A DNA stretch of 64,000 bases from Laetmonice hystrix (GCA_965235115.1 OZ249441.1:17732001-17796000), one strand, 5' to 3'. Positions 1 to 64,000 are shown, numbered from the stretch's first letter. The notes: generated by a model from the letters alone, not told the origin. Numbers and translations: made by a program.

Positions 1-600
1 TCCGAAATTATTTGCGACTTGGCGTGGCACCTGAAAAGTTTGTCCTGTGTTATAAGCAAATTTGTCAAACGGAAACGTCCAAAAAATGAATTTTCTTTTT
101 CAAACGGAAGAGGACCCGAGAAGCCATGAGTCAGTGAGCGGGGGGTGGGGGTGGGGTGGGGGTGTTATAAGACGACACCTCATACCCACCCCAACCCTTG
201 CCAGCCTCAGCCAGGCGACGTGCGCGTTATACCTTGATAGCATCCGCCGCCAGCCACACGACTGAACCCTAATTTCCCGCCACAAGTACTTGATGTAAAT
301 TGTCGGTGTCGAGTGCCATGAGTTGTTGAACAAAGAGGTGGGCGTCACCCACACCTCGCTTCCCTCTCCCCCAGCGGGGCCGGGGTGCGGGTCAGTTTCT
401 CTATGTGTTCTTATTGGATCCTGAGGTATCGGTAAAGATCTCAGGATCGACGGCCTCTCAAAACTGGTCCTTGTGGCAAAGGAAACGACCATTAGCGCCC
501 CCCCCCCCCCCGATAATGGGCGAGTGTGTCAATGACGTGTTGATGGAATTCTCGCCGACCTAGCGGTTTGCCCCGTGTATATCCTCGATACATTAGAGTA

Positions 601-796
601 AAGTGCTGAACCCACCAAGGCGATTCCCCTTGCGATATCACCCTTTTATTTTATTGTAATTTTGAGATTAAAGGATCGAACCCATTTCCTGAAACGGAGA
701 AGGCCAGCCAGGAAAAATTTCAGAGTGAAATTCCACCATTAAATCAAAAACCGCATGGCCGTCGCAAGGGGAATCGCCTTGGTGGGTTTAGCACTT
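601..796. mobile_element. MITE with ~34-bp TIRs and TA target-site duplication (Tc1/mariner-type, non-autonomous)
   Basis: Left end AAGTGCTGAACCCACCAAGGCGATTCCCCTTGCGA is the reverse complement of the right end with one mismatch. TA flanks both ends (599-600, 797-798). No ORF. Confidence 0.75.
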
Positions 797-816
797 TAAT
801 TAATGTGACAGGTAAC

Positions 817-2118
817 AAACACCCTGATCGGGGGTATAGTACATGATTGTGGTCAGTTCTACCATAGAACAAGTCCTTACCTTATGGTTCTACTGTTTCT
901 ACTAAACACCCTGATCGGGGGTATAGTACATGATTGTGGTCAGTTCTACCATAGAACAAGTCCTTACCTTATCGTTCTACTGTTTCTACTAAACACCCTG
1001 ATCGGGGGTATAGTACATGATTGTGGTCAGTTCTACCATAGATCAAGTCCTTACCTTATCGTTCTACTGTTCCTACTAAACACCCTGATCGGGGGTATAG
1101 TACATGATTGTGGTCAGTTCTACCATAGAACAAGTCCTTACCTTATCGTTCTACTGTTTCTACTAAACACCCTGATCGGGGGTATAGTACATGATTGTGG
1201 TCAGTTCTACCATAGATCAAGTCCTTACCTTATCGTTCTACTGTTTCTACTAAACACCCTGATCGGGGGTATGGTACATGATTGTGGTCAGTTCTACCAT
1301 AGAACAAGTCCTTACCTTATCGTTCTAGAGTTTCTACTAAACACCCTGATCGGGGGTATGGTACATGATTGTGGTCAGTTCTACCATAGATCAAGTCCTT
1401 ACCTTATCGTTCTACTGTTTCTACTAAACACCCTGATCGGGGGTATAGTACATGATTGTGGTCAGTTATACCATAGATCAAGTCCTTACCTTATCGTTCT
1501 ACTGTTTCTACTAAACACCCTGATCGGCGGTATAGTACATGATTGTGGTCAGTTCTACCATAGATCAAGTCCTTACCTTATCGTTCTACTGTTTCTACTA
1601 AACACCCTGATCGGGGGTATAGTACATGATTGTGGTCAGTTCTACCATAGAACAAGTCCTTACCTTATGGTTCTACTGTTTCTACTAAACACCCTGATCG
1701 GGGGTATAGTACATGATTGTGGTCAGTTCTACCATAGATCAAGTCCTTACCTTATTATCGTTCTACTGTTTCTACTAAACACCCTGATCGGGGGTATGGT
1801 ACATGATTGTGGTCAGTTCTACCATAGAACAAGTCCTTACCTTATGGTTCTACTGTTTCTACTAAACACCCTGATCGGGGGTATAGTACATGATTGTGGT
1901 CAGTTCTGCCATAGAACAAGTCCTTACCTTATGGTTCTACTGTTTCTACTAAACACCCTGATCGGGGGTATAGTACATGATTGTGGTCAGTTCTGCCATA
2001 GAACAAGTCCTTACCTTATGGTTCTACTGTTTCTACTAAACACCCTGATCGGGGGTATAGTACATGATTGTGGTCAGTTCTACCATAGAACAAGTCCTTA
2101 CCTTATGGTTCTACTGTT
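817..2118. repeat. Minisatellite, 87-bp unit, ~15 copies
   Basis: Unit start ACTAAACACC recurs at 901, 988 and onward. One copy has a 3-bp insertion. Internal hairpin GTTCTA-CCA-TAGAAC. Explains the 415-aa ORF at 884-2131. Confidence 0.97.
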
Positions 2119-2190
2119 CCAATGTTTCTGATCGTATTACGAGATAGTAATCAGATCTCTAATCACATGGTGAGGTTAGATTGGTTTCAG

Positions 2191-2313
2191 TGGGTAGAGA
2201 ATGCAGCACAGGGACGATATACCACTGGGGTACGGCAGAAAGAACGGGGATGCCCTGAGGACTGGTGGACCATTGGCCCATTTGAACAGATCCTGAATGA
2301 GGTCGATGTACAA
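2191..2313 (+). CDS. Candidate internal exon (gene A), WVENAAQGRYTTGVRQKERGCPEDWWTIGPFEQILNEVDVQ; product unknown
   Basis: TTGGTTTCAG acceptor and CAA|GTAAGA donor. 123 nt, open, phase 0-0, protein-like composition. Joins in phase to 4135. Confidence 0.6.
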
Positions 2314-2396
2314 GTAAGAAATTTCGCTCGCAGATTACGAACGATTGTAAAATTGTCATTGAGTAAACTGAGTAAAATGAGTGTGCTGTAGGAAAC

Positions 2397-2774
2397 GCGG
2401 CCTGAAAGATCTCATTTTATACCCTGTATGCTACTGAAGCGGCCTGAAAGATCTCATTTCATACCCTGTATGCTACTGAAGCGGCCTGAAAGATCTCATT
2501 TCATACCCTGTATGCTACTGAAGCGGCCTGAAAGATCTCATTTCATACCCTGTATGCTACTGAAGCGGCCTGAAAGATCTCATTTCATACTGTATGCTAC
2601 TGAAGCGGCCTGAAAGATCTCATTTCATACCCTGTATGCTACTGAAGCGGCCTGAAAGATCTCATTTCATACCCTGTATGCTACTGAAGCGGCCTGAAAG
2701 ATCTCATTTCATACCCTGTATGCTACTGAAGCGGCCTGAAAGATCTCATTTCATACTGTATGCTACTGAAGCGG
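2397..2774. repeat. Minisatellite, 42-bp unit, ~9 copies
   Basis: Unit GCGGCCTGAAAGATCTCATTTCATACCCTGTATGCTACTGAA. Two copies carry the same 2-bp deletion. Confidence 0.97.
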
Positions 2775-4134
2775 TTGAAGAGGTGCGGGTATTGGGTCCC
2801 AGATCAAAAGTCGGCCAGTTTTGGCGAGCGATGAGACAATTAGTTGGCTGACATCTCTATGAGTGACGACTTCCGTGGCCGTGCCTCCAGAGAGGTGCAC
2901 ACTCACGTCCGTGCCAGCCGCACACACACTCCCATTAACAATCTATAGACCTCCTTTGAACTTACAATTAAAGGTGGAATTAACTGTTTAGCGCCATTCC
3001 CGTGTTATTACACTCCACACAGCGTCCCCACGTTTTGAATAAATGAAAAAGTTTGTAATTCTGACCACGCCTCATAAGATTGTCTTTAATTGACTATATG
3101 TTCGTGTTCGCCAATCGGCTCTTCATAAAGCTGTGTAATTGCCCAACCATAATCGGTGTGGATTAGGAGAAGATTACAGACTGTGATAAAACCAATGAAG
3201 AAGTTGTTAATTGTCATCAGTCTCTGGGGGTCGGGGCATTGTCTGCCGTCAGTGTCGAGTGCGCCTTGCCTGTTGGTCACTGATAGACATCAATGGATTA
3301 TGTCATTGAGATACAGATGCGAAGTCTGAGACGGTTCCAATGAAACAGGTACCATAATCATCTTGTATGTCATTATATAGAATTATTACCACCAGTGCCC
3401 TAACAAAAAGATTGTGATCATGTGATCAGGCGATTCAAAGATAGGGAAATTTAAATCAAAGAGGGCCCAAAGAGCTAGTGGTAGCGTTGGTGAAAAGCCA
3501 TTCACCAGCCGAACAAAGAACGTGCTCAGGCAGACGGCCGCCGGTTTTGGCGCCAAATGTTGCGTCAATCGGAATAATATTCACGGCGCCTTAGCCGTTC
3601 AAGAGGCTCAACTGAAGTTTTTATAAACCGCTGAACAAACGAAAATCCTCACAACATCCCGGATTTAGCAGGCCAGACGATATTTTCCATATTTATGCGA
3701 GAGTTGCTGATTGTATAATTCGAGGTGGCATATAGTATCTACCTCCTTTAGTCACCGAATGAAACTGTCGGGATGTATTTCCGGCGGGAGGATGTTGTCC
3801 TGACGTCAGTCGTCTGCCGGCACGTGGTCATTACGTAACTGTCCTGTGTGCCATTGACGAATTTTACGGTTGAATATATCTATTTAAAATGTTAGGCACA
3901 GAACATAATACGGACAGACGGACACCTATAGGTGTCTCATATATAAGCTAAAAGCTCGCCTTTTTTCCTGCGGTATTTTCTTAGTGGATGAAGGGTTCCC
4001 CATGTTTGATAACTCAGGCCAGGACTATGGAGCACTGTCGGAACCACCACAGGGTAACGATGTTATTATATAAACCCAATATTCACTCGGTAATGAAATT
4101 GTTAGCAGGGATTGTGCAAGTGCCCATCTGGCAG

Positions 4135-4231
4135 AATCGCCGCCACATTGAAGGGAAGTATTTTTCCCTGCGGCAGACTCCCTTTGAAGGCTGCGACAAG
4201 CAGGAGACTATATATATGAGGAGGCATACCG
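4135..4231 (+). CDS. Candidate internal exon (gene A), NRRHIEGKYFSLRQTPFEGCDKQETIYMRRHT
   Basis: CCCATCTGGCAG acceptor and strong CCG|GTAAGT donor. 97 nt, phase 0-1, compatible with 2191-2313. Confidence 0.6.
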
Positions 4232-5105
4232 GTAAGTCACACACCATAGGGAGTGAAGAGTTTCCTGAGGGAACACTTGGGTTGTCCGGACTCTTGCAAT
4301 GAGAATATATTCATTTGTTATGTATGCCCCAAGTAACCCAAGAACCATATGAAGCCGGACATATATATGGTGGCATTGTTCGCATTGTTATAGGCAATGA
4401 CCTAACTCTGCCCTGGCGGAAATAAAACATTCTGGAACTGCAAAGACAACTTGCTCCGCCGACCCTCTGTCTTTCTTCCCTATGGTAATGCCCTGATGTA
4501 TTTCAAAGGTGGGGTATAACATCGCGTCTATTATACGGAGACAGATGTGCTTATTGCCTGCCGGTGCCTACATGCCGTGCCGGTTCCCATGCATTCCTCT
4601 ACCCAACCCTCCAGTGTGACGACCCCCCCCCCCCCCACACCAACCCCTGCCACACGTCTGGCCGTGCCAGGGTCACCGTGATGTGACGGAACAGGGTAAT
4701 TTATACCTAGTCATGCCGCTGGCTCGAACTTGATCCTCAGATATGTTGTAATGCTCCATTTTGTCCCGGTACTTATGTACAAGAATGTGCAGTCCTATGC
4801 AAACGGGCAAAGCTTGGCCTCCGTTGCAAATCTTTATTCATATTTTTTTCTCATTAAGAATTTATAGAACATTGTATCTGAAATAAAAGTGGTCAAAATT
4901 CACAATACTATAATAGTATGGTATAAAATAGGTGCATTTCAGTATTCAGATTAAATCAGCATAAAATCAGTTTCCATATACGACAATTTGAATGTAATAT
5001 TTGTTTCTGTTAAGGTTAGGTTACCGCTCCATATTGACAGTACCGCCATATGTAAGCAAACAAACAGTGCTTTGGATCCGTTCGCCCTGCAATGCTCGGT
5101 GACAG

Positions 5106-5388
5106 GCGACGAATTTGCATACATTGAAATATGTAGCCGCCTGCCCGGCGTGCGTCCGGAGCCCGGCGTGAGGACCTACCGCCGGGCCGCGGTCAGATCC
5201 CGAGCTGGAGAACGAGGAAGTGTGCCCTGGAGCAACGCACCTCAAAGTGGTGTCAATCTCGGCGTAACCGAGCGGCAGGAACCGCTCCATCCACGCGTGG
5301 TTAGAACCCGCCGGGAGAAGGGCACGGGAAAGGACCTCAGTCCTCGCACTGTCCGGGAGGTGGAGGTGGTAGACATTGTACTTGAACG
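5106..5388 (+). CDS. Candidate GC-rich exon (gene A), boundaries uncertain (DEFAYIEICSRLPGVRPEPG...REVEVVDIVLE)
   Basis: GC-rich island with one frame open throughout. GACAG acceptor and ACG|GTGGGG donor give phase 1-2, linking 4231 to 6235. Splice sites are weak and alternatives exist. Confidence 0.3.
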
Positions 5389-5427
5389 GTGGGGCTTGTT
5401 GTATACTGACTCGAGACAGGGTTTAAG

Positions 5428-5982
5428 TAAACCTTTATACTGACACGGGGCAGGTATGGAATAAACCTTTATACTGACATGAGCAGGTATAGAATAAACC
5501 TTTATACTGACATGGGGCAGGTATAGAATAAACCTTTATACTGACACGGGGCAGGTATGGAATAAACCTTTATACTGACACGGGGCAGGTATGGAATAAA
5601 CCTTTATATTGACACGGGGCAGGTATGGAATAAACCTTTATACTGACATGGGGCAGGTATGGAATAAACCTTTATACTGACACGGGGCAGGTATGGAATA
5701 AACCTTTATACTGACACCGGACGGGTATGGAATAAGCCTTTATATTGACACCAGGCAGGTATAGAATAAACCTTTATACTGACATGGGGCAGGTATGGAA
5801 TAAACCTTTATACTGACACGGGGCAGGTATGGAATAAACCTTTATACTGACACGGGGCAGGTATGGAATAAGCCTTTATATTGACACCAGGCAGGTATAG
5901 AATAAACCTTTATACTGACGCGGGGCAGGTATGGAAGCAACCTTTATACTGACACGGGGCAGGTATGGAATAAACCTTTATA
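5428..5982. repeat. Minisatellite, 34-bp unit, ~16 copies
   Basis: Unit AATAAACCTTTATACTGACACGGGGCAGGTATGG. Degenerate relatives lie just upstream and at ~6098-6115. Confidence 0.96.
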
Positions 5983-6234
5983 ATGAAACAGGTGAATGTA
6001 CGGATATGAAGCAATAACAAAACACTTATAAAATTGTATACAATATCGATGTGCAGGCAAAAGGCAGGTTATTACATTGTACTGATATGGGGCAGTAAAC
6101 ACAGAACAATGGTGAGAAAAAGGACTGTTAGGAGAAATATGTCAGTGGCGGGCAGCCGATGTAATCCTTTATTTGAAGAAGTTAAGCGACACAATAACTC
6201 CATGGCAGGAATGTTGAGCAGGGTTTTCGGACAG

Positions 6235-6373
6235 GCGGGTGATGAGAACGGAAAGTATTTATTCCCCACTGACCCCGGCGCCTGCCGTGTACTGGAGGCG
6301 CTGGGACCTGCTCCTCCACAGAGTGGGTCATGTCACACGGAAGCGAGTCTACTGGAGAGATCGGGAGTTCTAG
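6235..6373 (+). CDS. Candidate terminal coding exon (gene A), RVMRTESIYSPLTPAPAVYWRRWDLLLHRVGHVTRKRVYWRDREF*
   Basis: TTTTCGGACAG acceptor. This frame has 31/45 codons ending in G/C, against 23/46 in the alternative open frame. Ends in TAG at 6371-6373. Confidence 0.45.
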
Positions 6374-9300
6374 GTGGCGGGTGGGTGGATGGCGGGCAGA
6401 CGGGACAGACACAGCCACTGGAGGACAACCTGTGGCTGCCCGCCCTTGAGGAGGAGGAGGAGCAGGAGGGTGGGGTGTGAGCGGAAGGGCTGGGAAGATC
6501 GCTGGAAGCAGCCGTGTGTGTGGTGATTTACCCCCGCGTGTGTACCCCAAGCTGGGGGTGTGGGGGGTGAGGGGGTATATAGGAGGACGAGGGTGGATCA
6601 AGAATGTCCCTGCTGTTTTCCCATGGACCCGGTGACGCTCCCTGAACTGCTGATGACAGTTTTTATCACTTCCAGTCCGACCCACAACAGAGGCCTTTTT
6701 TATGGGTTCTTGGAGTAAAGACTCGTCAGTCTGACCTCTGCTTCTCGTCGCTCAGGGATTAATTGAACCCGGTTAACCATTGCATACACCTGGAGAATTC
6801 ACAGTCAGCAGCATTTTTATAACCTTGTCAAAAGTTCGTAAACTGAGCACTATGGAAACAAGAGTTCCTGATGAAATTATCAATGTCGCTGTGGTTAGAG
6901 TTCATGTGAGCCTCATGTCTGAGATGGGTGTATAGATCCTGCCCTGTACAACATTCCGTGGGCTTGTTAGGGTTAAGCAAACGGCAGGGAGAGGGGATCG
7001 CGACAACATAGAATATAAATGTCACATTACATATTTATTGCGTCTAAATCAGTCGTAGCATGACCGCGGGCGCCTGAATGCTATCAGGTTCCTGCTGTTA
7101 GAGGCTTACGGTGGCTTATTACTAGGCACCATGCCGACAATGGTCAAAGAGGAAGGGGGAGGAATGTCCTCCACTAGTGTATTATAGGGACCTCTCCTGT
7201 ACGTCTAGTGCCGACAATGTGGTGGTCTGCACCTGTTTGTAATGTGTGTGTCACTGGGTACAGCTAACAGCGAGGAATTCTTTAAATAACGTGTTTTATT
7301 GTCGTTCATAATTGACCAGGCGCATGGGAAGTTACGAAACGGGAATATCTGGCATAGCATGTCCTCAACACAAGTCAGAGACATAAGAATTTCTCGAAAT
7401 TAGAGAAGACGGGATCCCAGTAGTGTGTGGAAGAAACATGGCAGCCAATGATATAAAACCAATGTTAGAGTATTGGACTGAAGATCATTATTATAATTTA
7501 GTGTTGGGAATGAGGGTGAACCCCATTAAATATATACTTCTGTGAGGCATTGGTAGAGTTCGGTACGTTATAAGAAGAAGAGCTAGAATGGGAAGGAGAT
7601 TTCTGAACAATATTTTGATAGTGAGTAGATTTGATCTTTACGTTTGAAGGTTGTGTTTCAACCAAGCCCAGTGACTGTATGGGGACCAGACCGGACCCAT
7701 AATAAGAGATCACGTGACAAGATCCTATCGGGTCTCGGGTGGTTGTACCCCCACCCCCGGTCTACCGGCCCTGTGTGGTGTCTGGCCGGCCGTGCCCGCA
7801 CGTGCCTGGTATACAGGCGGAGTTCACACGGATCTCACCTCACGGCCCTATAAACCAGGCCAGGCCAGCCAGGAGCTGTCCACATTAGGCATTTCCTGTC
7901 TTTAACTCCCTCAATATTACCAAGAAGTACATTCCGAACTTGAAGCATCATTTCGATTGAGTTTTCCTAAACTTAAGGGGAAAAATATAAAATTTCATAA
8001 TGAGTAAGGACGCGCGAGTTGCGCGGGGCTGAAGGGTTAGCGGTGATCAATTGGTTACTGATGTCGGCTATGACCACCAGGTGGCCACCAAGACCGCCGG
8101 GACGGTCAAGGACCGGATGTAGGTAAGGGACGAGCCCTTCCGGTGCCCGGGGTTTCTCTTTTACTTCATCTTAAACATGTAAACATGTAGAAGACGGGTG
8201 AATTCTGGGGTGAGGAGGGGAGGGAGGGCACCCTTGGTGGCGGCTTGGCACACGCCCAGCAGACACGGGTGACAGTTGTCGGCCGGGGAGAGTCTCCATG
8301 GCTGACCTAACCCAGTTCCTATTGCCTTTCAACCCACTGGAACATCTTTGGCTTCCGCCCAGCACAGTGCGGGGGCGGTGGCCGTTAGGGCAGCGAGAAA
8401 CTCGATCATTCTGCACTTCAACAAAGGAAGGCCCGAATCTAGAATCAATAGAGGCATTCTGTATGATATAGCAAACAATTAGCGTTAATATTGGTCTTAT
8501 CATGTGCTATATTCAGAGGTTTAATATTGATTGGATTGAGAAAAGAACGTGTGGCAATTTCTTTCACGAGATGCGCTGCCACCAGGTAGGAAGAATTATA
8601 TTCCAGGGATTGCTACATCTTCTTGGTACCAGATATAACGAATGCGGAAGACAAAGATAGTGTGGATACAGCGGGAAGAAGACAAAGGCGAGCGACCTCT
8701 CCCACCGTGTGGGAGGAACAGGGGTATCGACTTGCCTGGCACACTTACAGTTGACATGGTTACCGCTGCTCTTTGACAGGAAACCGGGCCGTCGTCATGA
8801 CGTAGCAGACGACATTTTTACCGTGTGAGGAGTCGGTCGCCACTTGTGGCGGGAAAAGGTGATGTCTGGCGTCTGAAAAACTTCGCACGTGTAAAAAGAT
8901 TAAAAATAAAAATAAGTAAAATATTCGACGCTCCTGGTGAACTTCAACGAGATAAAAAAAAACCTTCAAACGTTTATGATTTATAGTAATGTCCTTCGAA
9001 CAATCTCCTTGGAGGTCGGTGCATATGAAGTTGATGGTACACGCGATGGATGAAACAAAGCACACTAGAATCTTAAAATCGTTTATATGAGGACGTGAAA
9101 TAAGAACTCGTCAGAGGTCTCATGTGTAGTTTGTTAATTTTACAACCTGCTGCATGGTGGATGGACGCCTGTTCTGGGTTAAGCCGACATTTTCATTTGA
9201 ATCCAGAAACGCCGAGGTGACATAAAATAGCAGGGATTTGGTAAGATCGTAGTTCTATCCTTGTTCTAACTTGGGATATCATTCGACTGAAATAACTCAG

Positions 9301-9572
9301 GATTATTATGTACGAGGTATTATTAAGTTTGGCTACGAGATTTAGGATGATACCACATCGCAAACCTCATTGCCTGTATACCCTTTTGGTCCCACAGTAA
9401 ATTAATTTAAATATTTAAATATGTGCATGTTTGGTAAGCGTTGGACTCCACGAAGACCTAAATGTGTGTGGGTTGGAGGTGTGTTCACATAGTTAAGTAA
9501 TGGATAGAAGACGCCTTGTCAGTTATATTGGGATTAACCAGGGCTCTCTCTATCCGCTTCCTTTTTGACCGT

Positions 9573-10845
9573 ACTTCCGCCATTAGGAACCCTTACAAAG
9601 GCGGAAACGTTGAGTTAATGTTGGCAACGCTCACTTTTGTCCTCCCTTTTCTTTTATTGGAAAACACACAGCACGTGGGGAGAAAGTCTCAGCTCCTGCA
9701 TGGTGGAGCCCCCCCCCCCCCCCCCCCGCCGGCGTGTCCCCAGGTCGGTGACGTAATGCCCACGTCGGTTCCCTAATGGCTTGCACGTTTGCGAATTGTC
9801 CCCAAGAACTCCCCACCGGGACCAGACAGCCTCATCAGGGAGAAAACATGTCAGGCGCGTGGATCGTAGAGTTTCACCGCAAACCACGTGTACCGCAACA
9901 GCCGAACCCATGTCGACCCGTTTCCGGCCACAAAAAGTACACTTTACTTCCGTGGTTTTTCCTCCGAATCTTTTTTTTTAATTTCTAGCCCCATCTTCAC
10001 ATCTCAAGATACTTCCGTTGTCAGGAACGGAAGGCGTTATCAAGAACACTATATCGCTGCTCTCCCCCGACTTTAAACGGCGTTGAATGGATCAATGCCA
10101 TAACGGTAATACACTCTTCAAATTGCTTTGGCTTATAACTTTGTTATGATTTCTGCTGATTTCTTCCTATGCTGATATCGTGCGGGTTGTAAAAGAATGA
10201 AGTTTATCGCTGAAACCCATGACGGCCGGGCCTCCATGAAGGCGATTTTCCTTGCGACTTCCATGCTATTTTGACACCAAGATCTGAAAGATTTCAGATT
10301 GAAATTCCACCATTAAATCAGAAATCGCATGGCCGTCGTAAGGGAAATCGCCTTACCCGTACAAGGGTATACTGAGGCCATTGGATGATCAACCTCTGTC
10401 TGATGTCTGATAGTCTGGTTTTAAGGCGCATTCAACAGAGTTGTATCGGAAAAATCAAGGCGGTTAGAATACGGTATACGTCATTGCACCCCCCCCCCCC
10501 TCGTAAATAAACCTTCAGAAGGGCCGTGTCAGCAGCCATGTTTTTAGACAACTCTAGACATGGCTGCCTTAACCACAACAATAGCCCGAAGCCTGCAATG
10601 ATTAGCTAGGCGACATTAAATACTGCCTTGAAATGGTATGTTGAGCCCGGTCGATCCGACCGGCATTCCTTAACGATAGAATGTCAAGGCTGGATTCTGT
10701 ACAACGGGTTTCTTCATTCCAAAAACTGAAGGAGTGGAAGAACAACCCTGGATGGTGTTTGACGGTCGGCGGGGTATCGTAGGGGACCTCCAGCAATAAC
10801 TAGATTATGGAACAGACGGAAACCGGCCAAGATTACGCCGGAAGT
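9573..10845. promoter_or_regulatory. Promoter-like region with clustered ETS-type motifs
   Basis: ACTTCCG at 9573, 9946 and 10011 and CCGGAAGT at 10838, in CpG-rich context. TSS not determinable. Confidence 0.3.
10239..10354. mobile_element. Shorter, diverged copy of the 601-796 MITE family
   Basis: AAGGCGATTTTCCTTGCGAC...GTCGTAAGGGAAATCGCCTT inverted ends. Shares the internal block GAAATTCCACCATTAAATCA-x-AAA-x-CGCATGGCCGTCG with the first copy. Confidence 0.7.
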
Positions 10846-11460
10846 GAAGTTGATGAAATCTTGTAAATGTCCAAGGAGGAAGTGTTCGAGCGGTTTTGAT
10901 CAACAGGTTGAAGGGTCCAGCCGCTATCCCCGGGCCATAGTCATACGGAGGTCTAATTGCGAGCAGGCGGTGACGGGGAGCTTCCCATGACCTGGTGGTT
11001 GACCCGTGTTTGGTCCAATCACCGCTGGTGGACGCGAGTGCAACCCTCCCCCGATAACCTATAGAGACTGGAATTGGGCCTCCACCAGCCAACAGGCATG
11101 CATGTCCGGGGAAAAAAATCTAGTCACATTTCTGGATATCTCCAAACGCTCAACTCTGTCTGCATTTGGAAAACAATTTTTAGAAACAGGGGTTGTTAGC
11201 AAGCAAGGCCCACTGAGTGGGGAACAGTCGGATGAACAGAGAATCACAGGGAAATCACAAGGGAAATCGCTTAAATTCAGTGAATCAAGGCTTTTATGAT
11301 GGTACTGGTAAATATGCCTCATAATGTGACTGCTCTCCGCCGTCCCTTGATTCCTTTGAATTGATGATATTACTGTATAATAATTTGTCCTTCCAAGATA
11401 GACCTGCACTGACACTGTGACTTCCTGGAGACTGTGAGCGTCCTACATGGGCTGATCTAC

Positions 11461-11526
11461 TCTCATCACGCCCCGTATTGAGGGATCAGTTTCTCTCATC
11501 ACGCCCCGTATTGAGGGATCAGTTTC
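11461..11526. repeat. Exact 33-bp tandem duplication (2 copies)
   Basis: TCTCATCACGCCCCGTATTGAGGGATCAGTTTC twice. Confidence 0.9.
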
Positions 11527-11545
11527 AGCAACAGGGGCCAGTTAC

Positions 11546-11772
11546 CATGTGCTGCTCCCTGTCACCAACGATGCTCTTTTATCCAACCCCAGCACTGACA
11601 TCCGGCACTGTTTTTCAGTGAGCCCCTCCAGCTCGAGTCGAGGTGGGTTGGTGGTTAGGCGGAGGTGGGTTGGGTGGGGGCTGGTCACGGTGGCCCCGTT
11701 GTTTCGCCGTCCTTCCTCCATAGCTGACCCCTGACCCCGGAAACCGAATCTCGCTTTATCTGCTCGCGACAT
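11546..11772 (-). CDS. Candidate exon (...MEEGRRNNGATVTSPHPTHLRLTTNPPRLELEGLTEKQCRMSVLGLDKRASLVTGSST), 5' boundary uncertain
   Basis: GC-rich open frame ending at an ATG|GTAACT donor on the minus strand. No recognised homology. Confidence 0.3.
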
Positions 11773-12143
11773 GCCACCATCGCACCAGAAATTAAGGCAT
11801 GATGATCACCTACCAATTGATCACAGCAGCGAGCGTCCTTGGGAACGGTGCCAGGGCATGTGAGTGCTTCCGTCTTCCCTCCCTCCCTGCCCTCCCGCGC
11901 TCCATTTACAGCTGGCTAGGCCATACGGAGACAAAAGGATGTCAGACCTGGGGTAAAATGATATACTTATAGTATGCGCTCTTGAAACCCATGCTGGACT
12001 CACTATACAAGCCATGTTAACGTATATGACTTCCATCCTGGGACCGCGACCATTGCAGGAATATATGATAGCCGGGGTGTTCATAAAGTTATCCAGAATA
12101 TTTATTGGTATAAGTGAATCACCCGGAATCATATAGGGATATA

Positions 12144-13537
12144 ATATTCTGACAGTAAGGAGAATGATGAGGAGTGATATTCTGACAGTAAGGAGAATGA
12201 TGAGGAGTGATATTCTGACAGTAAGGAGAATGATGAGGAGTGATATTCTGACAGTAAGGAGAATGATGAGGAGTGATATTCTGACAGTAAGGAGAATGGT
12301 GAGGAGTGATATTCTGACAGTAATTAAGGAGAATGACGAGGAGTGATATTCTGACAGTAAGGAGAATGATGAGGAGTGATATTCTGACAGTAAGGAGAAT
12401 GATGAGGAGTGATATTCTGACAGTAAGGAGAATGATGAGGAGTGATATTCTGACAGTAAGGAGAATGACGAGGAGTGGTATTCTGACAGTAAGGAGAATG
12501 ACGAGGAGTGATATTCTGACAGTAAGGAGAATGATGAGGAGTGATATTCTGACAGTAAGGAGAATGATGAGGAGTGATATTCTGACAGTAAGGAGAATGA
12601 TGAGGAGTGATATTCTGACAGTAAGGAGAATGATGAGGAGTGATATTCTGACAGTAAGGAGAATGACGAGGAGTGATATTCTGACAGTAAGGAGAATGAT
12701 GAGGAGTGATATTCTGACAGTAAGGAGAATGGTGAGGAGTGATATTCTGACAGTAAGGAGAATGATGAGGAGTGATATTCTGACAGTAAGGAGAATGATG
12801 AGGAGTGATATTCTGACAGTAAGGAAAATGATGAGGAGTGATATTCTGACAGTAAGGAGAATGATGAGGAGTTATATTCTGACAGTAAGGAGAATGACGA
12901 GGAGATGATATTCTGACAGTAAGGAGAATGATGAGGAGTGATATTCTGACAGTAAGGAGAATGACGAGGAGTGATATTCTGACAGTAAGGAGAATGATGA
13001 GGAGTGATATTCTGACAGTAAGGAGAATGATGAGGAGATAATATTCTGACAGTAAGGAGAATGACGAGGAGTGATATTCTGACAGTAAGGAGAATAATGA
13101 GGAGATATATTCTGACAGTAAGGAGAATAATGAGGAGATATATTCTGACAGTAAGGAGAATAATGAGGAGATATATTCTGACAGTAAGGAGAGTGATGAG
13201 GAGATATATTCTGACAGTAAGGAGAATGACGAGGAGTGATATTCTGACAGTAAGGAGAATGATGAGGAGTGATATTCTGACAGTAAGGAGAATGACGAGG
13301 AGTGATATTCTGACAGTAAGGAGAATGACGAGGAGTGATATTCTGACAGTAAGGAGAATGACGAGGAGTGATATTCTGACAGTAAGGAGAATGATGAGGA
13401 GATATATTCTGACAGTAAGGAGAATGATGAGGAGATATATTCTGACAGTAAGGAGAGTGATGAGGAGTGATATTCTGACAGTAAGGAGAATGATGAGGAG
13501 TGATATTCTGACAGTAAGGAGAATGATGAGGAGTGAT
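12144..13537. repeat. Minisatellite, 33-bp unit, ~42 copies
   Basis: Unit GATATTCTGACAGTAAGGAGAATGATGAGGAGT with clustered 32-bp variants. Explains the ORFs at 11821-13574. Confidence 0.97.
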
Positions 13538-13711
13538 TGATTGAACACTCCGACGAGTTAAGTATGGGTGTCATTTACACAGACTCAAGCAACTTGACCT
13601 CCTTGACGAAACGGGCGGATGTTTCATTACTAAGAGTGTCACAGAATTTCTTACCAGCAATGTCAGAATACCACGAGTAAAACATTGGTGCATTAATGTT
13701 CTCTACCTTAC

Positions 13712-13826
13712 CAAGGTTAGATATTTGGTCAGCTAGCGCCATCAGGTCACCCACGCGGCATCTGAACTGATGGGTTTTCCAGGCCGCACCAGCAAGAGGC
13801 AGCAACTGCCTCCGGCAAGTCGACTT
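13712..13826 (-). CDS. Candidate exon KSTCRRQLLPLAGAAWKTHQFRCRVGDLMALADQISNL
   Basis: CATCTGCCTAG acceptor and TTG|GTAAGG donor on the minus strand. 115 nt, open. Confidence 0.35.
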
Positions 13827-16800
13827 CTAGGCAGATGCCATGAAATTAAATCCGCGTCCAGCGATGGAATTCTTCCAATACTTGGGTTATTACATGCTGC
13901 TTTCTATGGCAGGCTCGATATGTGTACGAATCAGTGGTAAATCATAATAAATTTACTGCCACCATCCATACGGAGCGTAAATCGGCATCTGCTGCATTGT
14001 CGGCATATTTTGACTGCGAGAGAAAGCGCCTACGGTCGATGTGGAAGTCGTGTACACCATGGGAATGTTCCACCTCCACACGGGACGACTGGCAAGGGTT
14101 GTGACAGGAGGTGTCCTCCCTGGTCGTTTTCATGCCTCACTTTGTAAAGTATTTAAATTATTCTAGGGTATATGTTGTCAGCTCTGTACAGACATTTATC
14201 ATTTTCACCCACACCTAACTAGCCTAACGTCAAGAGCAAAGATGTCATTTTTCATAAATTATCCCTTTTTTTATGAATCCCATTGTAAATCTTGATCTTC
14301 TAATTAAAGTATCTATCAAACAAGTGTTCCAACTGTGGTGTGAGTGGTCGTTAGGAACAGGCGGTCTCCGCATTCAGCTGTCCATTCGAATTAGTAGGAC
14401 GGTGAAAAAGACCGACGTGCTTGTATTGATGAGACCTCGACACCTCTCCTCAGACCCCGGCCGTCGCTCGTGCCATAACTCTGGCTACGTTGGGCGATTG
14501 TTGGCGAGACGTTGGAATGCCGGTGTCTTTGATAGTGTGACGTTGAGCTAGCCCTCCGCCGAGACACACATACCACACAGACAGCCCCGGACCACCGGAT
14601 CAAGAACTGCCGGACGCAGGGCGACAAGGATCCGTCACCGGCAATTTATGGCTGTGGATAGAAACAATGAAAACGTGCTTTATGACAAAACGTGTTTACA
14701 ATATGGGATAGATTGAGTGGTAGCGGACGTTGAGGTTCGAACATAGACCAGAAGGCCACACTCTGTAGTCGATTGGATGTTTTGGCATCTCGGGGTGAAA
14801 AAATAGGGGTTGTATTGTTTTGTGAGGTAGTCTTTACACACCAAGGGGCAGGCCTAAGTGGTGAGCATGATGGTTGGTTAATAAGGACAGACGGACGTTA
14901 CCAGTGACGTATATCAATCAGGATATAAGACAGTCAGCCTGCGTGCCGTGTCTCTCTTGTAGTTCGTATAGATGGTGAAGGACATAGACCCAGTGCTGTG
15001 GACAAGGCCTGGGGGTACTAACTGACTTTGAGTTTGTTTACCGTAGACTCCGTGAGCTCTCATATAGCTTAATGATCGGGTTGGGACGGGAGAAACTGAT
15101 CCGGACCTGATGCACTGACCCACAGAGTGGAATGTCGTCTGGTTGGGACGGACCGGGCCCAGGATCAATGTGAGATTGGCCAGGCGGGCCGCGCTGTGGG
15201 CGGTGGTGGTGAGAGTCGGCACCGCGCGGTAAAAATCGCGCGCCGCACTGACTGCCCCGAGTCGGTCTCAACAGTCGTCTGCTGACCAGCGTCCTGTAAT
15301 ACCGGCCGACGCCACCAGGGGGCACTGCCCACTGCACCCAACCCTGATGAGAGCACGCCCGACATCTGCCAGGGTATTTTACCTGTTAGAAACCAAGACG
15401 TCCTGGTTTCTTATTAATGCACGGATCAGATTTGCAGCCAAAATGAGGACGCGAGGACACAAAGAAAGTGTGAGACGCTGCCTTGACTTATTAATGAATA
15501 ACTCTGTGGCTACGCTGAGATTCAACCATTGTTAGGCCTGGAGATCCGAATAGGTTCCAGACTGCTAAATATTACATCACGTATGATGGAAATAGCAGCT
15601 GTGCTGATCAAAACAATCAGCAAGTTATTGTGAAGTACATGATACTATTTTCCATCCCATTTTTCTTATAAATCCATGGTCTTTCGCAGGTTTAGGTCTG
15701 CTACGTAATTGTGCACTGGTATGCTGATTGGTAAATTGCTAGGGCACCCATGCGATATATTAGTCACAAAGCTATGACCGAGGTACACAACTAAGGAATT
15801 AAGTGAGAAATGTTGGCCTTGAACGCATATGTACAGGGATCCAAATGTGATATTTAAAAACTAGCGATGAGAATGTTTGCGGTATGCAATGGGCCATTTT
15901 CTGGCTAGTTTTTCGTACTGTTCCCGTCAGTTTGTAGTAACAGGGCAGTAACGACCACGCCTAGCGGCGAATACGGGAACTACCACCGTGCCGCTTTCAG
16001 TAAGATCGTTTGGCGGTCGTGGAAAGCTGGGTCGAGGACGGATCATGTAGTGGGCATTCTTGAGATGTTTATATATCGGTAATGGTTATGGTTTTTATTA
16101 AAATGAGCCCCAGGGACTCTCAAGTTTATACCTAGTTAGTGATGTGATAAGGCCACATATCCATGGATCTGCCCCTCTATGCTATGTAGCCATACATTTA
16201 TTAAAGTGGATTTCAATAGTGGCAGATTAAAGGAATGATCACCCTAGTTGAGCTAGTCATATTATCCACTTATACAACAGCGGTCCAAGCAGCATGGCAA
16301 ACAACACAACACCTTAACCAAAGACAGCATGGACAGTGAGTGATGACTGGCGGCGGCGCTTGTAGCGTGCCAGTCGGAATGGGTGGTGCCCCCTAGCAGA
16401 AACAGTAAGAACTAATCGGCCTTGTCCTTTTCCCGTGTGATCTATAGACCGAGATTTGTAAACTTGTTGCCTTTCTCAAACCTGCAGTTAGACGTGTTCC
16501 TCCAGATGACTTTACACAACGCACTACAATGACATAAAAACATGGACTTTTTTCTTGTGCATGATGGAGGTTTGATAGGCTGCGCCATTTCCGCCTCTCG
16601 CGGATCTTCAGAAGGTTTTATTTTGAGGGACCTTAATTTGGATGTTTCCTGCCCCATGCCTCTACTTAGGAAGGTACCGATATATATCTGTGTTAGTGTT
16701 CAAGTATTTTATGATTGGCAACTCGAAACCATTTTTGCAAACACACTTTTAATATAAGCGCCTTGCATTATTTGGAAAGATTTTTTTTTCCAACTGTCGT

Positions 16801-18172
16801 GCTGTCGTCGCGCACTTCCGGATCGTGAAAAGGAGGTCCAACAGGAACAAATTGGCAAAGGTTTGGATGATTAACGAGTATAGAATAAATTCTATACCCG
16901 TTGGGGTGATTAAGCCGGGAGCTTGATATTACCGGGAACATCCTGTCCTGTACAACCCTAGGTGTATGTATACTGCTATATATAGTCCTATTAGAAGGTT
17001 TTGGTATAAGTGGGTAGGTGAGAGCGTGTTGATAGGGTGTGAGAGAGGTTTGTCTGTCTGTCGGTCGGTGGGTAGGAACCCGTTGAGTTCAGTGTCTCGT
17101 GACAGACTCCAGGCGGGAGGTACGAACGGCGCCCACAGTGGAATGTCCGAGGATTGACAGTCAAAACAAGGCCCTGTCCTGGTCAGCACGGGGGGCTATT
17201 ATCAGGGTCGCCTGGGGGGCCGGCTGATCCCGGTCTGGTCATCCCGTCCGACCCTCGCCCTCCCCCGACATAACGACTCTCACCACGCCCCCACTCCGTC
17301 CCTCGGCCGATCCATACACGTAACCGGCCGATCGGAACCCACCGTTCTCTCAGATATAATAGAGAGAGGTATGACGGCCAGGTCAAAGGTCGCGTACCCT
17401 CGCGGTAGGGCTCTGCTGATGGGTTTAGCATCTGTCACCAGGGGGCGCTGAGGAAGCGGAGGGGTTGTGTGGACGGATGTCGCGGGTTGCTGGTTGATCC
17501 TGCCGCAAGACGCTGGCTACTCCTCTTGTAACCATGGTTCCAGCCTTGCGATGATCTTGGCAGACTCCTGGACCCGTATCGTGGGGTCAGTAAGAAATTA
17601 GCTGTTGCCATCCTTGCAAGTACATGTATCGGTATGCCCGCCTCTATCTCCTATTGGGGTTAGGGACCTATACTTTCAGGCCAGGCTCAGCACAAACATC
17701 GGCTTAGATCTATAGTTTATTATTATGTGACTTCTCCAAACGCGAAATGGAGACTTCTGTCAGTTGCTCTATCAAAAGTTTGTGTTCGGTCAGTCTGTAA
17801 GGATTAGAAAAGGCTGCTATCAGTTGCTAGCTGTTCGTGAAGATTTCTTGTCTTACTTCGCTCTCCAATAGTTTACTCGAAATATTCTGTCTGCCAAGGT
17901 TTCTTCAATGTGATGTATCTGGGGAGTATATCTGGCGCTGCTATCTGCCAAGATGTCATCGTCACCCTATCTGATAGCACTTCACAGAGCCGAGAGGCCG
18001 ACCAGTCGTGGGTTTATTGGACATTAAACCTGGGGCCTGCTGTCGTACGGCCCGGACGGGCGCCCACCATCGCCTCAACCCGACCGTTTACCTTCTCTAA
18101 CCGTAATCGTAATCCCTGCTGTGTCTACTGGGCTTCTAATCTGATTAGGTGCGTTAATTATCAGACGGGATG

Positions 18173-18200
18173 GTGTGTGTGTGTGTGTGTGGGGGGGGGG
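18173..18200. repeat. (GT)9 microsatellite followed by G10
   Basis: Read directly from sequence. Confidence 0.9.
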
Positions 18201-18360
18201 TGAGGACTGGCATTAATGAGTTGTGCCCATTTGGTCACGTGATTTTAAAAAAACTTGATTCTTTCTCCTTTTTGGACACAAAGAAATGATAGTAAACTCC
18301 CTTTTTGTTTTCTATAACTAATACTACTGGTAAAAGGACCATTGAGATATATCCAGAAAT

Positions 18361-20124
18361 TCAATGGACCTTTACCAGTAGTATTAGATAGAGAATGACC
18401 TATACGTATTTCTGGATATCTCAATGGACCTTGACCAGTAGTATTAGATAGAGAATGACGTGTACGTATTTCTGGATATCTCAATGGACCTACCAGTAGT
18501 ATTAGATAGAGAATGACGTGTACGTATTTCTGGATATATCAATGGACCTTTACCAGTAGTATTAGATAGAGAATGACCTGTACGTATTTCTGGATATCTC
18601 AATGGACCTACCAGTAGTATTAGATAGAGAATGACCTGTACGTATTTCTGGATATCTCAATGGACCTTTACCAGTAGTATTAGATAGAGAATGACCTGTA
18701 CGTATTTCTGGATATCTCAATGGACCTTTACCAGTAGTATTAGATAGAGAATGACCTATACGTATTTCTGGACATCTCAATGGACCTTTACCAGTAGTAT
18801 TAGATAGAGAATGACTTATACGTATTTCTGGACATCTCAATGGACCTTTACCAGTAGTATGAGATAGAGAATGACCTATACGTATTTCTGGATATCTCAA
18901 TGGACCTTTACCAGTAGTATTAGATAGAGAATGACCTATACGTATTTCTGGATATCTCAATGGACCTTTACCAGTAGTATTAGATAGAGAATGACCTGTA
19001 CGTATTTCTGGATATCTCAATGGACCTTTACCAGTAGTATTAGATAGAGAATGACTTATACGTATTTCTGGATATCTCAATGGACCTTTACCAGTAGTAT
19101 TAGATAGAGAATGACCTGTACGTATTTCTGGATATATCAATGGACCTTTACCAGTAGTATTAGATAGAGAATGACCTATACGTATTTCTGGATATATCAA
19201 TGGACCTTTACCAGTAGTATTAGATAGAGAATGACCTATATACGTATTTCTGGATATCTCAATGGACCTTTACCAGTAGTATTAGATAGAGAATGACCTA
19301 TACGTATTTCTGGATATCTCAATGGACCTTTACCAGTAGTATTAGATAGAGAATGACCTGTACGTATTTCTGGATATATCAATGGACCTTTACCAGTAGT
19401 ATTAGATAGAGAATGACCTGTACGTATTTCTGGATATATCAATGGACCTTTACCAGTAGTATTAGATAGAGAATGACCTGTACGTATTTCTGGATATCTC
19501 AATGGACCTTTACCAGTAGTATTAGATAGAGAATGACCTGTACGTATTTCTGGATATCTCAATGGACCTTTACCAGTAGTATTAGATAGAGAATGACCTG
19601 TACGTATTTCTGGATATATCAATGGACCTTTACCAGTAGTATTAGATAGAGAATGACCTGTACGTATTTCTGGATATCTCAATGGACCTTTACCAGTAGT
19701 ATTAGATAGAGAATGACCTGTACGTATTTCTGGATATCTCAATGGACCTTTACCAGTAGTATTAGATAGAGAATGACCTGTACGTATTTCTGGATATATC
19801 AATGTACCTTTACCAGTAGTATTAGATAGAGAATGACCTGTACGTATTTCTGGATATATCAATGTACCTTTACCAGTAGTATTAGATAGAGAATGACCTG
19901 TACGTATTTCTGGATATATCAGTGGCGTACCCAGAAACTGGACCCAGGGGGTTGCTGGCAATAACCAACGTTGTAGGCGCTGCAAATTGGCAACAAGCGC
20001 ACCAAAACACAAACCAAAAAAAAATTTGGCAAATTGAGGGGGGTGCTTGAGCACCCCAAGCACCCACCCCCGGCACGCTACTGTATACCAGTAGTATTAG
20101 ATAGAGAATGACCTATACGTATTT
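18361..20124. repeat. Minisatellite, 60-bp unit, ~26 copies, with an inverted partial copy at its left edge and a MITE near its right end
   Basis: Unit CCAGTAGTATTAGATAGAGAATGACCTGTACGTATTTCTGGATATCTCAATGGACCTTTA aligns column-wise in the 60-nt lines. Confidence 0.97.
19920..20083. mobile_element. 164-bp MITE-like insertion with CAGTGGCGT...ACGCTACTG ends
   Basis: Interrupts the 60-bp array. Terminal inverted repeat matches 8/9. Subterminal hairpin GGGTGCT-TG-AGCACCC. No clean TSD seen. Confidence 0.65.
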
Positions 20125-20710
20125 AGTCAAGGTGATCGGATGAACCCCGATATCCACACCTGGAGTAGAGTACTCATCTGACCCACGTCGTGTCAACGTT
20201 ATCGCCGACTTCCCGTCTCTGTGTGGGTGTTCTGGACATTGTCTCAAATAGGATCACCGGGACCGTTGCCGTGGGTGGGTGTGGGTGTGGATCGGGTGGG
20301 GGCCGGGCGGGGGCTGGCCCCGAGAGGTCATTAACACATCATGAACATATCGGCTCGAACTGCATGACCTGTGTATCAAAGGCTGAGTGTTGACTAAACA
20401 ATGGCCATGATGAGGGTGACAGAGGGCGCAGGGTGAGAATAGCAGCAGGGGGTTACTCGTTATATATCGGGGGGTGAGAAGGGTGTGAGTGGTTCTTGAA
20501 CACCATACAGGAGTGGGGGGGGGGGGGGGTGTTTTCGGGATGATCCACGTCATGGTGGAGGGTGACATGGCCACATCAAAGGTTAGGTGACGTGTTTCGA
20601 GGACTACTATTGTCACTACTATACGTAATGGACCATGAGCTACCGCTATCACCCACTGGTATTGGCATAGGTCCGTCCTCCCACGTATACATCCAGGTAT
20701 ATGTATGTCT

Positions 20711-21066
20711 ACTACGACACAAAGATATAAACTGGGCACTGACCAAAACTCAACAAGACTTAACGTGTTTAATGATAGAGTAATGTGTAACTACGACACA
20801 AAGATATAAACAGGCAATGACCAAAACTCAACAAGACTTAACGTGTTTAATGATAGAGTAATGTGTTAATGATAGAGTAATGATCGAGTAATGTGTTAAT
20901 GATAGAGTAATGATAGAGTAATGTGTAACTACGACACAAAGATATAAACGGGGCACTGACCAAAACTCAACCAGACTTAACGTGTTTAATGATAGAGTAA
21001 TGTGTTAATGATAGAGTAATGATCGAGTAATGTGTTAATGATAGAGTAATGATAGAGTAATGTAAC
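20711..21066. repeat. Compound repeat: 79-bp unit (3 copies) with nested expansion of AATGATAGAGT(AATGTGTT) subunits
   Basis: ACTACGACACAAAGATATAAAC starts at 20711, 20790 and 20928. Confidence 0.9.
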
Positions 21067-22678
21067 TGAGTTACAGAGATAAAATGATCACCGTACTTCC
21101 CGATCAAGCCGTGTGAGTGGTCTAAACGACCGGACACGCCCCTTGGCCGATACTACTGGCATTTCAATGTTATTATTGATTCTGGCCCGCGGCGGGGTCG
21201 CCATGTTGTACGATCTGAAGATTTATCCAAAGTCCTGTCATCAATATTAAAATAGAAACTGGGTCTTTTGTTTCTTTACGGAAAGGGGTCTAGGAGTATT
21301 ACGATATGGTAGATTTTTTTGTACAATAGCATAAAGAGAAAATGATTTACAACTAGCCTGTTTTAGGACGATGTATGTGATAGCGTGACGACCCGGAGGT
21401 CTCGACAATCTCTGTTTGATATTTTAGAGCTACCTGCAGGAGTATAAGTTATCCCAGATCGACTAAACCGACAATTATCCTAGTATTTCAACATAATAGA
21501 CCGAGTGCTCGCTGCATGGGTTGTTCCATTGAGGACAGGAAGTGCACGCATTCCATTCGTCCTCCAGCCAGTCGGATTCAGGGATCCAAACTATTTGTCA
21601 CCAATTCCCAACATATAATTTTTACTGAAACTTACATTAACTGTTTCTACCTTCTGATCCGTTTATTATTTTATATTTTCACATTTTTAGGAACGTAATG
21701 CGAGATTCGTTGCTGTGTTGTCAACTCATGAACAGGTCATTATTGCAAGGTGCTTTTGGAATGCCGCAAAATAGTCCTCAGTCCTTAAAATACCTGTAGT
21801 TTAGTTTGATCACGTTTGCCAGCAGGTGCCTGTCGGTACGGTGGTTGAGGACATATCTGTGGTCAAGGCACGTCTTACTTTGAGACGTCCCCTACATTCT
21901 CCCTGTGGGCCTGTGCAACCCGTTTTCAGTGTAGCAGAAACTACCCATGCAAAGGCTGTGTTTTGTTCCGTTTGTCAACATGAACCCAGTGGTAGTTAAA
22001 GGCAATTGGAGTCAGAGCTGGAACTGCCGGAAAGTCAATGTTAAATGTTGTTCTGGCTGAGATCAAAGTACTGAGGCGAGTAATAATGCCCTCATAGTGA
22101 GGGTCATTACTGCAGGGGACGCTAACAGAGAGCAGGTGATAAGTAGAACCAATACCTAAAGTGGTCATTGTCTTTAGGTATAGGGTATTGTTTTAACACC
22201 TATACACTAAGCTGATAATGAAGACCATTGTCAGTGGGAGCCCCTCCTTGAGCTGAAGCTTCCATCAACTGATGAATAAAGCCAGGGGATCATCTGCAAT
22301 CAGCCCATCGTGTTGTTTTAGCGCAGATATAGACGTGTTCTAGAAACATTAAAAAGGAGGATCATACTTAAGGGATTTATTTGCTATAATGTAGAATCAT
22401 TGTTCTGTCACGGCATTACCACCAAATGAATTCACCCACTGATTTTTCTCCTTAAGGTCGGATTTCGTTTACTTCTGTGGATCGGTCTCTGTTTCAAATA
22501 AATTATACAAATACACGATGAAGTTAGATGCGTGACGTCATATTGGACATATGTATGATGTGCCAGGGGGATTCCCCTAATTGACTTTGGTAAACCGTCC
22601 AGCGAGCCAACTGTGCTCCATGTTTATTGACTTTCCTTGTCGCTGGTCAATTGACAGTCGTGTTCGGGGCTCGCAAGT

Positions 22679-22746
22679 ATCCGCTCAATACACATTCATA
22701 TAAACCCGTCCATCCGCTCAATACACATTCATATAAACCCGTCCAT
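22679..22746. repeat. Exact 33-bp tandem duplication (2 copies)
   Basis: ATCCGCTCAATACACATTCATATAAACCCGTCC twice. Confidence 0.9.
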
Positions 22747-23482
22747 GCTTGGTTTCATCATGGCTGAAATGGTTTCCTTAGCGCCGAGCCTTGACCCCCG
22801 GACCGACCCGTCTGTTCGCTCATACAGGCCCCATTCAGGGCCCAGTGGGGTCCTTCCGGTCCATTCTGGTCCGTGTGGTCCGTTCATACCATCCCGGCAG
22901 TGATCAATGCCACACTACCGCACCACTCGCTAGGATCCAATCCGAGCCAGGTAAGCGGGCGGCTAGGGGTAGGGTAATGAAAACGGGGTGAGGGTGAATC
23001 AGGAGGATAGTGACAGCCGGTGGAGGGGTAAGGGGGTGTCCCTTTTCTCTAGGGGTAATTAGACTGTGCATCCTTCAACAGTTAATAGTTAAACTGACCG
23101 CCCCGGAGTTTGTTTATGTGGGTTGTGAGGACTTTTTGTGCTCTGTGTGCCCTTTGAGGCGGTAGCTCATGGTCCACACCCTGGGTGACAGGCTGGAGTC
23201 AATCAGGGCTTTGTCCACCCCGGAACATCAGATCTCATGCCGTACATACTTGTGGTGGTCGGGGGAGGGAGGGAGACAAGTGAGCGGCACAGCGACATCA
23301 GGTCCGACTTCCGCCCGACAGATAAGAGGGTCGGGAGAGGACCTCGTGGCAGAATGGGGATCAAAAGGACCCATTCATATTACCCCGTTCATTGTGACAG
23401 TGGAGTGGGGTTGGGGGGTTGGGGGTGGAGTGGGGACGGGGGCACACACCGGCTGTCATGCTCAGTGACGAGGGTGTACGTA

Positions 23483-24560
23483 TACAACACTGAACATTGA
23501 GGGATCGATAGAGCTTTGTGTCTGTCGGTGTTAGTGTTGGTCAATAGAAGTAATCGATGAGCGGTAAAGTCAACGGTTACTACAACACTGAACATTGAGG
23601 GATCGATAGAGCTTTGTGTCTGTCGGTGTTAGTGTTGGTCAATAGAAGTAATCGATGAGCGGTAAAGTCAACGGTTACTACAACACTGAACATTGAGGGA
23701 TCGATAGAGCTTTGTGTCTGTCGGTGTTAGTGTTGGTCAATAGAAGTAATCGATGAGCGGTAAAGTCAACGGTTACTACAACACTGAACATTGAGGGATC
23801 GATAGGGCTTTGTGTCTGTCGGTGTTAGTGTTGGTCAATAGAAGTAATCGATGAGCGGTAAAGTCAACGGTTACTACAACACTGAACATTGAGGGATCGA
23901 TAGAGCTTTGTGTCTGTCGGTGTTAGTGTTGGTCAATAGAAGTAATCGATGAGCGGTAAAGTCAACGGTTACTACAACACTGAACATTGAGGGATCGATA
24001 GAGCTTTGTGTCTGTCGGTGTTAGTGTTGGTCAATAGAAGTAATCGATGAGCGGTAAAGTCAACGGTTACTACAACACTGAACATTGAGGGATCGATAGG
24101 GCTTTGTGTCTGTCGGTGTTAGTGTTGGTCAATAGAAGTAATCGATGAGCGGTAAAGTCAACGGTTACTACAACACTGAACATTGAGGGATCGATAGAGC
24201 TTTGTGTCTGTCGGTGTTAGTGTTGGTCAATAGAAGTAATCGATGAGCGGTAAAGTCAACGGTTACTACAACACTGAACATTGAGGGATCGATAGGGCTT
24301 TGTGTCTGTCGGTGTTAGTGTTGGTCAATAGAAGTAATCGATGAGCGGTAAAGTCAACGGTTACTACAACACTGAACATTGAGGGATCGATAGGGCTTTG
24401 TGTCTGTCGGTGTTAGTGTTGGTCAATAGAAGTAATCGATGAGCGGTAAAGTCAACGGTTACTACAACACTGAACATTGAGGGATCGACAGGGCTTTGTG
24501 TCTGTCGGTGTTAGTGTTGGTCAATAGAAGTAATCGATGAGCGGTAAAGTCAACGGTTAC
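23483..24560. repeat. Minisatellite, 98-bp unit, 11 copies
   Basis: Unit starts at 23483, 23581, 23679 and onward. Nearly identical copies, mainly one A/G variant (GATAGAGC/GATAGGGC). Confidence 0.97.
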
Positions 24561-27500
24561 TGCGGCCCTCAGCGGATCGTAATCCGACCAGACGGCCGCC
24601 TTCTCCTTCACTGCTCGCTTAGTCCTCCACCCATCGAAATCAAGTCCGTTTTGCCACTTTATCGTGGATTAAGTCCGTTTTGCCACTTTACCGTCATAAA
24701 GTATGTTATAATGTTAAAGAAAACTGTCATCGATAGAGTCGCTGTGTGTTTTGTACTCAGAGTCATTGACAGAAACAATTGCCTTTGATTTGGGAAATGA
24801 ATTTGTAAACCCTTATTGACAAGAATGCCAGTTTGCCGTTTTCTTCTTCTTCTCTGCCAATAGGTGGGAGTATATATTTAGGAAGTCAGCCTATTTCTAT
24901 CCGCTCCTAGAGTTTAAATGAAATAGGTTCCATTCTTTTACACTAGAATTCCTAGTTATAATCGCAATATTATTGTGAATAACAACATCTTTCCGGGGGG
25001 AGGGGTTAAGGCGGGGGATTAAATCAAAGAAATAAGATGTTATATTGAGTGTACTTATTACACGGCTGATCGTTGCCGTACTCTAGCCCCACGGATGTCA
25101 CTCAGTGAACCTTGGGGTTAAAGATAACAGCTGATGATGAGTATGAATGATGAGCAGACAGCCGCTGCCCACCACAAACCTGCCCACAAATCGGTAAGTA
25201 GTACACTGGTTCCTGCCCCACAGCCACACCATCCGGCCACATGAGAGCAGCAAAACTCTCTGTACCTTTAAGTGGCAATTCGTACTCCTGCCCGCAAGGC
25301 TCAACCTCCCCCCCCCCCCTCCTGATTGGTAGAAATTGAAAGTTTTGAAATGGCTGCGAGCTGTCCACCAGCGTGAACAGATGGGAACGTATGACTAGAC
25401 CTGTCAGCTACCTGGGTGGGATGTACGGAAGTCTAATTAAGTCGTCCCACATATGGGGGTTGTGGTTAGGGGGAAAGCCCTGCCTCACAACCATGCTCCA
25501 CTGGATCCCTTTTTCTGCTGATGGCTAAGGCAAGATCAAACAGATGCTTCATCGCCAGAGGTATGTGAATTGGTATAGAAAGACCACCCCTGTACCAAAC
25601 ACTAACACGCACCCAACAGCCCCAGGGCTAAGTTTGAGGGCATGACCGATGTCTGGCTTCAAACGATCTTCTATGGTGCTTTCCGTTTTTATCTAATGTA
25701 CAGATTGGGCCATGAAATAAAATAACAGTTATTTGAAATTTCCCTTTATAGTCTACCGTCATAGACAGCCCAACATATATGTAATACATAAAGCCTTTAC
25801 TAGGTATAATTCTTGTTCTACGTAACCAAACATTTATATCTTTACCACCTTTTGTCACCTACATTTTTGGGATTCCAGAACATACAAAGATAGTATATTT
25901 CAGCCCATAGTGCTAGTGTCAGGTTTTGCTCAGTGTCGACCATCTTCCTCAGCAAGCGCTAAAACATGTTTGACAGTTTACAACAGATTCACAGGTTTCT
26001 AGACTTGATCGTTTTAACTGATCTAATTATATAAATGATCACGTTTTCCGGAGGTCACACAGGCAGGTGTGAGAAGGGATCAACTCCTGTCACTGATTTC
26101 ACCGTAGATTTGATGCCCTCGGACTGATCCATTGAATGGGACAATTGATCAGATTGACAACACTGGCCGGTCAGTATCAGGTGGTTGGATTGTGTAAGGA
26201 TCAGTAATATGTTATTACTTGCTCGGTAGACCCGTCAATGAAGACTTGAGTGAGTCTATTGGGAGCTGAACGTGTGGATTCACATCTTGTTTTACACTCG
26301 ATCAAAGTGTCAGACCACATCAAGGGTCAGCTCGTATTAGGGCGTCACTGAAAACGGATCCAATTCCGATTAGATGGGAAGACATTTCTACAAGAATGGT
26401 TGTGTTATTTAGGGATCTTCACCTTTTCTCTCCTCATGTCGGCATCTCCACTTTACCGGAAAAGGAATTCGACTATTTTTACTTAGAATATTTTTAGTCT
26501 GACGCGTTTGTGTGCCGAGTGGAGAGAGAAAGTATTCGATGGGTTATCGTACTTTACGGTGCGTGTGCAGGTCATTGTGGCTGAGTTCCAGCAGACTGAA
26601 GGTTTCTCTATAGCCAGGCTATGTATGTTGTTTTGTCCAGTGTTGACGTGGCTTACGTAAGAAATATAATCATTTCGACCGTCTGTTTTGATATTCAGCA
26701 GATATGAAAATTGACCGCAACATGTGGTTTTATTTAATTAACCGTGTATATGTTACATGGAGATTGACAAGATTTGGTGAATGACCTCGTCGGTTAGAGC
26801 TCAACCCATTGCAGTGAATTATGCGCTAATCCAAATCTACCCAGCAGGACAGTGGACAGCAGTCGGGACTTGGTATCAGTCGTGTACTTGGATATTACTG
26901 GGTGTGTTAACCGTAACACGTAACCAAGATAATCCACCATCTCCAAGCTGTCCATCACACTTGCTATTGATAATACTCGACACACATAACACCACTCCTC
27001 ACTGCTTGAAAAACAAGACTTCCAGCACTAATGAGCTAAATGACTGTGTGCTTATGGTGGCCATAATTAGAGTTATACAAACACAGGCTGTTGTTATTGT
27101 CTGATGATTGGCCGAGGCGGACGGCGAAGTGCATGTCGGGATTATTGGCTAGTAAGGTCAGCGTCTGTATGACCCCTGCACGGAGGAGCCCGCCTATTGT
27201 TTCTGCTCGGCAAGTGTGTAATAACCCCGCAGCATGTTCCCTTACAGGGCGACCTGATAGGGTAATTATAGGGTTGTCTTTATTTACAAGATATACAGAT
27301 ATAGTCCAACAATGGGTACATACAGGTGGGTTAATGTATTACCACCTGCTGATGGCGACATTCAGACATGTCCGGTAAAACTTCTAGCTGCTTTAAAGAG
27401 TTTTAATTACTTCTGTCAGTAAATAGGAGGAAGGATGAAATTCTGGGATACTCTCAGGATATGTCGGCAAGGTTTATGAAAATTGATATTGACTGTCAGT

Positions 27501-27720
27501 GTAATAACTTTAGCCACTTATTTACACATGTTCGATAGCGAGGACGACAGAAAGTGTTCTCACAGACTGTTCAGGAAGGTCTCCGGTTTATGCCAAGCTT
27601 TCAATGCCGTTCACCATTGGTGATCATGTCTGGCCGGGGTACAGGCGTGGCAGTTTTTAATTCTTCATGATTTAGCCTACTTATTAGGCCCGCCAAATTC
27701 CTCAGCATAATAACGAACTC

Positions 27721-28159
27721 AACTATACCCGACCACACACTTAAAATAGTATTTGTGTGGAGATCCAATTATAAAAACTATACCCGACCACACAGTTAAA
27801 ATAGTATTTGTGTGGAGATCCAATTATAAAAGCTATACCCGACCACACAGTTAAAATAGTATTTGTGTGGAGATCCAATTATAAAAACTATACCCGACCA
27901 CACAGTTAAAATAGTATTTGTGTGGAGATCCAATTATAAAAACTATACCCGACCACACAGTTAAAATAGTATTTGTGTGGAGATCCAATTATAAAAACTA
28001 TACCCGACCACACAGTAAAAATAGTATTTGTGTAGAGATCCAATTATAAAAACTATACCCGACCACACAGTTAAAATAGTATTTGTGTGGAGATCCAATT
28101 ATAAAAACTATACCCGACCACGCAGTTAAAATAGTATTTGTGTGGAGATCCAATTATAA
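27721..28159. repeat. Minisatellite, 55-bp unit, 8 copies
   Basis: Unit AACTATACCCGACCACACAGTTAAAATAGTATTTGTGTGGAGATCCAATTATAAA, with an internal inverted pair CCACACA/TGTGTGG. Confidence 0.96.
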
Positions 28160-30121
28160 TCAAATATAGAGATACAGCAGGCACCACGGCGGTAATTGAC
28201 GGTCGCTAAATGATGAGGTACGAACCTTGAATAACGTCGTTAGTTCAGCATGTGCTATTCATGACGTCACGTAACATGCTCAATTGAACTTATACAAGGG
28301 TTACCTATTACGAACTATTGATACATTAAGTATGTGAGGAACCTTTATTTGAGTAAAGGTGTAAAATGGCACGGAAATAAAATCCCGATAGTTGAGACTG
28401 ATGTGATTGTGTAGACAATTGATTGAGTTGATTGGAGGATTTGTCTGTGTGAATCCCTGTGAAGATATTAGGACGGGTCCGTTCTGGGAGACTATCATGA
28501 TAGCAATGGTCTGTTTTGTGGAGTAGTTAAGGTGTCTAGACTCGGACCTTCGGAACGATTATAACGTGACAACTGTAAGAATGTAGCACCAATTAATAGC
28601 TATTAGCACACCCTTGTCTGAATGTGTCCGGATCGACAGGTAATGGGACTTTGATCGTCGACCCGACTCACCTGTTCAGCCTCAGGTGTGGCTTTGATGT
28701 GTGGTCATTACTGAGTGACGTAACATATACCTTCCTACCGCTTATTGTTCACCTGCTAATTTACTCAGCACTCAACAAACCCAGCCTCCCATTGTACGAG
28801 CTATCTGACCGAATCATTGTCACCCTCCTGTCTGTGCGAGATGCGATGCTTTTGATCACTTCGACAGAAGACGGGTTAAGTTCAATTGGGACGTGGACTG
28901 CCGAGTGGAACGTCCTGATCAGGGGTGGACGGTGGGGACTAACTTCAGGGTGTAGATACCGGGTATAGATACTCCTGATAATCAGGCAGTGATGGTGTCT
29001 GATATGGCATGTTTTAAACACGCTTATCTTGGGGTAATTAAGTGGCCATGATGTAAGTTAGGACGACTGTAACTGCTACAATTATACAAAGTAAGAGTAA
29101 TATTACATTTGAATAGGGACGGGTCGGGGAGCACATCTTTTTGCCCCTAAGGCCTCGTTCATACACAGGGAGTAGCATGCAGGCCTATCATTATTGCTTT
29201 ATCATTTCGTTGTATCTACCCCGACAATTAATTACATTACAGGTGGTTACTAATTCACTCTTATACAATATGATAACGTTAACTACAGACAATCTATTGT
29301 GTAACACTGTAATTTGTACGGAGTATCTGCTGTAATTCTCGGCAAAACTAGGAAACAACCGAGAAATTTGAATTTGTTTAACCAATAGGAGTCCACGGCG
29401 GCTACTTTAGAGAAATCCGCTCTGTGCTTATATTGGCTGTTCGGAAGTTCACTATACCACAGGACAAGTGGCACTGATAATGATAATGACGTATAATCAA
29501 GTATAATCCGTTGTAATTTTCCTTTGCTGATTTTTACAAAGAACTAATTCTAAGGAAGCAAAGATAGGATTAATGTTTCTCTTTGTAAGACCTTGTCCTA
29601 CAAACTGTGGTTGTACCGGTGTATAATGAACGGCCAGGTATATCAGACAGAGAACTACATGTATGTTTAGGCGATCCTAGCAATCCCAATGTCACCGTTA
29701 TACATGTATACGCTGCCAGGGGTGGGGATTAAGTGTATAATACATGAGATTAGTATCCATTATCCTATCCAGCTTGTAGATGAAGCTCATTGTGGGTTTG
29801 TTGTTTCCACTGTGGCCGAAACAGAATTCTTGTTGTATATGTTGAATCACGATACAGCTGACTTTATAGTTCCTAGAGGACGGGACAGTTGAAAATATCT
29901 CTTAAAATATTTTCGATCAGAAGGCTTTGTTGAGATTAGTGATTGTGACAGTGTGACATGTATAGTATAGAAACTCAGGGCCCCTGAATATGGTCCTATG
30001 CAGCCGCAGCTGAAAACAGGAAACTCTTTTTGTTCTATTACCAATACACTTTGTGAAAGATTGTGCAGGAGGCAGCCAAGTATGAGATGAGACGAAGTAG
30101 TCAATAATCTGACCCATGGAT

Positions 30122-30397
30122 CCGGCGCCTGACCACAGCCCGGCGCCTGACCACAGCCCGGCGCCTGACCACGGCCCGGCGCCTGACCACGGCCCGGCGC
30201 CTGACCACAGCCCGGCGCCTGACCACGGCCCGGCGCCTGACCACGGCCCGGTGCCTGACCACGGCCCGGCGCCTGACCACAGCCCGGCGCCTGACCACAG
30301 CCCGGTGCCTGACCACGGCCCGGCGCCTGACTACGGCCCGGCGCCTGACCACGGCCCGGCGCCTGACCACGGCCCGGCGCCTGACCACAGCCCGGCG
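30122..30397. repeat. GC-rich minisatellite, 18-bp unit, ~15 copies (coding status unresolved)
   Basis: Unit CCGGCGCCTGACCAC(A/G)GC, lying inside ORFs on both strands. Confidence 0.95.
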
Positions 30398-33181
30398 GAC
30401 CCCATGGGAACGTCGGCCAGCCAGGAACGCTGTCAGCGTCCAGTCACACAGACACCCACGATCTGTTTGTTGATGAATCACCAAGGTCATCTGCTGAGTC
30501 CATCTCAAGACGTCCCCCGTCGGACAGCCGATAACAACCGAACACTTTAATGATCAAGTTGCATGGCGCTGAGCTGACTTTACGTAAGGCGCGCTAACTG
30601 ACAGATACCACCAAGATGATCGGAGTGGCCAGCTCAAGTCATCCAAATACTAGTAATCGTCCTGTTTGGAGTGTCAATAAGATTACGTCAGCCTTGGGTC
30701 AGACTTGACAGACATGTGTCTGGACACTTGTAGGGTCGGGGGTCAAAGGTTGGCTACAAGGTCAGGACTCTTGATTAGGGCATCCATCACGGTGGGGGTC
30801 GGTGTTGGTGTGAGGATCCGGGAGGGCGTGACGGCAGGTCGGCAGGTCGGCAGGTCGGCGACACGTACGAGAGTAATTTGTCGTGGCGTCCACTTTGTCG
30901 CAATGCCTCGGAATCGATCAGCAGTCGAAATTCTGATCACAGTGATCGCCGATGCATGTCGGCCGAGTGTGGCCCAAAATCTGGGGTGGATGTTAAGTTA
31001 CTCAACTTGTTTTAACAGCGTGGTTTGACGCTAGCCTTGTCGCTAGCCTAACTTTGAGGATCCTCCTTCAACCCAGCAAGTTACACCTCAACGTCCGAAA
31101 TCGTATATTTCGTAGTCTTTTCTCGAAATTAGCCAATCAGCCAAACATAGAAATCATGAACAAAATGAGTATTGAGTTTATAAATTGTTGTCTGTTACAG
31201 TAGTTATCAGATTGGGTTCACACAGATAGTATGACATTATGATTAATCAGGACACGAGGATTGTAATAATTACATACATATCACCGATTACATACGTCTT
31301 ACATTATCGGATAGCTGGCATACAATGCTCTATCATCATACAAGAAGCTGCCAACCTCTTCCTTACGTACTTACATAATATACATATCCGATATGTATCT
31401 CCATGTTGCCAAGTTTATCGTTACTGTATCACCATCTGTTGAGACCGGTGATACAGTTTGAAATATCCACCATTATAGAAGTTCCGCGAGTTGAGTCTGC
31501 AGGGGCGTGGATCTGTAGTAACTAATTAAACAATCACACTTCAGACGGTAAGTCGGTAAAGGTAACACAGAATGGAAATATACGCCCGTATACTACAGGA
31601 GACGGGAAGATACTCCGATCTTCTGGTAAGTTCTATAGGTACCGCCACAATCTGGGGACAGAAACTTCAGGGTCGACTTTCCCGTGACGTAAGACCTCTG
31701 CGCCTGTCTCTGTTTTCATTCTGATTAAGTCGAAACCTGACATGATGTCGACCAGCCTCATCGTGATTTCCAGATTAGCAGGTCTGCTGGTGCCAGGGTT
31801 AACACAGTAATTAGGGTTAATTTTAATTAATTGGCTGCCACAAGCAGTATGGTGTACTGTCTGCGGTCTTTGAGACTGCTATTCCTTTGGCTGTTTACAT
31901 AGGTGGCACAGTAATGCTTCATTAGGGCCGTGTGTTTGGAAATATCAGGACAAACTCGAGGCCCTGCTAGTGGCTCGGGCAGATTTAATTGTTGATAAGT
32001 GGCCCGGGGGTTGGGCAGATCCTAACCATGGTTTATTCTGAGGGTTATCGCTGAAAACGGTGCTGGTTTCAGGTTAAATCATTGGCTTCGGGCGGGGGTG
32101 GAGTATAGGGGTGAGGGGGGGGGGGGTGATTGGGATCAGGTGGGGGTGGGACACCAGTATTCTCATATAATTAAACAGGAACACATGCGGACGGACCCAA
32201 GTAAAGGCTGTAAAACCAACCTGTAGATCTCAATCTCCTTCTTGGGATCAAAACTTTGTCTTTGTCTTTGAAAAAATGTGTGACCCCGTGTGGTTATGTA
32301 CTTAACCTTGGGAAGATGAGCATCTGAGTGCACCCAATAGTAGGCGTCGTACTTTATGTCGTTAAATCGTTATAGATTAACTAAATACGGCACTCTACAC
32401 TGTTCTCTAATACATCAACATTTATATTGTCTCCCATGTGCGTGTTTGTAATAAGTTCCGCCCTGTTTTTGAATACAATACGGAAACATTATATACTGAC
32501 TGTTAACATCGCCGCCCGAGTGTGATGAAAACGGCCTCAGGTGATGCAGGCACTTATAACAGGAGCTTCGCAAAGACAGTTTAAAAACTTCCAAATCTGG
32601 CAAAGTTTGTTTAACATTAAACGCAGCCCCTTTGCCTGTTAGCCTTGCACCATGTTTTATATTATGGTAAAGTAACTGTTTAATTGGTTCCTTCCTGCCT
32701 GCTGTGGAGAAGGAGGCATCCGTTAGATTCTTATCAGATCCAAATGGTGAGACGTCCCCTCGAGCATGAGATTTTTGTTCCTGCAATCCCCAGTTAAGAT
32801 ACCCTTGTCTGGGGGTGTAGGAGCCAGCCCTAATCCCTTTAACACCAGGCAAGCGTGATCAGTCTGTGGTCCGATCTGGTCAGTGTCTGGGAGGTGGTGA
32901 AGTCGCTGCTTTCCCAGGGTGTGGAATGGCGGCATCATGTTGTGCTGTCTGTCTCTTAATGAGATTTTAATCACCATATTGATTGGTACGTTATGCATCG
33001 GTATTTCAGGCAGGGCATTCGGATTCTCTTCTTGTGAAATAAAAGTTGCTTTCTCAAGACTACGTGAAATTCTTTGTGCTTAGGACAGTGAGATGAAAAA
33101 AATGTATGGTAAGCTTACTTTAGAGTCAGAGTTAGGTCTCTTTGTTTAATTCTGGAAATGTTTGGGTTTGTTTCATGATTG

Positions 33182-33667
33182 TATTATGGTATCTGCAAGG
33201 CGTAAGGACATAGCCCATCCTATTATGGTATCTGCAAGGCGTAAGGACATAGCCCATCGTATTATGGTATCTGCAAGGCGTAAGGACATAGCCCATCCTA
33301 TTATGGTATCTGCAAGGCGTAAGGACATAGCCCATCCTATTATGGTATCTGCAAGGCGTAAGGACATAACCCATCTTATTATGGTATCTGCAAGGCGTAA
33401 GGACATAGCCCATCCTATTATGGTATCTGCAAGGCGTAAGGACATAGCCCATCCTATTATGGTATCTGCAAGGCGTAAGGACATAGCCCATCCTATTATG
33501 GTATCTGTAAGGCGTAAGGACATAGCCCATCCTATTATGGTATCTGCAAGGCGTAAGGACATAGCCCATCCTATTATGGTATCTGCAAGGCGGAAGGACA
33601 TAGCCCATCCTATTATGGTATCTGCAAGGCGTAAGGACATAGCCCATCCTATTATGGTATCTGCAAG
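33182..33667. repeat. Minisatellite, 39-bp unit, ~12.5 copies
   Basis: Unit TATTATGGTATCTGCAAGGCGTAAGGACATAGCCCATCC. Confidence 0.97.
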
Positions 33668-34308
33668 AACATTCTGGCTAAACTCGATCCAATTTCCTCT
33701 TACATAACTACTCCATGATACCTCCTATGGATGGGTGACTTTTAATTGTGTGGCTTTGAAGTGCTAATTATGATGAATGTGTCCTGATGGTCAAACTGAC
33801 CAGCGCTTGACCCTTGCCGCTGGCCAGTCGCCCACTGGTCAAGCCCCAGTTCTCCACGTGGACCTCCATGATAAATGGATGTACAGATGGTGAGTTGAGT
33901 AATATTTCTGCTGCCCTAAGATGGATGTAGCCAATGAGGTGATGCTTTATTAAAGGTAGCTCAAGTAGCCGATAAGCACCAACTATCGCATTCCATATCC
34001 TATGTTGAACTCGATATGAAAACTGGTTCATGCAGACAGTTGGGGTCAGTGAGTTGGACTAGGAGTAGGAGAACGGGGTGACCTTCCGAGTTGACCTTTT
34101 AATTGGGAAAATTAAAACAAACCTGTACGCAAGTTCGGACACATTGCATTACGCTTTGATATTGTACTCCAAAATATGTAAGGTTGGGTCCACTAAAATG
34201 TAAAAAAATGATTTTATTTTTTCAATAACGAAGTGACGTATAATCTGATGACCTTTTGACTTCCGCTCATTGTCCTTTCATTGGAAGCAGTATATGACTA
34301 CGTCGGCC

Positions 34309-34366
34309 CACATACATACTGCCCTACTATATACATACTGCCCTACCACATACATACTACCCTACC
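34309..34366. repeat. Short tandem repeat, ~20-bp unit, 3 copies
   Basis: TACATACT(G/A)CCCTAC three times. Confidence 0.8.
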
Positions 34367-35440
34367 ATCTGTATCCAATACACTTTCTGGAATCTTGACA
34401 AACTTCTGACAATATTGATGTGAGTCATCTAGATAAAATCCAAGTGGGTATTAATTTCAGGTTGGCAGTTTGACTCGGAGGGGACAGGCCGATCCCATGT
34501 GGCCGACGCCTGGTCACAGTTGTATTGTATCCGTCAGGTGTCCTGTCATAATATTGACGGCCAAGGACAGCAGTCGACGTGTCCCTGTTTACAAACAGTC
34601 CGGCTACGGATGACATCTGCAAATTAAAAACCGGCGCGTGCGGCCTGACGGAGCGGGAGGGATATTGCGGGATGGTGCAGGGTTAGTATACAACTGATGT
34701 AACTTGGTCACTGCTGCTACTGCCACCTGCCAGCCATCAGCCGGCCCTCCTCCACCTCCTCCTCCTCAGCCCTGGGAGAAATGACAAATCTTTGCTCGTT
34801 GTCCTGAACTGAGGGGTTAACTGTTCAACACCTGCCACAGAATGCGACCCCTGATTAATGGCACACACACCAGCTCATGTCTTCATGGATAAACAGGATT
34901 TAGGCACAAAAGGCAATCTGGGATGTTCTGACGTAAATTGCGGAGAACGGCTTAGTGAGGGATTTAGAAGCTATACGGACCGTCAATACATTGTGAGAGT
35001 GGAGGTTTAGGAGATGCCCGGTATAGATTAGTAAGCTATAGTGAGCGACAATGGGTGGTCCCTGAGGCAGGTGTGTGTGTCCGCCCCCTATGGTTATAAC
35101 AGTAGTCCTGTAGGTAACGAACCTTATTGTACAGGTAACAGAAATTGAGCGTCTAGCAAGTTTTTCTTGTGGATACAGCAGATAGTCGTAACGTAGGAAT
35201 GATAACGACTTTTGCAGGTCTATTTGGACTTTGACTGAAACGTGTCCTGTATTGGCACTGAGCTGTACGAGTGGAGAAGTCTCATATAATGTGATATATA
35301 TGGGCGACGCACCCATTTTTCAATGGATTACGACCGCCAGGAAAGTTTCCGAATAGGCAAAAAACAAAGAAGACCATCCGTCGCGAGCATCAATTTGTTT
35401 AAATAAAACGCGCAGATTTCATCGGAAGGACCCAGAGCCG

Positions 35441-35520
35441 GGGTCCGCAGATGGTGGTAACACAGGGTCCTGCAGATGGTGATCCGGGGCTGCAGATGGT
35501 GGGATAGGGCTGCAGATGGT
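35441..35520. repeat. Short tandem repeat, ~20-bp unit, 4 diverged copies
   Basis: GCAGATGGT core four times. Confidence 0.75.
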
Positions 35521-35722
35521 AGTTCATACCTTGGTTACGTAAGGGACGAGCCAAGGAACCCTCCCTCCACACGTAGGAAGAGGAAGGGAGAGAGATGTGA
35601 CCAGCACTCACTACTCGCCCTACTCCCGAATAAAAAAAAAAAATTCCGATATTCTGTCAACCTCGGGACAGGGGGACAGGGGCACTGCAGAAACAAGGTG
35701 GTTATGAATGGGTAAAATGAAG

Positions 35723-35723
35723 A

Positions 35724-35770
<47 letters not shown>

Positions 35771-35771
35771 A
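35723..35771. repeat. (AAAT)12 microsatellite
   Basis: Read directly from sequence. Confidence 0.95.
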
Positions 35772-38416
35772 TTGCATTTTGTCGACCCACGAGAATACAT
35801 CTTTTTAATTTCTTGTGATTCATGCAATGAATGTCGCATACTGACATAACTCCACATCTATACAGCCAAAATATGGTCAATCCGGCGTTAATTGCCACGT
35901 GCTATATACAGAACCTGCTAATTACAAAATGTGACCATTCATGGCAATGATAATTATATGGTTACTTGTCCAGATGTCATTGCCCATGCTGGTGACCCTC
36001 TGTTTGCCTGGCCGGACGTTACCCGAGTCGGGCCGGGGTGTATGTCGAACGTATGTCTCACTCTCAGCCTCCCGTGGTCATGGGAACGGTGGGGTCACCG
36101 TCTCCATGGTAATTATCTCTCACATCCCCATCCTTAGATACCAGGCAGATAAGGTCGAACAGTTGAAAATTCAATAGGAGTTTTAACTGTATGTCAGCTC
36201 TTCTATAATCTACGTGTCATCCAGTCCCAGCGTCCTGTCAAAATTCATCATAATACAAAATATCCCCCTCCCACCAACGGCAAGCGTCGCTTGCCCTGTT
36301 CTCTCTCTGCGGGTACCGCTCTCCCTCTCTCTCTCCTTTCATACCCCTCTCTGTGAGGCACTATAATAGGTATTCAGATATTTCAAGGTTGGCGTGTATG
36401 TTTGGTGCCATCCTTGCTCATCGAATACCAGTGGTTCTATTATGACGAAATAATCAGCCAACTGACGTCATGATTGGTAGCCATCGTGTAAACGTTGCTC
36501 TATAGAAAACCTACCCTGTGTGTCTTGAGTGCAATATACCGGTGAAAACAAGACTACGGTGATTTCGATCATTTCTGTTTTACCATCTAATTGCCTTGAT
36601 GGAGGAGGAACCGTTAATGACTAATGATTACGAGTATTTTTAAGGTCAAACAACCAGTTCGATGGTGAAGAGGTCAGTGAACAATTGTTTTAGTTCGGTG
36701 GGTGACCGCAGGGGGGCGGCATGGTAAGTACCATTAATAGGTGACAACATCGGATTCTTTCTATACTGACGTTGTCATAATGGTGACCGGCGGGGTGGTG
36801 TAGCAGTTGGGTGTATTTTGGTGCTGAACTACAGGAGCAATTTTTATCTTAGGTTTTAAGAAAATTGGAGGATAATTGTTTGACATTGTCTAGCGACAAC
36901 AAACTATTTTGTAGGAAGAATTAAACCATAACGGTCTTGAAAAACGAAATGCCAGATCTGATCATCCCTTTAAACTGATACGAACTTAATGACTAATTGA
37001 TAACGAGTATGTTTGAGATCAAAACAGCGAGCACCATTTTACAAGTTAGAAGGAAATGTCATTTAGATAGAACCTATACAAAGCACTGATATCTATCCAA
37101 GATTTCAACATTAATTTAACATGTAAGGTACAAGGAACCGGAAGGACTACTTAAAGTTTTGAACTTCACCCTATAATAGAACAAAGGGATAATTGCCTAT
37201 CAAGGATTCATAGTCTGTGGGATATAACGACATCATCCCTTCCTGTGGGTACATTCTGCCCGGTTTAGACCGTTTAAATGTTGTGTAAGCCTGATGTAAT
37301 GCTACAAATGGTAATAATCTGTGGTGTTTCATTACCTATCAGTTACTGTTTCCTCCTTCAACCAATCACACGGTCATGAGGAGGCTCCCTGTGTACCCCT
37401 CTTCAAACACTCTATGCTCTACTTCCTCCTCGAACATTTCAAATTTGAAAAGATTCCTATCATTATGAGCTATCCGTTCCCGACCTCCCTGGGGTAACGA
37501 ATGTGAAGTGGTTGAAGACAAACGTCATGTCTGCAAGCACCATTCTCTCACTCCTATATTACCGCTCTAACGCCATTGGTTCATATTTTTCAAAGCCTAA
37601 ACACAAATTTGCAATTAATTACAGTATACAGTAATCTGGTAGGTTACATGTGTGATCTTTTCTGTCAGACCGCGTCGATTCTACGGTGCATTGTTACTAA
37701 TGTTAAACCCGTGTGACAATGTCTGGTGAGGGTGTAACCGAATCGGTACGGGATTACGAGAGAATGAATGCTGTAATTCCCTTGGTAAAGTCATAGTGAC
37801 TGTTTACTACAGCCGTGGGAGGGAGGGGTGGTGGGGATTAGTATAGAGAGAGGGGTTAACTATTGGTAAGGGCAGGTGTTATAATCACCTGTGACTGACG
37901 CGGAAGGTGCTGTGTCACCCCGATGTTACAGCAGGCAGCGAGTAATTTTTTCCCCTGGGGAGATATGATATCTAATTACTTTGTGTTCATTCCAGAGGAA
38001 TCGCGCGGCTTATTGCGTTTTACATAAACTGCCAGCGATAATTTCATTATGTCCGTCTTGCTGCTATCTTAGGTCATTAACTTTCGAGGTTTACTGACGA
38101 ATGGTGTTGGATACGTTGCATGTATATGGAAGAATATGACTAAATCTGAAATTATCAGTGACCCGTAAAATTTGTACACGGTATACGTCGGTGACAATTT
38201 CCTCAACTATATATCAGTACCAAATTTCTTCTGCCCTTCCCATAACCTTTTTACCTTACACTTCACTTTCATGGGAGGGTACCATTAGCCCCTTCCCTCT
38301 CTCTCCTCTCACCCCAGCCCTACCCCACCTGGCCCCCACCCTGGGGATGTGGTGTTGATGGCAGTGACCACAGCACGCCCCACCAGCCTCCCCACCTGCA
38401 TACCCTCCATACTTAC

Positions 38417-38544
38417 CTCCCCATCTCCTTCCAATCTCATCCCTAGAATCCTGTGACACATCATTTATATCGGCACCATACACGACGCCCCGTGTTAGGG
38501 AGTCGGCTTTCACCAAAGACCTCCTGTCTCCTTTCACGAGTCCC
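38417..38544 (-). CDS. Candidate exon GLVKGDRRSLVKADSLTRGVVYGADINDVSQDSRDEIGRRWG
   Basis: CTGTCACTTTCACAG acceptor and GAG|GTAAGT donor on the minus strand. 128 nt, single open frame. Confidence 0.4.
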
Positions 38545-40086
38545 CTGTGAAAGTGACAGTGCGCCAAAGATCATCATCATTTGTTCATGTTGCTGTGTTA
38601 GCATGACATGTATTGTCACGTGCTGCGCACACCCAACCCGGCACTGTATTATAGCTTTCCGCGCCCTGTAGAAACTCGGGGTATTGGTGAGATATCAGGT
38701 TTTGACACTTCACAAGATTTGTCAATCGGAAGGGTTTCATTACCACTAAGTCAGCACTTCAGTTTGGCATCTCTGATTAATTGTGCCCCTAACACCGTTC
38801 ATGTTCCTGGCAGTTACTTTAGAATAAATTAAGTAACTTGCCCCCAGGTATCACCAAGAACCTGGCATGGTCAGAAAGGATGGTTGAAATCATTTTTCGT
38901 CGGGTGTTCCTTTATTCTGTATCATTTTGACACGGTCAAGGAGAACCTGTTCGAGATCAGTATAATATAAAGAGTAACAAAATTGTTTGAATTCCTTTTA
39001 AAGGGAGTGCGCGAACCACATCAGAAAACAGTGAGATTCAAAGTAATTTGGCGGATTTCTTTTTTCTTGCAAGGCCACAAAAGTTGTACTAAGTTTAGCG
39101 TCACCGCGCGGTATTTTTTGTCTGAGACACCGGATGTTGTTTGAGTATGTAGCCCTTTGATTCCTCGATAGTATTCAAATAATTCCAGTATGTCATGCAC
39201 ACATGTTATAAATAAAAAAAAGTCCTGATAAATTAATGTTACATGAATATAAAAGTCTTGAGAACACAGAGACCATCTGGTACATCATCTTGTGCCCCGC
39301 ACGCTAAAATCTACCAAAAACCAAAAACCAAATCTCTTCATACATTTTGTAAAACCTAACATTGGTTATAACTTTTTCTGGTCGAAAGTTGACAAATTGT
39401 GATTCAGGATCCATAAACTTATTTAAATGCTAAGAAACCTCCGCCTCCTCAAAACTGAGATAACTAGCTGCATGATTATCGTTGTTACTTTGACATCACC
39501 TTTTTCCCGCATATTATTATTCCTCAGTCCCATACATCAACATGTACACCAGAAGTATACGAACACTGAGAATTATATTTAGGGTACAGGGCATTATTAG
39601 ATAGAAAAAGATACCATATAGGCCTACAATATGATATTTGTTTAATTCGGGAAGTAAGTTTTTTTTCTTGGTGGTTGAATATAGTGACATGATTAACATG
39701 TCAGGCCGACTCATGCATGCTGAGACATCACAGCATGCATGTGACCAGACGTGGTGTTAAGGTCAGGGCGCGCCAAGTACATAATTACAAACGTGGGGAT
39801 ATTTATCTTCGTCCGGGCTAGCCGTCGTAAGGATACAACCCTGCTCACCTGGCCTGTATATAGCTTTTATATAGGTGCAACAAAAGGGGCAACAATGGCA
39901 TGTTCAGCCGTAAAAGACGGTAATATTTGAGATGATAATGTCTACGTCGGCATCGTGTATTATTGTCTGAAGATATCTCTAAAGTTATACCGCGATATTA
40001 TAATGTGGATGTTCTAATAATAGGAGCCTGGAGTGAATGAGTATACACAATGTAAGCTTCCTTTCCACAAATAAAGTTCAGTCTCA

Positions 40087-40451
40087 TTGAAGATCCTAAT
40101 TCTGGTCGCTATGATTATAATATATTTGTATAATACAACTTGTAAGGTTTAACTTTTGTTGAAGATCTTAATTTTGGTCGCTATGATTATAATATATTTG
40201 TGTAATACAACTTGTAAGGTTTAACTTTTGTTGAAGATCTTAATTTTGGTCGCTATGATTATCATATATTTGTATAATACAACTTGTAAGGTTTAACTTT
40301 TGTTGAAGATCCTAATTCTGGTCGCTATGATTATAATACATTTGTATAATACAACTTGTAAGGTTTAACTTTTGTTGAAGATCTTAATTCTGGTCGCTAT
40401 GATTATCATATATTTGTATAATACAACCTGTAAGGTTTAACTTTTGTTGAA
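40087..40451. repeat. AT-rich minisatellite, 72-bp unit, 5 copies
   Basis: TTGAAGATC starts at 40087, 40159 and onward. Confidence 0.95.
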
Positions 40452-41023
40452 CTTTGATGACCTTTCTATCTTCGAAATAACACGCCACAATAGTTATTCT
40501 GACGGCCAGTATGGTTGCCTTCTTACATAGTTCAAGTGACGAACGTCCGAGAACCTTTGACCTCTAGATGTGGTTAGACGATGTCTGCACATTGAGAAGT
40601 CGCAAGGTCAATGTCATCTAATAAAGGCTAGCACTAATTGTATTCCTCCCTTGTTGCACACGGACAGACCTTGGTGTGAGTGAACACTGGACATCACTGG
40701 AAGCAATTTCCCCAAACACCATCGATTTCCTATTTGAAAGGACGTGAAGTAGGAGAACGACCACCTGATGTTGTTAGGTCTGTTACAGGTCTGCCGTTTC
40801 CCTGGGAGAGAATGTAGAGAAACTACAGTGGGCAGCCATTGCGGCTTGTTTCCTTTGGAGACATAATTGCCGTGTCAGAAGGTAGCGTAGCTGCAGCCAT
40901 GCTGACAGTAGTGGAACATATTGGTGGCCATGTGGCGGGGGACCGGGGAAACAATGGGAGGACAATGATGAGGCTAGGAGGGAGGCTTCCTCAGCCAGCC
41001 ATCCGACCAGCCAGTCAGCCAGC

Positions 41024-41152
41024 NNNNNNNNNNNNNNNNNNNNNNNNNNNNNNNNNNNNNNNNNNNNNNNNNNNNNNNNNNNNNNNNNNNNNNNNNNNNN
41101 NNNNNNNNNNNNNNNNNNNNNNNNNNNNNNNNNNNNNNNNNNNNNNNNNNNN
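41024..41152. other. Assembly gap (129 N)
   Basis: Run of N, preceded by a (CAGC)-like simple repeat. Confidence 0.99.
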
Positions 41153-41877
41153 CAGTGGTGCCCCTACCTGAGCACGCAGCCTTCTCGGCAGAGATGGCCT
41201 GGCCGTCTGATACTTGCAATGTGTGAGGACCTCTTGAGATTCAGAACTCCTCTGCTAGTATACTCACCTGTATGTTAAACAACGCTAACGTCCCTATAGC
41301 ACGGACTGGAGGGGAATGGATTTCAGATCACCAGCTTGGCGGTGCGCAATCAGAGATACACCTAGTAATGAAGGTATCCACCGCGGCGAGGGACAAGTGA
41401 AAGAAATAGAAACGTTTAGAATGACGTGTCCAGTTCCCTCTTGCAATAACGAGAAACATACACTAGTTAATGGACGAGCTTATGACATGCAGACAGGAGA
41501 TTCGGAAGAAGAATTTTACAGAAAGAGTATCTAGAGATACCTGTTCCTTTGATGTCTTTATTAATTCGTGTGAACGACAAGGGGAGGGTCTGTATATGAG
41601 ATGGGGAGGGCGACATTTGTTTTTTTTTTATATACGGTCACATTTGTAAAGGGGTGTAATTTATTCTGTGTTCTCAAGAGTTGCCTTCCTGAAGCCATAA
41701 ACATCATGCTTGTAAGATTCGTTGCGATTGTGACAAACATTTCATGTGATCTTTTGTTTTCTTGTTAACATTGTAATTTATCATGACAGGGGTGATCTAA
41801 GGTGAAAGTGAACGAAAGTTTAATTTTTCAGGGTATAGCATCATATTTGACCTGAGCTTTGTTGTGATGACTACTGT

Positions 41878-42722
41878 TCAATTAACCATTCTTGTGCGAT
41901 TTTTTATGCGACGATGCAAATTCTTGCTGCTTGATTCGCCCATAAACAATTTCCATAAAATCGATTCATCTTGTTCGTGGTGATGTGATCTTGACAGGGG
42001 CATGCGCGGTACAAGGGAGGATGCAGGTGACAAATTGGGCTGATGTAGAGAACTTTGAACCAGAGCAGTAAAACAAGACCGCCTTGTGTCAAGTTCTTGG
42101 AACAAACGTTTAAAAGTTGCTTTTAAAAGATTCGCTCTGTTTTCAAAGCCATCATTGTTGAGAGGTAGCATGTGTAGTGGCTCCAGTCTTTGTCTCTATT
42201 ATGTTGCTGATGCAACAGGCCTTGGTGGTTGAAGAGGTTGCTGACAGGTTCCGCCCCACCTGCTCACCAAATCATTTGCATGTGTTCACCATCCCTTGCC
42301 TAATTTGACTTTCTTGTCGAGCAGCTTTCCCTTGTCAATGAACGTCTTCGCTGACATTCTCGCTACTTTTTCAAAACGCCAGCAAAACCCTCGCTGATTT
42401 CCGTGTCATTCGCCAGTACGTCAAGCTCCAATGATGACTTTTTGACTCAGTAATTTGGCCAACACAAGAAGCTGGGCTGGCCAACATAAACACCATTATG
42501 TCTGTCACGCCTTCTTTGTCTGTCGCATGGAAGATGATGCAACCCAACCGCCAACCCAAATGTCCTAACCCCGTAGGGGGCCTGAGCGTGACAGAACAAC
42601 TGAGGAGCGCAAAAAAGGGGATAAATATGGCAGACACGATTTTCATCATGTCTGCTTGCACAAAGGTGTCTAATACATTGTCGGATATCTCGTCTGGTAT
42701 CAATTTGCTATTATACTCGTAA
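41878..42722 (-). pseudogene. Possible decayed coding sequence (transposon or gene relic), family unknown
   Basis: Protein-like peptides in successive minus frames (IPDEISDNVLDTFVQ; SLELDVLANDTEISEGF; KTFIDKGKLLDKKVKL; FENRANLLKATFKRLFQELD), broken by stops and frameshifts. Confidence 0.2.
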
Positions 42723-43771
42723 TGGAATTAAGTAGCTAATGTACAAGCATCGCGTGCTAGCGATCAGTGCTTAAGTGTAACTACGGCCTGCCATAGCAAT
42801 GGTGACAATAGCCTCAAATGTACTTGAGGCAAAGATAAGAAACTCAGCGCTGGATACAGAAAGGATTCCCTTGTTGCATGTCTCAGCACAATCTTTGCCT
42901 GATCCCAACCCTAATCTATGGAAGTTCATCCATTAGCCTGTAAATTTTAGTTTAGACTTATTTATATTTGCCCCGGCCATGGTTAAAATGACCAGTAAGT
43001 TCCGGGTAGATTTGGTGAGGGGAAGGTTGGCCGTATTTGGGTGTTTCACGTTGTTCAACAGGTCCACCCAGGAGGCTGCTGGTCCCCCGGAGATGAGGGT
43101 TTGGTCCCCACACCCGAAGGTGCCAGGATGTCCCACCCTCTCCGGGTTCGTCCTCACCCCCTAACAACTACTCTACCTAACGGTCACACCTCACCATCAC
43201 ACCAACCAACCCTACTCCCACACCCACGCAGTCACCAGTACTTTTTTTCAAAAATGGACAGACTGTGGTTTGAATGAGAAGCCAAGAGGGCACTTAACAG
43301 AACGTAACAGAGCCCTTGCTGGCTGGCCGTTAGGGATCATTGTGTAACGATGTATAGGGGCGGCCATGGCGAGGACCTGTAGATGAAGTAATGTGACTGT
43401 TTTAATCAAAGTTTCCTGCATGCCATCTTATATGTTGAAAGCCAGATGAAAGTTGCTGTTTGTCCTTCGTGCCGTTGCCCTATACGGTAAACCCCAGTGT
43501 CTCTCACAGTCAATCCTGACCCCGACTTGGCATACCTGCCTGCAGGTGGTCACTTTACACAAGGGATGCAATGCCTCGGGAATCTTGCGGAAATCCTGCT
43601 AAAGTAGCCAAGCGAGACCTGAGGGCTAATGGCCGGCTTGGAGGATGAGTGCTTGTCGTGTTGAAGAGGCAGGCTCTCCTCGGTAGGCACGAGTCACCAG
43701 ACGTGTTGGTTGTATTCTCGTTCGGTCTCCTGCCTGACATATGGGCCGCGACAAAAGATCAAACACTTCAG

Positions 43772-44012
43772 GGCCCGGTTTCTTGGTGGAGCTTGAGCTG
43801 AAATTCTTGGCTCAAGCTCAAGGATTTGGAGCTTGAGCCAAGGATTCTCGGCTCAAGCTCAAATTTGGGTTTCACAGTCAGACGGCCGTTGAGCTTGAGC
43901 TTGAGCTGGGACATGACTGGCTTGAGCTTGAGCCGAGAATCCTTGGCTCAAGCTCCAAATCCTTGAGCTTGAGCCAAGAATTTCAGCTCAAGCTCCACCA
44001 AGAAACCGGGCC
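43772..44012. mobile_element. 241-bp PIF/Harbinger-like MITE with perfect 91-bp TIRs and CAG TSD
   Basis: 43772-43862 is the exact reverse complement of 43922-44012. GGCCC termini. CAG at 43769-43771 and 44013-44015. Confidence 0.85.
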
Positions 44013-44239
44013 CAGGCCACTGGTTGGCACTTGGTCCTGACGCTTGGCGTGGTTCGGAGTTCTCTCGCTTCACCAACAGTTTCAGTCAGGACATGAGCCT
44101 TGCTTATCGACAGAAGCTGCCGAGCATGGCAGGGCTGAAACAGAGATCTTGACTAACAATCCGGGTTGATATCAGAATGTATTCACACCCATGGATTGGT
44201 GAGACGTCGGATAAAGATTTCATCATCTCTTGGTGGGTT

Positions 44240-44901
44240 ACACCTCACCATCACAGGCCTAAAACATAGCTCTACAAATCACACCTCACCATCACAGGCC
44301 TAAAACATAGCTCTACAAATAACACCTCACCATCACAGGCCTAAAACATAGCTCTACAAATCACACCTCACCATCACAGGCCTAAAACATAGCTCTACAA
44401 ATCACACCTCACTATCACAGGCCTAAAACATAGCTCTACAAATCACACCTCACCATCACAGGCCTAAAACATAGCTCTACAAATCACACCTCACCATCAC
44501 AGGCCTAAAACATAGCTCCACAAATCACACCTCACCATCACAGGCCTAAAACATAGCTGTACAAATCACACCTCACCATCACAGGCCCAAAACATAGCTC
44601 TACAAATCACACCTCACCATCACAGGCCTAAAACATAGCTATACAAATCACACCTCACCATCACAGGCCCAAAACTTAGCTCTACAAATCACACCTCACC
44701 ATCACAGGCCTAAAACATAGCTCTACAAATCACACCTCACCATCACAGGCCCAAAACTTAGCTCTACAAATCACACCTCACAATCACAGGCCTAAAACAT
44801 AGCTCTACAAATCACACCTCACCATCACAGGCCTAAAACTTAGCTCTACAAATCACACCTCACAATCACAGGCCTAAAACATAGCTCTACAAATCACACC
44901 T
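44240..44901. repeat. Minisatellite, 41-bp unit, ~16 copies
   Basis: Unit CACACCTCACCATCACAGGCCTAAAACATAGCTCTACAAAT. Confidence 0.97.
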
Positions 44902-46051
44902 GGACAGGAAACTCGCTGAGCGTGGCGATTGACACTGTTGTATGTTGTATGGGCGAGTTAAACCATTGCATAAATACATCATATAATGTGATCATATTAG
45001 GTGGTCCTATTCGGGAAGTCCCCTGTTATTTTGACGGTTCTATGCAAGCGAGCACTTCGGGAGAAAAAAGCTTCTATTGCATAATAAAATTCTCTTTGTT
45101 GGATCTGCATGTTAATGCAGCAGAACCCCCTTTTATAGATAGGTATGTCATGTCTCTTGGTCTCTCTGTGTGTTTTCTGACCGATTAATGTTTGACTACA
45201 TTTCTCTGATGGCTGTTACAAGTGATGTTAGACCGTCAACAATCACGTGGTATTCTACAGTACCCTTGTATAATACATACAGAATTACGACACTCTTATT
45301 AGGATACTTTGATGGTGCAGCATCCAGTTTAAAATGATGTGTTAGTTTGGGACCAACAATTCCAGCCATAGTTACACGCGGTGAGCGGCGCCCTGTCTGG
45401 CCGGGTGGGGGCACCTCAAGCCTTGTTACGTTGTGATCCAGGTATGAAGGAACATTACCCAACCTGTGTGCTCTTGTCATCATCAGTGAGTCCGTTATGT
45501 CCAGTTATGTCCACTTAGACGTCTCACAAAGGGCACTGGTCAGGACGTGAGTTTCCCATGTCCCCGCCGGCTTTCGATCACTCACAACAGGCGGCCGAGG
45601 TGTGGTGGTATGTGTTATCGTGGCAGATAGTTCGCAGGTCTCAGCGCCTTCAGCTAGCTTTGCCGCTTATGTTGGAAACATTAGCACTGGTAGAGATTAG
45701 AACCGTTAGCTAAATTTGGTTTAAGTACGTTTTATTTTATTATGTTTTAAGGTTCGCAGCTCTGACAGTCCATAAAGGTATCTGAAAGTAGCAGTAATTT
45801 GAAACTGAAAAGTTGTGACTGCAATAAGGAACCCAAGTCTTCGTCCATCAAGTGTAGCCTTATACCATACACTTTATCTATCAGATAGTATTGACAAAAA
45901 CAAAGAAGTTCTCAGGGGTGTCCTCTGGTATATTAACACATTATGGAGAATACGTACGGCTCCATTTTGTCTGACGTGCAGACAGAAGGGTGAGGAGGCT
46001 CAGGTGGGTTTACCTACGACGGTCACCATAGTTACCGACCCTCTTATACAG

Positions 46052-46328
46052 GATCCAGTTGCCTAACCACGGAACAAGCCCACTTCCTCCCGTGCCTGAG
46101 TATGGCGGCCAAGGACAATCTGAGAACAATAACGTCGGCCACAGAGGCCTGCAGGCCAGAGAGGATGTAGCGAGAACCAACTCTTGTGCAATATTGTCAG
46201 AGCTCTGTCTGTGTTTGCCCGGCCCCCTCCAGACATTCACCACTTTGTTGAGGCTGACACAAAGAAAGGGGGACCGGCGTAAAAATGGATTTCGGAGCGC
46301 CTCCATTGATGACGTTACAGGGAGTTGA
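46052..46328 (+). CDS. Candidate terminal exon (IQLPNHGTSPLPPVPEYGGQG...RKNGFRSASIDDVTGS*)
   Basis: CCCTCTTATACAG acceptor followed by ~91 open codons to TGA. No recognised homology. Confidence 0.25.
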
Positions 46329-47587
46329 ATGACGTTGCAGAGGTGGCATTGTGATGTAATGGGGGTATCCAGGGGGCGTTGTTTACCCCGCTGAAGAGAA
46401 GAGGGTGTATGGGCCCTTGGAAATAAATGGAGAATTTTTATACCTTCACTGTAACAGCGGCTTTGTTTTTCTATGGTTTTCTATCCAGAGGGTGTACGTC
46501 TGTCTATAGACTGTAACGTCAAGCTGTCAGGACGGACGGCCGAATGAAAGAAAGCTACACTGGAAAGAAAACAAAATTTGTAGTTGAATAACAGGAAACC
46601 GTATCATTTAAACATTATGTAGCCTTAGGTAAACTATGAGAGAAAGTGGATTGAAATTTTTTATATTCAAGCTGGCTGTTTTGGGGCGTCTTTGGCGTCC
46701 TAAGGAAGAGTATTTTAAACTCAGTCAAAGGAGGTCAAATAAATAAATTGTTTGCATTCTTTGACTTAATTCCTCCTGATCTGAACAAAGGTTTGATTTC
46801 CAACTAAGCAGTGATCTAAAGGTTGCTGCACGTTTCTTGCAGGTTTATGTACGGGTATTTTGGTGAATTAGATCAGTTGTGAATGAATGAACCCCTAAAG
46901 GTGAAACGCAGAATTATTCAGAATACATGTAGTACGTGACTCTAGCCAACTGCTGCAGTAGTTCTGTCTGACACACAAAGAACCCATACCTATAGATCTC
47001 AGAATACATGTAGTACGTGACTCTAGCCAACTGCTGTAGTAGTTCTGTCTGACACACAAAGAACCCATACCTATAGATCTCAGAATACATGTAGTACGTG
47101 ACTCTAGCCAACTGCTGTAGTAGTTCTGTCTGACACACAACCCATACCTATAGATCTCAGAATACATGTAGTACGTGACTCTAGCCAACTGCTGTAGTAG
47201 TTCTGTCTGACACACAAAGAACCCATACCTATAGATCTCAGAATACATGTAGTACGTGACTCTAGCCAACTGCTGTAGTAGTTCTGTCTGACACACAAAG
47301 AACCCATACCTATAGATCTCAGAATACATGTAGTACGTGACGCTAGCCAACTGCTGTGGTAGTTCTGTCTGACACACAAAGAACCCATACCTAAAGATCT
47401 CAGAATACATGTAGTACGTGACTCTAGCCAACTGCTGTAGTAGTTCTGTCTGACACACAACCCATACGATCTCAGAATACATGTAGTACGTGACTCTAGC
47501 CAACTGCTGTATTTTTCTTTTGAAATGCACGGGCATCAGGGGTAACCCAATTACTTTGACAATGTCCCTAAAGAGAAAAGTTGTATA

Positions 47588-47681
47588 GTCCTCTACAGGA
47601 ATCGAACCCAGGCCCTAAGATTACTGCACCCATTCGCATAGCATAAGGTGTCGACACCCATGCCCACAAGGCCACCGCCAC
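47588..47681 (-). mobile_element. tRNA-derived SINE-like head or tRNA pseudogene, copy 1
   Basis: B box GGTTCGATTCC (47598-47608) and A-box-like TGGCCTTGTGG (47664-47674), with T-runs downstream. Acceptor stem does not pair, so it is not a functional tRNA. Confidence 0.6.
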
Positions 47682-47921
47682 TCCCCTAAAAAAGGAGCTT
47701 TGGTGGTCGAGCAGGATAATGGACCCTCCCCCCTACACACATCTTTTTGAAATGAGACGGAATCCATATTTTCCTAGTTAGAGCTACACATGATTTCTAC
47801 CGAACATTGACTGTTAAGGTAATCCTGGCACTGGCGTAGACTGTATTTTTCTTTTGAAATGCACGGGCATCAGGGGTAACCCAATTACTTTGACAATGTC
47901 CCTAAAGAGAAAAGTTGTATA

Positions 47922-48015
47922 GTCCTCTACAGGAATCGAACCCAGGCCCTAAGATTACTGCACCCATTCGCATAGCATAAGGTGTCGACACCCATGCCCA
48001 CAAGGCCACCGCCAC
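47922..48015 (-). mobile_element. tRNA-derived SINE-like head or tRNA pseudogene, copy 2
   Basis: Same sequence as copy 1, shifted by 334 bp. Confidence 0.6.
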
Positions 48016-51000
48016 TCCCCTAAAAAAGGAGCTTTGGTGGTCGAGCAGGATAATGGACCCTCCCCCCTACACACATCTTTTTGAAATGAGACGGAATCCA
48101 TATTTTCCTAGTTAGAGCTACACATGATTTCTACCGAACATTGACTGTTAAGGTAATCCTGGCACTGGCGTAGACTGTATTTTTCTTTTGAAATGCACGG
48201 GCATCAGGGGTAACCCAATTACTTTGACAATGTCCCTAAAGAGAAAAGTTGTATAGTCCTCTGTAGTTCTGTCTGACACACAAAGAACCCATACCTATAG
48301 ATCTCAGAATACATGTAGTACGTGACTCTAGCCAACTGCTGTAGTAGTTCTGTCTGGCACACAACCCATACCTATAGATCTCAGAATACATGTAGTACGT
48401 GACTCTAGCCAACTGCTGTAGTAGTTCTGTCTGACACACAAAGAACCCATACCTATAGATCTCAGAATACATGTAGTACGTGACTCCAGCCAACTGCTGT
48501 AGCAGTTCTGTCTGACACACAAAGAACCCATACCTATAGATCTCAGAATACATGTAGTACGTGACTCTAGCCAACTGCTGTAGTAGTTCTGTCTGACACA
48601 CAAAGAACCCATACCTAAAGATCTCAAAATACATGTAGTACGTGACTCTAGCCAACTGCTGTAGTAGTTCTGTCTGACACACAAAGAACCCATACCTAAA
48701 GATCTCAGAATACATGTAGTACGTGACTCTAGGCTAGCCAACTGCTGTAGTAGTTCTGTCTGAACGTAACTCTAGCCAACTGCTGTAGTAGTTCTGTCTG
48801 ACACACAAAGAACCCATACCTATAGATCTCAGAATACATGTAGTACGTGACTCTAGCCAACTGCTGTAGTAGTTCTGTCTGACACACAAAGAACCCATAC
48901 CTAAAGATCTCAGAATACATGCATGTAGTACGTGACTCTAGGCTAGCCAACTGCTGTAGTAGTTCTGTCTGAACGTAACTCTAGCCAACTGCTGTAGTAG
49001 TTCTGTCTGACACACAAAGAACCCATATACCCATGTAGATCTCCAGACTTGAACCGATGGGCGACCTGCCAGCAGCATTCAGTGTTTAATCACGATATAC
49101 TTAATTTGGAGTCAGCAAATGAAAGTCAGACCCAAGTGGTACCATTTCCTCTTGATAAGACTCGAGTGTACATAAATTTACATACATTAACAGGACCATC
49201 CCATATTATACAGACTATAGATACAGACTATCGGCGGTCAGGGCAGCGGTCAACACTTGTCAATCACCACGTCAATATGACGATATAGAAAATAGGCGAA
49301 TTTTATTCTGAATTAAATACAACACGATCTAAATAAATAGACGAATATAATATGATGACTATGAATATAACGTATCCACATGAAACCAATAGGAGATGAT
49401 AACTCGGTGGCTTTAAGAGGGAGTTTGACATTTAGAAAAGGTTTGACTGCCTCCGTTGTATAGTCTAGTGGCTTGTCGCTTCCCTCTCCTTATCGAGCGT
49501 GCAGGACGTACGGACTGTATTCAGGACAAGGTCGCAAATCTTCAGTTGGTATCCAGAGTCAAATTGATTTTTTTTATATACTAGGGTATGACGTAAAGAA
49601 GTGTATTGGCCGGAAATTATTCAGATTAATTTTAGAAAATATGAAAGCACTATAACGGATAGAGAATTGATGGTACATTCTATAATCGTACTTGATTAAA
49701 TCACTACTGTTATAAGGTCTAGCAGGATGTGATATGATAACTATACCTGGCCGTAAATCTGGATTAACATGCCAAGCGATCTGATTTTCTGAGACTCCCA
49801 TAACATTGTGTTACGGTGGTCATTTCTCTGGTATAGACTGACCCCATGTTATTGTTTAAGGTGCGACTATATATATACACACACACAGGTAACAGACGCC
49901 TGTAGACGTCCTGTCTCGAGGGTGTAGATTTAGGTAAGTATGGGGATTGGCAGGATATATCATGTGTGTGGGCGGTGGGGGTCCCAGCAGTGTAGAGATA
50001 TGAACTAAATAATGTATACGAGTTTGTACCGGTGTGGGCCTTGGCTGCCATATAATTCAGAAATCAACTCCTGATAGGAAAGCTATTGTGTTTTATTGGG
50101 AAAAGAAATCGCAATTTTACTATAAATTAACAAGATATATTAATGAACTGAAGCATAACTGCCTGGTTGCCAACCGTCCCTGCCAATCACTGCTACATTT
50201 ACTGGAGGATTCTAGGCATGTGTCCCTGATCGACAAGACATTAGACCTTGTTGACGGCAATCAGGATTTGATCTCTACTGTCACCATCCCTTTATCTATC
50301 CATCCACGGATCCCAGGAAAGCCTTGGATACAGACCTCGCGGGAGTGTATATGAATAAGTAGGCCAAAGTCGGATCTGAGTTGGCGTTGAGTTTAACAAG
50401 GCAATGAGAATGTCAAGTGGTGGGGGAGTGATGGATGGGGGTGGGTAGGAGGGATTAAAGTCACTTGGTCGCGCCGTGGAGACCACCTCCCTCTACCTCT
50501 CCTTCACCCAGTTTGATTTTATGTAAACCATCGAGTCTTAATTTGAGTATGATAAATATGATATTTACAACATTTTCTTTCCAACAAGTTCAGAGGAAGA
50601 ACCTACCAACTTGTCGTGAATCTGGGTTGGGTTACCTGTGATTAGTTCACGTGCATGTATAGTTGTTGCATGACAGCGTTAGTAGAGGCCGCGAACTTCA
50701 AGCACAGCGATGTCCGATTAGGTGAATAGGTTGCCACCAATTATCACACCCAACTATTCACCATTTCGACCAATTCCATATTGTCTGTTGGAAACATCTT
50801 TGTCGCTAACAGAGATCGCATGTATGTATTTGTGGAAGTCGAGATGTTGATGGAATGTGCTATGTCTACACTGAAGTTTAGCACGTTTACAGCTATACTT
50901 TGAGTGTCTAATGGGTGAACTACAAAGGCTATGTACCGGTATTCATAACCCGGGGGCGAAGCTGATGTAGGGGCTACCTTTGCATGACGATATCTGGGCA

Positions 51001-51170
51001 TCATTTCTAGGTTCCCAGCAGGTGCTAGAATATGTCTATGAAGCCCACCCGGAACCATTGTCTACCGGGTATTTAATGTCACCTTTCCGACTCTATGTTG
51101 TAAGGTTTGTATGCAGTAAATAGGACTGAGGCTTTTCATCGTGGCCGGCATCTCCAGCATCTGACGTGAT

Positions 51171-51200
51171 ATGACGTCACGTGACGTCACGTGACGTCAT
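51171..51200. promoter_or_regulatory. Perfect 30-bp palindrome of three CRE sites (TGACGTCA) overlapping two E-boxes (CACGTG)
   Basis: ATGACGTCACGTGACGTCACGTGACGTCAT. Additional half-CRE sites at ~51162 and ~51223. Confidence 0.55.
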
Positions 51201-51990
51201 GTCTCGGCGCCCCGCAGACGTTTACGTCAAGTCTCAGTGGTAACCGCACCTAATGACTTAAAGTATGATTACATGTTAATTGGTTGCTGGTCTCTGTAAT
51301 CTAACTGTTGTAAAAAAATGTAGATCTAAAATGTTGCAATTAGTTTTCACTTGCATCTAGAAATTCACAGTTTGAATATAGGTATAGGCCTATTCTTCCA
51401 TAAATAGACTATCACTCCAACAAAAGCAGAAAAAAATATATGTTATCAATCAAATTTGTAGTATAACATTTTCTCATCATGGCTACAAGCCAAGAATAGT
51501 GTTAAAAGTAGCGTTTTGAAGGCGCCCTCTACAGATTTCACTTGGGTGTGACATTAAACAACTTTCATAACTCCAACAAGTCTGCCATTGTTTCCTTATG
51601 TAATGCCCCCTATTTAGAATATCTATGACTTCAGTAAAATTTCTGCGCAGTTGACTCAATAGTTGATACAAGTTTGTGTGGCGGTGACATTCGGGTGCGT
51701 GTTTATTATGGTGCCTTTAATAATCAAAAGTAGCAGGTGATGAGTGTTTCATTGTGCCAATGCCAGGTGAAAACGACACTTAATTTACACCACGTGTTCG
51801 CCCAATAACCTGCGACACCTCGACATAAAAGGTCTGGTTTTAACATCTAGCATGCTTTCAAAGCTTAGGTCTTTAATCGTTTGGTGAATTCAACAATGAC
51901 AGTAAAGGTTATGTCAAAGGAAGGTCATTATTATGATAATTGTAACATGTTGCATTCTTTATCCCACGATATGTCTTGTCATGATGTTTG

Positions 51991-53156
51991 CAGGCATCAT
52001 ACAATTCCTTTATTTTAAAGGAATTTCCTTTAAATTCCTTTATTTTTGTGAAAACCTGGAAAATTCCTTTATTTTCCTTTATTTTTGTGAAAAATTCCTT
52101 TAAATTCCTTTAACTTTTCCTTAGGGTAGAAACAATTTTTGAACCTCGTAAAATAACCCATCATATCCTAAAATGCACAGAATTCAAACATTTTGAAACA
52201 CTAAATCCTAAAATTTTTCAGCAGCTGCACTTGCAAAATATTTGAAATCTAATCTGTTTCAGTATGCAGGCCTCCCAGCAAAACCTGTAAAACCTAAAAA
52301 ACCTATTTTTCAACTTGGGAGCCTATAAATTTTTAAAATAACCTATATAATCTATATTTTTACTCTGCCATAACTTAAGAATTACTTTAAAGGGAATTTA
52401 TAAATTAACCTGACCCAAAGTATAGCCCAAATAACCATGACTTCTAAGCAGTTTGAATTGCCTGTTGGAAATTCAGCATGCACATGTACAGAAGTTAGAG
52501 AAGGCAACTCAACACCAATGGGCTAAATGAAGGACTTATGTGTGTGCATGGTGGGTCTAACCTGATGAACCAGACATTCTGGAGTCCTGCAAATTGGTTT
52601 TAGGCCTAGGTAATTTATCTAGTGTGGAGAACTTGAGGTAAGCCAGGGATGCTAACAAAATTACCTGGCTCAGTCTGTGTCTAGTAAGCTCAAGGATTTG
52701 AACATTTCTGGGCTCACGCATCCAGCTTTAGGGTATTTTTATCACCAAAAAAGTACACCAAATATTGTGTTTAGTTGCCAAATTCCCCACCAAAGATCTG
52801 GATTCCATACACTCTTTTTCTCTAAAAAAAATCGCGTCCCCAGAATGTTGAGGTCGCAAAATGAATTAAGGTCACTTCGCAACAGATTCGCGTGAGCCCC
52901 ACACTTGTATCATTGAACGTAACTATGGTAAACAAATTCCATACATAAGTGAGTTGAACCAAAACCAACTATATCACAACTAATATGGATATTAGCCTTT
53001 TTCATGTTTATATTTCATGAAAGGTCTAGGAATATTCCTTTAAAATTCCTTTATTTTTCTCAGAAATCGACGTAAATTCCTTTAAATTCCTTTATTTTTC
53101 TGGAAAAGAATTCCTTTAAATTCCTTTATTTTTTTGGGAGGGTGGTATGATGCCTG
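51991..53156. mobile_element. ~1.17-kb non-autonomous DNA transposon-like element with CAGGCATCATAC TIRs
   Basis: Perfect 12-bp TIR, extendable to 18/19 bp. Clusters of AAATTCCTTT repeats lie inside both ends. No transposase ORF. Confidence 0.65.
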
Positions 53157-53475
53157 GAAACATGATAACTTATCTGTATGACGACTAGTGCGTCGGGACT
53201 GAAGGTGTGGGCCTTGTAACTAGTTTTTCTTCCCTCGCTCTAAACATTTGTAAGACTTCAGGGCTTGTCTTACTGGGGCGATCGATGGCGATCGCTTGGC
53301 CATTTTTGCATCGCTGGGTTGTCGTCTGTGCCATCGCCGCCGTCTGGGCGATGATTTGCACTTCGTCGCCGGACCATTGGCGGTCATCGCCGACCAAAGC
53401 GATGGCATTTTATGGAACAGACCAAGGTCTGGCGATGGATGAGATATCGATCTCCCTAGTCTGTTCCCGCCTTAA

Positions 53476-53944
53476 GGTCTGGTTCTTCACGATATCATTA
53501 ACTTCAAAATGAAGGTACATATCGTAATAACCAGACCTTAGTCTGGTTATTAACGATATCGTTAACTTCAAAATGAAGGTACATATCGTTAATAACCAGA
53601 CCTTAGTCTGGTTATTAACGATATCGTTAACTTCAAAATGAAGGTACATATCGTTAATAACCAGACCTTAGTCTGGTTATTAACGATATCGTTAACTTCA
53701 AAATGAAGGTACATATCGTTAATAACCAGACCTTAGTCTGGTTATTAACGATATCGTTAACTTCAAAATGAAGGTACATATCGTTAATAACCAGACTTTA
53801 GTCTGGTTATTAACGATATCGTTAACTTCAAAATGAAGGTACATATCGTTAATAACCAGACCTTAGTCTGGTTATTAACGATATCGTTAACTTCAAAATG
53901 AAGGTACATATCGTTAATAACCAGACCTTAGTCTGGTTATTAAC
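53476..53944. repeat. 65-bp satellite built of head-to-tail mini-TIR units (1 diverged + 6 full + 1 partial)
   Basis: Unit = GTCTGGTTATTAACGATAT + 23 bp + ATATCGTTAATAACCAGAC + CTTA. Starts at 53541, 53606 and onward to 53931. Confidence 0.95.
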
Positions 53945-54610
53945 CTCCCCAACGAAAAAGTTTCATTTTTGCACGCATCTATTTCGTTAAACAACCGGGT
54001 GTTTAATCCTTTGAAGTTTGCTTTTGACACATTTTAACACTATAGTTTAACAGTATAGTTTAAAAAAACTTGATGAAATGTGTCGACTGCGACACGACTC
54101 TTGCCACTCAGTGTATCGTGAAGGATATTCGAACAACTTTGAGAGAAGCTTTTGAGTGATAACCACAATGATTTATTACGGGATCATTACCCAAAGAATG
54201 CAGTTAACTTCTTTAATAATCAGGATTTTGTTTGGAAAATTTCTTTTGCGTGCTGGTCTGAAATTGGTGTAGTTATGAAAGGGAAGGAAGGGTGCATTTA
54301 GGAGGAAAATCAAGGGTGCGTTATTGACTTAAAAATAGTATTACCTGCTTTCATTTTGGGGAAGGGGAGGTTCGCGTGATCTCGAGCAAGGTCATCAGCA
54401 GATATATCAGATCTAAAGTGAGTTCAAAGTGACGGTGGTCTTTGAAGAACTGATAAGTAAACTAGAAGAACTTGATCGCTGAGGGTTTTTAACGAAAAGC
54501 AAACACAATTTTTCGGCTTCCACTTCCGCCGGTTGGATGTTGTGTGTATAGGTCGGTTTAGTGTATCTGTTGGCAGTAAAAGTTGGATGATGAGAGGTTA
54601 TATATTTAAA

Positions 54611-54861
54611 AAAACAGTATCTGACATTCAGCAAAGGTGGTGTTAACGACGTCACTGCAGCCTAAATAAACCAGCAACCAAAATAAAAACAGTATCTGAC
54701 ATTCAGCAAAGGTGGTGTTAATGACGTTACTGTAGCTTAAATAAACCAGCAACCAAAATAAAAACAGTATCTGATGTTCAGCAAAGGTGGTGTTAACGAC
54801 GTCACTGCAGCTTAAATAAACCAGCAACCAAAATAAAAACAGTATCTGACATTAGGCAAAG
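54611..54861. repeat. Tandem repeat, 75-bp unit, ~3.3 copies
   Basis: AAAACAGTATCTGA recurs every 75 bp. Confidence 0.92.
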
Positions 54862-54942
54862 CCAAACTAATACGTTTGCCTTTATTTTATGCCAAATAGG
54901 CAGTACAAAAACTACCACACAAAAGTTGTAGGATATTTTTCA

Positions 54943-56545
54943 TGAGAAGGTTGGCAGTAGTATAATGATCAAGTACTGCATGGCCCCGAGGTTTAGAAGG
55001 TTAGCAGTAGTATAATGATCAAGTACTGCATGGCCCCTAGGTTGAGAAGGTTAGCAGTAGTATAATGATCAAGTACTGCATGGCCCCTAGGTTGAGAAGG
55101 TCAGCAGTAGTATAGTGATCAAGTACTGCATGGCCCCTAGGTTGAGAAGGTTGGCAGTAGTATAGTGATCAAGTACTGCATGGCCCCTAGGTTGAGAAGG
55201 TCAGCAGTAGTATAGTGATCAAGTACTGCATGGCCCCTAGGTTGAGAAGGTTGGCAGTAGTATAATGATCACGTACTGCGAGGCCCCTAGGTTGAGAAGG
55301 TTGGCACTAGTATAATGATCAAGTACTGCATGGCCCCTAGGTTGAGAAGGTCGGCAGTAGTATAGTGATCAAGTACTGCATGGCCCCTAGGTTGAGAAGG
55401 TTAGCAGTAGTATAATGATCAAGTACTGCATGGCCCCTAGGTTGAGAAGGTTGGCAGTAGTATAGTGATCAAGTACTGCATGGCCCCTAGGGTGAGAAGG
55501 TTGGCAGTAGTATAATGATCACGCACTGCGAGGCCCCTAGGTTGAGAAGGTTGGCACTAGTATAATGATCAAGTACTGCATGGCCCCTAGGTTGAGAAGG
55601 TTGGCAGTAGTATAGTGATCAAGTACTGCATGGCCCCTAGGTTGAGAAGGTTAGCAGTAGTATAGTGATCAAGTACTGCATGGCCCCTAGGTTGAGAAGG
55701 TTGGCAGTAGTATAGTGATCAAGTACTGCATGGCCCCTAGGTTGAGAAGGTTGGCAGTAGTATAATGATCAAGTACTGCATGGCCCCTAGGTTGAGAAGG
55801 TTGGCAGTAGTATAATGATCAAGTACTGCATGGCCCCTAGGTTGAGAAGGTTGGCAGTAGTATGATGATCAAGTACTGCATGGCCCCTAGGTTGAGAAGG
55901 TTGGCAGTAGTATAATGATCAAGTACTGCATGGCCCCTAGGTTGAGAAGGTTGGCAGTAGTATGATGATCAAGTACTGCATGGCCCCTAGGTTGAGAAGG
56001 TTGGCAGTAGTATGATGATCAAGTACTGCGAGGCCCCTAGGTTGAGAAGGTTAGCAGTAGTATAATGATTAAGTACTGCATGGCCCCTAGGTTGAGAAGG
56101 TTAGCAGTAGTATAGTGATCAAGTACTGAGAGGCCCCTAGGTTGAGAAGGTTAGCAGTAGTATAGTGATCAAGTACTGCATGGCCCCTAGGTTGAGGAGG
56201 TTGGCAGTAGTATAATGATCAAGTACTGCATGGCCCCTAGGTTGAGAAGGTTAGCAGTAGTATAATGATCATGTACTGCATGGCCCCTAGGTTGAGAAGG
56301 TTGGCAGTAGTATAATGATCAAGTACTGCATGGCCCCTAGGTTGAGAAGGTTAGCAGTAGTATAGTGATCAAGTACTGCATGGCCCCTAGGTTGAGAAGG
56401 TTGGCAGTAGTATAATGATCAAGTACTGCATGGCCCCTAGGTTGAGAAGGTTGGCAGTAGTATAGTGATCAAGTACTGCATGGCCCCTAGGTTGAGAAGG
56501 TTGGCAGTAGTATAATGATCAAGTACTGCGAGGCCCCTAGGTTGA
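54943..56545. repeat. Minisatellite, 50-bp unit, ~32 copies
   Basis: Unit GAGAAGGTTGGCAGTAGTATAATGATCAAGTACTGCATGGCCCCTAGGTT, with an internal inverted pair GCAGTA/TACTGC. Confidence 0.97.
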
Positions 56546-57327
56546 CAAAAGTAGAATCTTACCTCTTCTTATTCGTTTACAAACGGAGATAATGCTGTTT
56601 TATGGCCGCTCTGCTTGCCATTTATGTTTTCTCTCAGTCTATACTGTAGTCTCGTTGTTTAGGCCAAACAACACTGTATGCCAAAGTATTGATATAATTT
56701 AAAACTTTGACAGAGACGGTAGGTTATTTTCTTATTTAAGATGCAAATCTTAATTAAGACAATTACGAAGTGTATGAGTTCCCTGCTGCAGAAGAGGATG
56801 ACAGAAGTGACGGGCCCGCTAGGACTTTAACTCCTGTGAGAGAGGGCACTTGTACTCCTGGTTCAATAAGGTGCCACTTTCTGATTAGAAAGGTTGCGGT
56901 AAACGGGAAAAGGAAATATTGACATTAGCCATCAGTGGGCGAGAACGGTAAGGCTGCCACACACCTCGGGATCCTTGGTGTTAATCTAGTCGGAACTAAT
57001 CTTAAAGTGAGCGGAAGGTCAGCCCTAGCGGCGTGAAGGGGAACTAACTCTAACATCAGTCACCCGCTCAGTCGTCCGTCCCGATTGCCGAACGTGTCGA
57101 TCCAGGGACAGTGAGTCTGTAACGTTGATCAGGGACTGTTTTACGGATCATGATATCAGGATTACCGATACCTATCTGTAGGATCACCAACGTTTCCCCC
57201 TGCCCGACTCGTGCATCACGCGGGCCGTGCATGCCGTGCACGTCCGCCCGTGTTAGCTGTGCCCACACTACACCTGTCCTCTCCCGGACCGATGCTAATC
57301 TTCGCGCACCTGTTGGGACGATCCAGG

Positions 57328-57558
57328 CCACCGCCCCGACCAGCAGCAGGGGCCGCCCGCCCGCCTGCCACTGCCACCGCCCCGACCAGCAGCAGGGGCC
57401 GCCCGACCGCCTGACACTGCCACCGCCCCGACCAGCAGCAGGGGCCGCCCGCCCGCCTGCCACTGCCCCCGCCCGACCAGCAGCAGGGGCCGCCCGCCCG
57501 CCTGCCACTGCCACCGCCCCGACCAGCAGCAGGGGCCGCCCGCCCGCCTGCCACTGCC
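57328..57558. repeat. GC-rich minisatellite, 46-bp unit, 5 copies
   Basis: Unit CCACCGCCCCGACCAGCAGCAGGGGCCGCCCGCCCGCCTGCCACTG. Confidence 0.93.
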
Positions 57559-58694
57559 CGCCGCATGTCCCCTGTCACACTTTAGTCTCCACAAACCCTA
57601 CAAAAAAGTCCTCAAGGGTTATCTTAGAACGAGTGAAAAAGAAAAAAAAGCCGGCGGTGTATGTCTAGGTGTAATTGTTCTTTTTAAAGCTGTGTAAGAT
57701 GAGCACTGCGGGTCCCTTATCTCGACTGTGGAGGTGATAGCGGTCTCTGTCACAGGCCGGCAGAGGAACATGGCAAAGAAATAGGATAAAAAAAATGGTT
57801 TGATTATGGTGTGAATGATGTCGGTGATAAACGGCAACTGGTGGTGGATTGGTTGGTTGTAGGGGGTGGGGTAGGTGGGGTGTGACCCTAGCCTGGCGGT
57901 GTGGGGTGGCTGGTTGGGGGAGGCTGGGATCGTACAGCTGAGGTCTACCAGGTGCGTCATTGTATCAGTTGTGTAACCAGACAGTGACCGGTGTGTAATT
58001 GGGCAGAGTCTGGGGATGGGCTCCTGCTCAGAGACAGGCTCCCCACTCCCAGCCATCACCCCTACCTCCTCCCCCTCCCCCGTCCCCAAGTCTTCCGACC
58101 TACCCCCACCTACCGCACACACAATGCGCGGCCTGTTGTCTTGCGTAGCATGACGTGTCCCCTGGCCGTGGGTCACGTGATGTCTTGGCGTGTGTCGCCC
58201 ACGTGCCTAAAGGTGTGGGTGGGTGGGAGGGGTGGGGGCAGTGGCGACACCCAGCGGACATATCGTGAAGCTCTCTGAGCTCTGAGACCATGCACCTTAC
58301 CGTAATATTGGACTTAAGCCACCGAATACTAGCACCCACACATAGATCTCGGACCCTACGATTTGACATATGATGACACTAAGACCTGTAGGAACCATAG
58401 ATAACATATAACTCAGTCAATTGGTATTGGCGGGAGAGAACTACGACTCAAGGATATCGGTTGAGACATCATCCTTTCTTTCCAAACCTTTACCAGAATC
58501 GACCCCCCTCTTTCAAAATCGTAGATCAGGCTCCGCATTACATGTGACCTTTATTGACATAGGCCTACTCTTAATCTACTTATGTTCCTAAATTTAAAGG
58601 AAAAACTATATTAAAAGAAAGACGTGCTCAGGAACCACTGTGGATAGAGACCCCGAGTAATCAAATGACAGTGATGGTGGCTGGAGTCATACAC

Positions 58695-58797
58695 AATAAA
58701 ATCAGAGTGGTGATGGAGGCTGGTGTTATACTAGAAGGTTAAAATCAGAGTGGTGATGGAGGCTGGTGTTATACAGAATAAAATCAGAGTGGTGATG
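58695..58797. repeat. Tandem repeat, ~39-43-bp unit, ~2.5 copies
   Basis: AAAATCAGAGTGGTGATG at 58698, 58741 and 58780. Confidence 0.85.
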
Positions 58798-60566
58798 CTA
58801 CAAACACGAGGGTAACTACATGATGGCATAATGATGTCACATGATGTCATGAAGACCAGTCTACACCGTGTTTACGGCCAGACCACATCAAAGGTCTGGT
58901 GGCTAGAGGAGGGTGATGGGGGTGGGGAGGTGTCCTGAAAGCACGAAATCTCTCAGTCCCTCAGACGTCGGTGTGGAGGGTAGAGATACGGGTAGGGACA
59001 TGGAAGGAAGGCAGGACCTCTGGATTGACATGGGTTACGTACCACACCCCTCAGAGGTCAGAGTAGGAAAGGGTCAGTGTCGAGTCGCCCCTGTTGACCT
59101 CCGGCAGTACGCGTAAGGTAAATAAACTACATGTAAAAGGAAAGAAAGAAAGCAAAAAACAACAACAAAAAACATGAAATGCCACCGGAAGATGTGTTAT
59201 TCCGACTATACGTATACCTGGGCAATGTGGTACGTATGTGACTGAACTCCGAGACAAGGTTCAAATGAACCTGTTCCACAAAATGCACCTGCCTATGTCC
59301 CACCCAACCTCTGAAAGGTCATGGGTCATGGGGTCACGTCACGCATGGCATATAATAGAGCGATGACGGGTTAACACTCAGGTGCACTTCAGCGTGCTCG
59401 GGTTAACCCTTACAAGGTCACCGATCCTACCACTGATTAAACAGCCCCAGAAATTATAATAACTTCCCCCAAAAATGATTTCTCCAAATATCAACGGAGG
59501 GTTTGTATTGCTTAGAGGGATAATGTTTTATTTTTGTGTATTTGATAGTTGCCTAACGGAGGGTTTAAGTCGAGAAAAACAATTAAGGTTTTGAGAGAAC
59601 AAGAGCTCATGAGGAGTGGTCACCTTGAGGTGGTCAACCGTACTGGATAACAGGATTGACCGTCCATGAGGAAAAATGTGGCGATGAAAATCTGTCATAA
59701 AAACCTAGGCGGCGCGCAAAGCTGGTCTGTACCAGCGGGACTCGCCCGGGTATAAACAAATCCACTCTACACTAATACATTAAACCGCTGCATGTTTCGA
59801 TGAACTCCTATAAAGGATTTGAACCTGGAAATTTCTAAATGAAATTATGAGGAAATTGGGTGTGTTTTCTCGCCCTGGTGCGGTGGTCATATGTAGGGGG
59901 GGGGGGGGGGGTACCGCCAGTTGGCGAGGTCAGGAGTTGAGGGGTGGAGGGTGGGGGGGGGGTGTTCTGGACGGACCAACTCGGGTTTCAACTATGGTCG
60001 TCACGCAACATCTAATGTTTGCGAACCTTTTGAAGTGACTGCCATTATTAGGTTTGATACATTTAGAGGTGCAAGGTCACTTGGACAAAGCTCCGGGTAT
60101 GCCGCGGCTAATTTTCACATACTCTTAATGCGAAGCAGACCCACAAACTTATCGATATTGGTGGTGGAAAATTTCCGGCAATGTGAAAGTGGCTGAGAGT
60201 GGTGGAGAAGTCTTGTTTAGGGACTTTGAATTCTAATTGTCGAAGTAGCTGGTTCAGAGGTTATAGACCATTCATTTATGGACTTCCTTATCGGCCAGAT
60301 CAGTAGGCCTAGCATGGACTTGGTGAACCTGGGTTGTGGAAGTCCTTTCACCTGCTGAAGTACCTGTTCAGAACCTCACTGGATATGTTGTTATCTGGGA
60401 GTAGTTCCAGAAATTGAAAATGAAAACTAAGTTATCTTTTAAAGTGCGAACATAGGTGTCGGTTTGGGAATTTCAAAGGTAGAGGAGGGGCCCATGTTGA
60501 CAAAGTATCATTCTTAAATTAAAAACTACGACATTGCAATTAAAGATATACCTATCAACAATGAAG

Positions 60567-60820
60567 ACTGTTAACAAAAGCATTTACCTAAAAAAAACAA
60601 AAAATAACACTGTTTTAACGAAAGCATTTACCTAAAAAAAACAAAAATAACACTGTTTTAACGAAAGCACTTACCTAAAAAAACAAAAATAACACTGTTT
60701 TAACGAAAGCATTTACCTAAAAAAAACAAAAATAACACTGTTTTAACGAAAGCATTTACCTAAAAAAACAAAAATAACACTGTTTTAACGAAAGCATTTA
60801 CCTAAAAAACAAAAATAACA
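60567..60820. repeat. A-rich minisatellite, ~42-43-bp unit, ~6 copies
   Basis: Unit TTAACGAAAGCATTTACCT(A)nCAAAAATAACACTGTT with variable A-run length. Confidence 0.93.
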
Positions 60821-61620
60821 AGCGAGAAATCTCCTATAGAATCACAATACCACCTGTGAAAAATGTTAGTGAAATTATGTGTCACGAGTATATTTTGGTG
60901 TAGGGGGGGGAGGCGTTTTAGGAAAATTTACGAGCAGACGGACTCGACTTTACTGAAAAGAATTCGGACTGAAGAATAACTACAACACCGACTTTTCTTT
61001 AAGTACACGGTCGGGTTAGCAAAGGCATAATTTTATCAAATTCCATGCGCAACCCATGCAGGTAGACACTTAAGTTTGACTTGACGCCTTCTATCTGATA
61101 GAGGTACACAACTAGGTTGTAGATCAAACAGTGTGCCATGTGCGGGCTATTGAGATCCAGCCAGCCGTTCCTAATTACAGACTAGCACCAAGAACAAAAC
61201 GTCTAGCGGCATGTTGGTGGACTTATTTGTCTACAAGCGGTTTCACAACACTGTATGTAACCACATGCTGGCCTATTGGTGCTCCTGCCGACGTTTCTGT
61301 TCGGCAGTGCTGTGGGCTTAATTTACTGGAGACATGAAATCATACAATTGCAGCACGAGCCGCTGTAGTTTGTGTTTTTTTTTATCACTTGGTTCGGTTA
61401 TGTATGTTTCTGCCTTTTCCACCGTTTAAAGCCATCAAAGAGTTTTTCAGTTATTCAGCACCAATAGAAATCTGTAGGCTTTGTGATGACTTGACTAACA
61501 AGTAGCAGTCGTCGTTTTGCTGGCGGCAATATACCTAACAGACCTGTCACACTGAAGGTTTTACAAGGTTTTCGAACTCAGCGTAGCAAGGAAAATTCAG
61601 CGTAGGTTCGAGATACTCAC

Positions 61621-61677
61621 CTGTCGTCCATGAACAAGGCGTTTTTTGTCTTAAGGTTTCGATCAAGAAGTAGGCCT
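61621..61677 (-). CDS. Candidate 57-nt exon (GLLLDRNLKTKNALFMDD or AYFLIETLRQKTPCSWTT, frame unresolved)
   Basis: CCCTGTAACAG acceptor and strong CAG|GTGAGT donor on the minus strand. Two frames are open. Confidence 0.35.
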
Positions 61678-64000
61678 CTGTTACAGGGTCGATACCCGGG
61701 TATGAATGCGCTATTATACCTGGACAAATTAACACAGATGGCATCTAGCATAACGAAATCATCAACGTTTTAAAATATTCCTTTGATATGTTTCGCACCT
61801 GTTGCAGGTGTATCTTTTAAAACTCGGTTCTCATTTTCCGACTTCTATAACTTGGTACAGAGAACCGTTTCACAGAGGTCACAGGAGTCAGGGCCATTGC
61901 GGACGGCTTGGAATGTGTTTTATGTCTTTACGAACACGTTTAATTTAACAGAGAAAACATGCACTCCTCACATATCATGAGGTATACCCCCTGAACAGGT
62001 ATAACAGGAGTTCAAGCTGTGGAGTCAAAATATCCAGCAGAATGCAGTCGGGAATGCCTAAAAAATGAATGTGCCCTTAAATATAATGAGTAGGCCCCTA
62101 TACATGCATACTGCCCTTTTCGATTGTCACTGGAGAAGCAGTGCCAAAGGCATAGATCGGTATGTTTTCATAGAACGAAAACTTGACCGGAGTAAGGAGC
62201 TAGGGGGTAAATGCCCCCACCCTACCCAACCCCACTTTTAGGCAGATAGAGCCGCCTTTGTTGATGAAAGGAGACCGATCCCTATGGCACGTGCCAGTCA
62301 CCACCACCCATCCACCCCACCCCCACCCCACCCATCCACCCCACCCATCCACCCCACCCCCTACCCCCCACCCCCCACACCTCCCTAACCCCCGCCACTG
62401 ACGCCAACGAGCAATCATAATAGCACAAATTGTATTGACACAAGCCGCGTCGACATGTCCAAACTCCGGAGATGGATCCTATATTCTGCCGGGGGGTGTC
62501 GGGGGGTGTCGGGGGGGGGGGGGTGCGGGTATAGCAGCCAGTACCGCCGTACACTGCCCAACCCAGACGTCGTGTTTGCCCAGCCCTCATTCCAACCAGC
62601 GATCTCCATACAGGTGCAGCAGTCCAACCAGAACGAACCAAACAGCGGAGTATACTGCCCAGTTCATACCTCAACGTCTGGTTACAGAAAAAACGGTTTT
62701 AATCGTCTAGGTGGTTCATGTTACAGTCGACGTCTGACAGATCAAAGTTAGGCGGGTTTACCAGAAGAGAAACATGGTACCCTGCAGGCACATTCTTGGA
62801 GTTCCCCCGCCGACCTGTTCAGGTTGTTAGAGATTTACATGTTTAACATGTGAGCGGGTTAATTGGCTAATTGATGGCATGCAGCCTGGCCGTCAACGCA
62901 AGGCTGCACTGGGTAAATAAACTCGGCTGGTTTGTAAATCGGCTTAATAAAATGGCATGAGATTAGTAGAATATATTTACATATAGAACTGATACAATAT
63001 CAGTATTTTTCAGCGTGGAAAATGTCACGTCGCCCTGAGATCGGGTGAGGATGCGTCTAAAAAATTTAATTAATATCGAAATCGAAACAGTTGCTTCGCC
63101 AACATTTGACAGATTACCAACTGAAAATATCGGCTTTGAAATAACATTCCCGCCAAAAATGGCTTTTCTTGACAGACGGTCAAATGTACGATAACATTGG
63201 CCTGTGTTGTTTACCTACTAAGTACAACCCCAGAAATGGTAGTTTCCCGAATGTTTTATGGTTGAGAAACAGTCCATGAATTTGATTTTCCAAATCACTC
63301 GAGCTCCCCTAACGGGCAAATGGTCCACAGAGATAGTAGACCCATTCATTGGCAGTTGGTGCCATTTTGCCCAGGAGGATGAAATAGATTTCACATAATT
63401 TAAATCCCCCCCCCCCCTCCTTTCTCGGGACACCTGTTCCCCACCGGCTCCAGACTGCCTGAGCCAGGACGACCTTGGTTGACCCCGTCCTTGACCCCGC
63501 CACATTTTGTAGCTCATATATACATACAGGTGTAATGTGTTTGATCTTACTGAGAGATTAGCCGCTTTCTGTGTGGTAAACGAGGTGAACTGAGACAGTG
63601 CCTGGCGGCGGCGGGTTTCTAGGCACCTGTTCTAGGACTGTGGTCTGCCGACACAGCCCGTACCCGTGTCTGTGTGCTGCTCCGTTAAGTGTACTCACTG
63701 TAACAGGTCATCAGGGCCACAATACTATACGGTGCACTGTAAGTAATGGTATTTGGACAATAGAATTGTTGTACTTGCTCCAAACAGCATGTCTAACATG
63801 TTATAGCATGAATAGAGCTATGAAGATATGTCGATAAGGTATAAGGTATATCTGAATAACATACAAACCCAAAGCTGCGATATAATGATACATAGACTGA
63901 TAGAGTAATTTAGATAGCATTATACGGTACCTCATATACATACAGGTGGTGTGGGTCGGTTACAGGTTTTTACAGACGTATTTGCAAACTCAAGTGATCA

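Follow-up and report, generated by a model that had tools for sequence, protein, structure and literature searches.

How does a 334-bp unit with Pol III promoter motifs come to lie head to tail, in a non-integer number of copies, inside an 81-bp minisatellite? The question is raised by a locus of Laetmonice hystrix within a 64-kb stretch of OZ249441.1, hereafter called the window, to whose first base all coordinates refer (Table 1). As originally predicted, positions 47507-48262 hold two full copies and an 88-bp partial copy (2.26 copies) of a unit repeated with a period of exactly 334 bp and 100% identity. No further copy of the unit was found elsewhere in the 64-kb window. The best overall explanation is probably that of a young Pol III element mobilised by a Penelope-like element (PLE), whose arrays would arise by copying of end-joined RNA.

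When 47512-48262 was removed in silico, the 81-bp host unit became intact again. Because this excision regenerates the host unit, the insertion was blunt, without duplication or loss of host bases. Inspection of the junctions revealed neither a TSD nor a poly-A tail, in agreement with what had been claimed for the locus. The short microhomologies proposed for the two junctions fared differently. On the left the overlap comprises five nucleotides, CTGTA, instead of CTGT, and it corresponds to target DNA; on the right the proposed CT is not needed, since removal of 47512-48262 restores an intact 81-bp unit. The host 81-bp array also shows block duplications (period 205).

Contigs from four sequencing runs were compared with the locus. 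None of them spans the array at 47507-48262, so a private variant or an empty allele would lie beyond their reach. The head-to-tail junction of the 334-bp unit is bridged by contigs from two studies (runs X1 and X5).

Table 1. Features of the insertion and of the surrounding minisatellite, in window coordinates
Feature	Position	Strand	Remarks
Host 81-bp minisatellite array	46918-49027		Split by the 334-bp-unit insertion
Left arm of the 81-bp minisatellite	46918..47511	.	Every intact unit has the target CTGTA^GTAG
Target bases CTGTA	47507..47511	+	Match the element RNA at the fixed end; likely primer
Insertion proper, 751 bp, blunt	47512..48262	-	No TSD, no target loss
Element sense	47512..48262	-	3' end fixed (left); truncated at the 5' end (right)
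Unit 1, 334 bp	47507..47840	-	Exact periodicity
Unit 2, 334 bp, identical to unit 1	47841..48174	-	Exact periodicity
Partial unit 3, 88 bp, 5'-truncated end	48175..48262	-	Exact periodicity
Right arm of the 81-bp minisatellite	48263..49027	.	Resumes in exact register
B box, perfect	47598..47608 (second copy 47932-47942)	-	Sequence
A box	47664..47674 (second copy 47998-48008)	-	Aligns to the A box of the genome's tRNA-Arg; locus-only change at 47668/48002
T6 run, predicted Pol III terminator	47688..47693 (second copy 48022-48027)	-	1 nt from the predicted start at 47686 (second 48020)
PLE-derived module across the head-to-tail junction	47789..47905 (second copy 48123-48239)	-	Local alignment; spans both sides of the reverse-transcription start
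Only complete predicted Pol III transcript in the array	47688..48020	-	Inferred: begins with the head of unit 2 and finishes with the trailer of unit 1; a circular permutation of the inserted unit

A dispersed family with one fixed end

In the 627-Mb genome, a 21-mer located near the left end of the unit gave 4,823 matches and the sequence of the head-to-tail junction 2,454 exact matches, whereas the reversed control of each gave 0 matches. About half of the units thus follow a head-to-tail junction. The element is short, dispersed and present in high copy number, and it is non-coding, the longest stop-free stretch in the unit being 54 codons. The insertion in the window is an ordinary member of this family: it is young, and the element to which it belongs is non-coding, abundant and equipped with a Pol III promoter of tRNA type.

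Loci of the family were sampled in three ways, as the best full-unit matches, as the first pattern matches on contig 1 and as loci met near PLE matches. Chains touching the edge of a locus were dropped and duplicates with identical flanks were counted once, which left 164 distinct chains. The start of the chain falls at unit position 1-6 in 149 of the 164, and in 60 of 70 in the unselected chromosome-1 (contig 1) subset. The other end is variable: the sampled chains comprise 0 to 11 full units and then stop at a position between 27 and 334. Read in the direction of the promoter, the chains have a constant 3' end and are truncated at the 5' end, which is the signature of target-primed reverse transcription. 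At 139 sampled junctions, the fixed end reads C, T, G, T and A in 90, 97, 100, 99 and 95% of the cases, respectively. Host sequence variants are preserved at this spot in other copies of the family and, for this reason, CTGTA is regarded as target DNA. The empty sites lie within tandem repeats in 60 of 139 cases (19 of 55 in the unselected subset), compared with a tandem cover of 20% in the window, and one 34-bp satellite contributes 23 of these 60. Insertion was blunt in 17 of 52 comparable satellite sites, 24 of the 52 being unassigned. The fixed end, the variable opposite end, the target motif and a matching autonomous PLE, described below, point to retrotransposition.

Units 1 and 2 in the window depart from the family majority at two unit positions, 162 and 211. 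The change at position 162 (47668/48002) alters the A box, and the 24-mer containing it was found only at these two places genome-wide. Local tandem duplication, mentioned as an alternative in the original prediction, is a real option for the second copy because both copies share this private A-box change. It is somewhat probable that both full copies at 47507-48262 were formed at insertion, which would imply a donor with the 162 change that is absent from the assembly. A 1.26-copy insert that mutated and was then duplicated within the minisatellite is possible, with a lower probability.

A Penelope-like partner

We looked for an autonomous partner that could supply the enzyme. No LINE partner emerged, as the tail of the element matched none of the 30 loci examined among 150 listed RT loci. 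A search for GIY-YIG domains led to a young PLE that is organized in tandem arrays with a unit of about 5,581 bp (5.58 kb). Its 759-aa ORF shows an RVT_1 domain (E 7e-10) followed by a C-terminal GIY-YIG domain (E 8e-8), and the element has an extra ORF. In the translation, a CX2-5CxxC linker is located between RT and EN, and two Cys lie inside the GIY-YIG domain. A Cys linker at this place and two Cys in GIY-YIG are given as defining features of Neptune/Nematis-type EN+ PLEs (PMC8557442, in the part drawn on here), and by these features, rather than by a tree, the partner is classed as a PLE of this type; at least 120 homologues were listed, none of them under a clade name. A hammerhead-like motif lies 731 nt into the PLE unit. 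The PLE tail matched 135 times in the genome and the PLE junction 45 times.

The PLE and the 334-bp element have in common the CTGTA target and a tandem, 5'-truncated layout. In each of the 22 PLE loci whose 3' end is free, the sequence stops no more than 3 nt from the motif where the short element also ends, and several of these loci share a minisatellite with the short element. Since the insertion end and the landing sites are common to both, the short element likely borrows the PLE enzyme. The similarity between the two extends over about 65 nt before and about 52 nt after the fixed end (about 115 nt), which defines a module straddling the head-to-tail junction. The local alignment score of this module was 75, compared with 22.8 +/- 3.6 for shuffled sequences (maximum 36 of 500) and with 39 for the best other PLE window. 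The outer stem closing the module is conserved, with changes on both sides in 4 of 25 predicted pairs (7 sequences, about three lineages). The PLE module folds better than its shuffles (z -3.41), whereas that of the short element folds no better (z +0.74). A 207-bp piece of the PLE, consisting only of the module and its flanks and devoid of the hammerhead, is itself repeated 5.4 times in an array that has the same fixed end (L233). The 334-bp element shows the sequence marks of a non-autonomous PLE derivative, namely 3' similarity to a PLE of the same genome, a fixed 3' end, 5' truncation, partial tandems and the same target. Judged by these sequence features, it is very probably mobilised by the PLE.

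The predicted transcript and the growth of arrays

The original prediction described the head of the unit as tRNA-like and Pol III-driven. The promoter motifs were confirmed, a perfect B box being accompanied by an A-box-like motif 55 nt upstream on the minus strand, but no tRNA was called: ARAGORN gave none in the 64-kb window, and Rfam at E<=10 returned only two 11-nt T-loop matches, at the B boxes (E 2.1), with no tRNA and no ribozyme. Of the 12 positions of the family A box, 11 agree with the tRNA-Arg of the genome; the window copy carries one change. Local alignment was used to compare the head with tRNAs, a global one being uninformative owing to the insert between the boxes. It revealed a modest similarity to tRNA-Arg, Lys(TTT) and Lys(CTT), with scores reached by 18, 26 and 6 of 2,000 shuffles, respectively. 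A search for the CTGANGA core of the hammerhead in the unit was negative on either strand.

Single-unit copies end at unit positions 176-183 in 11 of 75 cases (binomial p 5e-6), and many others run beyond. Because of this clustering of 5' ends, the putative Pol III start was placed at unit position 180. The T6 run lies 1 nt upstream of the start, and therefore a transcript from unit 2 would pass the fixed end and the 154-bp trailer of the neighbouring unit and would stop before the next start. The predicted RNA would be one unit long and circularly permuted, with its terminator abutting its start. Among public sequencing runs, no RNA run was listed as containing the sequence, an outcome with no bearing on its expression. 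The segment of about 150 bp originally considered as upstream sequence is indeed present, but it is better interpreted as the 3' trailer of a transcript that would begin in the next unit. Since the module is complete only in the permuted transcript, reverse transcription would have to start inside the RNA. The ends of the predicted RNA could pair, weakly, over 8 bp plus 5 bp (z -1.7), and folding of the whole unit was no better than that of shuffles on either strand (z 0.20, 0.32 and 0.73).

These features suggest the following cycle. Pol III would start in the middle of the unit, read past the unit end into the adjoining trailer and stop at the T6 run beside the following start. The PLE protein, a reverse transcriptase with a GIY-YIG endonuclease, would bind the module straddling the unit end and nick the target after CTGTA, and the 5-nt match between target and RNA would prime reverse transcription internally. 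A linear RNA template would give copies ending at or before the Pol III start; RNA with its paired ends joined, either as a circle or by an exact end-to-end transfer, would be copied round and give n.x copies. Fertility would be limited to tandem copies, since the module draws on sequence to the left and right of the unit end, and the tandem habit would thereby be perpetuated. The idea of rolling copying put forward originally would survive in such a cycle, but on RNA rather than on DNA.

The distribution of array ends bears on this proposal. The Pol III start is where 11 of 105 first passes, but 0 of 104 later passes, come to a stop (Fisher p 0.0007); in the unselected subset the corresponding figures are 7 of 37 and 0 of 31 (p 0.013). 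With 0 of 104 later passes stopping there, the long arrays would derive from a template without an effective end at the Pol III start. An array-specific haplotype was present in all compared units of the seven PLE arrays examined (7/7, on partial stretches of most units). Among 81 arrays of the short element, 21 are free of internal differences, and in 11 a variant that is present in two sampled arrays at most has become fixed; internal differences occur in 60, some of which mix subfamilies, and go beyond what one template explains. From these sequence patterns, rolling copying of end-joined RNA appears as the likeliest option, and a fairly probable one, for the main source of the arrays. The data are compatible with a covalent circle or an exact end transfer alike. 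The 5' triphosphate end of a Pol III transcript would require processing before ligation. In 33 of 46 arrays the T6-A junction does not vary; one length predominates, and in several arrays the T7 form is linked to a single marker. The start/terminator junction is thus copied more faithfully than predicted by an imprecise rejoining of Pol III ends in each cycle. Junction length variants are found on several haplotypes; they are not proof of independent origin because the haplotypes themselves are mosaic.

Alternating or period-3 variants in three arrays (L034, L233 and L234) fit either block duplication or dimeric templates. They would be in line with an unlikely alternative, in which the element was mobilised by the PLE but was inserted as 1.26 copies, a unit being gained later by unequal exchange between the 88-bp direct repeats within a minisatellite prone to recombination, with long arrays elsewhere growing likewise. 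The block duplications of the host array, with their period of 205, would agree with such exchange, the shared A-box change falls within the segment of which a precursor of 1.26 copies would have had just one, and unequal crossover is the model cited in the part of 10.64898/2026.07.22.740005 drawn on here. However, a template running past the Pol III start would still be required to obtain 1.26 copies, and the model would have to account for all 7 of the 7 young PLE arrays, in which up to seven 5.58-kb units are nearly identical. In addition, the variants common to the first and last partial units in L061, L080 and L033 are not predicted by mutation after insertion.

A quite improbable alternative dispenses with the circle: linear read-through transcripts of donor arrays, produced by leaky Pol III or host Pol II, would be copied, and arrays would grow by re-insertion at their own CTGTA junction. 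The faithful inheritance of the junctions and the mixed arrays that switch at the unit end (L046, L031/L234) would be explained in this way, and unprocessed multimeric RNA has been proposed as a substrate of the PLE protein PAc (PMC11167929, in the part drawn on here). Variants breaking the terminator, found in 22 of 104 chains, would also favour read-through, but the arrays that carry them are not longer (maximum 4 pieces versus 12 pieces). Furthermore, none of the 104 later passes ends at the Pol III start, and read-through alone could not spread a new variant to all the units of an array.

The origin first suggested for the locus, in which a small circular DNA was captured once, or the template was switched repeatedly, while the minisatellite was being repaired, is very improbable. 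It would accommodate the non-integer number of identical copies and the lack of a TSD, and the occurrence of the unit as a tandem family elsewhere in the same phase had been named as the observation that would speak against it. Precisely such a family is dispersed genome-wide at thousands of sites, and because of it neither version of this origin is supported. The copies, in their thousands, have one fixed end and one target motif, their 5' ends cluster at the RNA start and an RT partner has the same end; the DNA capture and repair model, contradicted by these family data, was rejected. Hardly credible either are a Helitron-like DNA rolling-circle transposon, despite the head-to-tail units, since the target is CTGTA^G and there is homology to a PLE while Helitron targets are A^T or T^T, and a misassembled single copy, as no contig of the four runs spans the array but the junction is bridged in contigs of two studies and is present 2,454 times.

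Relation to known elements

How PLEs make tandem and partial-tandem insertions is stated to be an open question in PMC8557442 and PMC11167929, in the parts drawn on here as in the comparisons that follow. The family described here, as a PLE-mobilised element, would offer a minimal natural substrate: the RNA would have 334 nt, a mini-element of 207 nt occurs naturally, and the enzyme is young and intact and has a defined target. With these components, the choice between circle and read-through becomes directly testable in vitro.

In its proposed mode of action the element resembles animal non-LTR retrozymes, which are non-coding tandem units of 170-400 nt, kin to PLE terminal sequences and proposed to move by PLE enzymes via circular RNA (PMC7229834; 10.64898/2026.07.22.740005). 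The 334-bp element is also tandem, non-coding, related to PLE termini and within this size range. However, each retrozyme unit is defined by a type I hammerhead, and none was found in the 334-bp unit, the RNA ends of which would be set by the Pol III start and terminator. In the portion of the retrozyme preprint drawn on (10.64898/2026.07.22.740005), tRNA, Pol III and promoter go unmentioned. Non-autonomous Chlamys PLEs, of which MRC1 is an example, resemble the element in their multicopy head-to-tail insertions, 5' truncation and 3' similarity to an autonomous PLE, but they belong to the green-algal clade with an N-terminal endonuclease, and a tRNA-type promoter is not described for them in the relevant part of PMC8557442.

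PAc, a Poseidon PLE of the green anole, shows an internal start of reverse transcription in a structured RNA, an initiation demonstrated in vitro, cuts both strands at similar sites and has its own junction as a target (PMC11167929). In contrast to the 334-bp element, whose RNA shares 5 nt with the target, the start site in PAc is not homologous to the cut DNA and ATT is preferred (PMC11167929); the partner PLE differs as well in having the Cys linker and the extra ORF. With tRNA-derived SINEs, the element shares the A and B boxes, a non-coding nature, a 3' part coming from an autonomous partner and, in some of them, tandem arrays (PMC11481361, PMC10702118). The SINE partners described in these sources, as far as drawn on, are LINEs, Penelope being unmentioned, and tandems are mostly a minority. 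The 334-bp unit, on the contrary, is permuted, lacks a tail and a TSD, and follows a head-to-tail junction in about half of its copies.

Of the features used to recognize SINEs, the element shows the Pol III boxes and copies ending at the putative Pol III start; no LINE partner among the 30 RT loci compared, no tail and no TSD were found. A search of the literature by title and abstract, mostly outside subscription papers, yielded neither a tRNA-headed SINE with a Penelope partner nor rolling-circle SINE concatemers. On the features of its sequence, this hammerhead-free, putatively Pol III-driven and PLE-dependent tandem element is a variant of a known element type. Tentatively, it could be a tRNA-headed SINE with a PLE partner, in which the Pol III start and terminator would replace the hammerhead in setting a unit-length RNA, the ends would be joined without a ribozyme and the PLE RT would roll round the circle from an internal site matched over 5 nt, the same rolling accounting for the PLE arrays, which have up to seven units of 5.58 kb. 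If this is true, SINE partnerships extend beyond LINEs. Schistosome SM-alpha and newt satellite 2 are dispersed tandem units of about 330 bp and, unlike the 334-bp unit, carry hammerheads, and SM-alpha has a tRNA-type promoter; the 334-bp unit resembles both by their general description rather than by sequence comparison.

Arrays of the short element and of its probable partner PLE

The head-to-tail junction, at which adjoining 334-bp units of the short element with a tRNA-type Pol III head meet, was already present in one of its older copies (at sampled locus L074). Short-element arrays adjoin insertions of Penelope-like elements (PLEs) at L034, L189, L195, L228 and L229, and at some of these loci the same 34-bp satellite hosts both the array and the adjoining PLE insertion. 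The partner PLE itself forms arrays that reach 7 units, and each array examined (7/7) carried its own haplotype.

A 207-bp PLE fragment was also found in 5.4 copies inside a minisatellite (L233). It comprises 143 nt before and 64 nt after the fixed end, the 3' insertion end common to the short element and the partner PLE, and shows neither a hammerhead nor a Pol III head. Along this array a single variant alternates from unit to unit.

Coordinates of the features in L. hystrix (G000, genome assembly; C, contig)
Feature	Location	Detail
Older short-element copies	L074:2453-2717, L069:1326-1489, L084:1306-1468, L089:7759-7846	82-89% identity
Partner PLE arrays	L211-L217, L187-L189, L199-L208, L228-L229	5.58-kb unit
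207-bp PLE fragment array	L233:1325-2442	G000:C20 near 10.226 Mb
Partner PLE upstream ORF	L212:3544-6060	G000:C7 near 18.35 Mb
RT ORFs in tRNA-Lys cluster	G000:C1:71072595 and 71088536	1,162 aa
N stretch	window 41024-41152

Upstream ORF of the partner PLE

Two domains are recognised in the upstream ORF (about 800 aa): NADAR, at E 3e-24, and one resembling GDSL/SGNH, at E 2e-6. A single literature search turned up no relevant paper linking NADAR to a retrotransposon, as judged on title or abstract.

Other retroelements and repeats

A second PLE-like family has a 789-aa RT-GIY-YIG ORF and an upstream ORF (L226, L227). It is clustered near contig ends, with matches near those of C2, C6 and C21, and is possibly subtelomeric. 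Two further RT ORFs lie within a tandem tRNA-Lys gene cluster and possibly belong to a tRNA-targeting retroelement. Tandem repeats occupy about 20% of the window (1-64000) and consist of many mutually unrelated 30-100-bp minisatellites, and the window holds a single N stretch.
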